A stretch of DNA of 64,000 bases from an uncultured delta proteobacterium (GTDB lineage Bacteria > Myxococcota > Myxococcia > Myxococcales > Anaeromyxobacteraceae): NCBI GenBank assembly GCA_963814585.1, contig CAWFDF010000010.1, forward strand, positions 128,001 to 192,000, written 5' to 3'. This document shows, piece after piece, positions 1 through 64,000 of the stretch. The notes under the pieces were generated by a model. The model was not told the DNA's origin. It was given only the letters and a program-made list of their open reading frames with translations, and searched no databases. Position 1 is the first letter of the stretch; the number at the start of each line of letters is the position of its first letter. The translations under genes were made by a program, and so were the position numbers.

Positions 1-856
1 CTCCGAGACCGGGCTGGCGGTCTCGGCCGGGGTGGCCGAGGTGAAGCTGGCGGCCAAGATCGCCACCGACCTCGGCAAGCCGGACGGGCTGGTGGTGGTC
101 CCGGCCGGCGGGGTCGCGGCCTTCCTGGCGCCGCTGCCGGTGGGGCGGCTCTGGGGCGTGGGCGGCGTCACCGAGGCGGCGCTGCGTCGCATCGGCGTCG
201 CCACCATCGGCGACCTGGCGCGCCTGCCGGAGTCGGCGGTGGGCGCGGCCCTGGGCGCCGACCGGGCGCGGGGCCTGCGGGCGCTGGCGCGGGGCGAGGA
301 CGACCGCGAGGTGGTGCCGGACGAGGCGGCCCGGAGCGTCGGCGGCGAGGAGACCTTCGAGCAGGACCTGGTGGGCGAGGCGGCGCTGGCGCGGGCCCTG
401 CTGCTGCAGGCGGGGCGGGTGGGGCGGCGGCTGCGGTCCGCCGGGCTGCGCGGCCGGATCGTGACGCTCAAGGTGAAGTACGCGGACTTCACGCAGGTGA
501 CCCGGAGGGTGACGCTCCCGGCGGCGACCGACGACGACCGGCTCATCTACCGGACGGCGCGCGACCTGCTGGCCCGCATCGAGGCCGGCCGGCCGGTCCG
601 GCTGGCGGGCGTGACGGTCTCCGGCTTCGGCGAGGAGGGCGAGCCGGAGGCCGGGCAGCTCGACCTCTTCGGTGCCCCCGGCTCCGGCGGGGGCGCCGAG
701 GCCCAGCCGGTGGCGTCGGCGCGTCGGCAGGCGCTCCACGCCGCCCTCGACAGGCTGGCCGACAAGTACGGCGAGCGGACGGTGGCGCCGGCCGACCTGT
801 CCGACCGGGGCGAGGCCGAGCGCTGGCCGGTCCACAGGCGGCGCGACCGGGAGTGA
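1..856 (+). CDS. dinB: DNA polymerase IV (Y-family), 5'-truncated by window edge
   Basis: Open frame from the window start: ETGLAVSAGVAEVKLAAKIATDLGKPDG, LWGVG HhH, little-finger VTLKVKYADF, clamp motif QLDLF at 656-670. Confidence 0.92.
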   Translation, partial: SETGLAVSAGVAEVKLAAKIATDLGKPDGLVVVPAGGVAAFLAPLPVGRLWGVGGVTEAALRRIGVATIGDLARLPESAVGAALGADRARGLRALARGEDDREVVPDEAARSVGGEETFEQDLVGEAALARALLLQAGRVGRRLRSAGLRGRIVTLKVKYADFTQVTRRVTLPAATDDDRLIYRTARDLLARIEAGRPVRLAGVTVSGFGEEGEPEAGQLDLFGAPGSGGGAEAQPVASARRQALHAALDRLADKYGERTVAPADLSDRGEAERWPVHRRRDRE

Positions 857-918
857 CGGGCGGGGCGGCCCCCCGCCGCGGGCTCGAACCCGCCAGGGAC
901 CCTCCCAGGCCGGCCGGG

Positions 919-1152
919 TCAGCCTCGCAGCAGCGACTTCACGTCCTCGGGCGACAGCACCTTGCCGGTCGACCTCACCTGGCCGTCGACCACCAGCGCC
1001 GGCGTCGACATCACCTTGAACTTCATGATCTCGCGGACGTCCTCCACCTTCTCGACCGGGACGCCGAGGCCGAGCTCGGCCACCGCCCTCTCCGCGCTGG
1101 CGGTGAGCTGCTTGCACTTGGCGCAGCCGGTCCCGAGCACCTGGATCCTCAT
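919..1152 (-). CDS. Small thioredoxin-like redox-active disulfide protein (MTH895/ArsE-like), 77 aa
   Basis: MRIQVLGTGCAKCKQL...VMSTPALVVDG; CxxC; RBS GAGGAGG upstream; C-terminal part of the 919..2235 track ORF. Confidence 0.88.
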   Translation of the reverse strand: MRIQVLGTGCAKCKQLTASAERAVAELGLGVPVEKVEDVREIMKFKVMSTPALVVDGQVRSTGKVLSPEDVKSLLRG

Positions 1153-1166
1153 CTCGACCTTCCTCC

Positions 1167-2276
1167 TCACAGCACCGCGTTGAACAGCCAGCCGACCAGC
1201 AGGATGCCGCCGGCCACCACGCCCACGAAGGCAACGATCAGGGGCGGGCGCAGCACCTTGCGCAGGATGATCAGCTCCGGCAGCGACAGGGCGATGACCG
1301 ACATCATGAAGGCCAGCACGGTCCCGAGCGCCGCCCCCTTGCCGAGCAGGGCCTCGACCACCGGGATGATGCCGGCGGCGTTCGAGTACATGGGCACGCC
1401 GATGACCACCGCCAGCGGCACCGACCACCAGGCCGACTTGCCCATGAAGCTGGCGAGCAGCCCCTCCGGCACGTAGCCGTGGATGCCGGCGCCGACGGCG
1501 ATGCCGGCCAGCACCCAGGGCCAGACCTTCCCGACGATCTCCCGCACCGCCTCGAGCCCCTTCTCGACGCGGCCGGAGAAGCCGAGCCGCTCCTTCTCGA
1601 AGGTGGCCTCGGCGCGCATCGACTCGTAGACCCAGGGCTCGACGAAGCGCTCCAGCTTCAGGCGGCCGAGGACGTAGCCGGAGAGGATGGCGATGGCGAG
1701 GCCGGTGCCGAGGTAGAGGGCGGCCACCTTCCAGCCGAACATGCCGAAGAGCAGGACCAGGGCGACCTCGTTCACCATGGGCGCCGAGACCAGGAAGGAG
1801 AGCGTCACGCCGAGCGGGATGCCCACCTCGACGAAGCCGATGAAGAGCGGGACCGCCGAGCAGGAGCAGAAGGGGGTGACGATGCCCAGCAGCGCGGCCA
1901 GGACGTTGCCCACCGACTCGCGCTTCCCCGCCAGGATGGCGCGGGTGCGCTCGGCGGTGAAGAAGGACCGGACGATCCCGACCAGGAAGACGATGAGCGT
2001 GAGGAGGAGCAGCACCTTGGGCGTGTCGTAGAGGAAGAAGGCGACGGCCTCCCCGGCGCGCGAGCCGTGCGCCAGGCCGAGCGCGGTGAAGCTGAGCCAG
2101 TCCGCGAGCGGCTGGATGGCCAGGTAGGCGGCGGCCCAGGCGGCCAGGCCGAGGGCGAGCAGGACGCCCGTCACCACGGCGCGGGAGCGCGGCGGCTCGC
2201 CCGGCTTCACGCCGTCCCACGGGTTGGAGCAGCACGCGGCCGGCTTCACGTCACGCTCGATCACGGGGAGGCTCAT
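1167..2276 (-). CDS. arsP: ArsP/DUF318 family permease (organoarsenical efflux type)
   Basis: TPFCSCSAVP and GVPMYSNAAG motifs, multiple TM segments, ars context. Confidence 0.85.
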   Translation of the reverse strand: MSLPVIERDVKPAACCSNPWDGVKPGEPPRSRAVVTGVLLALGLAAWAAAYLAIQPLADWLSFTALGLAHGSRAGEAVAFFLYDTPKVLLLLTLIVFLVGIVRSFFTAERTRAILAGKRESVGNVLAALLGIVTPFCSCSAVPLFIGFVEVGIPLGVTLSFLVSAPMVNEVALVLLFGMFGWKVAALYLGTGLAIAILSGYVLGRLKLERFVEPWVYESMRAEATFEKERLGFSGRVEKGLEAVREIVGKVWPWVLAGIAVGAGIHGYVPEGLLASFMGKSAWWSVPLAVVIGVPMYSNAAGIIPVVEALLGKGAALGTVLAFMMSVIALSLPELIILRKVLRPPLIVAFVGVVAGGILLVGWLFNAVL

Positions 2277-2316
2277 CGGTCCGGCTTTCACGCTTCGGGT
2301 TCCGTGGAGGCGCCTG

Positions 2317-3018
2317 TCAGGTCGCCGTGGAGAGGAAGTAGATCCCGCCGGCGATGACCGCGACGCCGGCCCCGCCCCTCACCAGCACGGCGGCGCGGGC
2401 CCCGGCCTTCCAGGAGAGCCAGCGCTGGACGTTCTGGGCCGAGGCGCCGGCGACGACGATGGCCACCGAATGGCCCAGGCCGTAGAGGAGGACCAGCAGC
2501 ACGCCGTAGGCGGCCTGGTCGGCGCCGGCGCGGAAGGCCAGCCCGAGCAGCGGCGCCATGAAGGCGAAGGTGCAGGGACCGAGGGCGGCGCCGAACACCA
2601 GCCCCAGGAGGAGCGCTCCTCCTGGACCCTTCCGGCTCGTGCCGGCCGGGAGCGACGACCAGGAGGGCAGCGGCAGGATCCCCAGGAGGTTGAGCCCGAC
2701 CGCGAAGAAGACGGCCGCCAGGGCGTAGGTGATCCACGGGCCGACGTCGCCCGCCATCCGGCCGGCCGCCACGGTGACGGCGCCGATGGCGGCGATGCTG
2801 CCGAGGATGCCGAGCGCGAAGCTGGCCGAGACCACCACCGCGCGGCGACCGGTGGGCAGCTCCTCGCCGCCGCTCATGTAGGCCACCACCAGCGGGATGC
2901 TGGAGAGGTGGCAGGGCGAGAGGACCACCGAGAGCGCACCCCAGAGGAAGGCGGCAGGGAGGGCCAGGGCGGCGGAGGCCTCGAAGGCGCGGCCAAAGGC
3001 GGTGAGCAGCTCGACCAT
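2317..3018 (-). CDS. ccdA: CcdA/DsbD-TM family disulfide electron transporter
   Basis: LSPCHLSSIP and GPCTFAF Pro-Cys pairs in a ~6-TM protein. Confidence 0.85.
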   Translation of the reverse strand: MVELLTAFGRAFEASAALALPAAFLWGALSVVLSPCHLSSIPLVVAYMSGGEELPTGRRAVVVSASFALGILGSIAAIGAVTVAAGRMAGDVGPWITYALAAVFFAVGLNLLGILPLPSWSSLPAGTSRKGPGGALLLGLVFGAALGPCTFAFMAPLLGLAFRAGADQAAYGVLLVLLYGLGHSVAIVVAGASAQNVQRWLSWKAGARAAVLVRGGAGVAVIAGGIYFLSTAT

Positions 3019-3025
3019 GGCGCCC

Positions 3026-3439
3026 CTAGAAGCTCACGCCGACGGCCTTCCACCGGGCCAGGATCTCGTCCTTGCCCATGAAGCCCTCGTGGCGCGCCAG
3101 CTCCCGTCCGTCGGCGCCGTAGAAGATCTGCGTCGGGATCATGCGGATGCCGTAGGGCCTGCCCGCGTCGGGGTCTTGCCAGACGTCGACGAACAGGACC
3201 TCCATGCGGCCGGCGTACTCGGCCTTCAGCCCCTCCAGGATCGGCGCCATGGCCTTGCAGGGGATGCACTTGCCGGCCCCCACGTCCACCAGCCGCGGGA
3301 TGGGAGCGGCGGAGGTCGCCGGCGCAGACGGCCGGGCCTGTTCGGAGGCCTGGCCGGGGATCGCCGTGCAGGCCAGCCCGGCGCCGAGCAGCGCTGCGGC
3401 GGCAACCGAGAGCGGCACCCCCATCGTCTTCCCGTCCAT
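3026..3439 (-). CDS. Exported thioredoxin-family protein
   Basis: Hydrophobic N-terminal leader ending in LAC; GAGKCIPCKAM active site; IPTQIF cis-Pro motif. Confidence 0.85.
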   Translation of the reverse strand: MDGKTMGVPLSVAAAALLGAGLACTAIPGQASEQARPSAPATSAAPIPRLVDVGAGKCIPCKAMAPILEGLKAEYAGRMEVLFVDVWQDPDAGRPYGIRMIPTQIFYGADGRELARHEGFMGKDEILARWKAVGVSF

Positions 3440-3468
3440 GGCGTCGCACCTCCGTCGCGGAACGGGCG

Positions 3469-3492
3469 GCTTATCGCACGATGACGATGAGC
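3469..3492. promoter_or_regulatory. Imperfect inverted repeat, candidate ArsR operator for the divergent thioredoxin-ccdA-arsP operon
   Basis: GCTTATCG-N8-CGATGAGC between the divergent ars units; a second palindrome CTTCTA-TCG-TAGAAG at 3582-3596 precedes arsR. Confidence 0.4.
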
Positions 3493-3602
3493 AGGCAAGC
3501 CGGCGGGGTGGGGTCGATTGTCACATCCGGCCCGCCGTGACGCTGGCGTGACCGCCTCGGCTCCCCGTTGCGGTCGATGCTCTTCTATCGTAGAAGCCCT
3601 TC

Positions 3603-3953
3603 ATGACCGTGGCCCTCAGGAAGGATCGCTGCGCGCCGGTGACGGTGTCCCGGGAAGAGCCAGACCTGCGCCCCGTCGAAGGCGGGGGGGCCGACGACGA
3701 GCTGGCGGCCCTGGCCAAGGCCCTGGGGCATCCGGCTCGCGTCCAGATCATGCGGCTGCTGGTCCGGCGCGACGCCTGCATCTGCGGCGACATCGTCGAC
3801 GAGCTGCCGCTGGCCCAGTCCACGGTCTCGCAGCACCTCAAGGTGCTGAAGGAGGCCGGGCTGGTCAAGGGCGAGATCGACGGCCCGCGGGTCTGCTACT
3901 GCGTCGAGCCGAGCGCCCTGCGCCGCCTCAAGGCGCTGGTCGGCAGCCTCTAG
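3603..3953 (+). CDS. arsR: ArsR/SmtB family arsenic-responsive repressor
   Basis: [41 protein letters not shown]. Confidence 0.9.
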
Positions 3954-3962
3954 GAGCCCGCC

Positions 3963-5090
3963 GTGACCCAGCCCGCCAGCGTCGCCCGCCGCCTCTCCTT
4001 CCTCGACCGCTACCTGACGCTCTGGATCTTCGCCGCCATGGGCGCCGGCATCGCGCTCGGCTTCCTCGTGCCGGGCGTGAACCAGGCCCTGGACCGGCTG
4101 TCGGTCGGGACCACGTCGATCCCCATCGCCGTCGGCCTGGTCCTGATGATGTACCCGCCGCTCGCCAAGGTCCGCTACGAGGAGCTGCCGCGGGTGCTGA
4201 AGGACGGGCGCGTCCTCACCCTCTCGCTGGTGCAGAACTGGATCGTCGGGCCGCTGCTGATGTTCCTGCTGGCGGTGGTCTTCCTGCGCGACAAGCCCGA
4301 GTACATGGTCGGGCTCATCCTCATCGGCCTGGCCCGCTGCATCGCCATGGTCATCGTCTGGAACGACCTGGCCGGCGGCGACACCGAGTACTGCGCCGGG
4401 CTGGTGGCCTTCAACTCGGTCTTCCAGGTGCTCTTCTTCTCGGTCTACGCCTGGGTCTTCATCACCGTGCTGCCGGGCTGGCTCGGGCTGCAGGGGGCCG
4501 AGGTGCACATCACCATCGGGGAGATCGCCTAGAGCGTCTTCATCTACCTCGGCATCCCCTTCCTGGCCGGCATCGCCAGCCGCTTCGGCCTGCGGGCGCT
4601 GAAGGGGGAGGACTGGTACCGCAAGGTCTTCATCCCGCGCATCTCGCCCATCACGCTCGTCGCCCTGCTCTTCACCATCGTGGTGATGTTCTCGCTCAAG
4701 GGCGAGACCATCGTGCAGCTCCCCTTCGACGTGGTGCGCATCGCCATCCCGCTGCTCGTCTACTTCGTGGTGATGTTCTTCGTCTCCTTCTTCATGAGCC
4801 GCAGGCTGGGGGCCAGCTACGGCCAGACCGCCACGCTCTCCTTCACGGCCTCGTCGAACAACTTCGAGCTGGCCATCGCGGTGGCGGTCGCCACCTTCGG
4901 CATGAACCACGGCGCCGCCTTCGCGGCCGTCATCGGGCCGCTGGTCGAGGTCCCGGTGCTCATCGGCCTCGTCAACGTGGCGCTGCGGCTGCGCGACCGC
5001 TGGTTCCCGGGCGAGGCGGCCCGCCTCGAGGCGCTGAGGAACTGCGTCGGCGACTTCCCGGCGCCTCCGGCCAACCGGAGGCAGGCATGA
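3963..5090 (+). pseudogene. acr3: Acr3 arsenite efflux transporter interrupted by an in-frame TAG at 4530-4532 (pseudogene, read-through or base error)
   Basis: [29 protein letters not shown], then [13 protein letters not shown] continuing in the same frame to [11 protein letters not shown] and GPLVEVPVL. Confidence 0.85.
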
Positions 5091-5539
5091 GCGGAGCGTC
5101 ATGGCAGTCCGAGGCCGCGGAGCTCCAGGCGCTCGCTCCGAGGCACCTCCTCTTCCTCTGCGTCGCCAACTCGGCGCGCAGCCAGATGGCCGAGGGCATC
5201 GCGCGGTCGCTCGCCCCGGCGGGCGTGAAGATCTCGTCGGCCGGCTCAGCGCCATCGCGCCTCAACCCGCTGGCGGTCCGGGCACTCGCGGAGATCGGCC
5301 TCGACATCAGCGGCCACTTCTCCAAGAGCGTGAACGAGATCCCGCCCGACGGCGTCGAGGCGGTCATCACGCTCTGTGCCGAGGAGGTCTGCCCGGTCTT
5401 CCTCGGGAAGGCGCGCCGCATCCACTGGGGTCTCCCCGATCCGGCCGGCCGTGGGGCCACCGAGGCCGAGCAGCTCCAGTCCTTCCGTGACGTCCGCGAC
5501 GAGCTCAGGCGGCGGCTCTCCGTGGTCTTCGCGCGCTGA
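5087..5539 (+). CDS. arsC: Thioredoxin-dependent arsenate reductase (LMW-PTP fold)
   Basis: [16 protein letters not shown]-loop, TLCAEEVCP resolving cysteines, [11 protein letters not shown] overlap with the acr3 stop. Confidence 0.9.
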
Positions 5540-5555
5540 ACGAGGAGAGGTCGCC

Positions 5556-6209
5556 ATGCCCACCATCCAGGTCTTCGATCCCGCCATGTGCTGCTCCACC
5601 GGCGTCTGCGGTCCCGAGGTGGACCCGGCGCTGGTCCGCTTCGCGGCGGACCTCGAGTGGTTGAAGGAGAACGGCGTGAACGTGGAGCGCTTCAACCTCT
5701 CCCAGGAGCCGGCCGCCTTCGTCGCCAACCCGGAGGTGGTCGCCGCCATGCGCGGACACGACGACGCCCTGCCGCTGCTGCTCCTCGACGGGAAGATCGT
5801 GGCGCAGGGCACCTACCCGGAGCGAGCGGCGCTGGCCGGCCTGGTTGGCGTTGCGGCGCCCAGGAGCATCTACTCGGAGGACGTGGCGGAGCTGGTGGCC
5901 ATCGGCGCCGCCATCGCCTCCAACTGCGAGCCCTGCTTCCGGTTCCACTACGACAAGGCCCGCAAGCTCGGGGTGTCGAAGCAGGACATGGCGCTCGCGG
6001 TCACGACTGCGAAGATGGTGAAGGAGTCGCCGGCACGAGCCGTCGTCGCCCTGGCCGAGAAGTACCTCGGCGCGAAGATCGCCACCAAGGAGGGCCCGGA
6101 CGCCTGCAAGCCAGCGACGGAGGCGGCGGCCTCGGCCTGCTGCCCGCCCGCGGAGGCGGCTCCAGTCAGCCTCGGGAAGCCCGGCGGCGCGCCCAAGAAG
6201 TGCTGCTGA
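5556..6209 (+). CDS. arsD: ArsD metallochaperone fused to an AhpD/CMD-like domain with a Cys-pair tail, 217 aa
   Basis: MPTIQVFDPAMCCSTGVCG (ArsD triad), then ELVAIGAAIASNCEPCFRFH (CMD/AhpD), tail ACCPP...KKCC; RBS GAGGAG. Confidence 0.85.
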   Translation: MPTIQVFDPAMCCSTGVCGPEVDPALVRFAADLEWLKENGVNVERFNLSQEPAAFVANPEVVAAMRGHDDALPLLLLDGKIVAQGTYPERAALAGLVGVAAPRSIYSEDVAELVAIGAAIASNCEPCFRFHYDKARKLGVSKQDMALAVTTAKMVKESPARAVVALAEKYLGAKIATKEGPDACKPATEAAASACCPPAEAAPVSLGKPGGAPKKCC

Positions 6210-6217
6210 GGACCGGG

Positions 6218-8028
6218 ATGGACCTCGCCCAGGACGCCACCCGCCACCTCTTCTTCACCGGCAAGGGGGGTGTCGGGAAGACCTCGATCGCCTGTGCCAC
6301 GGCGGTCCGCCTCGCCGACCAGGGCCGGCGCGTCCTGCTGGTCTCGCACCGATCCGGCCTCCAACCTCGACGAGGTGCTGGGCGCGCCGCTCGGGACCAG
6401 CCCCACGGCGGTGCCGGGAGTACCCGGTCTCTCCGCGCTCAACCTCGACCCGGAGGCGTCGGCGCGCGCCTACCGCGAGCGGGTGGTCGGACCGTACCGC
6501 GACCTCCTCCCGCCCGCGGCCGTCCGCAGCATGGAGGAGCAGCTCTCGGGGGCCTGCACGGTGGAGATCGCCGCCTTCGACGAGTTCGCCCGGCTGCTGG
6601 GCGACCCGTCGGCGACGGCCGCCTTCGACCACGTCCTCTTCGACACCGCGCCCACCGGCCACACCCTGCGGCTGCTCACGCTCCCCTCGGCCTGGACCGG
6701 CTTCGTGGACGGGAACGCCCTCGGCACCAGCCTGCCTCGGGCCGCTGTCGGGGCTGGAGAAGCAGCGCGCGCTCTATGAGGCCACGGTGAAGGCGCTCTG
6801 CCGACCCGGCCACGCACCACCATGGTGCTGGTGGCGCGTCCCGAGACCGCCGCGCTCGCCGAGGCGGCCCGGACCAGCGGCGAGCTCGCCGCCCTGGGCG
6901 TCGCGCAGCCATCCGGCTCGTCGTGAACGGGGTGTTCGAGGCGCAGCGGCTCGACGATCCGGTCGCCGCTGGCCATGGCCGGCCGGGGCTCGCGCCGCGC
7001 TCGACGCCATGCCGGCGGCGCTGCCGGTCGCTGCCCGCGCACCTCGGTGCCGCTGCGGCCGGCCGCGCTCATCGGCATCGCCTGCCCTGCGGCCAGCTCG
7101 ACCACCGCCTCCAGCCCGGCGCGCAGCCGAGGCGGCGCCCTCCCGGTGGAGCCGACCCTGGCGGCCATGATCGACGTGCTCGCCACGCAGCGGCCGTGGC
7201 GTCATCATGACCATGGGCAAGGGTGGCGTCGGCAAGACCACCATCGCCGCTGCCATCGCCGTCGAGCTGGCGCGGCGCGGCCTGCGCGTCCACCTCAGCA
7301 CCACCGATCCAGCTGCTCACGTGGCCGCTGCCGTGGGCGAACCGCCGCCCGGCCTCTCCGTGAGCCGCATCGACCCGGCTGCCGAGACGGCTGCCTACAC
7401 GGCGGAGGTCCTCGGCTCGGTCGGCCCGGGCTCGACGCCAGGGGACGCGCCCTGCTGGAGGAAGACCTCCGGTCGCCCTGCACCGAGGAGATCGCCGTCT
7501 TCCGGGCCTTCGCACGCACGGTGGCGGCCGGCGCAGACGACCTGGTGGTGCTCGACACCGCTCCCACCGGCCACACCATCCTGCTGCTCGACGCCGCCGA
7601 GTCCTACCACCGCGAGGTGCTGCGCCAGGGCAGCCGGATGCCGGAGTCGGTGCGCCAGCTGCTGCCCCGCCTGCGCGACCCGGCCTTCACGCGCGTGCTC
7701 CTGGTGACGCTGCCCAGAGGCCACGCCGGTGCACGAGGCCCGCGCGCTCCAGGCCGACCTGGCCCGGGCCGCCATCGCCCCGTTCGGCTGGATCGTCAAC
7801 CAGAGCCTCGCGACCGTGGTCACCACCGATCCGGTCCTGGTGGCCCGCCGCGCCGCCGAGCGGCCGTACCTGGACGAGGTGCGGGGGATCACCACACGGC
7901 TGGCCGTCGTCCCCTGGGTGCCGGAGGCGCCGAGCGGCGCCAGGGGGCTGGAGGCCCTGGTGCACCCGCTGGAGGCCACGACTCCGGGGCGGGGCGCTAG
8001 GGAAGGCCGGCCACGATCTTCTCCGTGA
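6218..8028 (+). pseudogene. arsA: ArsA arsenite-stimulated ATPase with multiple frameshifts (decay or assembly error)
   Basis: Two nucleotide-binding halves (GKGGVGKT twice, DTAPTGH twice), EEQLSGACTVEI, LRSPCTEEI, WIVNQSL, spread over different frames. Confidence 0.85.
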
Positions 8029-8917
8029 CCTCCCAGAGCCGCCTCGCCGCCGCCGGGTCGTCGGCGTCGGCGCGAGGCCGGGCGACGTTGCAGTCGGCGA
8101 AGTAGGCGCCCGAGGAGGCTGCCACCGCCGGGTGCACCGCCACGTAGACCTGGGTGGCCGCGCCCTGCGCCGCGGTCTTGAGGACCAGCGGACCGACCAG
8201 GCCCATGGCGAAGCTGGCGATCCCGGGGACGTGCCGCCAGAGGTTGCTCATGATGACGCCGGGGTGCACGGCATTGGCGGTCCGCCTCGTCCCGGCGAGG
8301 CGGCGCGCCAGCTCCTTGGCGAAGAGCAGGTTGGCCAGCTTCGACTGGCCGTAGTGGCCCCACGGCGTGTAGCCGTGTTCGGCGGCGAGGTCGTCGAAGA
8401 GGATGCCGGCCCGGGGCGCCATGTTGTGGGCGCCGCTGCTCAGCATGACGACGCGGCCATCCTCCGCCAGCCGGTCGAGCAGGCCGGTGACGAGGATGAA
8501 GTGGCCGACGTGGTTGGTGAGGAGCTGCAGCTCGACGCCGAAGGCCTGCTCGCGCCTCGGCGGCGCCATGATCCCGGCGTTGCAGACGAGGGCGTCGAGC
8601 GAGAAGCCGCCGCGCCTCACCGCCTCGACGCAGGCCCGCACGCTGGCCGGGTCGGAGAGCTCGCACGCCAGCGGCACGGCCCGCCCGCCGGCCCCGGCGC
8701 ACGCCGACCGCGCCTTCTCCAGGGTCCGCGCCGTGCCGAGCACCGTGGCGCCGCGCATCGTGAGCACCCGCAGGGACTCGAGCCCGAGCCCGGAGCTGCA
8801 GCCGGTGACGAGGACGGTCTTCCCCTCCAGGGAGAGCCCCGCGGTGACCTCCTCGGCGGTGGAGCCGTAGCCGAAGCCGCTCGGCCCCTTCCCCTTGAGG
8901 TGCTGGTACAGCGACAT
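7997..8917 (-). CDS. Short-chain dehydrogenase/reductase (retinol-DH/WWOX-like)
   Basis: VTGCSSGLG, CNAGIM, YGQSK catalytic YxxxK, VHPG; RBS AAGGAGGAG. Confidence 0.88.
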   Translation of the reverse strand: MSLYQHLKGKGPSGFGYGSTAEEVTAGLSLEGKTVLVTGCSSGLGLESLRVLTMRGATVLGTARTLEKARSACAGAGGRAVPLACELSDPASVRACVEAVRRGGFSLDALVCNAGIMAPPRREQAFGVELQLLTNHVGHFILVTGLLDRLAEDGRVVMLSSGAHNMAPRAGILFDDLAAEHGYTPWGHYGQSKLANLLFAKELARRLAGTRRTANAVHPGVIMSNLWRHVPGIASFAMGLVGPLVLKTAAQGAATQVYVAVHPAVAASSGAYFADCNVARPRADADDPAAARRLWEVTEKIVAGLP

Positions 8918-9140
8918 GTGCTCCTCCTTGGCCCGAGGGCCGGCACCGGCCCGGGGGCACGGTCCCCCTTCCGACGGCGCCAGGTGATACTTCGGCTCAA
9001 CTCGCCGCGCCACCAGAGGGTCCTCGAACACCCGCCTCCCGGGAGTCATCGGCGGTATCCTGGGGCCATTTCCTGGACTCCCATCCCGCCACCCCTTATC
9101 CATGAGTTGAATCCATCGAACCCGGAACAGGTGACTCCGC

Positions 9141-9344
9141 GTGACCGAGCTGCTCTCAGCCCTGAAGACCATGGGCGTCGTCCTGGGGATCTGGACGCTG
9201 GTCTCGGTCGTGGGAGCGCTGCTGCTGATCCCCTGGTTCCGGGCCCGGGCCCGCGCCAACGAGGCGCTCGCGCGGCGCGATCGGAGCGCCGACTGGGCCA
9301 GCGCCGCCCACCCGGACGACGGGCGCAAGATCGCCGACCGCTGA
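9141..9344 (+). CDS. Small single-TM hypothetical protein, 67 aa
   Basis: One hydrophobic segment followed by a charged tail; plausible codon usage. Confidence 0.5.
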   Translation: MTELLSALKTMGVVLGIWTLVSVVGALLLIPWFRARARANEALARRDRSADWASAAHPDDGRKIADR

Positions 9345-9363
9345 ACCCGGATCGGCCGCCCCG

Positions 9364-9747
9364 TCAGTGCCGGAGCGGCGGATCGCCGGCCGCGGTCCTC
9401 ACCCGGGCCAGGATCCCGTCGAGCTTCACCTCGGCCTTGGGGATGTACCCCTGCACGCCCAGCAGCTCGGCCTCCCACTCGTAGCCGTAGGCGGAGAGGA
9501 TCAGCACCGGGATCCCGGCCCAGCGAGGCTCGGCGCGCATCCGCTCGATCACGCCCCAGCCGTCGATGCCCGGCATCTTCAGGTCGAGCAGCACCAGGCC
9601 GGGCGCCTCGCCCTCCAGCCGGAGCAGCGCGTCCTCGCCGCTGGCGGCCTGCTCGACCGGGTAGCCGGCCTGTGCCAGCACCTCGCAGAGCGCGGTCCGG
9701 AAGTCCTCGTCGTCGTCCACCACCAGGATGTACTGGCCCGGCGTCAT
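9364..9747 (-). CDS. Single-domain response regulator (CheY-like)
   Basis: ILVVDDDED, LLDLKMPGIDG, ILSA, YIPK; ATGA overlap with the upstream DHH gene. Confidence 0.9.
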   Translation of the reverse strand: MTPGQYILVVDDDEDFRTALCEVLAQAGYPVEQAASGEDALLRLEGEAPGLVLLDLKMPGIDGWGVIERMRAEPRWAGIPVLILSAYGYEWEAELLGVQGYIPKAEVKLDGILARVRTAAGDPPLRH

Positions 9748-10709
9748 GTGGTCTCCGCGCCGAGCACGGTGGCGAGCTCGGCGCCGATGCGGCGGGCCTC
9801 GTCGCCCTGCCCCGGTGACAGCGTCACCGCCCCCACCACCGGGTGTCCGCCGCCGCCGTAGCGCTGGCAGAGCGCGCCGATGTCGTGGGTGCGCGGCACC
9901 TGCGGCCACGGGTTGGAGCCGACCGAGATCTTGGTCCGCCTCGGATCCTCGGAGACCACCACCGTGTAGCGGGCCTCGGGGAAGAGGTCGTAGGAGATGA
10001 ACTTGTTGGTGCTCTCCAGCCCGGTGCCGAGCAGGTCGACCCGGACCACCCCGCGCTCCACCCGGGCCAGCCGCCGGTAGAGCGCGATGGCCTCCTGGTG
10101 GCGGGCCAGCAGCGGCGCCAGCGGCTCGGCGGCCCAGGGCTGGGCCACGATCCAGCCCAGCGGCCGGTGGCGCATGGCCTCGATGATCCGGTCGGGCAGC
10201 GCCGGGTCGTGGGAGGCCTCCAGCAGCGTCATCAGCCTCAGCGCCGGCTCCTCCAGCCGGACCGCCGTGGCGGCCGACGGGAAGCGGGCGGCGTCGATGA
10301 TCTCCGCCCAGTGGACCAGCTCCTCGAGCCCCTCTCCCTCCCAGCCGAACTGGGCGCGCAGCGTGCGGGAGATGAAGCCGGTGCAGGAGGGCGCCCGCGG
10401 ATCCCAGAACTGCTGGGGCGAGCGGCGCGCCTCGTAGGTGGCCTGGTCGGCCGCCGACAGGAAGGCGCTGGCGTGGTGGTCGAACCACCAGTGGAGCCCG
10501 GGGTCGGCCGAGTAGCGGAAGTCGACGCAGGCGTTGAGCGGCCCGGAGAAGGCGTCGGCCGGGAACGGATCGCCCTGCCGGTGGGCCATGGGCCGGTGGA
10601 CCACGCCGCCGAGCCGGGCGCCCTCGCGCTCCGTCATGAAGCGGCCGAGGATGGCGGCCGAGGCGCAGCCGTCGAAGCAGTTGCCGTGATACAGGATCGT
10701 CAGGTGCAT
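9744..10709 (-). CDS. DHH-family phosphoesterase
   Basis: YHGNCFDG, CVDF, WFDHHAS, C-terminal YGGGGHPVVG. Confidence 0.8.
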   Translation of the reverse strand: MHLTILYHGNCFDGCASAAILGRFMTEREGARLGGVVHRPMAHRQGDPFPADAFSGPLNACVDFRYSADPGLHWWFDHHASAFLSAADQATYEARRSPQQFWDPRAPSCTGFISRTLRAQFGWEGEGLEELVHWAEIIDAARFPSAATAVRLEEPALRLMTLLEASHDPALPDRIIEAMRHRPLGWIVAQPWAAEPLAPLLARHQEAIALYRRLARVERGVVRVDLLGTGLESTNKFISYDLFPEARYTVVVSEDPRRTKISVGSNPWPQVPRTHDIGALCQRYGGGGHPVVGAVTLSPGQGDEARRIGAELATVLGAETT

Positions 10710-10844
10710 CGTGGCGGGCAGCATAGCGGCAAGCCGGTGCGGGCACCGAGCGGTCGTCGAGGGGCGCCCCACCGGGGCCAGCGCCCCCTCCCGAGTCCCC
10801 TCCAAGTAGCGGCCCGCCAGCCCCGCGAGTAGACTCGCCGGGGC

Positions 10845-11810
10845 ATGGACGCCATCCGGGTCGGGGCCCTCCTCGATGACAAGAACTTCGACCTGCGGCT
10901 GACCCTGGTGGCCGGCAAGCAGGGGCTCTCGCGCCGCATCTCCTCCACGCGCATCCAGAAGCCCGGGCTGGTGCTGGCCGGGTTCACCGAGTACCTGCAC
11001 GGCGAGCGGGTGCAGATCTTCGGCAACACCGAGATGAGCTTCCTCTCCACCCTCCCGATCGAGCGGGTGCGCGAGGCCATGCGCCGCTTCTTCGAGGAGG
11101 ACGTGGCCTGCCTGGTCGTCACCAAGGGCCTCCAGCCGACCCCGGAGATGATCGCCGCCGCCGAGGAGTCGGCCGTGCCGCTGTTCCGCACCAACCACGT
11201 CTCCTCGGTCTTCATCGAGCAGATCCAGGGCTACCTCGAGGACGTGCTCACCGCCCAGACCTCGATGCACGGCGTGCTGCTCGACGTCTTCGGCGTCGGC
11301 ATCCTGCTGCTCGGCAAGTCGGGCATCGGCAAGAGCGAGATCGCGCTCGACCTGGTCATGCGCGGCCACCGGCTGGTGGCCGACGACATCGTCGACGTGA
11401 AGCGCCGGATGCAGAAGGCGGTCTACGGCGCCGGCTCCGAGATCATCAAGCACCACATGGAGATCCGCGGCCTCGGCATCATCAACATCAAGGACCTCTT
11501 CGGCGTCGCCTCGATCCGCGAGCGGAAGAAGATCGAGATCGTGATGGAGCTGGTGGAGTGGGACCCCAGCGTCGAGTACGACCGGCTCGGGGTCGAGGAC
11601 CGCAAGTACCGGATCCTCGACGTGGAGATCGCCATGCTGGTGGTCCCGGTCCGACCGGGCCGCAACATGACCACCATCATCGAGGTGGCCGCCCGGAACC
11701 ACCTGCTCAAGCAGCAGGGGCACCACTCGGCGCTGGAGTTCCAGGAGCGCCTCAACCGGGCCATCGCGCTCTCGCCGGGCGCGCGTCCGGAGGAGTCGGA
11801 CGTCGAGTGA
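10845..11810 (+). CDS. hprK: HPr(Ser) kinase/phosphorylase
   Basis: [32 protein letters not shown]. Confidence 0.95.
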
Positions 11811-12694
11811 TCCCCGCCCCGCCCCCCCTCGCCGCCACCCGGCTGGTGATCCTCACCGGGGTGTCCGGCTCGGGGAAGTCGACCGCGCTCCGCGCCCTCG
11901 AGGACGCCGGCTTCTACTGCGTCGACAACCTGCCCATCGTGCTGCTGGAGAAGCTGCTGCAGCTCTCCGGCCACACCGCCGGCGAGGTCTCGAGCATCGC
12001 CGCGGTGGTGGACGCCCGCGACGTCCGCTTCCTGCCCGAGGCCCCGCGCATCATCGGCGAGCTGCGTGGGCTGGGCGTCGACCTGACCGTCCTCTTCCTC
12101 GACGCCAGCGACGAGTCGCTGGTGCGGCGCTACTCGGAGACCCGCCGCCGCCACCCGCTCTCGGGCGCGGCCGGCACCGTGGAGGAGGGGATCGCGGCGG
12201 AGCGCCAGGCGCTGGCCGGCCTGCGAGCGGTGGCCGACGAGGTGGTCGACACCAGCAGCCTCAACGTCCACGATCTGAAGCGGCTGGTGGGCAAGCGCTT
12301 CGCCTCCGGCGAGGGGGCCAAGCTGGGCGTGACGGTGGTCTCCTTCGGCTTCCGCTATGGCATCCCGGCCCACGCCGACCTGGTGCTCGACGTCCGCTTC
12401 CTCCCCAACCCGTACTTCGTCCCGGAGCTGAGGACGCGCGTCGGGACCGAGCCGGAGGTCCGCGACTTCGTGCTCTCCCAGCCCGACACCCAGGGCTTCC
12501 TCGACCGGCTCTACGACTTCGGTGGCTTCCTGCTGCCCCGCTACAAGGCCGAGGGGAAGAGCTACCTGACCATCGCCATCGGCTGCACCGGCGGCAAGCA
12601 CCGCTCGGTGGCCATCGCCGCGGAGCTGGCGCGGCGGCTGGAGGCGGCCGGCCAGGCGGTTCGCCTCTGGCATCGAGACATCGAGAAGGAGTAG
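11807..12694 (+). CDS. rapZ: RNase adapter RapZ/YvcJ P-loop protein
   Basis: [44 protein letters not shown] overlap with hprK. Confidence 0.93.
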
Positions 12695-12708
12695 GTTCCC
12701 GCCCCGCC

Positions 12709-13122
12709 ATGGTCGGACTCGTCGTCGCCACGCACGGACAACTGGCCGCGGAGCTGCTCCGCACGGCCGAGGGCATCGTCGGCCCGGTACCCAGCGGCGC
12801 CGCCGTCTCCGTCGACGCCTCCACCTCGGTGGAGGAGGCGCGGGCGCGCCTCGCCACCGCCATCCACAAGGTGGGGGCCGACGGCGACGGGGTGCTGGTG
12901 CTCACCGACATGTTCGGCGGCACGCCCGCCAACCTGGCGCTCACCTTCCTCGACGAACAGATCGAGGTGGTCACCGGCGTCAACCTGCCCATGCTGATGA
13001 AGCTGGCCAGCAGCCGCAACAACGGGCTGAAGGCGGCGGCCGAGCTGGCGACGGCCCAGGGGCAGAAGAACATCACCCTGGCCAGCGCGCTGCTGCGCGC
13101 CAGCGTCGCAGCGAAGCGCTGA
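12709..13122 (+). CDS. PTS mannose-family EIIA
   Basis: VVATHG phospho-His, TDMFGGTPAN, TGVNLPML. Confidence 0.9.
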   Translation: MVGLVVATHGQLAAELLRTAEGIVGPVPSGAAVSVDASTSVEEARARLATAIHKVGADGDGVLVLTDMFGGTPANLALTFLDEQIEVVTGVNLPMLMKLASSRNNGLKAAAELATAQGQKNITLASALLRASVAAKR

Positions 13123-13134
13123 GCCGGGGGCCCC

Positions 13135-13629
13135 GTGATCGCCCTGGTCCGCGTCGACAACCGGCTGCTCCACGGGCAGGTGCTCGAGGCCTGGATGCCG
13201 GTGCTCCGGGCCACCGAGGTGGTGGTGGCCGACGACGAGGCGGCGCTGAGCCCGCTGGCGCGCGCCGCCATGACCCTCTGCGTTCCCTGCGAGACGCCGG
13301 CCCGCATCGAGCGGATGGCGGCGGTCGACTTCGCCGCCCTGGCGGCCTCGAGGGCCACCGTGCTGCTGCTGGTGCGCGACGTGGCCGGCCTGGTCGAGGC
13401 GACGAGGCGCGGGCTGACGCCGGCCCGGGCGCCCCGGCTCAACCTCGGCAACGTCCACTTCGCCATGGGGCGACGCCCCGTCACCCCCTCGGTCTTCCTC
13501 ACCGCCGAGGAGCTGGGGGAGCTGAGGGTCCTGGCGGCGGCCGGGTTCGCCATCGAGGCCCGGGCCATCCCGACGGACGAAGGGTACGGGCTGGACGAGC
13601 TCGAGCGCCGGTACGCCGCCGCCCGATAG
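13135..13629 (+). CDS. PTS mannose/sorbose-family EIIB
   Basis: RVDNRLLHGQV, LNLGNVH. Confidence 0.9.
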   Translation: MIALVRVDNRLLHGQVLEAWMPVLRATEVVVADDEAALSPLARAAMTLCVPCETPARIERMAAVDFAALAASRATVLLLVRDVAGLVEATRRGLTPARAPRLNLGNVHFAMGRRPVTPSVFLTAEELGELRVLAAAGFAIEARAIPTDEGYGLDELERRYAAAR

Positions 13630-13647
13630 GCTACACTCCACGCCACC

Positions 13648-14343
13648 GTGGGCTATCTCCTGCTCGGCATCGTGGCCGGCCTCGCCGCCGTGGAGCGCAA
13701 GGGCTTCCTGCAAGCCATGCTCTCGCGCCCCATCGCGCTGGCCCCGCTCACCGGCCTGGCGCTGGGCGACCTGGCCGGCGGCCTGGCGGTGGCGGCGCCC
13801 CTGGAGCTGCTCTGGCTCGGCGCCGTCAACCTGGGCGCGGCCCTGCCGGTCCACGAGGCGCTCGGGACGGTGGTCATCGCCGGCGGCGCGGTGCTGGCCG
13901 GGCAGGAGCTCGGGACCGGCGTGACCCCGGCCACCGCGGTGGTGGCCCTGCTGGCCGGGGCGCCGCTGGCATTGCTGGGGCGGCGGGCCGATCGCTTCGT
14001 CGAGGTGGCCAACGAGCGGCTGTCGCTCTTCGCCGAGGAGACGCTGCGCCGCCACCACCCCCACGCCGCCGTCCGGCTCAACCTGGCCGGGCTGGCCATG
14101 CCTTTCGCCATCGCGGCGGCGCTGGCGCCTGCCGGTGCGCTGCTGGCCGCCGAGCTGGCGGTCCGGCTGCTCCGTGCCGCGCCCACCCTCGACGGCCCGC
14201 TCCGCATCGGCTGGCTGGCCTTCTGCGGCCTGGCCTGCGCCGCGGGCGCCCGGGCGCTGCGGGCACGGCGGGCCACCGTCATCTTCGGCGTGAGCGCGGC
14301 GGCCGCCCTGCTCGTCGGCCTGGGACTGCGGGCGACGCCATGA
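13648..14343 (+). CDS. PTS mannose-family EIIC
   Basis: QAMLSRPI, LELLWLG, hydrophobic, operon position. Confidence 0.8.
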   Translation: MGYLLLGIVAGLAAVERKGFLQAMLSRPIALAPLTGLALGDLAGGLAVAAPLELLWLGAVNLGAALPVHEALGTVVIAGGAVLAGQELGTGVTPATAVVALLAGAPLALLGRRADRFVEVANERLSLFAEETLRRHHPHAAVRLNLAGLAMPFAIAAALAPAGALLAAELAVRLLRAAPTLDGPLRIGWLAFCGLACAAGARALRARRATVIFGVSAAAALLVGLGLRATP

Positions 14344-15113
14344 CCATCCGCTTCCGCACCAGGGCCCATGTCTTCTGGCGCTGCCTCTTCCTGCAGGCGG
14401 CCTGGAACCGGCGCGGCATGCAGAACCTCGGCTTCGCCTATGCCATCGAGCCCGCGCTCGACGCGCTCTACGCCGATCCGGCCAGGCGGGAGGAGGCGCT
14501 GGCCCGCCACCTCGGCTTCTTCAACTGCCATCCCTACATGGCGGCCGCCATCCTCGGCGGCGCCATCCACCACGAGGAGCGGGTGGCCGCCGGGGAGGAG
14601 CCGGGGGCGGCGCCGCTCTCCTACAAGGCGACGCTGCAGGGGCCGCTGGCGGCGCTCGGGGACGGCTTCTTCTGGACCGCGCTGCGCCCGTTCTTCGGCG
14701 CCCTGGCGGCGCTGGGGGCGCTGGTGGCCGGCTGGCCGGCCATCGCGGTCGCGGTGGTGCTCTACAACCTCGTCCAGTTCTCCCTGCGGGCCGCCCTGTT
14801 CCGCGCGGGCTACCAGCAGGGCGACGCCGTGGTCGGGATCATCGCCCGGCTGGCGCTGCCCCGCGTGGCCGACCGGCTGCGGGCGGCCGGCGTGGCGCTC
14901 TGCGGCGCGGCGGCCGCGGCGGTGGCGCTGCAGGTCGGCGCCGGGCTGGCCGGGACCGGGGCGGCGGCGGCGTCCCTGGTGGTGGGCTCGGCGGCGGGCG
15001 CCGGCTACCTGGCGCTGGCCCGGGGCACGCCGCTCCTCCCGGCCGCCTACCTGGCGGCGGTGCTCGGGACCGTGGTGGCGGCCGTGGCCGGGTGGGACGG
15101 GGGGCCCTGGTGA
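14340..15113 (+). CDS. PTS mannose-family EIID
   Basis: QAAWNRRGMQNLGF, RHLGFFNCHPY, GPLAALGDGFFW. Confidence 0.88.
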   Translation: MTIRFRTRAHVFWRCLFLQAAWNRRGMQNLGFAYAIEPALDALYADPARREEALARHLGFFNCHPYMAAAILGGAIHHEERVAAGEEPGAAPLSYKATLQGPLAALGDGFFWTALRPFFGALAALGALVAGWPAIAVAVVLYNLVQFSLRAALFRAGYQQGDAVVGIIARLALPRVADRLRAAGVALCGAAAAAVALQVGAGLAGTGAAAASLVVGSAAGAGYLALARGTPLLPAAYLAAVLGTVVAAVAGWDGGPW

Positions 15114-15379
15114 GACTGGAGCAGGCCTTCACCGTCGTCAACCCGCTGGGGCTCCACGCCCGGCCAGCCTCGCAGCTGGTGCAGATCGCCAACCGGCACG
15201 CCTGCGAGGTGCTGATCGTGAAGGACGGGACTTCCGTCAACGCCAAGAGCATCATGGGCGTCCTCACCCTGGCGGCGGCGCGCGGCTCCAAGCTGACGGT
15301 GGTGTGCGAGGGCGGGGACGCCGAGGCGGCCATGGCGGCCATCGGCAAGCTGATCGAGGCAGGCTTCGGAGAGCGGTAG
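15110..15379 (+). CDS. ptsH: Phosphocarrier protein HPr
   Basis: NPLGLHARPA (His15), NAKSIMGV (Ser46). Confidence 0.93.
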   Translation: MRLEQAFTVVNPLGLHARPASQLVQIANRHACEVLIVKDGTSVNAKSIMGVLTLAAARGSKLTVVCEGGDAEAAMAAIGKLIEAGFGER

Positions 15380-15404
15380 CACCTTCCCAGGGCTGGGGCA
15401 CCAC

Positions 15405-17195
15405 ATGGCGGCCGGAACCACCACCTTGAACGGCATCGGCGCCTCGCCCGGCATCGCCATCGGGCGCTGCTGGCCGGTCGACCGGCGCAAGGTGCGGACG
15501 CCCAAGCGGCGGCTCGGCCCGGACGAGATCGAGCCGGAGCTGGCCCGCTTCCAGGTGGCGCTGGAGACCTCGGACCGGCAGCTCGACGAGGTCCGCCGGA
15601 AGGTCACGGTGACGGAGGGCAGCGGCGCCAGCGAGCACATCGCCATCATCGACATCCACCGGCTCATGCTCAAGGACGAGATGCTGGTCCTCGAGGTGCA
15701 GAAGCTGATCCGCGAGGAGCGGCTCAACGCCGAGTGGTCGATCAAGCGGGCGGTCCGCAAGATCAAGGGCGCCTTCTCCGCCGACGCCGACGAGTATTTC
15801 AAGGAGCGCCGCGCCGACGTCGACTACGTGGGCGAGCGGATCATCAAGAACCTGCTCGGCCAGCAGGTGGATGTCGAGGAGCTGCCGCCGGAGGGGGCCA
15901 TCATCGTGGCCCACGACCTGACCCCGGCCGACACCGCGCTCCTGCTCCACGAGCGGAAGGTCGGGGCCTTCGTCACCGACGCCGGCGCCAAGACCAGCCA
16001 CACCGCCATCGTGGCCCGCGCGCTCGAGGTGCCGGCGGTGGTGGCGGTGGGGCGCATCACCGCCCTGGCCGACAAGGGCGACTGGATCATCGTCGACGGC
16101 ACCCGCGGCGTGGTGATCATCCACCCGACGCCGGGCGAGCGCGCCGACTACGAGGCGGCGCGCGAGCGCTTCCACGTCCACGAGCGCGAGCTGCTCCGCA
16201 CCCGCGAGCTGCCGGCCACCACGCAGGACGGGGTCACCGTCAAGCTGGCCGGCAACATCGAGTTCGCCGAGGAGGTCCCCAGCCTGCTCAACCACGGCGG
16301 CGAGGCGGTGGGCCTCTACCGGACCGAGTTCCTCTACCTGCAGCGGGACCGGCTGCCGACCGAGGAGGAGCACTACCAGGACTACCGGCGGGTGCTGGAG
16401 GCGCTGGCGCCACGCCCGGTCACCATCCGCACCTTCGACCTCGGCGGCGACAAGCTGCCGGCCGGGTTGAAGGCCCACTCCGAGAACCCGGCCATGGGGC
16501 TGCGGGCCATCCGCTACTGCCTGCGCCAGCCCGACATGTTCCGCAGCCAGCTGCGGGCGCTGCTGCGGGCCTCGGTCCACGGCCAGCTCCGCCTCATGTT
16601 CCCCATGATCTCGGGCGTGGCCGAGGTGCGGGCCGCCCGGAAGATCCTCCTGGAGGTCCGCGACGAGCTGGCCGAGGAGGGGCTGGATCGGCCCTTGCCG
16701 CCGGTGGGGATCATGATCGAGCTGCCCAGCGCCGCCCTGATGGCCGACCGGCTGGCGCGCGAAGTGGACTTCTTCAGCATCGGCACCAACGACCTCATCC
16801 AGTACACCATCGGCATCGACCGGCAGAACAAGGACGTCGCCTACCTCTACCGGCCGCTCCACCTCTCGGTGCTGCGGCTCCTCAAGCAGATCTGCGACGC
16901 CGGCCGCGAGGCCGGCATCCCGGTCTCGATGTGCGGCGAGATGGCCGGCGAGCCGCTCAACGTCCTGGTGCTGCTCGGGCTGGGCGTCACCGAGTTCTCC
17001 ATGAACGGGCCCTCCATCCCGCTGGTGAAGAGGGTGGTGCGGGCGGCGCGAGCCGAGGACGGGCGGGCCCTGGTGGCGCGGATGCTGGCGCTGACGCAGG
17101 CCGACGACATCGAGCGCGAGGTGCGCGACGAGATGAATCGGCGCTTCGGCTCGCTCATGGAGCACGATTCCCGGGTGGGGCCGGTCTCCGGCTAG
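15405..17195 (+). CDS. ptsI: PTS enzyme I, PEP-protein phosphotransferase
   Basis: TSHTAIVAR, GLYRTEF, RTFDLGGDK, SIGTNDLIQY, CGEMAG. Confidence 0.95.
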   Translation: MAAGTTTLNGIGASPGIAIGRCWPVDRRKVRTPKRRLGPDEIEPELARFQVALETSDRQLDEVRRKVTVTEGSGASEHIAIIDIHRLMLKDEMLVLEVQKLIREERLNAEWSIKRAVRKIKGAFSADADEYFKERRADVDYVGERIIKNLLGQQVDVEELPPEGAIIVAHDLTPADTALLLHERKVGAFVTDAGAKTSHTAIVARALEVPAVVAVGRITALADKGDWIIVDGTRGVVIIHPTPGERADYEAARERFHVHERELLRTRELPATTQDGVTVKLAGNIEFAEEVPSLLNHGGEAVGLYRTEFLYLQRDRLPTEEEHYQDYRRVLEALAPRPVTIRTFDLGGDKLPAGLKAHSENPAMGLRAIRYCLRQPDMFRSQLRALLRASVHGQLRLMFPMISGVAEVRAARKILLEVRDELAEEGLDRPLPPVGIMIELPSAALMADRLAREVDFFSIGTNDLIQYTIGIDRQNKDVAYLYRPLHLSVLRLLKQICDAGREAGIPVSMCGEMAGEPLNVLVLLGLGVTEFSMNGPSIPLVKRVVRAARAEDGRALVARMLALTQADDIEREVRDEMNRRFGSLMEHDSRVGPVSG

Positions 17196-17244
17196 GCGGG
17201 GTGGCCCTCCGCTGGCGCGGATGCCCGGCGGGTCGTCCGCCATG

Positions 17245-17274
17245 TTGACAGGTACGCTGGCGGGCGCTTAGGTT
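17245..17274 (+). promoter_or_regulatory. Sigma70-type promoter of metK
   Basis: TTGACA (17245-17250), 18-nt spacer, TAGGTT (17269-17274). Confidence 0.6.
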
Positions 17275-17307
17275 GCGTCCCTTTCGAGCCTTCCAGGGAG
17301 CAGCCCC

Positions 17308-18459
<1,152 letters not shown>

Positions 18460-18524
18460 CCGCGACCTGTTCGCCTGCGGCCCTGCGGTGGGCCCTCGGG
18501 CTTGATCCGCAGGGGGCATCCAGT

Positions 18525-18544
18525 GTATCCGTTCACCCGGATAT
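18525..18544. promoter_or_regulatory. Palindromic candidate SahR operator
   Basis: TATCCG-N6-CGGATA (18526-18543) immediately before the sahR start codon. Confidence 0.55.
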
Positions 18545-18548
18545 AGCG

Positions 18549-19526
18549 ATGAATGCCGCGACCGCCAGCGCCACCCGCCGCCACCTCGCCCTGCTGGGCT
18601 GGATGGACGGGCTCGCCGACCAGACCCGGCTCCGGCTGCTGCGGGTGCTGGAGCGCGAGGAGCTCTCGGTGCAGGAGCTCTGCGAGGTGCTGCGGCTGCC
18701 GCAGTCGACGGTGTCGCGCCACCTGAAGACGCTCTCGGGCCAGGGCTGGCTGGCCTCCCGGCGCCAGGGCACCGCCACCTTCTACCGCTTCGCCGACGCC
18801 GCCGATCCCGGGGCGCGCCGCCTCTGGAAGCTGGCCCGCGCCGAGACCGACGGCTGGGCGGCGGCGGAGCAGGACGAGGCGCGGCTGGAGGCCCGGCTGC
18901 GGGCGCGGCGCGAAGGGGCGGAGGAGTTCTTCGCCGGCGCGGCGCTGGAGTGGGAGGCGCTGCGCGCCGAGGCCTACGGGCTGCGCTTCGAGCGCGAGGC
19001 GCTGCTCGGGCTGCTGCCGCCGGAGCTCGCCGTGGCCGACCTCGGCTGCGGCGCCGGCACGCTCACCGCGGCGCTGGCGCCCCACGTCGGCCGGGTCATC
19101 GGCGTCGACCAGTCGGCCGCCATGCTGCGCGTGGCGCGCCGCCGCCTCTCCGGCTTCGACAACGTCGAGCTGCACCGGGCCGGCCTCGAGGCGCTGCCGC
19201 TCCCCGCCGCCAGCTGCGACGCGGCCCTGCTGGTGCTGGTGCTCACCTACGTGCCCGAGGTGGCGGCGGTGCTCTCCGAGGCGGCCCGCATCGTCAGGCC
19301 GGGCGGCCGCCTGGTGGTGGTGGACCTGGCCCGTCACGGCGACGAGACCTTCGCCCGCCGGCTCGGCCAGGTCCGCCTCGGCTTCGCCCCCGACGAGCTC
19401 GCCCGCGCCTTTGCCGCCGCCGGCCTCGCCGCGCCGTCGGTCCGCCCGCTGCCGCCCGAGCCCGGGGCCCGCGGCCCCGCCCTCCTCATCGCCACCGCCC
19501 GGCAGCCCGCCGGGCCCCACCGCTAG
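18549..19526 (+). CDS. sahR: ArsR-HTH plus SAM-methyltransferase-fold regulator of the SAM cycle (SahR-like)
   Basis: [14 protein letters not shown], then DLGCGAG SAM-binding domain; lies between metK and ahcY. Confidence 0.8.
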
Positions 19527-19558
19527 ACCGAAGCCGCACGAACCCAGGAGAAGACCCC

Positions 19559-21010
19559 ATGGCCGCAACCAGGAAGCCCGCGAAGCTCGAGTACCAGGTC
19601 AAGGACATCACCCTCGCCGACTGGGGGCGCAAGGAGCTCGAGCTGGCGGAGAAGGAGATGCCCGGCCTGATGGCCATCCGCAAGCAGTACGGCAAGCGGA
19701 AGCCGCTCCGGGGGCAGCGGATCACCGGGTCGCTCCACATGACCATCCAGACCGGCGTGCTCATCGAGACGCTGGTGGCGCTCGGCGCCAGGGTGCGCTG
19801 GGCCTCGTGCAACATCTTCTCGACGCAGGACCACGCCGCGGCCGCCGTCGCCGTGGGCCCGAGGGGGACGGCCAAGGCGCCGGCCGGCGTGCCGGTCTTC
19901 GCCTGGAAGGGCGAGACCCTGGAGGAGTACTGGGAGTGCACCGACCGGGCCCTCGACTTCGGCAACGGCCTCGGGCCGACGCAGATCGTCGATGACGGCG
20001 GCGACGCCACCCTGCTGATCCACAAGGGCGTGGAGTTCGAGGCGGCCGGCAAGGTCCCCAGGGCCGGCCCCGGCGACTCGGAGGAGTACGCCGTCATCCT
20101 CGGCCTGCTGGGCCGCACGCTCGAGGCCACGCCCAGGCGCTGGACCAAGGTGGCCGCCGCCTGCGCCGGCGTCACCGAGGAGACCACCACCGGCGTCCAC
20201 CGGCTCTACGAGATGGAGAAGAAGGGGCAGCTGCTCTTCCCCGCCATCAACGTCAACGACTCGGTGACCAAGTCGAAGTTCGACAACCTCTACGGCTGCC
20301 GCCACTCGCTGGTGGACGGCCTCAACCGCGCCACCGACGTGATGCTGGCCGGCAAGCTCTGCGTGGTGCTGGGCTACGGCGACGTGGGCAAGGGCTGCGC
20401 CCAGGCGCTCCGCGGGCAGGGGGCCCGGGTGGTGGTGACCGAGATCGACCCCATCAACGCGCTGCAGGCGTCGATGGAGGGGTACCAGGTGGTCCGGGTG
20501 GAGGACGTGGTCGCCAAGGCCGACGTCTTCGTCACCGCCACCGGCAACCTCGACGTGCTCACCGTCGACCACATGAGGAAGATGAAGGACTGCGCCATCG
20601 TCGGGAACATCGGCCACTTCGACAACGAGATCGACATGGCCGGCCTGAAGAAGGTCACCACGCGGGTGAACATCAAGCCGCAGTACGACGCCTTCGTCTT
20701 CCCGGACGGGCACCGCGTGCTGGTGCTGGCCGAGGGGCGACTCCTCAACCTGGGCTGCGCCACCGGCCACCCCTCCTTCGTGATGTCCAACTCGTTCACC
20801 AACCAGTCGCTGGCCCAGATCGAGCTGGCGGTGAACCGGAAGGCCTACGACAAGAAGGTCTACACGCTGCCCAAGCACCTCGACGAGAAGGTGGCGGCGC
20901 TCCACCTCGGCCAGATCGGGGCGCGGCTGACCCGGCTGACGCCGAAGCAGGCCGCCTACCTCGACATCCCGGTGAACGGGCCCTTCAAGCCGGACAGCTA
21001 CCGGTACTAG
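19559..21010 (+). CDS. ahcY: Adenosylhomocysteinase
   Basis: [53 protein letters not shown]. Confidence 0.97.
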
Positions 21011-21080
21011 GCCAGAGGCCTGGGGGGCGACACCTCGACCCCGTGGCGGCGGACCGCGGCGGAGGGTAAAGTCCCCGCTC

Positions 21081-21863
21081 GTGCTCACCTTCACCAACCT
21101 GCACAAGGCCTACGCCGCCACCGTCGCTGTCGAGGACCTCTCCCTGCGGGTGGAGCCGGGCGAGATCCTCGGCCTGCTCGGGCCGGGCGGCGCCGGCAAG
21201 TCGACCACGGTCCACCTCGCGTTCGGGTTGCTGCCCCCGGACTCCGGCACGGTCAGCGTCGACGGCCTGGGCCCGCCCACCGACTCCAGGGTGCGGCGCC
21301 ACCTCGGGCTGGCGCCCCAGGCGCTGGCCCTCTACGCCGACCTCACCGGGGAGGGGAACCTGCGCTTCCTGGGGCGGGTCAACGGCCTGACCGGGCGAGC
21401 GCTCGACGCCCGCGTCGAGTGGGCGCTCGACTTCGCGGGGGTGACGGACCGCCGGCACGATCTGGTCGGCGCCTACTCCGGCGGCACGCAGCGCCGGCTC
21501 AACCTGGCGGCGGCGCTGCTGCACCAGCCCCAGGTGCTGCTCCTCGACGAGCCCGCCGCGGAGGTCGATCCCCGGTCGCGCGACGCCATCCTCGAGCGGG
21601 TCCTCGAGCTGAAGCGGGGCGGCCTGACGGTGCTCTACGCCACCCAGTCCGTGGAGGACGCGGAGCGGCTCTGCGACCGGGTGGCCATCCTGGACCACGG
21701 CCGGGTCCTGGCGCTCGACAGCGTGCCCAGGCTGCTGCGTGCCCACGGCGCCGCGCCCACCCGGCCGAAGGCCGAGGCCCGGGCCGCGGAGACCGACGTG
21801 GCGCGGGCCGACCTGGCGCAGGTCTTCACCAGCCTCACCGGCCGGAGGATGCAGGACGCCTGA
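21081..21863 (+). CDS. ABC transporter ATP-binding protein (DrrA/CcmA-like), no adjacent permease
   Basis: GPGGAGKST, YSGGTQRR, LLLDEP; H-loop reads ATQS. Confidence 0.85.
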   Translation: MLTFTNLHKAYAATVAVEDLSLRVEPGEILGLLGPGGAGKSTTVHLAFGLLPPDSGTVSVDGLGPPTDSRVRRHLGLAPQALALYADLTGEGNLRFLGRVNGLTGRALDARVEWALDFAGVTDRRHDLVGAYSGGTQRRLNLAAALLHQPQVLLLDEPAAEVDPRSRDAILERVLELKRGGLTVLYATQSVEDAERLCDRVAILDHGRVLALDSVPRLLRAHGAAPTRPKAEARAAETDVARADLAQVFTSLTGRRMQDA

Positions 21864-21904
21864 GCGCTCCGGCGCGCGGCGGCACGGGGCACCAGGGAGA
21901 CGCC

Positions 21905-22498
21905 ATGGCCACCCTCGAGTTCTTCTACGACTTCGTCTCTCCCTACAGCTACCTGGCCTCGACCCGCGTCGAGGCCATCGCCGCCCGCACCGGGGCCACG
22001 CTCCGCTGGCGGCCGTTCCTGCTGGGCGCGGTCCACAAGGCCACCGGCAACCGCGCGCCGCTGGAGGTGCCGGCCAAGGGGCGCCACATGTGGGTCGACC
22101 TGGACCGCTGGGCGGGGCGGCTCGGCGTCCCGCTGAGGCGCCCCGAGCCCTTCCCGTTCTCGTCCATGCTGGCGCTCCGGTCGGCCCTCGCCGCCGAGGC
22201 GGCCGGGAAGCTGGTGCCCTACACCCACGCCGTCTACCGGGCGCGCTGGGCCGACGGGCGGGACATCGCCGATCCCGCGGTGCTGGCGGCGGTGGCCTCC
22301 GAGGCCGGGCTCGACGGCGCCGCGGTGGTGGCGGCGGCGCCGGGCCACAAGGAGGCGCTGGCGAGGCAGACCCAGGAGGCCATCGATCGCGGCGCCTTCG
22401 GCGCGCCGGCCTGCTTCGTCGGCGACCAGCTCTTCGTCGGCAACGACCGGCTCGACTTCGTCGAGGAGGCGCTGCGGGCCGCGGCCCGCCCCACCTGA
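21905..22498 (+). CDS. DsbA-like 2-hydroxychromene-2-carboxylate isomerase / GST-kappa family
   Basis: FFYDFVSPYSYLA, WRPFLLG, GAFGAP, FVGNDRL. Confidence 0.88.
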   Translation: MATLEFFYDFVSPYSYLASTRVEAIAARTGATLRWRPFLLGAVHKATGNRAPLEVPAKGRHMWVDLDRWAGRLGVPLRRPEPFPFSSMLALRSALAAEAAGKLVPYTHAVYRARWADGRDIADPAVLAAVASEAGLDGAAVVAAAPGHKEALARQTQEAIDRGAFGAPACFVGDQLFVGNDRLDFVEEALRAAARPT

Positions 22499-22541
22499 TC
22501 GTTTGTCCCTCGACCCGCGGTCGGGGTAGGTTCCGGCCCGC

Positions 22542-23375
22542 ATGTCGCTCCTCTCAGCCATCCTGCTCGGCATCATCCAGGCGGCCACCGAGTTCCTCCC
22601 GGTCTCCTCCACCGCCCACCTGCTGATCTTCGGTGAGCTGATGGGCCAGTCGCTGGAGGAGCCGCACTTCCGCGCCTTCGTGGCCATCATCCAGTCCGGC
22701 ACGGCGCTGGCGGTGATCGTCTACTTCCGCCACGACATCTGGAAGATCCTGCGCGGCTCCATCGCCGCGCTGGCGCGGGGCACGCCGCTGGCCACGCCGG
22801 AGGCCCGGCTCGGCTGGCTCATCGTCCTCGGCACCATCCCGGCCGCGGTGCTGGGCAAGCTGCTCGAGCGCCGCATCGAGGCGCTCGGCAACTGGGTCAT
22901 CGCCGGATCGCTGGTCTTCCTCGGCGTGGTGCTGTTCGTCGCCGAGCGGCTGGCGCGCCACGTCCGGTCGGTCGAGTCGGTCGGCGTGAAGGACGCCGTG
23001 CTGGTGGGCCTGGCGCAGGCCTGGGCCCTCATCCCCGGATCGTCGCGCTCCGGCAGCACGCTCACCATGGGGATGCTGCTCGGCTTCACGCGGGAGGCGG
23101 CCGCCCGCTTCTCCTTCCTGCTCTCCGTCCCCATCATCATCGCGGCGGGCGCCTACAAGCTCTGGAAGGAGCTGCCCCGGCTGGCTGGCGCGCCCGAATG
23201 GCAGCAGGCCACCGCGGTGGCCACCCTGGTCTCCTTCGCCGCCGGCTACCTGGTCATCGGCTGGCTGCTCGGCTGGCTCCGGACCCGCCCGACCTACCTC
23301 TTCGTCGCCTGGCGCATCGCCGCCGGCCTCGCCGTCGCCATCCTCATCTCGGTGGGCGTGCTCCCGGCGTCATGA
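22542..23375 (+). CDS. uppP: Undecaprenyl-diphosphate phosphatase
   Basis: [26 protein letters not shown]. Confidence 0.93.
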
Positions 23376-23962
23376 ACCTCGCCGAGCTGGAGGCCGCCCT
23401 GGCGGCCTGGCGGCCTCGGCCCTCACCCATCGAGCGGGTCCCGGCCCGGCACTGGCCGGAGGGGGGCTTCGGCGAGGCGGCCGTGCTGGTGCCGCTCCAC
23501 GAGGAGGACGGGGTGGCCAGCGTGCTCCTGACGCTGCGGCGCACCGACCTGCGCCACCACGCCGGGCAGGTGAGCTTCCCGGGTGGCCGGCTCGATCCCG
23601 GCGAGGCGTCGCTGGACGCGGCGCTGCGCGAGGCGCGGGAGGAGGTCGGGCTGGACCCGTCGAGGGCGCGCATCCTGGGGCGGCTCTCGGAGACCGTCGT
23701 GCTCCAGTCCGCCAATCGCTTGACGCCGTGGGTGGCTTCGGTGCCATATCCCTTCCCATACGCGGCGTCGCCGCGAGAGGTGGAGGCCATCTGGCACGTC
23801 CCGATTCCGGCGCTGCTGGCGCCCGGAGTCCACCGCACGCAGGTTCACCGGTTCTACGGGATCGACGTGGACGTTCACTACTACGAGGTCGAGGGCCGGA
23901 CGATCTGGGGCGCCACGGCCCGGGTCCTCTCCGAGCTGATCGAGGTCTGGAGCGCGGGATGA
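23372..23962 (+). CDS. Nudix hydrolase, CoA pyrophosphatase type
   Basis: [33 protein letters not shown]. Confidence 0.9.
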
Positions 23963-25041
23963 AGATCTTTCCGGTGATCATGGCGGGCGGGTCGGGGACG
24001 CGGTTCTGGCCGATGTCTCGCCGGGCCAGGCCGAAGCAGTTCCTGCCGCTGGCGGGCGACCAGCCGCTGCTGACCGCCACCGTCCGCCGCCTGCCGCCGC
24101 TGGCGAAGCCGGCCGACACCTACGTGGTCTGCGGGCCGGCCCACGCCGCCGCCGCCAAGAAGCTGGTGAGGGAGCTGCCGGCGAGGAACTTCATCGTCGA
24201 GCCGTGCGCGAGGAACACCGCGCCGTGCGTGGGGCTGGCCGCCCTCCACGTGGCGGCACGCCAGAAGCACGGCATCGTCGCCATGCTGCCGGCCGATCAC
24301 CACATCGCCCGCCCCGAGGCCTTCCGCGAGGCCATCGCCGAGGCGGCCCGGCTGGCCGAGCAGGGGCACATCGTCACCATCGGGATCCGGCCCCACGCCC
24401 CGGAGACCGGCTACGGCTACCTGAAGGTTGGCGCCAGGCTGCCCGGCAAGGCCAAGGGACGCAGCCAGGCCCACAAGGTGGAGCGGTTCGTCGAGAAGCC
24501 CGACGTGGTGACCGCGGCCCGCTACCTCGCCGACGGCCACTACCTGTGGAACTCGGGCATCTTCGTCTTCCGCGCCGACGTCATCCTCGAGGAGATCCGG
24601 CGCGTCATGCCGGTGCTGGGTGAGCAGCTGGATGCCATCCAGCAGTCGATCGGCACCCCCGGCTACCAGCGGACCCTGGCGCGCGTCTTCCCCGACTGCC
24701 CCTCCATCTCCATCGACTACGGCGTCATGGAGAAGAGCCAGAAGATCGTGGTGGTGCCGGCCGACTTCGGCTGGAGCGACGTGGGCAGCTTCGCGGCGCT
24801 CCCCGAGGTGCGCCAGACCGACCACCTCGGCAACGTGGCCGAGGGCGACGCGCTGGTGATCGACGGCCGCAACAACGTGGTCATCGCCACCGGCGCCCGG
24901 CCGGTGGCGGTGGTGGGGCTCGACGACGTGGTGGTGGTCGACGCCGGCGACGCCATCCTGGTCTGCCGGAAGTCGCGGGCCCAGGACGTCCGCAAGGCGG
25001 TCGACGAGCTGGCGCGGCGCGGCCGCGACGAGGTGCTCTAG
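23959..25041 (+). CDS. manC: Mannose-1-phosphate guanylyltransferase
   Basis: [43 protein letters not shown]. Confidence 0.93.
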
Positions 25042-26411
25042 TGTCCGGGGTGAATCCGGTCGTCTTCCGGGAGTACGACATCCGCGGCGTGGCGGGCGTC
25101 GACCTCACCGAGGAGACCGTGGGGCTGGTGGCGCGCGCGCTGGGCACCAGGGTCCGCGCCGCCGGCGGCCAGGTGGTGGTGGTGGGGCGGGACGTCCGGC
25201 TCTCCAGCCCGGCTTTCCACGGCCAGGTGGTGGCGGGGCTCACCGCCACCGGCTGCGACGTGGTCGACCTCGGCGTGGTCCCGACGCCCCTGGTCTACTT
25301 CGCGGCGCAGACCATGGCCGTGGACGGGCTCTGCATGATCACCGGCTCGCACAACCCGGCCGACTACAACGGGATGAAGATCGGGGTGGGCCCGACCACG
25401 CTCTACGGCGAGGCCATCCAGGAGATCCTGCGGATGGTGCAGCAGGGCCGGTTCGCCAGCGGGCAGGGGAGGGTGACGGCGCACGACATCGTCGCCCCTT
25501 ACCAGGACCGCGTGGTGGGGAACATCCAGCTCGGTCGCCGCCGGCTCAAGGTGGTCATCGACGCCGGCAACGGCACCGGCGGCGTCGCCGTGCCCATCTT
25601 CCAGCGGCTCGGCGTCGAGGTGGTCCCGCTCTTCATCGAGCCGGACGGCCGCTTCCCCAACCACCACCCCGACCCCACCGTGGAGAAGAACCTGGAGCCG
25701 CTGAAGCGAGCGGTGCTGGAGACGCGCGCCGACCTCGGCATCGCCTACGACGGCGACTCGGACCGGGTGGGCGCCGTCGACGAGAAGGGGCAGGTGCTGT
25801 GGGGCGACCAGCTCATGATCCTCTTCGCCCGCGCCATCCTCGCCGAGGTGCCGGGGGCGGCCATCGTCGCCGAGGTGAAGTGCTCCTTCACCCTCTACGA
25901 CGACATCGCCAGGCGCGGCGGCCGCGGCATCATGTGGAAGGCCGGCCACTCCCTCATCAAGGCCAAGATGAAGGAGGAGCACGCCGAGCTGGCCGGCGAG
26001 ATGAGCGGCCACATCTTCTTCGGGAACCGCTGGCTCGGCTTCGACGACGGCATCTACTCGTCGGCGCGCCTCGTCGAGCTGGTCAGCCGCACCGACCGGC
26101 CCCTGTCGACCCTGCTCGGTGACGTGCCGCGGACCTTCAGCACGCCGGAGCTGCGGGTCGACTGCCGGGAGGAGATCAAGTTCGAGGTGGTGCGCCGCGC
26201 CCAGGAGTTCTTCAAGCAGGGCTACCAGGCCATCACCGTCGATGGCGTGCGGGTGGTCTTCCCCGACGGCTGGGGGCTGGTGCGCGCCTCCAACACGCAG
26301 CCCATCCTGGTGCTCCGCTTCGAGGCCGTCACCGAGCCGCGGCTGGCGGAGATCCGGAGGCTGGTCGAGGATCGGGTCGGCGCCATCATCGCGGAGCTCG
26401 GCGGTCCGTGA
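25041..26411 (+). CDS. manB: Phosphomannomutase/phosphoglucomutase
   Basis: FREYDIRG, TGSHNP, DGDSDR, GEMSGH, RASNTQP. Confidence 0.93.
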   Translation: MSGVNPVVFREYDIRGVAGVDLTEETVGLVARALGTRVRAAGGQVVVVGRDVRLSSPAFHGQVVAGLTATGCDVVDLGVVPTPLVYFAAQTMAVDGLCMITGSHNPADYNGMKIGVGPTTLYGEAIQEILRMVQQGRFASGQGRVTAHDIVAPYQDRVVGNIQLGRRRLKVVIDAGNGTGGVAVPIFQRLGVEVVPLFIEPDGRFPNHHPDPTVEKNLEPLKRAVLETRADLGIAYDGDSDRVGAVDEKGQVLWGDQLMILFARAILAEVPGAAIVAEVKCSFTLYDDIARRGGRGIMWKAGHSLIKAKMKEEHAELAGEMSGHIFFGNRWLGFDDGIYSSARLVELVSRTDRPLSTLLGDVPRTFSTPELRVDCREEIKFEVVRRAQEFFKQGYQAITVDGVRVVFPDGWGLVRASNTQPILVLRFEAVTEPRLAEIRRLVEDRVGAIIAELGGP

Positions 26412-27391
26412 CGGCCCGGCTCGCCCTCGGCGTCGACCTCGGCGGGACCAACGCCCGCGCGGCGCTGGTCGATCCGGCGAGCGGCGTGGTGGTGGCGGCC
26501 CACAAGGTGCGCCACGTCGAGCGGTCTCCGGAGGCGGTGGTGGCGACCATCGCCGCCGCGGTCCGCGAGGTGGCCAGGGCGGCCGGTGTCGAGGTGGCCG
26601 GGCTGGGGGCGGCCGGCGTCGGCGTGGCCGGCCAGTGCCTGGGCAGCACCGGCACCGTCCTCAACGCCCCCAACCTGGGCTGGCGCGACGTCTCGCTCGG
26701 CGAGCCGCTCCGCGCCGCGCTCGGGCTGGAGGTGCGGGTGGTCAACGACCTCTCGGCCGCGGCGTGGGGCGAGCTGCGCTTCGGGGCGGCGCGCGGTGTC
26801 GACGACGCGGTGCTGGTCTTCGTCGGCTCGGGCGTCGGCTCGGGCCTCATCCTCGGGGGCCGGCTCCACGAGGGTGGGCGGGGCGTGGCCGGGGAGCTCG
26901 GGCACATCAAGGTGGCGCCGCGCGGCGCGACGCCGCGGCGCTGCGGCTGCGGCGAGTGGGGTTGCCTCGAGGCCTACGCCGGCGGGATGAACCTGGCGGC
27001 GCGGCTGCGCGACGAGGTGGCCGCCGGGAAGGCCGGCGGCGTGCTGGCGGCGGCCGGCGGCGAGCCCTCCGCGCTGTCGGCCTCGGCGGTGGAGGCGGCC
27101 TACGCCGCCGGCGACCCCTACGCCCGGGAGCTCTGGGCCGAGGTCGGCGAGCTGATCGGCACCGCCTGCGCCAACGTGGTGACGCTGCTCAACCCGCTGA
27201 GGCTCGTCCTCGGCGGCGGCGTGCTGCTGGGCTGCGGCAACCTGGAGCGGATCGTGCGCGCGCACGTCGCGGATCGCGCGCTGCGAGCGGCCCGGAGCGG
27301 ACTCGAGGTGCGGCGCTCCCAGCTCGGCGACGACGCCGGCGTGGTGGGCGCGGCGCTCCTCGGCGCGGCGCGACACTCGCACCAGAGGTGA
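26408..27391 (+). CDS. ROK-family sugar kinase (glucokinase/mannokinase-like)
   Basis: GVDLGGT, VVND, GELGH, CGCGEWGCLE. Confidence 0.9.
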   Translation: MTARLALGVDLGGTNARAALVDPASGVVVAAHKVRHVERSPEAVVATIAAAVREVARAAGVEVAGLGAAGVGVAGQCLGSTGTVLNAPNLGWRDVSLGEPLRAALGLEVRVVNDLSAAAWGELRFGAARGVDDAVLVFVGSGVGSGLILGGRLHEGGRGVAGELGHIKVAPRGATPRRCGCGEWGCLEAYAGGMNLAARLRDEVAAGKAGGVLAAAGGEPSALSASAVEAAYAAGDPYARELWAEVGELIGTACANVVTLLNPLRLVLGGGVLLGCGNLERIVRAHVADRALRAARSGLEVRRSQLGDDAGVVGAALLGAARHSHQR

Positions 27392-27507
27392 GATCGACCG
27401 CCCGATCCGATCACGGTCCGTGAAATCTGGCATCCGGAGGCGCTGGACCCATCCGGATCGTGCTGAGGGGAGCATGGATCGAGTGATCGATTTTCTCTTC
27501 GGCTTCC

Positions 27508-27536
27508 TTGACGGGATCGATCGCGCTTTGTAACGT
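27508..27536 (+). promoter_or_regulatory. Sigma70-type promoter upstream of the Lys-rich micro-ORF
   Basis: TTGACG (27508-27513), 17-nt spacer, TAACGT (27531-27536) in an AT-richer intergenic stretch. Confidence 0.65.
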
Positions 27537-27598
27537 GCATCCACATTGTCCATTCGTGAGTCACTCATGAAGTGAATGGACGTTCCGAGGAGGGAACT

Positions 27599-27664
27599 AT
27601 GGCTGCCAAGAAGAAGGCCGTGAAGAAGGTTGCGAAGAAGAAGACCGCCAAGAAGAAGAAGTAG
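27599..27664 (+). CDS. 21-aa Lys/Ala-rich micropeptide MAAKKKAVKKVAKKKTAKKKK (not in the ORF track)
   Basis: Strong RBS GAGGAGGG just upstream of ATG; 12 Lys codons, all AAG; own promoter and terminator. Confidence 0.8.
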   Translation: MAAKKKAVKKVAKKKTAKKKK

Positions 27665-27688
27665 CGATCGGTTCAGCAGCAGAGTGGT

Positions 27689-27722
27689 GCCGCGGCCGCC
27701 TTCGGGCGGCCGCAGCTTTTTT
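27689..27722 (+). terminator. Rho-independent terminator
   Basis: Perfect 9-bp stem GCGGCCGCC-TTCG-GGCGGCCGC (cUUCGg tetraloop) followed by AGC and six T. Confidence 0.8.
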
Positions 27723-27731
27723 GGGAGCCGC

Positions 27732-29183
27732 ATGTCGCTGACGGCGGTCGAGCTGGAGCTGGTGGTGGGGGAGCTGCAGGCGCTGCGCGGCGCGCGCGTC
27801 GACGCCGTGCGCGTCCACGCCGAGCGCGCCCTGACGCTGGAGCTGCACGGGCGCAGCGAGGCCGCGCTCCTGCTCCTCTGCGCCGAGCCCGAGGTGACCC
27901 GGCTCCACGTCAGCACCGTGCGCCCGGTCCAGCCCGCCAGCCCCTTCGCCTGGCAGGCACCGCTCCGCCAGGCGCTGGAGGGATCGCGGCTCGAGGCGCT
28001 GGAGCTGCAGGCCGGGGATCGGGTGGTGACGCTGCGCTTCGAGCGGGCCGGCGGCCGGGTCCAGCTGGTGGCGGAGCTGACCGGCCGCCACGGCAACCTC
28101 CTCCTCGTCGACGCCGGGGGCGTGGTCCGCTTCATGGCGTCGCGCGTCGCCGAGCCGGGGCGGCGCCTGGCCCCGGGCCTGCCCTGGACGCCGCCGGCGG
28201 CGCCGCGAGGTGAGCGGAGGGCCGGACCGCGCTTCGAGCCGGTGGCCGGCGCTTCCTTCCCCTGGTCCCTGGCGGTCGAGCGCCGCTACGCGGCGATCGA
28301 GGCGGAGCGGACGCTGGTCGAGGCGCGCCGGCGGCTGCGCGAGCCCTTGCGCGCGGCGCTGGCCCGGTCGAGGCGGGCGCTGGAGAGGCTGTCGGACGAG
28401 GCGGCCCGGGTGCCGGCGGCCGAGGCCGACCGGCGCGCCGGCGACCTGCTCAAGGCCAACCTCCAGGCCGTGACGCGCGGAGCCCGGGAGGTGACGCTGA
28501 CCGAGTGGACCGCCGACGGACCGGGCGAGGTGCGGGTGGCCCTCGACCCGGCGCTCACCCCGCGCCAGAACATGGAGCGCTTCTACCGGCGCTTCAAGCG
28601 GATCGCCGAGAGCGCGGCCCGGGTCGAGGCGCGGGCCGGCGAGGTCCGCGCCAGGCTCGAGGCCGTCGGGGCGCTGCTGGAGCGCGTCGACGGTGCGCCC
28701 CTGGAGGAGCTGCCGGCCATCGAGCGCGAGGCGAGGCGGCTGGCGGCCGGGCCACGGCCGGCGGCGAGGCCGCGCCGGCCGCGGGAGCAGGCCTCGCTGC
28801 CCTACCGGACCTTCCGCTCGGTGGCCGGCCTGGCCCTGCTGGTGGGGCGCGGCGCCGCCGAGAACGACCAGCTCACGCGGCGCGTGGCGCGCGGCAACGA
28901 CCTCTGGCTCCACGCTCGCGGGCTGGCCGGCGCCCACGTGATCATCCGCCTCGGCGGCCGGGAGGCCGACCAGGAGTCCCTCCTCGACGCCGCCCACCTG
29001 GCGGTCCACTTCTCCGACGCCCGCGGGGAGCCGCAGGTGGAGGTGGCCTGCACGCGGGCCAAGTACGTCCGCAAGGGGCGCGGCGCGGCCCCCGGCGCCG
29101 TCACCTACAGCCAGGAGCGGATGCTCCACCTCCGCACCGAGCCGGCGCGGCTGGCCCGGTTGCTGGCCGAGGAGGCGCCTTGA
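27732..29183 (+). CDS. rqcH: NFACT/Rqc2 family ribosome quality-control factor, 483 aa
   Basis: NFACT-N GDRVV and ELTGRHGNLLLVD; coiled coil with GDLLKANL; NFACT-R VGRGAAEND, DLWLHA, GAHVII. Confidence 0.85.
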   Translation: MSLTAVELELVVGELQALRGARVDAVRVHAERALTLELHGRSEAALLLLCAEPEVTRLHVSTVRPVQPASPFAWQAPLRQALEGSRLEALELQAGDRVVTLRFERAGGRVQLVAELTGRHGNLLLVDAGGVVRFMASRVAEPGRRLAPGLPWTPPAAPRGERRAGPRFEPVAGASFPWSLAVERRYAAIEAERTLVEARRRLREPLRAALARSRRALERLSDEAARVPAAEADRRAGDLLKANLQAVTRGAREVTLTEWTADGPGEVRVALDPALTPRQNMERFYRRFKRIAESAARVEARAGEVRARLEAVGALLERVDGAPLEELPAIEREARRLAAGPRPAARPRRPREQASLPYRTFRSVAGLALLVGRGAAENDQLTRRVARGNDLWLHARGLAGAHVIIRLGGREADQESLLDAAHLAVHFSDARGEPQVEVACTRAKYVRKGRGAAPGAVTYSQERMLHLRTEPARLARLLAEEAP

Positions 29184-29977
29184 CGGTGGACCGGGCCGCC
29201 GCCCACGATGGCGGGACCGTGGACGCGCGCGAGGTGCACCGGCAGCTCCAGCTCTTCGACGGCCGCCACCTCGGCCGGGAGGAGCGGGTGGCGGGGGCGC
29301 GCCGGATCGCCGACGAGATGGCCGGCTCGCTGGGGGAGCCGGTCAAGCTCACCGTGCACGACAACCGCTCCACCATGGTCTCCTTCCGGCGTGTCGGCGG
29401 CGGCCTGCACGTTCGCCTGCACCACATGTTCCTCGAGGCGCCCGGCGAGGTGCTCCGGGCCCTGGCCGCCTTCGCCGGCACCGCCCGGGGCGCGACGGCG
29501 AGGCGCCGCGAGGCGAGCCGGCGCATCGACCGGTTCGTCCGCGACCGGCGGGACCGGATCGGCGCGCCGAGGGTGGGGCGGCTGCAGCCGCGCGGGCGGG
29601 CTCACGATCTCGGCGCCCTCTTCGACCGGCTCAACGCCAGCGAGTTCGGCGGCGCGGTGCAGGCGCGCATCGGATGGGGCGCGGTGCGGCCGGGGCGGCG
29701 CCGGCGCACCGTCAAGACCGGCGTCTACCTGCACGAGGCCCGGGCCATCCGCATCCACCCGACGCTGGACCGCCCCGAGGTGCCCGAGTTCTACGTGGCG
29801 GCGGTGGTGTTCCACGAGATGCTCCACCAGGTGGTGCCGGTGCACGAGCGCAACGGCCGGCGGGTGGTCCACGGCGCCGAGTTCCGGCGCCGGGAGCGGG
29901 CCTACGCCGACTACCAGCGGTCGCGCGACTGGGAGAAGGCCCACCTCGGCCTGCTGCTCTCCTCGCCGGATCGCTGA
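29180..29977 (+). CDS. SprT-like zincin metalloprotease
   Basis: FDRLNASEF, IRIHPTLD, FHEMLH (29813-29827), HGAEF; TTG start overlaps the rqcH TGA after GGAGG (GTG at 29186 is an alternative). Confidence 0.75.
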   Translation: MTVDRAAAHDGGTVDAREVHRQLQLFDGRHLGREERVAGARRIADEMAGSLGEPVKLTVHDNRSTMVSFRRVGGGLHVRLHHMFLEAPGEVLRALAAFAGTARGATARRREASRRIDRFVRDRRDRIGAPRVGRLQPRGRAHDLGALFDRLNASEFGGAVQARIGWGAVRPGRRRRTVKTGVYLHEARAIRIHPTLDRPEVPEFYVAAVVFHEMLHQVVPVHERNGRRVVHGAEFRRRERAYADYQRSRDWEKAHLGLLLSSPDR

Positions 29978-30052
29978 GCGTTCCGGCCGCGGGGAGCGGG
30001 TCCCCCGGGCCAGGTGCGGGCGTGGCCCCGGGGGGCATGGCATCATGCCTCG

Positions 30053-32005
30053 ATGCGACGCTGCGCCCCGCTCCTCCTGATCGCCGCCGCCGGGTGCCTG
30101 ACGGCCCGCGGCACGGCCGACCAGCCGGTGATCACGACGGTCGAGCTGCGCGGCGTCCGGAGCGTCGACCGCTCGCAGCTCCGGGAGAAGCTGGCGACCC
30201 GCGCTTCCAGCTGTTTCATCACCTGCGACGTGGCCCACCTCGACCGGCACGAGCTGGCCGATGACGCGCTCCGCATCGCCGCCTTCTACAAGGAGCGCGG
30301 CCGCTACCTGACCGGGGTGCTGGAGCCGGAGGTCACCGACGACGGCGAGGGGCGGGTGCGGGTGCGGTTCGTGGTGAACGAGGGGCCGGAGGCGAAGGTG
30401 ACGGGGCTCACCACGCCCGGGCTGGAGGCGGTGCCCGAGGCGGCCCGCGCCCTGGTCCGCCCCGCGCTGAGGGTCGGCTCCGTCTTCACCATGGAAGCCT
30501 ACGACGGGATGCGCACGCAGCTGCTCGGCGCGCTCCGCTCCACCGGCTGGCCGCTGGCCGAGGTGAACCAGCGGGCACGCGTCCACCCGGACCTCCAGCG
30601 GGTCGACGTCACCTACGCCATCTCCCCGGGCCCCCGGCTCAGGTTCGGAGCGCTGCAGGTGACCGGCACGGCCCAGGTGCCGCCCGGCAAGGTGACGGAG
30701 CAGGCGACCCTGGAGCTGGAGCGAGGCGCCCTCTTCGACGAGCGCGCCCTGGTGCGCGCCCAGACCCGGGTCTTCAACCTGGGCGTCTTCGCCAGCGCCC
30801 GCATCGCCACCGGCCACCCCGACCTCGAGCGCGGGGAGGTGCCGCTGGTGATGAGCGTCCAGGAGGCTCCCTTCCAGACCCTGCGGGTCGGGCCGGGGAT
30901 CGCCTTCCAGACCACCCGCTGGGAGGCGCAAGGCCTGGCCACCTACACCCACCGCAACTTCCTCGGCGACCTGCGCAAGCTCCAGGTCCACCTCCAGGCC
31001 GGCTACGCCTGGATCCCCACGCCGTTCAGCCCCGACCAGCAGGGCCTGGTCGGCCGGCTGACGGCCTCCCTCGACCAGCCGGGCACCTTCGGCCCGCGGG
31101 TCGACCTCGCCACCCAGGTGGGCGGGGAGCGATCCATCGAGCAAGGCTACGCCTACTGGGCGGTGCGGGCCCGGGTGGGGACGCCGCTGCGGCTCGCCAG
31201 CCGGTGGAGGCTCCTGCCCACCTACAACATCGAGAACTACTGGGTCGACGCCGGGTTCGACCCGGCCGACGGATCCACGCCGCCGCAGCTCCAGAACTGC
31301 AACGCCAGCCGGATCTGCCTGCTCTCCTACTTCGAGCAGCGGATCACCTGGGACGGGCGCGACGACCCGGTCGACACGCACCGCGGCCTGGCGGCGGGGT
31401 TGACGGTGCAGGAGGGGTTCCGGATCGGCTCCAACGGCTACGACTACCTGCGCGTGTCGCCCGAGGTGAGCTTCTACGTCCCGCTCGGCTGGCGGACCGT
31501 GCTGGCCGGCCGCCTCCGCGTCGGCGGGCTGGTGCCCATCAACGAGACCGGCCCCGCCTCCATCGTCGCCCTCTTCACCTCCGGCGGCTCCACCACCGTC
31601 CGCGGCTACGGCACGCAGCGGCTCTCGCCCATGGTCCTGCAGGACGACCTGTGGGTGCCGACCGGCGGGAACGGGGTGGTGGAGCTCTCCCTGGAGCTCC
31701 GCCAGAAGCTGAGCGGGGCGCTCGGCGCGGTCTTCTTCGTGGACGTGGGCAACGTCTCGGAAGCCTCTGGCCAGCAGAAGGAGTGGCTGAATGCGCTCAC
31801 CCTGTCGAAGCTCCAACCCACGGCCGGGCTGGGCCTGCGCTACCGCACGCCGTTCGGGCCGGTCCGGATCGACGTCGGGTTCCGCCTGCCCACCGACCTC
31901 CGCCCCGACATCCCCTTCGAGGATCGCTTCCCGGCCGTTCCCGGCAGCTCCGGCCACAGCGAGCCGCTGATGGCGTTCCACCTGACCCTGGGCGAGGCCT
32001 ACTGA
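30053..32005 (+). CDS. tamA: Omp85/TamA-family outer membrane protein with POTRA domains
   Basis: Signal with AAGC, POTRA repeats (VRFVVNEG), GGSTTVRGY, GLGLRYRTPFGPVRIDVG, C-terminal LGEAY. Confidence 0.85.
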   Translation: MRRCAPLLLIAAAGCLTARGTADQPVITTVELRGVRSVDRSQLREKLATRASSCFITCDVAHLDRHELADDALRIAAFYKERGRYLTGVLEPEVTDDGEGRVRVRFVVNEGPEAKVTGLTTPGLEAVPEAARALVRPALRVGSVFTMEAYDGMRTQLLGALRSTGWPLAEVNQRARVHPDLQRVDVTYAISPGPRLRFGALQVTGTAQVPPGKVTEQATLELERGALFDERALVRAQTRVFNLGVFASARIATGHPDLERGEVPLVMSVQEAPFQTLRVGPGIAFQTTRWEAQGLATYTHRNFLGDLRKLQVHLQAGYAWIPTPFSPDQQGLVGRLTASLDQPGTFGPRVDLATQVGGERSIEQGYAYWAVRARVGTPLRLASRWRLLPTYNIENYWVDAGFDPADGSTPPQLQNCNASRICLLSYFEQRITWDGRDDPVDTHRGLAAGLTVQEGFRIGSNGYDYLRVSPEVSFYVPLGWRTVLAGRLRVGGLVPINETGPASIVALFTSGGSTTVRGYGTQRLSPMVLQDDLWVPTGGNGVVELSLELRQKLSGALGAVFFVDVGNVSEASGQQKEWLNALTLSKLQPTAGLGLRYRTPFGPVRIDVGFRLPTDLRPDIPFEDRFPAVPGSSGHSEPLMAFHLTLGEAY

Positions 32006-32007
32006 TC

Positions 32008-36345
<4,338 letters not shown>

Positions 36346-36368
<23 letters not shown>

Positions 36369-37512
36369 GCCGCGCCGCCGCGGCCTCCCGCCAGAGCGCG
36401 GCGGCGATCCAGGCGGCCAGCACCAGCCAGAGCCCGGTCCGGAGGAGCTCGCTCGGCTTCACCAGGGTCTCGACGAACCAGGGCTCCCAGTCGCGCGCCC
36501 GCACCTCGAACTCGAGGTGGTAGTCGGCCACCGAGGCGGCGGTGAGGGCGGCGAAGAGCCAGCCGGGCGCCGCCACCAGCGCTCCGGCCAGGAAGCCGTA
36601 GAGCGCGTACTGCGGGCTCCAGACCTTGTTGAGCGCGATCCAGCTCACCAGCACCAGGGCCGTGCCGAGGCGTGCGGCGCGCGCGGCGTCGCCACCGCCC
36701 CGGCCACAGCGCCAGCAGCCGAGCAGGGCCAGCAGCCCGGTCAACGCCACCGGCCCGAGCGAGGCGAGGTCGAGCCAGCGGCCGCCCGGGCCGCCCAGGG
36801 CGTGCCACACCGAGTTCTCCGCGCCGCGGGCGGCGTTGAAGCGGAAGAACCAGCTCCAGCCGTCGAAGGCGAGGAGCGCCAGCGGCAGGTTGACCGCCAG
36901 CAGCACGCCGGCGGCGGCGGCGCTCCAGCGCAGCAGCGGGCGCCGGCCCGAGACGGCCAGCGCGCCGAGGACGGCGGGGGCCAGCGCGGCCGGGAAGAGC
37001 TTGGCGGCGGTGCCGAGGCCGGCCAGCACGCCCGAGCCCGCCGTGCGGCCGCGCGAGAGGGCCAGCAGCGAGCCGGCGATGAGTGCGATGGGGATGCAGG
37101 TCCCAGTTGAGGAAGGCGTAGTACGCCAGCGCCGGCGAGGCGGCCAGCCACCAGGGCCTGGCGCCGGGCAGGTGCGTGGAGGGCCCAGAGGGCGACCCCG
37201 AGGCAGGCCGTCAGGAGGAGCGCCGTGGCGGCCAGGTAGAGCGCCGGCCCGCCCGGCAGGAGGCTCGGGCAGCCAGAGCGCCAGGCCGAGGAGCGGCGGG
37301 TACTCGATCCGATCCTGGAGGTAGGGGAGCGGGTGGGCGCCGCCCAGGTAGCGCGGCGAGTAGAGGCTGAGGAGGTCGCTGTAGCTGTGGTGCTCGAAGG
37401 CCCAGCGCCAGTAGTCGGGCCCGACCGCGCCGAGGCCGCGGGCCACGTTGGCGAGCCCGAGCGCCAGCCAGAGCAGGCACAGGGCGGCGACGGCGAGGCG
37501 GGGGCGGCTCAC
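36346..37512 (-). CDS. GT87/DUF2029-like membrane glycosyltransferase, with compensating indels at about 37095-37265
   Basis: YSDLLSLY, IEYPPLLG, (F)LNWDL in a shifted frame, GTAAKLFP, NKVWSPQY. Confidence 0.75.
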
Positions 37513-37566
37513 GCGGCGGGACGCTAGCACGCGTCCCGGTGAGCCGGGGTAGCATGGCCGGCACCG

Positions 37567-38196
37567 ATGATCTCGCTCGAGGAGGTCACCAGCGCGCTCC
37601 AGCGCGCCGTCGACATGACCGGCCCCCTCGCGCCGTTCCTGCTCTTCGGCGCTGCCTTCATCGAGTACGTCTTCCCGCCCTTCCCGGGCGACCTGCTGGT
37701 GGTGCTGGGGGCGTGGTACGCGGTGCACGGTGAGCTCTCCTGGCCGGTGGTCTTCGCCGCGGTGACCGGCGGCGCGGTCGCCGGGGCGTGGGTGGACCAC
37801 CGGCTCGGCGCCTGGCTCGGCCAGCGGCTGGAGCACAGCCCGGTCGCGGCCAGGGTGCTCAGCCGGGAGCGGCTGGCCCGGTTCGAGGCGGCCTACCGGC
37901 GGTGGGGCTCGTGGCTGCTGCTCCTCAACCGCTTCTTCCCCGGCGTGCGAGGCTTCCTCTTCCTCGCCGCCGGCGCCTCGGGCATCCCGCTGGCGCGGAC
38001 GCTGCTCCTCGGGGGGCTCTCGGCGGCCGTCTGGAACGGGCTGCTGCTGGCGGCCGGCGCGCTGGTGGCCACCAACCTCGGCGAGCTGGTGACGCTGGTG
38101 GACCGCTACATGCGGACGGCCGGAGCGCTCCTCGTGGTGGCGGCCGGCATCGCCCTGGCGCGGGTGCTCTGGAGGCGCCGGCGCCGGGGGCCGTGA
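37567..38196 (+). CDS. DedA family membrane protein
   Basis: IEYVFPPFPGD, NRFFPGVR. Confidence 0.88.
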   Translation: MISLEEVTSALQRAVDMTGPLAPFLLFGAAFIEYVFPPFPGDLLVVLGAWYAVHGELSWPVVFAAVTGGAVAGAWVDHRLGAWLGQRLEHSPVAARVLSRERLARFEAAYRRWGSWLLLLNRFFPGVRGFLFLAAGASGIPLARTLLLGGLSAAVWNGLLLAAGALVATNLGELVTLVDRYMRTAGALLVVAAGIALARVLWRRRRRGP

Positions 38197-38231
38197 CCGG
38201 AGCGGCACGGGCGCTCGCCGCGACGAGTCGT

Positions 38232-39389
38232 TCAGGTGGCCTGGCCGGCCAGGTAGCGCAGCAGCGCCTGGGCCTTCGGCACCAGCGAGCCGAGCTCCAC
38301 CCGCTCGTCCCGGGTGTGGTACCCGGAGCCTCGCGGCCCGAGCCCGTCGATCGACGGGACGCCGATGGCGCCGGTGGTGCAGGCGTCGGAGCCGCCGCCG
38401 ACCAGGGGCGCCTCGCCGGAGCCGAGGCCGCTCTGCCGCTGGCAGGCGCCGTAGGCCTCCGCCAGCGCCGCCGACGCCGGCGTCCTCTCCAGCGGCGCGC
38501 GCCAGGAGGTGGGCTCGAGCTCGAGCCGCGTCCCCTCCACCGCCGCCTCCAGGCAGGCCGCCCGCAGGGCCTCCACCAGCCGCTCGCCGTCGGCCTCGGT
38601 GAGGAAGCGCAGGTCCACCTCGCACTCGGCCCGCTCCGGGACGGTGTTCTTGCTGGTGCCGCCGCGGATCGTGCCGACGCTGACGGTGAGGCCGCGCTCC
38701 CGCACCGTCAGCCGCTGCGCCCGATCGACGAAGCGGGCCAGCGCCCAGATGGCGTTCCTCCCCTTCTCGGGCTCGTTGCCGGCATGGGCGGCGACGCCGT
38801 GGGCGGTGACGCGCACGGCGGCGGTCCCCTTGCGCCGCGTCACCAGCACGTCGCCCGCGCGCCCCGACTCGAAGACCAGGGCGGCCCGGGCCCCGGCCGC
38901 CAGCCGCCGCAGGTGCGGCTGGGACGACGGCGAGCCCACCTCCTCGTCGGAGACCAGGAGCCCCGCGATCGGCACGCGGGCCACCAGCCCGGCGCGATGG
39001 GCCGCGGCCAGGCCGAACAGCATCACCGCCAGGCCGCCCTTCATGTCGAAGGCGCCCGGCCCGTGGCCGTGGTCGCCCTCGACGCGCCAGCCGGAGAAGC
39101 TGCCGGGTGGGAAGACCGTGTCGGTGTGGCCGACGAGGAAGGTGGGCGCGCCGGGGCACGGGCCGCGGAAGGCCAGGTGCGGCCCGAAGGGCGGCGCGGC
39201 GATCCGCTCGGTGGCGAGCCCCAGCGCCGAGAGCTCCGGCTCCAGCAGCCCCACCACCTGCTCGACGCCGGCCGCGTCGCCGCTATGAGAGTCGAGGAGG
39301 ACCAGCTCCGCCACCAGCGCCTCCAGCGCCCCGCGCTGCAGGTCGAGCCAGGCGAGGGACTGGGAGACGGAAGCGAAGGTGCTGTCCAT
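38232..39389 (-). CDS. M20 family metallopeptidase/deacylase (glutamate carboxypeptidase/ArgE-like)
   Basis: GHTDTV, GAFDMKGG, SDEEVGS, VFE, AAHAG, GGSD, YHT. Confidence 0.88.
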   Translation of the reverse strand: MDSTFASVSQSLAWLDLQRGALEALVAELVLLDSHSGDAAGVEQVVGLLEPELSALGLATERIAAPPFGPHLAFRGPCPGAPTFLVGHTDTVFPPGSFSGWRVEGDHGHGPGAFDMKGGLAVMLFGLAAAHRAGLVARVPIAGLLVSDEEVGSPSSQPHLRRLAAGARAALVFESGRAGDVLVTRRKGTAAVRVTAHGVAAHAGNEPEKGRNAIWALARFVDRAQRLTVRERGLTVSVGTIRGGTSKNTVPERAECEVDLRFLTEADGERLVEALRAACLEAAVEGTRLELEPTSWRAPLERTPASAALAEAYGACQRQSGLGSGEAPLVGGGSDACTTGAIGVPSIDGLGPRGSGYHTRDERVELGSLVPKAQALLRYLAGQAT

Positions 39390-39415
39390 TCAGCGGTCCG
39401 GTATAAGTGCCTTCC

Positions 39416-40487
39416 ATGGCCACGGGCAAGCGCTACCGGGCCGCGGTGATCGGCGGCTCCGGCTACGGCGGCGCCGAGCTGATCCGCCGGCTCCTCATCC
39501 ACCCCGACGTCGAGCTGGTCCGCGTGGCCTCGGTCGACTTCGTCGGCGAGCCGCTCTCGGCGGCCGACCCGGCGCTGGAGCAGGTGACCGAGCTGCGCTT
39601 CGAAGGGGATGGCGCCCGCCGAGGCGGCGCGCGGCGTCGACGTGGTGCTGCTCGGCCTGCCCCACACCGTGGCGGCGGCCAAGGTGCCCGAGCTGGCGGC
39701 GATCCCCGGCCGTGAAGGATCGTCGACATGAGCGGCGACTTCCGCCTCAAGGACGTGGCGGCCTACCAGCGCTGGTACCGGCACCAGCACCCCTGCCCGG
39801 CGCTGGTCGCCGACTTCGTCTACGGCCTGCCGGAGCTGAACCGGGAGCGGCATCGCGCGGCGCCCGCCTCGTCGCCTCGCCCGGCTGCTTCGCCACCACC
39901 ATCGAGCTCGTGCTCCTGCCGCTGGCCCGGGCCGGGCTGCTCTCCGGCGTGGTCCACGTGCAGGGGATCACCGGCTCGTCGGGCTCGGGCGTGGCGCCCT
40001 CGGCGGGGACGCACCACCCGGTCCGCGCCGGCAACCTGAAGACCTACAAGCCGCTCGAGCACCAGCACGTGCCGGAGGTCGACCGAGACGCTCACCCAGG
40101 CCGGCGGCGCGCGACCTGCAGCTCCGCTTCGTGCCGGTCTCGGCGCCGCTGGCGCGCGGCATCTTCGCCACCGGCTTCGTCGAGCTGCCCGAGACGTGGA
40201 CGCAGGAGCGGCTCGACGCCCTCTACCGGGAGCAGTACGCCGGCGAGCCGTTCGTGCGCGTGCCCCGGAGGCGGCTGCCGGAGGTGGCGGCCGTCTCGGG
40301 CTCCAACTACGCCGAGGTCGGGGTGGTGGCCGGCGCCGCGCACCGGGGCACGCGCACCGTCACGCTCCTCGGCGCCCTCGACAACCTGGTCAAGGGTGGT
40401 GCCGGCCAGGCCATCCAGAACATGAACATCATCCTCGGGCTCGACGAGCGGGCCTCGCTGGCCGACCCGGGGCCGTGGCCGCCATGA
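39416..40487 (+). CDS. argC: N-acetyl-gamma-glutamyl-phosphate reductase, several frameshifts
   Basis: GGSGYGGAEL, LPH, DMSGDFRL, YGLPELN, SPGCFAT, GSSGSG, DNLVKGGAGQA across frames. Confidence 0.85.
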
Positions 40488-41300
40488 AGACCATCGTCAT
40501 CAAGCTGGGCGGGGAGATCGTCCAGTCCCCGGAGCTCGACCTCATCGCCGCCGACCTGCAGGACCCTGGTGGACGGGTGGCACCGCGTGGTGATCGTCCA
40601 CGGCGGCGGGCCACAGGCCAGCTCGCTGCAGAAGCGGCTCGGCCTGGAGACCCGGATGATCGCCGGCCGGCGCTACACCGACGCGTCCACCCTCGACGTC
40701 ATGAAGTACGTGCTGGCCGGCCAGCTCAACGTCGACCTCTGCGCCCGGCTGCTGTCGCGTGGCGTGATGCCGGTGGGGCTGCACGGGGCCTCTGGCCACG
40801 TGGTGCAGGCGGTCCGCCGGCCGCCCAGGGTGATGCAGGGCGCCGGCCCGGAGCCGGTCGATCTCGGGCTGGTCGGCGACGTGACCGGCTTCAACCTGGC
40901 GCTGCTCGGCGACCTGTGGGAGCGCCGCTACGTGCCGGTCATCGCCTGCCTGGGCTGCGACCGGAGCGGGCAGGTGCTCAACATCAACGGCGACACGGTG
41001 GCGAGCCAGCTGGCCGGCGCGCTGAAGGCCGACGCGCTGGTGCTGGTCACCTCCACGCCTGGCGTGCTGCGCGACGTGAAGGACCCGTCGAGCCGGCTGC
41101 CGCGGATCGGCCTGACCGAGTTCGAGCGGCTGGTGAAGGACGGGACCATCTCCGGCGGCATGATCCCCAAGCTGGAGGAGTCGTTCGCCATCCTCGCCGG
41201 CGGCGCCCGGAGCGTGGTCGTCATCGGCGCGCTCGGGCCCGGCGACCTGGCCCGGGCGGTGCTGGAGCCGGGGAGCGCCGGCACCGTGCTGGAGCCGTAG
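40484..41300 (+). CDS. argB: Acetylglutamate kinase, one frameshift near 40560
   Basis: VIKLGG, VHGGG, NINGD, SGGMIPK; ATGA overlap with argC. Confidence 0.85.
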
Positions 41301-41442
41301 CGGCGCCGGGGCCCGTCCCCCGCCGCCGCGGCGGAGGCGCCGCCGCGGACGCCGCTCCCGCGGAGGAATCGTCGCGCCCCCCGCCGCGGGCCTATCCCGG
41401 CCGCGGCCCCGGACGCAGGATGGCGCCCGGGGGAGGCCCGCC

Positions 41443-42687
41443 ATGTCCGAACGCCGGACGCCGTCGCCGCAGACGCTCATCTTCGAGAAGGGGTACGACC
41501 CGCAGCGGTCGGAGGGCGCGGCCGTGCCGCCGGTCTTCCGCACCTCCACCTTCATCTTCAAGAAGGCCATCGAGGGGAAGCGGGCCTTCGAGCTGGCCTA
41601 CGGGCTCCGGCAGCGCGAGCAGGGGGAGAGCCCGGCGCTCATCTACACGCGGGTCAACAACCCCAACAGCGAGATCCTCGAGGACCGGGTGACGGCCTGG
41701 GACGGCGCCGAGGCCGCGGCGCTCTTCTCCTCCGGCATGGGGGCCATCTCCAGCACCTGCCTCACGCTGCTCCGGCCCGGCGACACCATCCTCTTCTCGG
41801 ATCCCATCTACGGCGGCACCGAGTACCTGTTCCGCAAGCTGCTCCCCGAGTTCGGCGTCCGCACCGTGCCGTTCCCGGCCCGCGCCGGCGAGCCCGAGCT
41901 GGCCGCGCTGGCGGCGGCGAACCCGGGAACGCGGGTCATCTTCCTCGAGTCCCCCGCCAACCCGACCATGGAGCTGTGCGACGTGCCGGCGGCGCGGCGG
42001 GTGGCCGACTCGCTCTCCACCGCGGGGCGGCCGGTGCTGGTGCTCATCGACAACACCTTCCTCGGTCCCATCTTCTCGCAGCCGCTCCGCCACGGGGCCG
42101 ACGTGGTGCTCTACTCGGCCACCAAGTTCTTCGGCGGCCACTCGGACCTGGTGGCCGGCCTGGCCATGGGGCCGGCCTCGATCATCGACCAGGTGCGCGC
42201 CACCCGGACCATCCTCGGCTCGATGTCGGATCCCGACACCGCCTGGCTCATCCACCGGTCGATCGGCACGCTGCAGCTCCGCATGGAGCAGCAGCAGGCC
42301 AACACGGCCCGGCTGGTGAAGCTCCTGCAGGGGCACCCCAAGGTGACGCGGGTCTGCTACCCCGGGCTGCCGGAGATGGGGGAGCGCCAGGTGGCGCTCT
42401 GGAGGGAGCAGTGCACCGGCGCCGGCAGCCTGGTGAGCTTCGACGTGAAGGGCGGCGAGGCCGAAGCCTACCGGGTGCTCGACGCCGTGGAGCACATGCG
42501 GCTGGCGGTGAGCCTGGGTGGCATCGAGACCCTGGTGGAGCACCCGTGGTCGATGACCCACGCCGACATGACGCCGGAGCAGAAGCTGCACGCCGGCTTC
42601 GGGCCGGCCATGATCCGGCTCTCGGTGGGGCTGGAGGATCCGGCCGACCTGGCCGACGACCTGGAGCGGGCTCTCGAGAAGGTGTGA
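41443..42687 (+). CDS. PLP-dependent trans-sulfuration enzyme (methionine gamma-lyase / cystathionine gamma-synthase family)
   Basis: YTRVNNP, FSSGMGA, ESPANP, DNTF, YSATKFFGGHSD, AVSLGG, RLSVGLE. Confidence 0.9.
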   Translation: MSERRTPSPQTLIFEKGYDPQRSEGAAVPPVFRTSTFIFKKAIEGKRAFELAYGLRQREQGESPALIYTRVNNPNSEILEDRVTAWDGAEAAALFSSGMGAISSTCLTLLRPGDTILFSDPIYGGTEYLFRKLLPEFGVRTVPFPARAGEPELAALAAANPGTRVIFLESPANPTMELCDVPAARRVADSLSTAGRPVLVLIDNTFLGPIFSQPLRHGADVVLYSATKFFGGHSDLVAGLAMGPASIIDQVRATRTILGSMSDPDTAWLIHRSIGTLQLRMEQQQANTARLVKLLQGHPKVTRVCYPGLPEMGERQVALWREQCTGAGSLVSFDVKGGEAEAYRVLDAVEHMRLAVSLGGIETLVEHPWSMTHADMTPEQKLHAGFGPAMIRLSVGLEDPADLADDLERALEKV

Positions 42688-42714
42688 TGGCGCCGCCTGC
42701 CGGCGGCGGCGGGG

Positions 42715-43572
42715 CTAGAAGTGGTACATGGCCGCGACGGCGCCGGAGAAGATCGACCACGGCTCGTTGCCGCGCAGGGTGGAGAAGCCCCAGCTGCGCG
42801 TCGAGCGCTCGATCGCCCCGACGCTCGAGCTGACGCTGTCGTAGTTGAACCTCGCCCCCAGGCTGGCCTCGATGGCCAGCTGGGGGAGGCCGATGAAGCC
42901 GAAGAAGATCTCGAAGCCGGCCCGGGCGCCCACCCGCGCCGACCAGCCGTCGTAGGTGGTGATGACGGTGCCGGTGAGGGCCGGGATGGTCTCCTTGGCC
43001 CAGATGACGTCCACCTCCGGGACCAGCTCGAAGACGGCGTGCTTGTGGAGGGTGATGGCCAGCGGCAGGCCGGCGTGGAGGCCGAAGCCGCTGGTGGAGG
43101 GCCCGTCGCTGGTGGTGAGCGTCCCGGTCTGCGGCTGGGTGATGCTGCTGCGGGTGTAGTTGAGCCCGACGCCGAGGTCGAGGCCCCAGTTCCGGAAGGG
43201 TCCGAGCGGCGCGGTGGTCCAGCGGCGAAGGCCGAGCGTGTAGATGGTGAGCGGGATGGGGGCGGCGCCGCCGGTGTTGGGGAACTCGAAGGGCTGGGTG
43301 TTGAAGACCACCAGCGCCCAGGTGCCCATGGCCCTCGCTCCATCGCCGTCGTCGCGCGCGGCGGCCCGGGCCGGCGCGGGCGGGGGAGGAGGGAGTGGGA
43401 CGGGAGCGGCAGCGACGGCAGGAGCGGGGGCGGGGGCGGCGGCGGGAGCGGCGGGGGCGGGCGCCGCGGGAGCGGGCGCCGGAGGGGTCCGCTTCACCTG
43501 GGCCTGGGCAGCGGCGGCGGCGGCGAGCGACAGCGCTGCGGCGACGGATCGGACGATGGGCGACAGGTGCAT
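42715..43572 (-). CDS. Putative outer-membrane beta-barrel protein with Pro/Ala linker
   Basis: Signal peptide ending AQA, PA-rich linker, amphipathic beta strands, C-terminal MYHF. Confidence 0.65.
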   Translation of the reverse strand: MHLSPIVRSVAAALSLAAAAAAQAQVKRTPPAPAPAAPAPAAPAAAPAPAPAVAAAPVPLPPPPPAPARAAARDDGDGARAMGTWALVVFNTQPFEFPNTGGAAPIPLTIYTLGLRRWTTAPLGPFRNWGLDLGVGLNYTRSSITQPQTGTLTTSDGPSTSGFGLHAGLPLAITLHKHAVFELVPEVDVIWAKETIPALTGTVITTYDGWSARVGARAGFEIFFGFIGLPQLAIEASLGARFNYDSVSSSVGAIERSTRSWGFSTLRGNEPWSIFSGAVAAMYHF

Positions 43573-43716
43573 GCCGGGCCTCCGTGAAGTTGAACGGGAC
43601 AATCTGTCGTCGCCATCGCGGCGCCGCAAGGGAGTGGAAGTGGGCGGAGGTGCGCGGATTCCTCATCGTCCAGGGAGGCCACCCCATGGAGGTTCCGCGT
43701 TCGACGTGGCCCGGGC

Positions 43717-44301
43717 GTGACGCGCCGCCTAGGCTTCATCGCTCTGGAACCGATCCGGCCGAGAGGCGTCCTGCGCCGAACCTTCCGCCCCGGGCGCGCC
43801 GTGGCGCCGGCCGCGCCGCGAGCGCCGCTCCGGTGGGCGCTCCTGCTCGCGCTGCTGGCGGCCTGCGGAGGCGCGAGCCCCGAGCCCGAACTGCCGGCCG
43901 AGACCTGTCCCATCCCGGTGGCCATCGCCGCCCCGACCTTCTCCGGCAACGTCCTGCCCATGTTGCGAAGCACGTGCGGGGCCGCCGACGGCGCCACCTC
44001 CTGCCACGGCAAGTCGTCGCCGGCCGGGCACGTCTCCTACGCCGTCTCGCTCACCGCCGCCGAGGTCCACGCCAACTTGGTGGGCGTCGACCCGTCGAGC
44101 GCCCCGCTGGGCGCCGGCTGGAAGCGGGTGGCGGCCGGCGACGTGGCCCACTCCTGGCTCATCGAGAAGATCACCCGCGACGACCCCGGCGGCACCGGCC
44201 AGGCCTTCGGAAACCGCATGCCCCTCGGCCTGCCCAACCTCTGCGCCCCGACCGTCCAGACCGTGAAGGCCTGGATCGAGCGGGGTGCCCTGAACGAATA
44301 G
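43717..44301 (+). CDS. Lipoprotein with a cytochrome c-like domain (planctomycete cytochrome c style), CX8CH; start may be GTG 43801
   Basis: LLAACGG lipobox; FSGNVLPML..CGAADGATSCH..AGDVAHSWLIEKI..RMP..KAWIERGA. Confidence 0.6.
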   Translation: MTRRLGFIALEPIRPRGVLRRTFRPGRAVAPAAPRAPLRWALLLALLAACGGASPEPELPAETCPIPVAIAAPTFSGNVLPMLRSTCGAADGATSCHGKSSPAGHVSYAVSLTAAEVHANLVGVDPSSAPLGAGWKRVAAGDVAHSWLIEKITRDDPGGTGQAFGNRMPLGLPNLCAPTVQTVKAWIERGALNE

Positions 44302-44323
44302 CTCGAACCACCAGGAGGCGACC

Positions 44324-45975
44324 GTGGCCGACCTCGCCCCCATCGACGCCTGGACCGCCGACGACGTCCTCCACTTCGCGCGGCGCGCCGGCTTCGGCCT
44401 CTCGCCGGAGGCGGCCGCGGCGCTGGCCGGCCAGGCTCCCGGCGCCGCCATCGACGCCTGGGTGGACGGCACCGGCGTGGACCTCACCGCCTTCGACGCG
44501 GCGCTGGCCCACGCCGACCCGGTGGACGAGCCGCAGCGCGGCTCCGCGCCCGACCTGGCGCCGGCGGTGGCCGGGCCGCACCGCTACCTGGTGGACGGCG
44601 CCGACGCCTGGCGCAACGACCTGGCGCGGGCCCAGGCCTACCTCGCCTTCCGCATGCAGTACGCCCCCCATGCCATGCCGGAGCGGATGGCGCTCTTCTG
44701 GCACAACTTCTTCGCCACCGGGCACGCCAAGGTGGACAGCACGGCACTCATGCTGCAGCAGGTGGAGACGCTGCGCGCCAGCGGCCTGGCCCGCTTCGCC
44801 GACCTGCTCACGGCGGTGTCCAAGGACCCGGCCATGGCGCTCTGGCTCGACTCGGTCCGCAACCGGGCCGACGGGTCCAACCTGCCCAACGAGAACTACG
44901 CGCGCGAGGCCATGGAGCTCTACTCGCTGGGGGCCGACAACGGCTACAACCAGCAGGACATCACCCAGCTGGCCCGCGCCCTCGCCGGCTGGAGCTTCAC
45001 GGTGCGCGAGGCCGACCTGGTGCGCGATCCCACCAGCGCCACGCGCCGGGTGGCCGCCCGCGGCACCTTCCGCGTCTACGACGGCTCGCCGGTGAGCGGG
45101 GAGTACCGCTGGGACAATCTCGGCGCCGCCACGCCGCCCACGTCGCTGCCCAACCGGCGCGGCAACGGGGCCGTCACCTTCCTCGGCCAGGCCTTCCCCG
45201 ACATCGGGGTGGCCGCCCCCGGGCTGGAGAAGGGCGAGGACGTGCTCCGCTCCATCGTCTCCTCGCGCGGGACGCAGGCCGCCCAGTTCCTGGCGCGCCG
45301 GCTGGTGCTCCACTTCGTCACCGGCGCCCCGGTCCAGGCCGACCTCGACCAGGTGGCCACGCTGATCCAGGTCGACGCCGGCTTCGACCTGCGGGTGGCG
45401 CTCAGGTCGCTGCTCAAGAGCCGCTGGTTCTTCGACCCGGCCAGCCGCTTCGCCCTGGTGGAGGGGCCGGTCTCCTGGGCGGTGCGCGCCGCCCGGGCGC
45501 TCGGCCACGACCTGGCCTCGGCCGACGCAGGCACCGCCGCCGCCAACCGCTTCCCGGCCTGGGCGCAGCTGGTCTCCACCTTCGACTTCGCCGGGATGCG
45601 CCTGCTCAATCCGGCCGGCCCCAACGGCTGGCACGAGGACCTGGCCTGGCTCAACTCCAACACCGTCCGCTACCGGACCAAGCTGGCCTCGGCGCTGGCG
45701 CTCGGCGAGACCTTCACCCAGGGTGGCACGGCGCGCGCCCTGGTGCCCACCGACGTGGCGGCCTGGTTCCCCACCGCTCCCACCACCCCGCAGCAGGTGC
45801 TCGACCGGGTGATGGCGCTGCTGCAGCCGGCCCCATCCCGGCGGCGGTGCAGGCCGACTGGCTGGCGCGGCTCTGGCCCGCCGGGGCCGCCTTCGCCTGG
45901 GACGCCGCCGCCCAGGCCGGCGCCCGGCAGCTGGCCTTCCTGGTCCTCTGCTCCCCCGCCGGCCAGCTCTACTAG
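44324..45975 (+). CDS. DUF1800 family protein, frameshift in the C-run at about 45832
   Basis: RRAGFG, ERMALFWHNFFAT, DPAMALWLD, PNENYAREAMELYSLG; restoring one C gives ...LVLCSPAGQLY* at 45973-45975. Confidence 0.85.
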
Positions 45976-45986
45976 GAGAGATCGCC

Positions 45987-47327
45987 ATGGCCCTCACCCG
46001 CCGCCGCTTCCTGCAGGGCATGACCGCCGCCGGCGCCGCCGCGCTGGGGCTCCCCGGCTGCGCGCCCGAGGACCGGGTGCTCGAGCCGGCCCTCCCACGC
46101 CCGCAGAAGCCCATCCTGGTCGTCGTCAACCTCGACGGCGGCAACGACTTCCTCAACATGCTGCCGCCCACCGCCGGGCGGAACCGCTCGGTGTACGAGC
46201 AGCGGCGACCCACCCTGGCGGTGCCGGCCGCGCAGCTCGTCGAGATCGGCCAGGGCGCCGGCCTGAACGCCGACTTTTCCGGCATGAGCCTGCTCTCGGA
46301 CCGGGGGCGGGTGGCCTGGATCCCCGGCATCGGCATGAACAACCCCAACCTCTCCCACTTCGTCTCCACCGACCTGTGGGGCCAGGGCTCGGCCCAGCCG
46401 GCCGGCACCGGCTGGCTGGGGCGCTTCGCCGAGACCGCCTTCGCGCCGGCCGGCGACGTGCTGCGCGGCATCTCGGTCACCAACGACCTGCCGGTGATGC
46501 TGCGCGGCCAGGCGCGCAGCTTCGTCTCCATCACCGGCTCGAGCGGCTTCGTCTACCCGGCCTCGCTGCGCAATGGCCGGCTCGGCGCCCCGTGGGACGC
46601 GGCGCTGCTGCAGGCCGGCTTCGACGTCGCGGCGACCACGGCCAGCCCCGGCGGCCCGCCCGGCTACGCGGTGGCGGCGCAGGTGAGCAAGTCCTTCCTC
46701 GAGGCCACCCGCAGCTTCGGCGTGGACGGCACGCTGCCCGCCCGCACCCCGTCGGTGCCCTACCCGGGCGAGGCGGCCTACCCGCTGCGCCGGCTCGACG
46801 GCGGCGCGCTCTCCAGCGGCCTGGCGCGCCAGCTCAAGCTGGTGGCGCAGATGATCGCCAGCGGCGTCGACGGCGAGATCTACTTCACGCGGGTGGGCGG
46901 CTTCGACACCCACGCCAACCAGGCCGTCGACCACGCCAACCTGATGCGGGCGGTGGGCGGCGCCATCTCCGCCTTCTACGACGACCTGGCCTCGATCGGG
47001 ACCGCCAGCGGAAACGCCCAGGACCGGACCATGATCCTGGCCTGGAGCGAGTTCGGCCGGCGCGTCCAGCAGAACGACAACGGCACCGACCACGGCACGG
47101 CCGGCCTGGCCTTCTGCGTGGGGCGCGGGGTGAAGGGCGGCTTCTACGGCGCCTACCCCGACCTCGCCGACCTCGACGGCAACGGCAACCTGCGCTTCAC
47201 CGTCGACTACCGCAGCCTCTACGCCACCACGCTGGAGCGCTGGCTGGGACTGGGGGCGGCCGAGACCGACGCCCTGCTGGCGCAGGGGGCGGCGGTGCCG
47301 CCGTATCCGAGGCTGGGGTTCCTGTAA
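45987..47327 (+). CDS. DUF1501 family protein with Tat signal
   Basis: TRRRFLQG, LDGGNDFLN, SHF, GGFDTHANQ, SEFGRR, GTDHG, VDYRSLYA. Confidence 0.9.
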   Translation: MALTRRRFLQGMTAAGAAALGLPGCAPEDRVLEPALPRPQKPILVVVNLDGGNDFLNMLPPTAGRNRSVYEQRRPTLAVPAAQLVEIGQGAGLNADFSGMSLLSDRGRVAWIPGIGMNNPNLSHFVSTDLWGQGSAQPAGTGWLGRFAETAFAPAGDVLRGISVTNDLPVMLRGQARSFVSITGSSGFVYPASLRNGRLGAPWDAALLQAGFDVAATTASPGGPPGYAVAAQVSKSFLEATRSFGVDGTLPARTPSVPYPGEAAYPLRRLDGGALSSGLARQLKLVAQMIASGVDGEIYFTRVGGFDTHANQAVDHANLMRAVGGAISAFYDDLASIGTASGNAQDRTMILAWSEFGRRVQQNDNGTDHGTAGLAFCVGRGVKGGFYGAYPDLADLDGNGNLRFTVDYRSLYATTLERWLGLGAAETDALLAQGAAVPPYPRLGFL

Positions 47328-47364
47328 GGTCTCGGCCAGGGACAAGGACCGGAGGGGATCGACC

Positions 47365-47661
47365 ATGGCGCGCGAGACGACGGCGGCCCCGGGGTGGTCG
47401 GGAGGCCTGCTGCTGCTGACCCTGCTGGTGGTGGCCGCGAGCGGCTGCGCGCACCAGCCGCCGCCGGTGCTGCCCGGGGTGCCGGGCTTCTTCTCCGGCC
47501 TGCTCCACGGGTTCCTCATCCTGGTGAGCCTGGTGGGGAGCATCTTCACCGACGTCCGGGTCTACGCCTTCCCGAACTCGGGGTTCTTCTACGACCTCGG
47601 CTTCGCCATCGGCGCCAGCGCCATGCTGGGCGGCGGCGCGCACACGGCGCGGCGGCGTTAG
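47365..47661 (+). CDS. Small membrane lipoprotein
   Basis: RBS GGAGG, ASGC lipobox, PGFFSGLLHG, YAFPNSGFFYDLGF. Confidence 0.7.
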   Translation: MARETTAAPGWSGGLLLLTLLVVAASGCAHQPPPVLPGVPGFFSGLLHGFLILVSLVGSIFTDVRVYAFPNSGFFYDLGFAIGASAMLGGGAHTARRR

Positions 47662-47678
47662 TGCCGCGCCTGGACCGC

Positions 47679-47867
47679 TCAGAGCTCCCCGGCCCGCATC
47701 CGCTGCCAGATCTCGCGGCGCTCCGGGCTGAGGAAGTCGGAGGTGAGCCTCCAGGCGTCGTGGAGCCAGCGGAGCTTCTGCTCGGGCGTGAGCGCGAGGT
47801 AGGCGCGCAGCTCGTCGTCCGTGTGGTGGTGAGAGAAGCCTCGGGTGGCGCCGTCAGCGCTGGCCAC
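47679..47867 (-). CDS. Small hypothetical protein, 62 aa (possible antitoxin-like)
   Basis: Strong RBS GGAGGTGA before GTG; helical LTPEQKLRWL. Confidence 0.6.
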   Translation of the reverse strand: MASADGATRGFSHHHTDDELRAYLALTPEQKLRWLHDAWRLTSDFLSPERREIWQRMRAGEL

Positions 47868-47964
47868 GGATCACCTCCTGGACGCGCCGCAGCTCGTCCA
47901 CGCCGGGAGCTGAGCAGGGTGGCGCCTGGCCTGCCCCCCGCCCGGTCGTGGTACGGATCCGGCC

Positions 47965-49136
47965 ATGACCCCAGCCGCCGAGTGCTCCCGCCGCGTCGCC
48001 GCCCTCCAGGAGGCGCTGGCCGCCCGCGGGCTGGACGGGGCGCTGATCCTCCAGGCCGTCGACGTCCTCTGGCTCTCGGGAACGCGCCAGAACGCGGCCC
48101 TGTGGGTGCCGGCCGGGGGAGAGCCGGCGCTGCTGGTGCGCAAGAGCCTGGAGCGGGCCCGGTCCGAGAGCCCGCTGGCGCGGGTGCTGGCGTTCCCGCC
48201 CTCGAGGGAGCTGGCCGGCGTGATCGGCGCGCGCGCGGCGCCTCGGCCTCACGCTCGACGTGGTGCCGGTGGCGGTGCAGCAGTTCTGGAGCAAGGCGCT
48301 GCCGGGCGTCGAGTGGACCGACGTCTCCATGGTGGTGCGCGAGCTGCGCAGCGTGAAGTCGGCGTGGGAGCTCACGCAGATGCGCGCCCCGGCCCGGCTC
48401 CTCTCCGGCGTGCTCCGCGAGCTGCCGTCCTTCCTGCGCCCGGAGCTGCGCGAGGTGGACGTGGCCGCCGAGATCGAGGTGCGGATGCGCCGGGCCGGCA
48501 ACGAGGGGAGCCCGCGGGTGCGCGGCCTTCAACCAGGAGTTCTTCATGGGGCTGGCCCTGGCCGGCGGCTCGGCCGGCGCGCCCAGCTACTTCGACGGGC
48601 CGGTCACCGGCCGCGGCCTCTCGCCCTCGTCGCCGCTGGGTGCGTCGGTCGAGCCCATCGGCCGCGACGTGCCGGTGCTGCTCGACTACACCGCCATCAC
48701 CGGCGGCTACATCACCGACATGACCCGCATCGCCGTCTGCGGAACGCTGGCGCCGGAGCTGCGGCGCGCCTTCGACGTGGCGCGGGCCATCCAGGACGTG
48801 GTCGCGGCCGGCCTGGTGCCCGGCGCGGTGCCGAGCCGGCTCTTCGCGCTGGCGCGGGAGCGGGCCGAGGCCGCCGGGCTCGGCGACCGGTTCATGGGGC
48901 CGCCGGGCGCGCAGGCCCGCTTCGTCGGCCACGGCATCGGCATGGAGCTCGACGAGGTGCCGGTGCTGGCGCCCGGCTTCGACGCGCCGCTGCGCGCCGG
49001 CATGACCCTGGCCGTCGAGCCCAAGTTCGTCTTCCCCGGCCTGGGCGTGGTCGGCATCGAGAACACCTTCGCGGTGGGCGAGGGCGGCGGCGAGCGGTTC
49101 AGCGACCTGCCCGACGACCTGATCGCGGTGGGGTGA
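47965..49136 (+). CDS. M24 Xaa-Pro aminopeptidase family, frameshifts near 48240 and 48530
   Basis: Creatinase-N domain, RSVKSAWEL, GYITDMTR, GHGIGMELDE, AVEPK, GIENT. Confidence 0.85.
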
Positions 49137-49213
49137 TCCCGGGAGTCGGCAGGCGGCGGCCCGTGCCGGCACTCCCGGCCGCGCGCGAGCCCGGCCAGCG
49201 CGCCGACGCGAGC

Positions 49214-49789
49214 TCAGCGCGCCAGGGCGAAGGAGAGCTCGAGCAGGGCGTCGGCCCGGCAGCGGACGGAGCGGCGCTCCAGCCGGAAGCCGCGCCGCTC
49301 GACGCGCACCTCGACCTCCTGGCCCGGGGCGCAGTCGACCGTGGTCACGATGGGCGTCTCCCCGACCTCGCTCCCGTCCACCAGCACGCGCGCGCCCGGC
49401 GGGGTCGACTCGACCGAGAGGCCGAAGCCCACGAACGGCGCCACCCGCTCCCCGTCCGCGGTGGCGCGGGCCTGACGTGGCGCGAAGGTCGTGGACGCGG
49501 CCAGGTTCCGCTGCTGGAGCCGCGCCGCCTCCAGCCCGGCTGCGCCGGCGGCCTCGATCTGGGCCGGGCTCGGCGCCTCGGGGAGGCGCGGAGGCGCAGG
49601 CGCGCCGGCCGGCCCCGCGGCGCCATCGGGCGCGGCGAGGGAGAGGCCGGCAGGAATGGCGGGGCGCCCGGTCCGGAGCCGCTCCAGCACCCACGGCATG
49701 GCTGCGGCCGCCAGGACCAGGGGAGCCACCAGCAGGATGGCCCTGCGGGTGAAGCGTCCGGCAGACGGGGTGCGGTCGTCGAGCGCCAT
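49214..49789 (-). CDS. PEGA-domain membrane protein
   Basis: N-terminal TM; LSVESTPPGARVLVDGSEVGETP. Confidence 0.75.
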   Translation of the reverse strand: MALDDRTPSAGRFTRRAILLVAPLVLAAAAMPWVLERLRTGRPAIPAGLSLAAPDGAAGPAGAPAPPRLPEAPSPAQIEAAGAAGLEAARLQQRNLAASTTFAPRQARATADGERVAPFVGFGLSVESTPPGARVLVDGSEVGETPIVTTVDCAPGQEVEVRVERRGFRLERRSVRCRADALLELSFALAR

Positions 49790-49952
49790 GCTCGCCGAGC
49801 GTAGCAGACGCCGGGGAGCGACGGCGTCCCCGGTGTGCCGCCCGACGCCGGGCGCCCGGGACGCCTGCCGTGACGCCAACCGGCCGTGGACCTCGCTCCA
49901 AGGCCGGTCGCTCCGCGAGCCTCGCCGGAACTCGTCTAGAATGTCGCGCCCC

Positions 49953-51450
49953 ATGACGCCCGCTCGCCTCGCCCGGTCGGCCGCCCCCGTCGCGCTGCTG
50001 CTCTACGTGCTCGGCCTCTACGCGGCCACCGCCCTGCTCCAGGACGGCCTCTTCGAGCGCGACGGCTACTACCACGCGCGGCTGGCGCAGCTCCTGCCGG
50101 AGCGCGGGCTCTCCCGGACCTTCCCGTGGACCCAGCTGAGCACCTGGAAGGACGGCTACTGCGACAAGGAGATCCTCTACCACGCGGCCATGGCCCCGCT
50201 GGCGCGGCTCGGGCCCGAGCCAATCCTCGGCGCGCGCCTCCTCTCGGTGCTGCTGGCGGTGGCGGTGGTGGCGACGCTGTTCCTCCTGCTGCGCGCCCAC
50301 GGCGTGCCGTGGCCGGCCTTCTTCGCGGCCCTGCCGCTGGCGGCCGGCGGCCTGTTCCTGGCCCGGCTGGGCATGATCCGGTCGCACGTCCTGAGCATGC
50401 TGCTGCTGCTGGTGGGGGTGCACCTCATGCTGCGGCGGCGGTGGCGCGGGCTGCTGGTGCTCGGCTTCGCCTACGCCTGGTGCTACACGGTGCCCTTCGT
50501 CCTGGTGCTCACGGCGGCCCCGTTCGCGCTCGGCGCCTGGCTCGGGAAGGGCGGGCTGGACTGGCGGTCGGTGCTGGCGGCCGGGGCCGGGGCGGTGCTC
50601 GGGCTGGTGGTGCACCCCTACTCGCCGCTGACGCTCGAGACCTTCCTCACCCTGGTCCAGATCCTCCGCATCGGGCTGGCCGGGGCGAGGCAGTCGGGCT
50701 TCGAGCTGGGCAACGAGATCTACCCGTACCCGCTGCCGGTCTTCTTCGACATCTACCCCGCCATCGTCATCGGCGTCCCGGTGCTGGGGCTGGTGGCGGC
50801 GGCGCGCTGGCGCCGGCTCTCGGCGGAGGCCACCGGCATGCTGGCGGCCTCGGCCTTCTGGCTCGCCATGACCACGGCGTCGGCCCGCTTCGTCGAGTAC
50901 CTGGTGCTGCTGCTGGCGGTGGCCGCCGCCCTGGTGGCGCGCGACCTGCGGCGCGAGCCGGGCGCCCTGTCGGCGTGGCTCGGCCGGGACCGCTGGCGGC
51001 GCTGGGCCGGCGCGCTGCTGGCGCTCGGCCTGCTGGCCGGCTTCCACGCCCGCTCCATGAGGTTCTACGTCCACTACCAGTCCAAGGCCGCGCCGCCGCG
51101 CTTCTTCGACGGGGCCGGGGCCTGGATGGCGCGCCACCTGGCGCCGGGCGAGACCGTCATCAACCTCTACTGGGACGACTTCCCCGACCTGTTCTACTCG
51201 GCGCCGCGCCAGCGCTTCCTGTGGGGGCTGGACCCCACCTTCAGCCTCCGCTTCGACCCCGAGCGCGCCATGCTGCTGGAGCGCACCCGCCGCGGCGACG
51301 TCGCGCCCGATCCCGCCCTGCTGGCCGAGACCTTCCAGGCGCGCTACCTGGTGCTCCGCGCCAGCCGGGACGCCTACCCGGCGCTGCGGGTCCGCCCCTC
51401 GCGCGAGGTCTACCGGGACGATCTGGCGGTGGTGTACCGGCTCGGGGTAG
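49953..51450 (+). CDS. Multi-TM GT-C-fold glycosyltransferase-like protein; true stop probably TAG 51448-51450 (extra G in a G-run)
   Basis: ERDGYYH after TM1, many TMs, HPY, periplasmic C-terminal domain NLYWDDFP..GLDP; as sequenced the frame runs on to 51758, into lysE. Confidence 0.6.
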
Positions 51451-51601
51451 CCCGCGCGCGGCCCTGGCCATGGGCCATCGTACCGCGCCCTCTCCCGCCG
51501 CCACCCGCCCCGTTCACGGTGCGCCTCCGTCCGCTCGCACTTCGCCCATGGTGTGGGCGCCGGACGAGCCTGGCCAGGTCGACCGGCCAGGGAGAAGGCG
51601 G

Positions 51602-52207
51602 TCACCCCAGCACCGCCCGCCCGAGCTGCGTCAGGCCGAGCAGGAGGAAGGCCGCTGCTGAGACCCCGGCCAGCGCGCGAGCCACGCCCGGCCCGAGCCG
51701 GCCCACCGCGCCGAAGAGGATCAGCAGCGCGGCGTTGGTGGAGACGAGCGAGAGGTAGAAGCCGGCCAGGAAGGCCGCCGCGCCGCCCGGCGCCTCGCGC
51801 AGCGCCACCGCCAGGGTGGGGCCTCCCACCAGGCTCCAGAAGATCCAGACGTTGGGGTTGGTCAGGTTGACCAGCACGGCGCTCCAGAAGCCGCGGGTGG
51901 GCGCGGCGACCTCCTCGCCGGCGGGGCGCGGCGGCCGCAGCAAGTCGCGCACACCGGTGGCGCCCATCCAGACCAGCAGCCCGCCGCCGGCCACCTGCAG
52001 GGCGGTGAGGAGGCCGGCCGGCAGGCCGGAGAGCGCCAGCAGGCAGGCCAGGATGACCGCCGGGTCGGAGACCAGCGGCACCAGCGAGAGGTGGAGCGAG
52101 CGGCGCGGGCCGACCCGGGCGGCGCTCTGCAGCAGGAAGGCCTGGAACGGACCCGGCGAGGCGGCCGCCGGGAACCCGAGGCCGAGCCCCTGGAGGAGGA
52201 GGAACAC
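51602..52207 (-). CDS. LysE/RhtB family exporter
   Basis: AAASPGP, VNLTNPNVWIFW, ~6 TM. Confidence 0.85.
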   Translation of the reverse strand: MFLLLQGLGLGFPAAASPGPFQAFLLQSAARVGPRRSLHLSLVPLVSDPAVILACLLALSGLPAGLLTALQVAGGGLLVWMGATGVRDLLRPPRPAGEEVAAPTRGFWSAVLVNLTNPNVWIFWSLVGGPTLAVALREAPGGAAAFLAGFYLSLVSTNAALLILFGAVGRLGPGVARALAGVSAAAFLLLGLTQLGRAVLG

Positions 52208-52379
52208 GACGAGAGGTATGCCCCGCCCGCGGCGGCGCGTCGAGTGGCGCGCCGAGTGGCGCGCCGAGGAGGCCGGGCTCCGGGGAACCGCTCCCGGTGG
52301 ACGATCGCTGGCGTGGCGCCCGGGGGCGGCCGCGGGGCATCGGGCGCCCGGGCGGGTGTCACGTTTCCACCGACCGCCG

Positions 52380-52450
52380 CTCCACGAAAGGGGTAAAGAT
52401 GTCGGAGGGCGTCGGCAGGCGCTCCCCCAACCTGCCCTCCACGAAAGGGG
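52380..52450 (+). repeat. 14-bp direct repeat CTCCACGAAAGGGG upstream of the 5'-nucleotidase gene
   Basis: Exact copies at 52380-52393 and 52437-52450; the second contains the RBS. Confidence 0.8.
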
Positions 52451-52456
52451 AATCGC

Positions 52457-54469
52457 ATGCTCCGCCACAGGATGTTCGCCGCCGGGGCCATCGCTCCGCT
52501 GCTCATGGCCGTGCTCGGCCTCACGGGCTGTCCGGACGACCCCAAGGAGCATCGCCTCGCCGTGCTCTTCACCACCGACGAGCACTCCCACGTCTTCGCC
52601 ATCGCGCCGGAGGTGGACGACTGGCCGATGGCCACCACCGCCGGCACCGGCGCCCTGGTGGGCGGCATGGCCCGCCGGGCCCGCCTCATCGAGCAGCAGA
52701 GGGCGGCCATGAGCGACACCGTGGTCCTCTCCTCGGGCGACTCCACCCAGGGCACGCTGGCCACCGTCCCCTTCGCGCTCGCCAACTTCGACCTCCAGCT
52801 CATGAAGGCCATGGGCTACGACGCCGTCGCCCTCGGCAACCACGAGTTCGACCAGACCCCGGTCGGGCTGGCCATGGCGGTGGGCGCCGCCACCGGCGCC
52901 GGCAGCGTCGGGGCGCCGCAGCTGGTGCTCACCAACCTGAAGTTCAGCGCCGCCAGCGCCTCGGACGACACCCTGGCGGCCCTCTACGGCGCCGGCAAGG
53001 CCATCGCACCCTCCCACGTGGTCACCACGCCGGGCGGGTACAAGGTCGGCGTGGTGGCCGCCATGGGGCTCTCGGCCGCAGCCGACTGCGCCCCCTTCGC
53101 CGCGCCGGTCACCTTCACCGACGGGAATCCGACCTCCTCCGGCAACGCGCTGGCGGCCATCGTCGCCCAGGTCCAGCCGGCCGTGGACGCCCTGCGCAAC
53201 GGCTCCCAGGTCGACGTGGTGGTCCTGCTCAGCCACGGCGGCGTGGGCGAGGGGATGGTGGGCATGGAGGACGAGGCGCTGGCGGCCCGCCTCACCGGGG
53301 TCGACCTGGTGCTGAGCGGCCACAGCCACGCTGCCGCCCAGCCGGTCCGCCACGTCAACGACCCGACCGGCCACAGGGTGGCGCTCCTGCAGACCAGCCC
53401 CTACGGCGCCAAGCTGGGCCGCGCCGAGCTGGTCTGGCTCGACGGCGACCGGCCCCGCGTCGACACCGATCCGGCACGGACCACCTACCTGGCGGTCGAC
53501 GACCGCGTCATCCCCAGCACCAACCCGACCGTCACCGGCCTGATCGCCGGCCTGGTCAACGCGCTGGAGGTCAGCGCCACCGGGCCGTCCTTCCTGGAGC
53601 AGACCCTCTACGCGGTGCTGGGCACGCCGGTGGCGCACGACACGGCCAACCCGGGCAAGCTCTACTTCTACCCGCTCGGCCACGCCGCCTTCCCGGTGCG
53701 CGGGACCGGGACCGGCGAGTCCAACATGCTCAACCTGGACACCGACGCCATGCTGGCCGCGGCCAACACCTTCGGCGGTCCCACCCAGGTGGCGCTGCAG
53801 GCCCGCGGCGCGATGCGCGCCGACTTCGCGCCAGGGGAGACCGGGGTGCTCTCCTTCGCCGACGTCTACCGGGCGGCGCCGCTCGGCCTCGACCCGACCG
53901 ACGGCACCCCGGGCTACCCGGTCCTGCGCTTCCTCATGGCCAGGGCCGAGCTGCGCGCGGCGCTGGAGGGGACGCTGCTGATGAACCTGCAGAACCCGGA
54001 CTACTACGTCTCCCCGGCCGGCCTGAAGGTCACCTACGACCGGACCCGGAAGATGTTCGACGCCACCAACCCGGCCGGCCTCGGCTGGATCACCTACATG
54101 GCGACGGTGGACGCGGCCGGCCTGGAGACGCCCTTCTACGACACCTCGCTCTCCGCCGCCGGCTGGCTCAGCCCGACCGGCCCGACCGGCGTCATCCCGG
54201 TCACGGCGACCTACCAGCTGGGCGCCTTCGCCGCCTCGCTCGGGATCAAGCCGCGCAACCCGAGCACCGGGGCGCCGGTGGAGCCGGCCGACCTGCACAC
54301 CCTGATCGTGCGGCGGCCGGGCGGAAGCGCGGTCAAGGACCACCAGGCCCTGGCCAGCTACGTCGCCTCGATCTGCGCGGGAAACGCGGGCGAGCTGCCG
54401 TCGCGCTACGACGACGCCACCACCACGCTGCCGCGCCGGATGGTCTGCACCGGCGCCGACTGCCCCTGA
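52457..54469 (+). CDS. Bifunctional metallophosphoesterase/5'-nucleotidase lipoprotein
   Basis: LTGC lipobox, TTDEHSH, SGD, LGNHEFD, LSHGG, SGHSH, C-terminal 5'-NT domain. Confidence 0.88.
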   Translation: MLRHRMFAAGAIAPLLMAVLGLTGCPDDPKEHRLAVLFTTDEHSHVFAIAPEVDDWPMATTAGTGALVGGMARRARLIEQQRAAMSDTVVLSSGDSTQGTLATVPFALANFDLQLMKAMGYDAVALGNHEFDQTPVGLAMAVGAATGAGSVGAPQLVLTNLKFSAASASDDTLAALYGAGKAIAPSHVVTTPGGYKVGVVAAMGLSAAADCAPFAAPVTFTDGNPTSSGNALAAIVAQVQPAVDALRNGSQVDVVVLLSHGGVGEGMVGMEDEALAARLTGVDLVLSGHSHAAAQPVRHVNDPTGHRVALLQTSPYGAKLGRAELVWLDGDRPRVDTDPARTTYLAVDDRVIPSTNPTVTGLIAGLVNALEVSATGPSFLEQTLYAVLGTPVAHDTANPGKLYFYPLGHAAFPVRGTGTGESNMLNLDTDAMLAAANTFGGPTQVALQARGAMRADFAPGETGVLSFADVYRAAPLGLDPTDGTPGYPVLRFLMARAELRAALEGTLLMNLQNPDYYVSPAGLKVTYDRTRKMFDATNPAGLGWITYMATVDAAGLETPFYDTSLSAAGWLSPTGPTGVIPVTATYQLGAFAASLGIKPRNPSTGAPVEPADLHTLIVRRPGGSAVKDHQALASYVASICAGNAGELPSRYDDATTTLPRRMVCTGADCP

Positions 54470-54593
54470 CGAACGCCTCGCCGGACCGGCCCTGGCCGCG
54501 GCCCACGCGGCCCGGACGCCGGCCCGCGCCAGGCGAGGAGCCGTCGGATCGCCGGGCCCCGGCGATCCACGGTTCAGCCGCGGGACCGGGTGG

Positions 54594-55127
54594 CTAGAAC
54601 GGCTTCCACTTCAGCTTGGCGCCGACGCTGACCTTGACCGTGAAGACGGCCGGCTGCGCGTCGGTGGTGCCCGAGGCCACCACGGAGAACTTCCCGGAGC
54701 CCTTCAGCACGTTGTTGAGGAACTCGTCGAGCTGCGCCGAAGGGGCGAGGGCGATGGACGACCCGACCGAGATGGGGATGTCGGTCCAGGTGCCGACGAG
54801 GACGTCCTGCGAGGCGTCGGTGGCGCCCTCGGGCCGGAACGACGCCGTCCCGGAGCCGGTGGTGGCCACGTTGCCCACCCCGACCACGGTGATCTCGGCG
54901 TCGGCGGCGACGACCTGGATCGAGTCGATGTGCGAGCGCTGCTTCCAGGCCTTGGGGGCGTCGGCGGCCAGGTCGACCGTCTTCACGCCGCTCCACGAGG
55001 TCGCGGTGGCGTTCACGTCGAAGGAGCGGGAGACGTCGAAGTCGACGGTGCCGCCGCAGGCGGCCAGGGTGGCGGCCGCGGCGAGCGCGACGGGGAGACG
55101 AAGGGACTGCGCGACTGAGCGGTTCAT
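54594..55127 (-). CDS. Hypothetical lipoprotein
   Basis: RBS GAGGAGG, LAACGG lipobox, beta-rich. Confidence 0.75.
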   Translation of the reverse strand: MNRSVAQSLRLPVALAAAATLAACGGTVDFDVSRSFDVNATATSWSGVKTVDLAADAPKAWKQRSHIDSIQVVAADAEITVVGVGNVATTGSGTASFRPEGATDASQDVLVGTWTDIPISVGSSIALAPSAQLDEFLNNVLKGSGKFSVVASGTTDAQPAVFTVKVSVGAKLKWKPF

Positions 55128-55271
55128 GATTCCTCCTCGGCGGAACCAATCCGCCAGCCGATCAAGATACTCTCTCCGCCGCTTCGGGGCGTGACACTCC
55201 GACAGGCCCCGTTGGGATTCCCCGGATCACGGGACAGGTGGGATGTGGGGGCAATGGAGGGCGTCACGCAC

Positions 55272-55865
55272 ATGAGCGACACCCCGCGCCGAGACTTCGA
55301 GGCCAGCTACCTGAGCGGCGACGCGCCCTGGGACATCGGCCGGCCCCAGGCCGAGATCGTGGCCCTGGCCGAGGCCGGACTCATCACCGGGTCGGTCCTC
55401 GACATCGGCTGCGGCACGGGCGAGAACGCCCTCTACCTGGCCGGGCGCGGCCACGCCGTCTTCGGGCTCGACGGGTCGGCCACCGGCATCGAGCGGGCCC
55501 GCCAGAAGGCCGCCGAGCGGAGGCTGCCGGTCCAGTTCCACGTCTGGGACGCGCTGGAGCTGGGGCGCCTGCGCCAGCGCTTCGAGACCGTCATCGACGT
55601 CGGCCTCTTCCACGTCTTCGACGACGCCGACCGGCGGCGCTACGCCGGGTCGCTCGCCGAGGTGACCGCGCCCGGCTCCGATCTCTTCATCCTCAACTGG
55701 TCCACCGAGGAGCCGCCCGGCCCGGGGCCGCGGCGCGTCAGCGAGGACGAGATCCGCGAGGCCTTCCGCACCCTCTTCGCCACCAGGGAGGTCAAGCCGG
55801 CCGGCTTCGAGCGCCTTGGCGGGCCCCCGGCGAAGGCGCTGCTGGCCCGGTTGACCAGGATGTAG
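55272..55865 (+). CDS. Class I SAM-dependent methyltransferase (TPMT-like)
   Basis: PWDIGRPQ, LDIGCGTG, DVGLFH; RBS GGAGG. Confidence 0.88.
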   Translation: MSDTPRRDFEASYLSGDAPWDIGRPQAEIVALAEAGLITGSVLDIGCGTGENALYLAGRGHAVFGLDGSATGIERARQKAAERRLPVQFHVWDALELGRLRQRFETVIDVGLFHVFDDADRRRYAGSLAEVTAPGSDLFILNWSTEEPPGPGPRRVSEDEIREAFRTLFATREVKPAGFERLGGPPAKALLARLTRM

Positions 55866-55976
55866 TGCCCCGCTCGCCTCGCCGGGCCCGCGGCGCCCAA
55901 CCGGACCGAGGAGGGGCGCGCCAGGAACCGGCGGGTCGAGCCGATCGAGCAGTGAGCCGATCGGCGGATGGCCCGG

Positions 55977-56792
55977 TCACGGCTCGGCCGGCCGCCAGGC
56001 CCCCACCTCGACCAGCACGCGCCAGGTGTCGCCTTCGCGGACCTCGACCTGCAGGAAGCCGCCCGCCTCGCGGGCTCCGTCGAGGAGCAGCCCGGCCGAG
56101 GCGGAGAGCCGCTCGTCGGCGGAGAGCACCTGCTGCAGCGGCCGGCGCGCCGCCCGCGCCGACCCGGGCGGGAGCGGCGAGTCGGAGGCGTCGAACAGCA
56201 CCCGGAGCTTCCCGTCGGGCTGCCGCTGCCAGATGGTGACGTAGCGGCCGGTGGCGGGTGGGCCACCGCCTGCGGGCGTGAGGGTCCAGCCACCGCGGGT
56301 CATGACCAGGTCGCCCGCCCCGGTGGCGCGGGCCTCGTCGGGCGCCCAGGCCAGCGTCGGGCCGCCGGGAGCGAGCAGGGGGCCCCAGTCGATGCAGATC
56401 GCCGCCACCCCCATGGCCACGCCGTCGTGGCTCACGAAGACGGCATCGGCGGCGAGGAACGCGGCGAAGGCCCGCTCGTCGTGCGCCGCCGAGGCGGCGG
56501 AGAAGGCCAGGTCGGCGGCGCGGGCCTGGGCCTCGGCCTGCTCGGGAGCGACGGCCGGGACATCGCTCCCCAGGGTCGGGCGTGGCGCAGCCTGGCCGGA
56601 GGGCGCCCGCGATGGCGCGGGGGGGACGCCGGGCGAGGGTGGCCTGGCTGGGCTCGCCGGAGTGGCCGGCGCGGCTCCCGTGACCGGCCCGGCCGGCGGG
56701 GCGGCGCCCGGAGGCGGGGCGGCCGCCTTCCCGGTGGCGCAACCGGCGAGCAGGGCGGCGAGCAGCGGGGCGAAGCGCGGTCGAAGCGTCAC
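55977..56792 (-). CDS. DUF4440/NTF2-like lipoprotein
   Basis: LLAGC lipobox, PA linker, GRYVTIWQRQPDGKLRVLFD. Confidence 0.75.
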   Translation of the reverse strand: MTLRPRFAPLLAALLAGCATGKAAAPPPGAAPPAGPVTGAAPATPASPARPPSPGVPPAPSRAPSGQAAPRPTLGSDVPAVAPEQAEAQARAADLAFSAASAAHDERAFAAFLAADAVFVSHDGVAMGVAAICIDWGPLLAPGGPTLAWAPDEARATGAGDLVMTRGGWTLTPAGGGPPATGRYVTIWQRQPDGKLRVLFDASDSPLPPGSARAARRPLQQVLSADERLSASAGLLLDGAREAGGFLQVEVREGDTWRVLVEVGAWRPAEP

Positions 56793-56809
56793 GGCGGCAC
56801 CTCCCGGGT

Positions 56810-57835
56810 TCAGGCGAATGGGATGAGGTGGAGCGTCTCGCCGGGCCTGGCGCCGAGCAGCCGCGCCGCCTGCTCCGGCAGGGCGATCCGGCCAGCCGCC
56901 ACCCGCGCCGGCGTTCGCACCGCCCGGAACCGGTTCGGGCCGCGCGGCAGCGTCCTGGCCACCAGGCCCCCGGGGGCGTCGCCGCGCAGCGGGGCGGCCT
57001 CGAGCGTGGCGGCCAGGTAGGCCTTCACCGGCGCGATGGAGGCCAGCGGCGCCTCGTAGTGCGGACCTCCGTCGAACGGATCGATCCGGTGGACGTAGCC
57101 GAAGCCGATCCGCGCGAGCATGTCCTGCACCGGCTTCGCCTTCTTCCCCACCGCGCCCAGGGTGCGGCGCGCCGCCTGGGGCAGCAGGTTGGCGTAGACG
57201 TCGAAGGGCGGGAAGAGCTGCTGGATGAACTCCTTGTTCTCGCGCGAGAGCCTGTCGGCCGCCTGGTAGTCGAGGCCGGTGAAGTTGCGGCCGAAGGCCT
57301 CCCAGAAGGCGCTCTGGCCGCCGGCCGTGAGCGGCCCCATCAGCTCGGCCAGCACCGTCTCGCGGAAGCGGCGAGGGTGCATGGCCAGGTAGAGGAAGCG
57401 CACGAAGGAGAGCTGCTTGCCGGCCTTCTCGGCGCTGCGGCGCGCACCGGGCCGGACCACCAGGCCGCCGATCTCGGTCGGCCCGTCGAAGTGGTAGCCG
57501 AGCGAGAGCAGGGTGTGGCGGAAGTGACGGTCGAGCGTGGAGGAGTAGTGCTCCTTCTCGGTGACGGTGAAGAAGGTGCAGGGCGACTCGTGGGTGCCAT
57601 GCTTGGCGATCACCATCGAGGTGCCGACCAGCCGGCCGGTCCGCGGCGCCTCGGCCACGAAGACGTAGGCGCGGTCCAGCGGGTCCTCGATCCGGCCCGT
57701 GAAGCTGGCGATGGAGCGGCCGACGATCTGGCCGAGCGCGCGCGGGTCGTCGGGCAGGTTGACCGAGTCGAGCTCGGCCGCCAGCGAGGCCAGGCTGGGC
57801 AGGTCGCTCCGCTGGGCGTCTCGCAGGAGGAGCAT
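56810..57835 (-). CDS. astA: Arginine N-succinyltransferase
   Basis: [42 protein letters not shown]. Confidence 0.85.
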
Positions 57836-57861
57836 GGAAGGGAGGAGTATCATGCCCCACC

Positions 57862-58311
57862 ATGCGAGCGGTGGTGCAGCGGGTCAGCCGGGGCGAGGTG
57901 CGGGTCGATGGGCGGCCGGTCGGTGCCGTGGGGAAGGGGCTGGTGGTGCTGCTGGGGGTGGCCCGCGACGATGCCGAGGCCGACGCCCGCGCCATGGCCG
58001 ACAAGCTGGCCGAGCTGCGGATCTTCGAGGACCAGGCCGGCAAGATGAACCTGGCCCTGGCCGAGGTCGGCGGCGGGCTGCTGGTGATCTCGCAGTTCAC
58101 GCTCCTGGGCGACGCTCGCAAGGGGAACCGGCCCGGCTTCACCGACGCCGCGCCACCGGAGGTGGCCGACGCCCTCTACCAGCGGACCTGCGCGCTGCTG
58201 CGCGAGAAGGGACTGCCGGTGGCCACCGGCGTCTTCCGCGCCGACATGGCGGTCGAGCTGGTGAACGAGGGGCCGGTCACCATCCTGCTCGACACCCGCC
58301 GGCTCTTCTAG
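57862..58311 (+). CDS. dtd: D-aminoacyl-tRNA deacylase
   Basis: [24 protein letters not shown]. Confidence 0.95.
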
Positions 58312-58490
58312 TGCCGCGCCCCAGGCAAGATGACGTGACGAGAGAGCCGAGACCGAAGCGAGGCTGGCGCCCGAGGAGGGAGCAGCGGAAGCGTAGCAGC
58401 GCTACGCTGAGCAGCGGACCGACGAGGCCGCCTGCCGCAGCGAGAGGATCGGCTCTCGCAGTAGGCATCTTGCCTGGGGCGCGGCACTAG
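58308..58490. mobile_element. 183-bp palindromic MITE/REP-like element with 25-bp perfect terminal inverted repeats (including flanking CTAG)
   Basis: CTAGTGCCGCGCCCCAGGCAAGATG (58308-58332) and its exact reverse complement (58466-58490); internal IRs; no transposase. Confidence 0.8.
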
Positions 58491-60694
58491 GGGTTCGCCG
58501 GTGCCGGCGGCTCACCGCCCAGCTGCTGCCAGAGGAAGGTGTAGCCGAGCGCGGTCATGTGGGCCACCTGCCTGTTGTCGGCCGCGCCGCCGTGGCCGCC
58601 CTCGACGTTCTCGTAGTACTGGGCCGGCTGTCTCGACTCCATGAGGCGGGCCATCATCTTGCGGGCGTGACCGGGGTGGACCCGGTCGTCGCGCGTCGAG
58701 GTGGTGAAGAGGGTGGGCGGGTAGCTCACCCCGGGCTTGAGCTGGTGGTAGGGCGAGAAGCCCTCGATGAAGGCCCACTCGGCCGGATCATCGGGGTTGC
58801 CGTACTCGCCCATCCAGCTGGCCCCGGCCAGCAGCAGGTGGTAACGGCGCATGTCGAGCAGCGGCACCTGGCAGACGATGGCGCCGAAGAGGTCGGGGCG
58901 GCGCACCAGCATGTTGCCCACCAGCAACCCGCCGTTGCTGCCGCCCTGCGTGCCGAGCCTGCTCGGGCTGGTCACCCCGCGGCGGACGAGGTCCTCCGCC
59001 ACCGCGATGAAGTCCTCGTAGGCGCGCGGCCGCCGCTCCTTCAGGGCCGCCTGGTGCCAGGGCGGCCCGAACTCCCCGCCGCCGCGGATGTTGGCCACGG
59101 CGTAGACGCCGCCCCGCTCCAGCCAGGCGGCGCCGACCATGGCGCCGTAGGAGGGCACCACGCTCACCTCGAAGCCACCGTAGCCGGAGAGCAGGGTCGG
59201 GTTCTGGCCGTCGAGCCTCAGGCCGGTGCGCGAGACCTGGAAGTAGGGGACGCGGGTGCCGTCGGCCGAGACCACCTCGTGCTGGGCGACCTCCAGCCCG
59301 GCGGCGTCGAAGAGGTCCGGCAGCTGCTTCAGCTTGACCGGCGCGGGCCCGCCGGCGGTGCCGATCAGCAGCGAGGTGGGCGTGGTGTACCCGGTGACGG
59401 TCATGAAGTAGTCGTCCGACTCGTCGGCGTCGATGGGCTCGACGCCCACCGTGACCAGCTCGGGCGCGCCCCGGAGTGGCTGCCGCTCCCAGCCACCGGG
59501 CCCGGGGGTGAGGAGGTCGAGGCGGCTCCGGACGTTGTCGAGCACGTTCACCAGCACGTGGTGGCGGGTCGGGGTGAAGGAGACGAGCGCGGCGCGCTCT
59601 CCGGGGGCGAAGAGCAGGTCGAAGTCCCGGTCGCCGGCCAGGAACCTCTCCAGGTGGATGGCGAGCAGCGCGCCGGAGGGCCAGGTGCGGGGACCCGTCG
59701 TCCAGTCGTCGCGAAGCTGGAGGAAGAGCCACTCGCGGAAGACGCTGGCCTCGGCGCTGTCGGGCTTCGCCACCTGGATGGCCCGGCCGCCGCGCAGGAG
59801 GTAGAGCCGGCTGGTGTAGAAGGTGATGGTCCGCTCCACGAGCTCGCGCTCGAAGCCCCGGGTCAGGTCGCGCCAGCCCGTGACCGCCACGTCGTCGGCC
59901 GTCCCCTCGTGGACCAGCACCGCCTCCTCCAGCGGCGTGCCGCGCTTCCAGCGCTTCACCAGTCGGGGATAGCCGGAAGCGGTGAGCGAGCCGGCGCCGA
60001 AGTCGGTGCCCACGAAGACGGTGTCGTCGTCGATCCAGGCCACCCGGCTCTTGGCCTCCGGCAGCGTGAAGCCGCCCGGGACGAACGCCTTCTCCTCCAG
60101 GTCGAACTCGCGCGTCACCGTGGCATCGGCGCCCCCGCGCGACAGCCTGACCAGGCAGCGCCGGTAGAGCGGCTTCAGGCAGGTGGCGCCGTGCCAGACC
60201 CAGTTCTCCCTCTCGGCCGCGCCGAGCGCGTCGACGTCGATGACCGCCTCCCAGGCCGGCTCGGCCGTGCGGTACGACTCGAGCGTGGTGCGGCGCCAGA
60301 GGCCGCGCGGGTTCCGGGCGTCCCTCCAGAGGTTGTAGTACCAGCGCCCCAGCTTCTCGACGTGGGGGATGCGGTCCCTGGAGTCGAGGATGGCGAGCAG
60401 CCGCCGCTCCAGCGCGGCGAAGCCGGGCGAGGCGTCGAGCACGGCGGCGCTCTCGGCGTTGCGGGCCCGGGCCCAGGCCAGCGCCTTCTCGCCCTGCACG
60501 TCCTCCAGCCAGAGGTAGGGGTCATCCGGCGTCGGTGCGATCACGGCAGGCGGGGAGGTCATGACGGTGGTCGAGGCCGGGGCGGGGGGCGGCGGCGCGG
60601 CGCCGGTGGGCGGGGCGGCCGCCAGGAGGAGGAGGACGGCCGCCTGGACGATGCGGGCATGGACGTTCCAGGGGCTGCGGGGCCCGGGCATCAT
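58487..60694 (-). CDS. Prolyl oligopeptidase (S9A), secreted; start uncertain
   Basis: DPYLWLED, GYGGF, NIRGGGEFG, GGSNGG, DDRVHP, GGHG. Confidence 0.92.
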   Translation of the reverse strand: MMPGPRSPWNVHARIVQAAVLLLLAAAPPTGAAPPPPAPASTTVMTSPPAVIAPTPDDPYLWLEDVQGEKALAWARARNAESAAVLDASPGFAALERRLLAILDSRDRIPHVEKLGRWYYNLWRDARNPRGLWRRTTLESYRTAEPAWEAVIDVDALGAAERENWVWHGATCLKPLYRRCLVRLSRGGADATVTREFDLEEKAFVPGGFTLPEAKSRVAWIDDDTVFVGTDFGAGSLTASGYPRLVKRWKRGTPLEEAVLVHEGTADDVAVTGWRDLTRGFERELVERTITFYTSRLYLLRGGRAIQVAKPDSAEASVFREWLFLQLRDDWTTGPRTWPSGALLAIHLERFLAGDRDFDLLFAPGERAALVSFTPTRHHVLVNVLDNVRSRLDLLTPGPGGWERQPLRGAPELVTVGVEPIDADESDDYFMTVTGYTTPTSLLIGTAGGPAPVKLKQLPDLFDAAGLEVAQHEVVSADGTRVPYFQVSRTGLRLDGQNPTLLSGYGGFEVSVVPSYGAMVGAAWLERGGVYAVANIRGGGEFGPPWHQAALKERRPRAYEDFIAVAEDLVRRGVTSPSRLGTQGGSNGGLLVGNMLVRRPDLFGAIVCQVPLLDMRRYHLLLAGASWMGEYGNPDDPAEWAFIEGFSPYHQLKPGVSYPPTLFTTSTRDDRVHPGHARKMMARLMESRQPAQYYENVEGGHGGAADNRQVAHMTALGYTFLWQQLGGEPPAPANP

Positions 60695-60764
60695 AGCGGA
60701 GGGACCGGGCCTGGCCACCGGGAGCGTGCCTTGACATTCCGGCCTTCGGACGCAGGCTGGAGGC

Positions 60765-61100
60765 TTGAGCTTCCAGCGCGACTACGTCCTCCGGGCCATC
60801 GAGGCCTTCGCGAAGGCGCTGGCGGCCATCGTGGCCCTGCGCCTGGACGGCCAGACCGAGACGGCGCGGCACGAGATCGACCGCGTCGCGCGTGGGCTCA
60901 TCGGCGCCGACCTCGCGCTGATCGACGCCGTCGGCCTCGAGGCCGTGGCGGCCCAGGTGGACGGGCGGGAGAACCTGGCTCGGCTGGCCACGTTGCTCGC
61001 CGAGCGGTCCGAGGTGGAGCGGGCCGGCGGTGACCTGGCCGCGGCCACCAGGTGGGCCGAGCGGGCGGAGACGCTGCGGGCCCGCGCCCTCGGGGCGTGA
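60765..61100 (+). CDS. Helical hypothetical protein (DUF6483-like)
   Basis: RBS GGAGG, TTG start, FQRDYVLRAIE; TTGACA at 60731. Confidence 0.6.
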   Translation: MSFQRDYVLRAIEAFAKALAAIVALRLDGQTETARHEIDRVARGLIGADLALIDAVGLEAVAAQVDGRENLARLATLLAERSEVERAGGDLAAATRWAERAETLRARALGA

Positions 61101-61196
61101 TGGCGCCGCTCGCATGGCTGGAGCCTTGCTGCGTCGCGAGGTGGAAGCCCGCAGGGTGCGCCTCGCGCCCACCTCGGCGCACCTCGCCCGGCGGCG

Positions 61197-61212
61197 TGTG
61201 ACGCCCATCACT
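61197..61212. promoter_or_regulatory. CRP/FNR-family-like binding site
   Basis: TGTGA-N6-TCACT, 9 of 10 matches to TGTGA-N6-TCACA, upstream of CATGCT (61235-61240). Confidence 0.45.
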
Positions 61213-61267
61213 GCCCTCGCCGAGGTGGCGGTGGCATGCTCCGCGAGTCCTTCCAGAAGGAGCGCCC

Positions 61268-62263
61268 ATGAAGAAGCTCGCCGCCCTCGCCGCCACCATG
61301 CTGGTCACCGCCTGTGGCCAGGATCTGAAGCCGGAGGAGATCCGCCACGCCATGCCGGCGGCGAGCGTCCTCACCATCACGGCGCCCAACCCGAACGGCG
61401 CCACCGGGAAGTTCGCAGCCGAGGGCGATCCGCTGCTGGCGGTGGCTCCCGCGCCGGGCGGCCCCTCGCCGCTGGCGGTCTCGTCCTGGCTCTTCGCCAC
61501 CGCCGTGAACGGCGGCGTCTTCTGGACCCTGGCCCCCATCGCCTGGTTCACGCAGGTGGTCCCGCCGACGAGGTGCGACCCGGACGCCTGCACCTGGGGA
61601 CCCGGCAGCGGCGCCGCCGACCTCAACGTCTGGACGCTGGTGGTGGCCAGGAACGGCGACGCCTTCGACTACTCGCTCTCTGGCGCGCCGAAGTCGACCG
61701 GCGGCACGCGCCCCGTGACCGTCATCGCCGGCCGCGCCTGGGCGGGCACGCTCCCCAATCGCGGCCACGGCGGGTTCGAGGTGGACTTCGACTCGGCCTG
61801 GGCCGGGCTCGATCACGCCGCCGGCGAGGTCCAGCAGGACTTCGGCAGCCTCACCGTCACCTATGACGCCCGTACCGACCTGGTGCTGCTGGCCACCTTC
61901 CTGAACGCCCGCAACGGCGACGATCCGGGGGTCGATCCGGCCAGCCCGAACCGGCTCAACGCCGCCTACGCCTTCCAGGCCAGCGCGGCCGGCGGCGACC
62001 TGCAGGTCGGCTGGCGGACGCTGCCGGTCGGGGCCACCGAGCAGACGGCCGCCCTCCACACCCGCTGGCTGGGCGCCGGGAGCAGCGCCGGTGGCGGCCG
62101 CGCCGACGCCGCGGTGACCACGCCGGGCGCCAGCCTGGCCTTCTCGGAGTGCTGGGACGGCCCCCCCGGCTACGCGATGACCTTCGACGGGCTCCACGGC
62201 ACCGGCCTGGAGAGCGCCTGCGTCTTCCCCACCGCGGCGCCGCCGACCATCACCATTCCGTAG
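61268..62263 (+). CDS. Hypothetical Cys-containing lipoprotein (myxobacterial type)
   Basis: RBS AAGGAG, VTAC lipobox, WGP, SECWD...CVF. Confidence 0.75.
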   Translation: MKKLAALAATMLVTACGQDLKPEEIRHAMPAASVLTITAPNPNGATGKFAAEGDPLLAVAPAPGGPSPLAVSSWLFATAVNGGVFWTLAPIAWFTQVVPPTRCDPDACTWGPGSGAADLNVWTLVVARNGDAFDYSLSGAPKSTGGTRPVTVIAGRAWAGTLPNRGHGGFEVDFDSAWAGLDHAAGEVQQDFGSLTVTYDARTDLVLLATFLNARNGDDPGVDPASPNRLNAAYAFQASAAGGDLQVGWRTLPVGATEQTAALHTRWLGAGSSAGGGRADAAVTTPGASLAFSECWDGPPGYAMTFDGLHGTGLESACVFPTAAPPTITIP

Positions 62264-62281
62264 TCGGGCCTGCCCGTCGGC

Positions 62282-63034
62282 TCACTCCCGCGCCACCCAG
62301 GTGGTCCGGGCCCGGGCCAGCTCCTTGCCGTCCTCCTCGCGCACCACGGCGTGGAGCCGGGCGCCGTCGCCGCCGGGCACGGAGCGGGAGCGGACCTCCT
62401 GCCCCAGGAAGGCCTCGGCCAGGAACTGCACGTCGAGCGAGGCCAGCCGGCGCTCGCGCCAGTCGGCCTCCTCCACCGCCTCGACGGCCCAGCCGACGTA
62501 GCTCGACGCGGTGACGTGCCGGTTGACGTCGATGTCGGCGTAGCGGACCTGGAAGCGCCGCTCCAGCGTCGGGGTCGCGGGCGTCGGCCCCGCGAGCGCG
62601 GGGAGCGGCGCCGCCTCGACCGGCAGGACGTGCTCGGTCTGGGCGCGGCGCTCGGGCGGCAGCAGCCGGTCCGGGCGGCTGGGCCGGCGGGTGGCCAGGT
62701 CCATCACGTACCAGGTGGTGAGCGCCCGCCCCACCACCGCCCCGTCCCGGAGCACGCGGAAGTCGCGCAGGGCCGCCAGGCGGTCGATCCCCGACGGCCA
62801 GGTCTCGACCGTGAGCGTTTCGCCCAGGCGCAGGGGCGCGTCGAGCACCACCCGCTGCCGCGCCAGCACCCAGGTCAGGCCCAGCGCGTTGAGCCTGGAG
62901 AGTCCGAAGTCGAGCGACTCGGCGGAGCGGCCGGCGGCGTCCTGCAGGTAGCCGGACAGCGCCGCCGGCGCGAGGAGGCCGAAGGCGTCGGCGTCGAAGC
63001 GGTGGACCGTGAAGGTGGCGCGGGTGACCTCCAC
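62282..63034 (-). CDS. Acyl-ACP thioesterase (double hot-dog)
   Basis: YLQDAA, TWVLAR, VETWP, ALRDF, DIDVNRHV. Confidence 0.88.
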   Translation of the reverse strand: MEVTRATFTVHRFDADAFGLLAPAALSGYLQDAAGRSAESLDFGLSRLNALGLTWVLARQRVVLDAPLRLGETLTVETWPSGIDRLAALRDFRVLRDGAVVGRALTTWYVMDLATRRPSRPDRLLPPERRAQTEHVLPVEAAPLPALAGPTPATPTLERRFQVRYADIDVNRHVTASSYVGWAVEAVEEADWRERRLASLDVQFLAEAFLGQEVRSRSVPGGDGARLHAVVREEDGKELARARTTWVARE

Positions 63035-63050
63035 GGGCGCCCCTGGGCCG

Positions 63051-64000
63051 CTAGCCCCGCTTCGCGAACTCGCCCATGAAGCCGGCCAGCTCGTCGATCC
63101 AGGCGGGCTCCACCGCGTTGTAGGCGGAGACGCGGATGCCGCCGACCGAGCGGTGGCCCTTCAGGCCCACCATCCCCCTGGCCTTGGCCTCCTTGACGAA
63201 CCGCTCCTCGTCCGCCTCGCTGGGCAGCCGGAAGACCACGTTCATCACCGAGCGGCTCTGCTTCTCCACCGGGCAGCGGTAGAAGCCGGGGTTGGCGTCG
63301 ATGGCGCCGTAGAGCACGCCGGCCTTGGTGCGGTTGCGCGCCTCCATGGCGGCGAGGCCGCCCAGCCCCTTCAGCCAGGCCAGCACGTTGCGGATCATGT
63401 AGATGCCGAAGGTGGGCGGCGTGTTGTAGAGGGACTTGTTCTCGGCCGGGGTGCGGAACTGGAAGATCTTGGGGATGTCCTTGCGCCCCTGCTCGATGAG
63501 CGCCTTGGCCACCACCATCACCACCACGCCCGACGGGCCGATGTTCTTCTGGGCTCCGGCGTAGACCAGGCCGAACCTCGAGACGTCGAACTTCTTCCAG
63601 AGGAAGTCGCTCGACATGTCGGCGACCAGCGGCACGCCGCCCGTCGCCGGGAAGGCGCGCGCCGCGTCGACGTCGAACTCCACGCCGTGGATGGTCTCGT
63701 TGGACGTGAGGTGCAGGTAGGCGGCGCCGTCGGCGGCCTTCACCTCGGTGGGGGCGGGCGCGCGGACGTAGCTCTTCTCCTTGCCGTCGCCGGTGCCGGT
63801 GGTGCAGGCCACCCGGGCGGCGCCGCCCAGCATGGCGGTGGCCAGCTTGGCCTCGGAGACCGCCTTCTCGCTCCAGGCCCCGGTCACCACGTAGTCGGCG
63901 CTCCCGCCCTTCGGCACCAGGTTCATGGGGATCTGCGCGAACAGCTGCGAGGCGCCGCCCTGCACGAAGAGCACCTCGTGGGTGTCGGGGACGGCCAGCA
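63051..64000 (-). CDS. serC: Phosphoserine aminotransferase, 5'-truncated by window edge
   Basis: [46 protein letters not shown]. Confidence 0.95.

Follow-up and report, generated by a model that had tools for sequence, protein, structure and literature searches.

A conserved lysine-rich micro-gene upstream of rqcH in Myxococcota, probably encoding a minimal histone H1/Hc2-like polycation

Why would an open reading frame of 21 codons, 12 of them for lysine, stand between a promoter and a terminator of its own directly ahead of rqcH? The window in which we address this question, the whole stretch of DNA analyzed, comprises 64,000 nucleotides of a contig (CAWFDF010000010.1) from an uncultured member of the Anaeromyxobacteraceae. 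A sequence-only reading had offered two answers: a leader that senses stalling or Lys-tRNA and tunes rqcH by read-through, or an abundant minimal histone H1-like peptide with rqcH expressed from terminator leakage. The promoter, hairpin, ribosome-binding site, ORF, terminator, and rqcH that it described were all recovered in place, and the locus is laid out as follows.

26408..27391, + strand: ROK-family kinase gene, upstream; context, a neighbor specific to the family
27508..27513, + strand: −35 element TTGACG of the micro-gene promoter, from sequence; predicted housekeeping-sigma type
27531..27536, + strand: −10 element TAACGT of the same promoter, from sequence, 17 nt after the −35 element
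~27543, + strand: predicted transcription start, placed from the −10 element
27548..27581, + strand: 5' leader hairpin P1, arms 27548-27555 and 27574-27581; confined to part of the family
27582..27597, + strand: small hairpin P2, from folding; its loop carries the GGAGG Shine-Dalgarno sequence (27589-27593), 5 nt before the ATG
27599..27664, + strand: micro-gene MAAKKKAVKKVAKKKTAKKKK, 21 aa (ATG 27599, TAG 27664), 12 Lys; predicted minimal H1/Hc2-like polycation
27689..27722, + strand: intrinsic terminator, 9-bp stem 27692-27713 with a 4-nt loop, a one-mismatch extension, and six T (27717-27722)
27724..27727, + strand: rqcH Shine-Dalgarno sequence GGAG, from sequence, immediately 3' of the T-tract
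27732..29183, + strand: rqcH, 483 aa, with NFACT-N, coiled coil, and NFACT-R, and a DR motif (D96-R97); likely a passenger of the micro-gene promoter

The identity of the downstream gene rests on Pfam matches to NFACT_N and NFACT-R and on a match of B. subtilis RqcH at an E value of 6e-82, with the DR motif, whose role is described in PMC8373112, in register in the alignment profile. From the end of the T-tract to the rqcH ATG (27732) there are 9 nt, which leaves no room for a separate promoter, as the sequence-only reading had remarked. Its lysine count is likewise correct, whereas its observation that all these codons are AAG carries no information, since AAG is the genome-wide norm (across 1,655 long ORFs, it makes up 99.1% of the Lys codons; P for 12 of 12 AAG, 0.89). 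Promoter-like pairs of the micro-gene type exceed chance expectation in this 73% GC genome, with 51 TTGACR-16..18-TANNNT sites versus approximately 2 in a Markov simulation. A TTG-16..18-TANNNT pair precedes 54 of 63 orthologous ORFs, and the T-A---T of the −10 element is invariant across 17 family sequences; our consensus promoter scanner omitted the micro-gene promoter, its −10 element matching at three of six positions only. A promoter pattern belonging to rqcH itself was seen at 2 of 64 linked versus 2 of 33 unlinked rqcH loci and does not separate the groups, and a weak rqcH promoter would still be compatible with this pattern search.

The arrangement extends well beyond the window. Among 110 distinct rqcH loci, 64 have a Lys/Ala-rich ORF with a Shine-Dalgarno sequence and a GC hairpin immediately 5' of rqcH (gap, ≤135 nt), and a further 13 have a Lys/Ala-rich ORF upstream at a longer gap; these script counts include non-independent kin and missed at least three loci (L064, L136, and L143). 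In 10 of the 21 Myxococcota families examined, three of them outside the class of the window, the ORF immediately precedes rqcH, so the linkage of peptide and rqcH that had been put up for comparison across the phylum is present. In an 11th family one gene stands between the two, and in 10 of the 21 the ORF was not seen within approximately 4 kb of rqcH. The remaining neighbors differ by family (ROK kinase, glycosidase, deaminase, and cupin), and the adjacency of ORF and rqcH persists. An acyl-CoA dehydrogenase gene was seen nearby in two distant families, which indicates that some plain inherited gene order survives at such depth.

We also observe that the two genes can occur apart. The full cassette of promoter, Shine-Dalgarno sequence, ORF, and hairpin is present in five genomes in which rqcH was not found (G028, G040, G051, G065, and G094), and some rqcH loci do without it. 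The ORF and rqcH are separated by a DNA ligase gene in loci L067 and L072, by another ORF in L132, and by a 180-nt inverted repeat in L006. Outside the Myxococcota, 27 rqcH loci drawn from the phylum to which a Nitrospirales genome belongs showed no Lys-rich ORF upstream of rqcH, and no match to the micro-gene was found in phages. A metagenome scan with the Shine-Dalgarno sequence and first six codons returned 126 matches, including 53 complete ORFs of 10 to 34 aa with at least 35% Lys; of the 44 such Lys-rich micro-genes with more than 500 nt downstream (first 80 loci), one adjoins rqcH.

The orthologous peptides share a composition more than a sequence. At this one locus they range 12-fold in length, from 18 to 221 aa, the size varying by repeat number, and only M1, K4, and K5 are invariant. 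The 65 distinct peptides comprise 39% Lys, 28% Ala, 13% Thr, 7% Arg, and approximately 1% acidic residues; the longest Lys run does not exceed three in 60 of them, and up to 15 non-Lys residues can separate the last Lys from the stop. The autocorrelation of Lys/Arg positions across the ortholog set has its maximum at lag 5 (0.52), a five-residue charge period. Composition and period together reproduce the pattern of Hc2, namely, pentamers with two basic residues and Ala, Val, Thr, or Pro spacers. Against Pfam HC2 (PF07382; cutoff, 40 bits), the 221-aa ortholog (L077) scores 52 bits, above the threshold, and the other long orthologs fall below it or give no match (one of eight, L077 itself, passing in one set and none of eight in another); 7 of 18 aligned members match at an E value of ≤0.1. 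The 21-aa peptide of the window has no Pfam or NCBIfam match, being too short to reach 40 bits. No related chain was found in the PDB. Low-complexity HC2 matches can be convergent; synteny would join the micro-genes to the Hc2 family through the continuous 18- to 221-aa series. The micro-gene product thus appears Hc2-like through composition and descent at one locus, yet it is not a formal member of the family.

The likeness is closest to HctB (Hc2) of Chlamydia and BpH1 of Bordetella (PF07382; NF038052 and NF038053), which show Lys-rich pentamers spaced by Ala, Thr, Val, or Pro, a size that changes with the number of repeats, and few acidic residues (PMC2848022). However, those proteins measure 149 to 237 aa, whereas forms of 18 to 30 aa are common here; the micro-gene has a fixed seat before rqcH, which the accessible portion of PMC2848022 does not describe for them, and its DNA binding is only predicted. 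The tails of Pseudomonas AlgP and PhaF, which consist of disordered Lys/Ala/Pro repeats, are highly expressed, and associate with the nucleoid and polyphosphate (PMC11894788), share the disordered Lys-rich repeats and the high expression (here at the transcript level), but these are tails on a folded N-terminal domain, whereas the micro-gene product is the repeat alone. A conserved small mRNA with a tiny ORF is also known from the alphaproteobacterial rreB/rreR, with 14 to 18 codons, a 16- to 17-nt extended Shine-Dalgarno sequence, and weak translation (PMC5711450). In contrast, the Shine-Dalgarno sequence here spans 5 to 7 nt, and lysine richness is not mentioned in the searched text of PMC5711450.

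How strongly such a gene is transcribed can be read from Myxococcus xanthus, whose locus (L068) is MXAN_6302 (MXAN_RS30530) of DK1622, with the same length (240 bp), the same 97-nt gap to MXAN_6301 (rqcH), and the same upstream neighbors. All expression figures refer to 79-aa-type Myxococcus orthologs and not to the genome of the window. In one supplement (PMC6791715, file 11), MXAN_6302 stands at 6,197/6,653 RPKM at 0 h, whereas EF-Tu reaches 2,962/3,241 and the pilin MXAN_5783 reaches 3,846/4,125; in this low-coverage, 98%-rRNA data set, rqcH (38 to 74 RPKM) lies at the noise floor. In another (PMC8561891, files 10 and 11), the series reads 7,079/16,512/7,451/5,359/1,976 RPKM versus 10/16/13/7/5 for rqcH, and similar values are given for a fruA mutant and for M. 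stipitatus. Ratios of micro-gene to rqcH transcript computed from a third supplement (PMC5857379, file 1) are 93 to 432, and the step-down across the terminator in the published wild-type M. xanthus tables amounts to 390- to 1,010-fold.

In three series of five to six averaged time points each, the rqcH transcript follows that of the micro-gene (r = 0.94, 0.91, and 0.93; slope, 0.0006 to 0.0008), versus r = 0.01, 0.37, and −0.32 for a divergent neighbor gene used as a control. In the low-coverage data set, rqcH at its noise floor correlates negatively, as does the control (r, −0.74 and −0.83), and in a third data set the control tracks too (r, 0.73), scaling being a confounder of the correlation. 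The co-variation fits a constant leakage above a low floor. In the published tables, starvation does not lower the ORF:rqcH ratio (704 at 0 h and 1,010 at 2 h; range, 390 to 1,010), and a second comparison gives 146 to 186 in starved versus 93 to 167 in fed cells. After 2 h of starvation the micro-gene mRNA is up 2.3-fold and the mRNAs of L21, S21, and EF-Tu are down 4- to 10-fold; in the low-coverage set, L21 mRNA did not fall.

We consider it probable, on the combined evidence, that this self-contained and conserved micro-gene, whose M. xanthus ortholog is very strongly transcribed, encodes an unstructured minimal histone H1/Hc2-like polycation, for which we predict sequence-independent binding to DNA or RNA, and that rqcH is supplied by a small, near-constant read-through of the terminator. 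Synteny, the composition of the family, and published RNA-seq data for M. xanthus all speak for the second answer of the sequence-only reading. A housekeeping-type, putatively constitutive promoter and a strong Shine-Dalgarno sequence would yield a short mRNA of approximately 180 nt (predicted ends), which would finish at the stable GC hairpin. At the RNA level, the Myxococcus orthologs lose more than 99% of their transcripts at this point, and approximately 0.06 to 0.08% would continue into rqcH, which would live on this leak given the lack of promoter space behind the T-tract. Such dependence would explain why the adjacency has outlived every other neighbor. The peptide itself, with Lys pairs every five residues, would be translated as a disordered chain coating nucleic acid without specificity, and the early rise of its mRNA in starvation, as ribosomal-protein mRNAs go down, is consistent with coating of the nucleoid or of RNA as cells pass from growth to starvation. 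The MXAN_6302 product would probably be nearly invisible to tryptic proteomics.

It is unlikely, though the best placed of the alternatives, that the peptide is instead a ribosome-associated polycation, either an extra small ribosomal protein or a starvation-phase rRNA/tRNA coat, linked to rqcH by shared ribosome-related regulation. Tiny basic ribosomal proteins are represented by bS22/mS38, eL41, and bTHX, and the short micro-gene forms (18 to 30 aa) match these in size and charge. The transcript level is on the order of that of ribosomal-protein mRNAs, and no bS22/COX24 gene scored above the cutoff in six Myxococcota genomes. RNA binding and repression of translation are described for Hc2 itself (PMC2848022). 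However, expansion by repeats with just three invariant residues is unlike the filler of a fixed rRNA pocket, and the family profile fits no solved ribosomal chain. The family also lacks the bS22/mS38 motif (no PF08213 match), a fixed length, an invariant core, and co-regulation with ribosomal proteins; the 2.3-fold rise of the micro-gene mRNA against the 4- to 10-fold falls of L21, S21, and EF-Tu argues against an ordinary ribosomal protein.

The conservation of the RNA itself exceeds what a plain polycation gene explains. All 17 family genomes share one terminator hairpin without a single difference, whereas for two control terminators the hairpin is identical in 7 of 17 and in 3 of 15, and the stem base taken alone in 13 of 17 and in 10 of 15, respectively. 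In addition, five genus mates show no difference across the 63 coding bases of the micro-gene, while their HU genes diverge at 13 to 29% of four-fold sites. This above-control conservation of terminator sequence and ORF DNA, together with the maintenance of the promoter-ORF-terminator-gene layout in 10 of 21 families, would suit a translation-sensing leader in which stalling on the Lys run, or an untranslated ORF, opens the terminator and tunes rqcH by attenuation. Amino-acid- and antibiotic-sensing leaders of the trpL and ermBL types have this layout of promoter, short ORF, terminator, and gene.

Nonetheless, we find attenuation very improbable, and the locus is in all likelihood not the new attenuator that had been proposed. 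We folded the leader with ribosomes at sampled positions in 25 and then in 63 loci, 13 of 76 being omitted for want of a properly picked hairpin or T-tract. In 3 of the 63 loci, the RNA can disrupt the terminator when it is not translated, but the terminator keeps a probability of at least 0.5 in 60 of 63 loci without a ribosome and, at every ribosome position sampled, in 62 of 63, and in the window its pairing probability is at least 0.98 at every ribosome position. Neither set of loci yielded a conserved switch, and an antiterminator was rejected. That reading had itself seen no convincing antiterminator in the pairing of GGCTGCC with a terminator arm, and this pairing is indeed lost where the ORF start differs: starts vary (MAA, MPA, MAT, and MAK) while the terminator stays unchanged. 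Unlike leaders of the trpL and ermBL types, the micro-gene has no conserved antiterminator, no fixed control codons or control-codon distance (as many as 15 codons can follow the last Lys ahead of the stop), no constant length, and, in the published M. xanthus tables for the ortholog, no rise in read-through on starvation. The insertions between ORF and rqcH, the occurrence of the cassette without rqcH and of rqcH without the cassette, and the single adjacency among 44 metagenome look-alikes likewise count against a stall- or Lys-tRNA-sensing leader. An unusually weak terminator was rejected as well, the T-tracts of the control terminators being just as short.

The same conservation might point to the short RNA as the functional product, with its 5' hairpins, sequestered Shine-Dalgarno sequence, and invariant 3' hairpin, the peptide being secondary; this we judge highly improbable. 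In 16 distinct sequences, P1 has 98.4% of cells paired and one of its eight pairs changed on both sides, and the pairs of P2 are almost invariant, giving no covariation support. However, the 5' hairpins are limited to certain clades, P1 missing from loci L009, L011, L012, L014, and L015 and from other families, and the reading frame grows and shrinks by codon-sized repeats with its amino-acid composition conserved. Rfam gave no match near the gathering score for the micro-gene RNA, and the control terminators keep their stem base too. A looped Shine-Dalgarno sequence is a CsrA-type motif; control of that kind was rejected, as the genome has no CsrA.

Very little credence, finally, goes to the peptide as an RqcH cofactor substituting for RqcP in a lineage apparently without it: the adjacency to rqcH persists, B. 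subtilis alanine tailing requires RqcP (PMC8012679), and no stand-alone S4 protein of the RqcP type was found with PF01479/PF13275 in four genomes (G000, 92% complete, G019, G132, and G120), but the transcript stands 400- to 1,000-fold above that of rqcH, each gene is kept where the other is missing or was not found, and the peptide has neither an S4-like fold nor S4-like conserved residues.

H1/Hc2-like polycations are a known kind of protein; what is new here is that one can be so small, that it keeps a place ahead of rqcH across the phylum, and that a tractable host provides evidence of its expression. If the polycation reading holds, a repeat-only histone H1-like protein can shrink to approximately 20 residues and still be retained, with a transcript among the strongest of the cell, and leakage from a very strong neighbor becomes a concrete model for dosing a low-copy rescue factor. 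Since MXAN_6302 belongs to a model organism and is highly expressed and starvation responsive, its deletion would open the function of the entire class to testing. More speculatively, and with the odds clearly against it, the 21-aa peptide and MXAN_6302 could represent, among myxobacteria, a class of poly-lysine micro-proteins of 10 to 35 residues that spans several phyla and has been overlooked, with top-abundance transcripts and a role equivalent to that of protamines or H1 tails. They would be hard-wired to rqcH because the polycation acts on ribosomes or tRNA in starvation and sets the dosage of RQC by way of a terminator that is invariant and leaks slightly, and the polycation might also take the place of the apparently absent RqcP.

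Among RNA runs searched for the locus, the one match shared 7% of words, and the contigs over the ORF were Lys-rich sequences of other organisms, which tells nothing either way; a Cappable-seq supplement has no row for the locus. No paper naming MXAN_6302, RS30530, 6301, or the N-terminal motif "MAAKKK" was found in a search outside of which lay subscription papers and most supplements. By exact look-up, 17 of 18 peptides were absent from a 15-billion collection, including the M. xanthus-type protein that is present in the Atlas, so that absence from this collection says nothing on annotation. The description of the window ORF as un-annotated holds in part: JGI/IMG lists a called protein of 30 aa that reads the ORF from an upstream GTG, and in M. 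xanthus the ortholog is annotated as a CDS, though misnamed. Gene callers overlook or mis-start such micro-genes, and MXAN_6302 carries the wrong name "excinuclease ABC subunit A" in RefSeq-derived tables, a name repeated by its Atlas cluster.

Published tables give the 79-aa M. xanthus protein MXAN_6302 (MXAN_RS30530), ortholog of the window's Lys-rich micro-gene product, the name "excinuclease ABC subunit A", as does an Atlas cluster with 76 members; the name is a propagated misannotation. In three genomes in which rqcH was not found (loci L168, L169, and L170, from G051, G094, and G065, respectively), the gene divergent from the micro-gene cassette was recognized by eye as UvrB-like.

The alignment shows that approximately 90 residues behind NFACT-N of Bacillus subtilis RqcH are absent from the myxobacterial RqcH. 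Among the S4-domain matches of the window's own genome and of G019, G132, and G120, RqcH being present, we observe no stand-alone RqcP/Hsp15-like protein. Judged on length and sequence, all of these matches (loci L381 to L387 and L393 to L414) resemble S4, pseudouridine synthases, TlyA, or TyrRS.

The Shine-Dalgarno sequence of the micro-gene is located in the six-base loop of a small hairpin (window 27582-27597), an arrangement that resembles a CsrA site; no CsrA gene was found in the window's genome. Further small ORFs were recorded in this genome:

window 27420-27533, 37-codon ORF overlapping the micro-gene promoter, in a 56% GC intergenic stretch
L330:373-501, minus strand, Lys/Arg-rich tiny basic ORF of 43 aa with a Shine-Dalgarno sequence
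L331:380-484, minus strand, Lys/Arg-rich tiny basic ORF of 35 aa with a Shine-Dalgarno sequence

The first is probably spurious. The other two have no Pfam match and are possibly unrecognized micro-proteins.

The DNA between micro-gene and rqcH varies among relatives. At two loci (L067 and L072) the two genes are separated by an ATP-dependent DNA ligase gene, Pfam-checked in both, and similar upstream sequence abuts rqcH at eight additional Myxococcaceae-type loci (L055, L058, L065, L076, L078, L079, L088, and L101). At L006, an insertion of 180 nt lies behind the T-tract, between terminator and rqcH; its terminal inverted repeats are long and it is MITE-like. In L044:1-140, sequence that resembles a group II intron at its 3' end stops just 5' of the rqcH Shine-Dalgarno sequence, at the position of the terminator in relatives.

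Lys-rich genes also occur in other arrangements. In three metagenomic loci (L236, L285, and L263), two to three poly-lysine micro-genes lie in tandem, each with a Shine-Dalgarno sequence and a near-identical hairpin. At five loci (L099, L102, L106, L108, and L109), rqcH is followed on the other strand by a Lys-rich repeat gene of 100 to 140 aa. This gene is divergent from genes for CarD-like and RNase E/G proteins, as checked with Pfam at L099 and L102.
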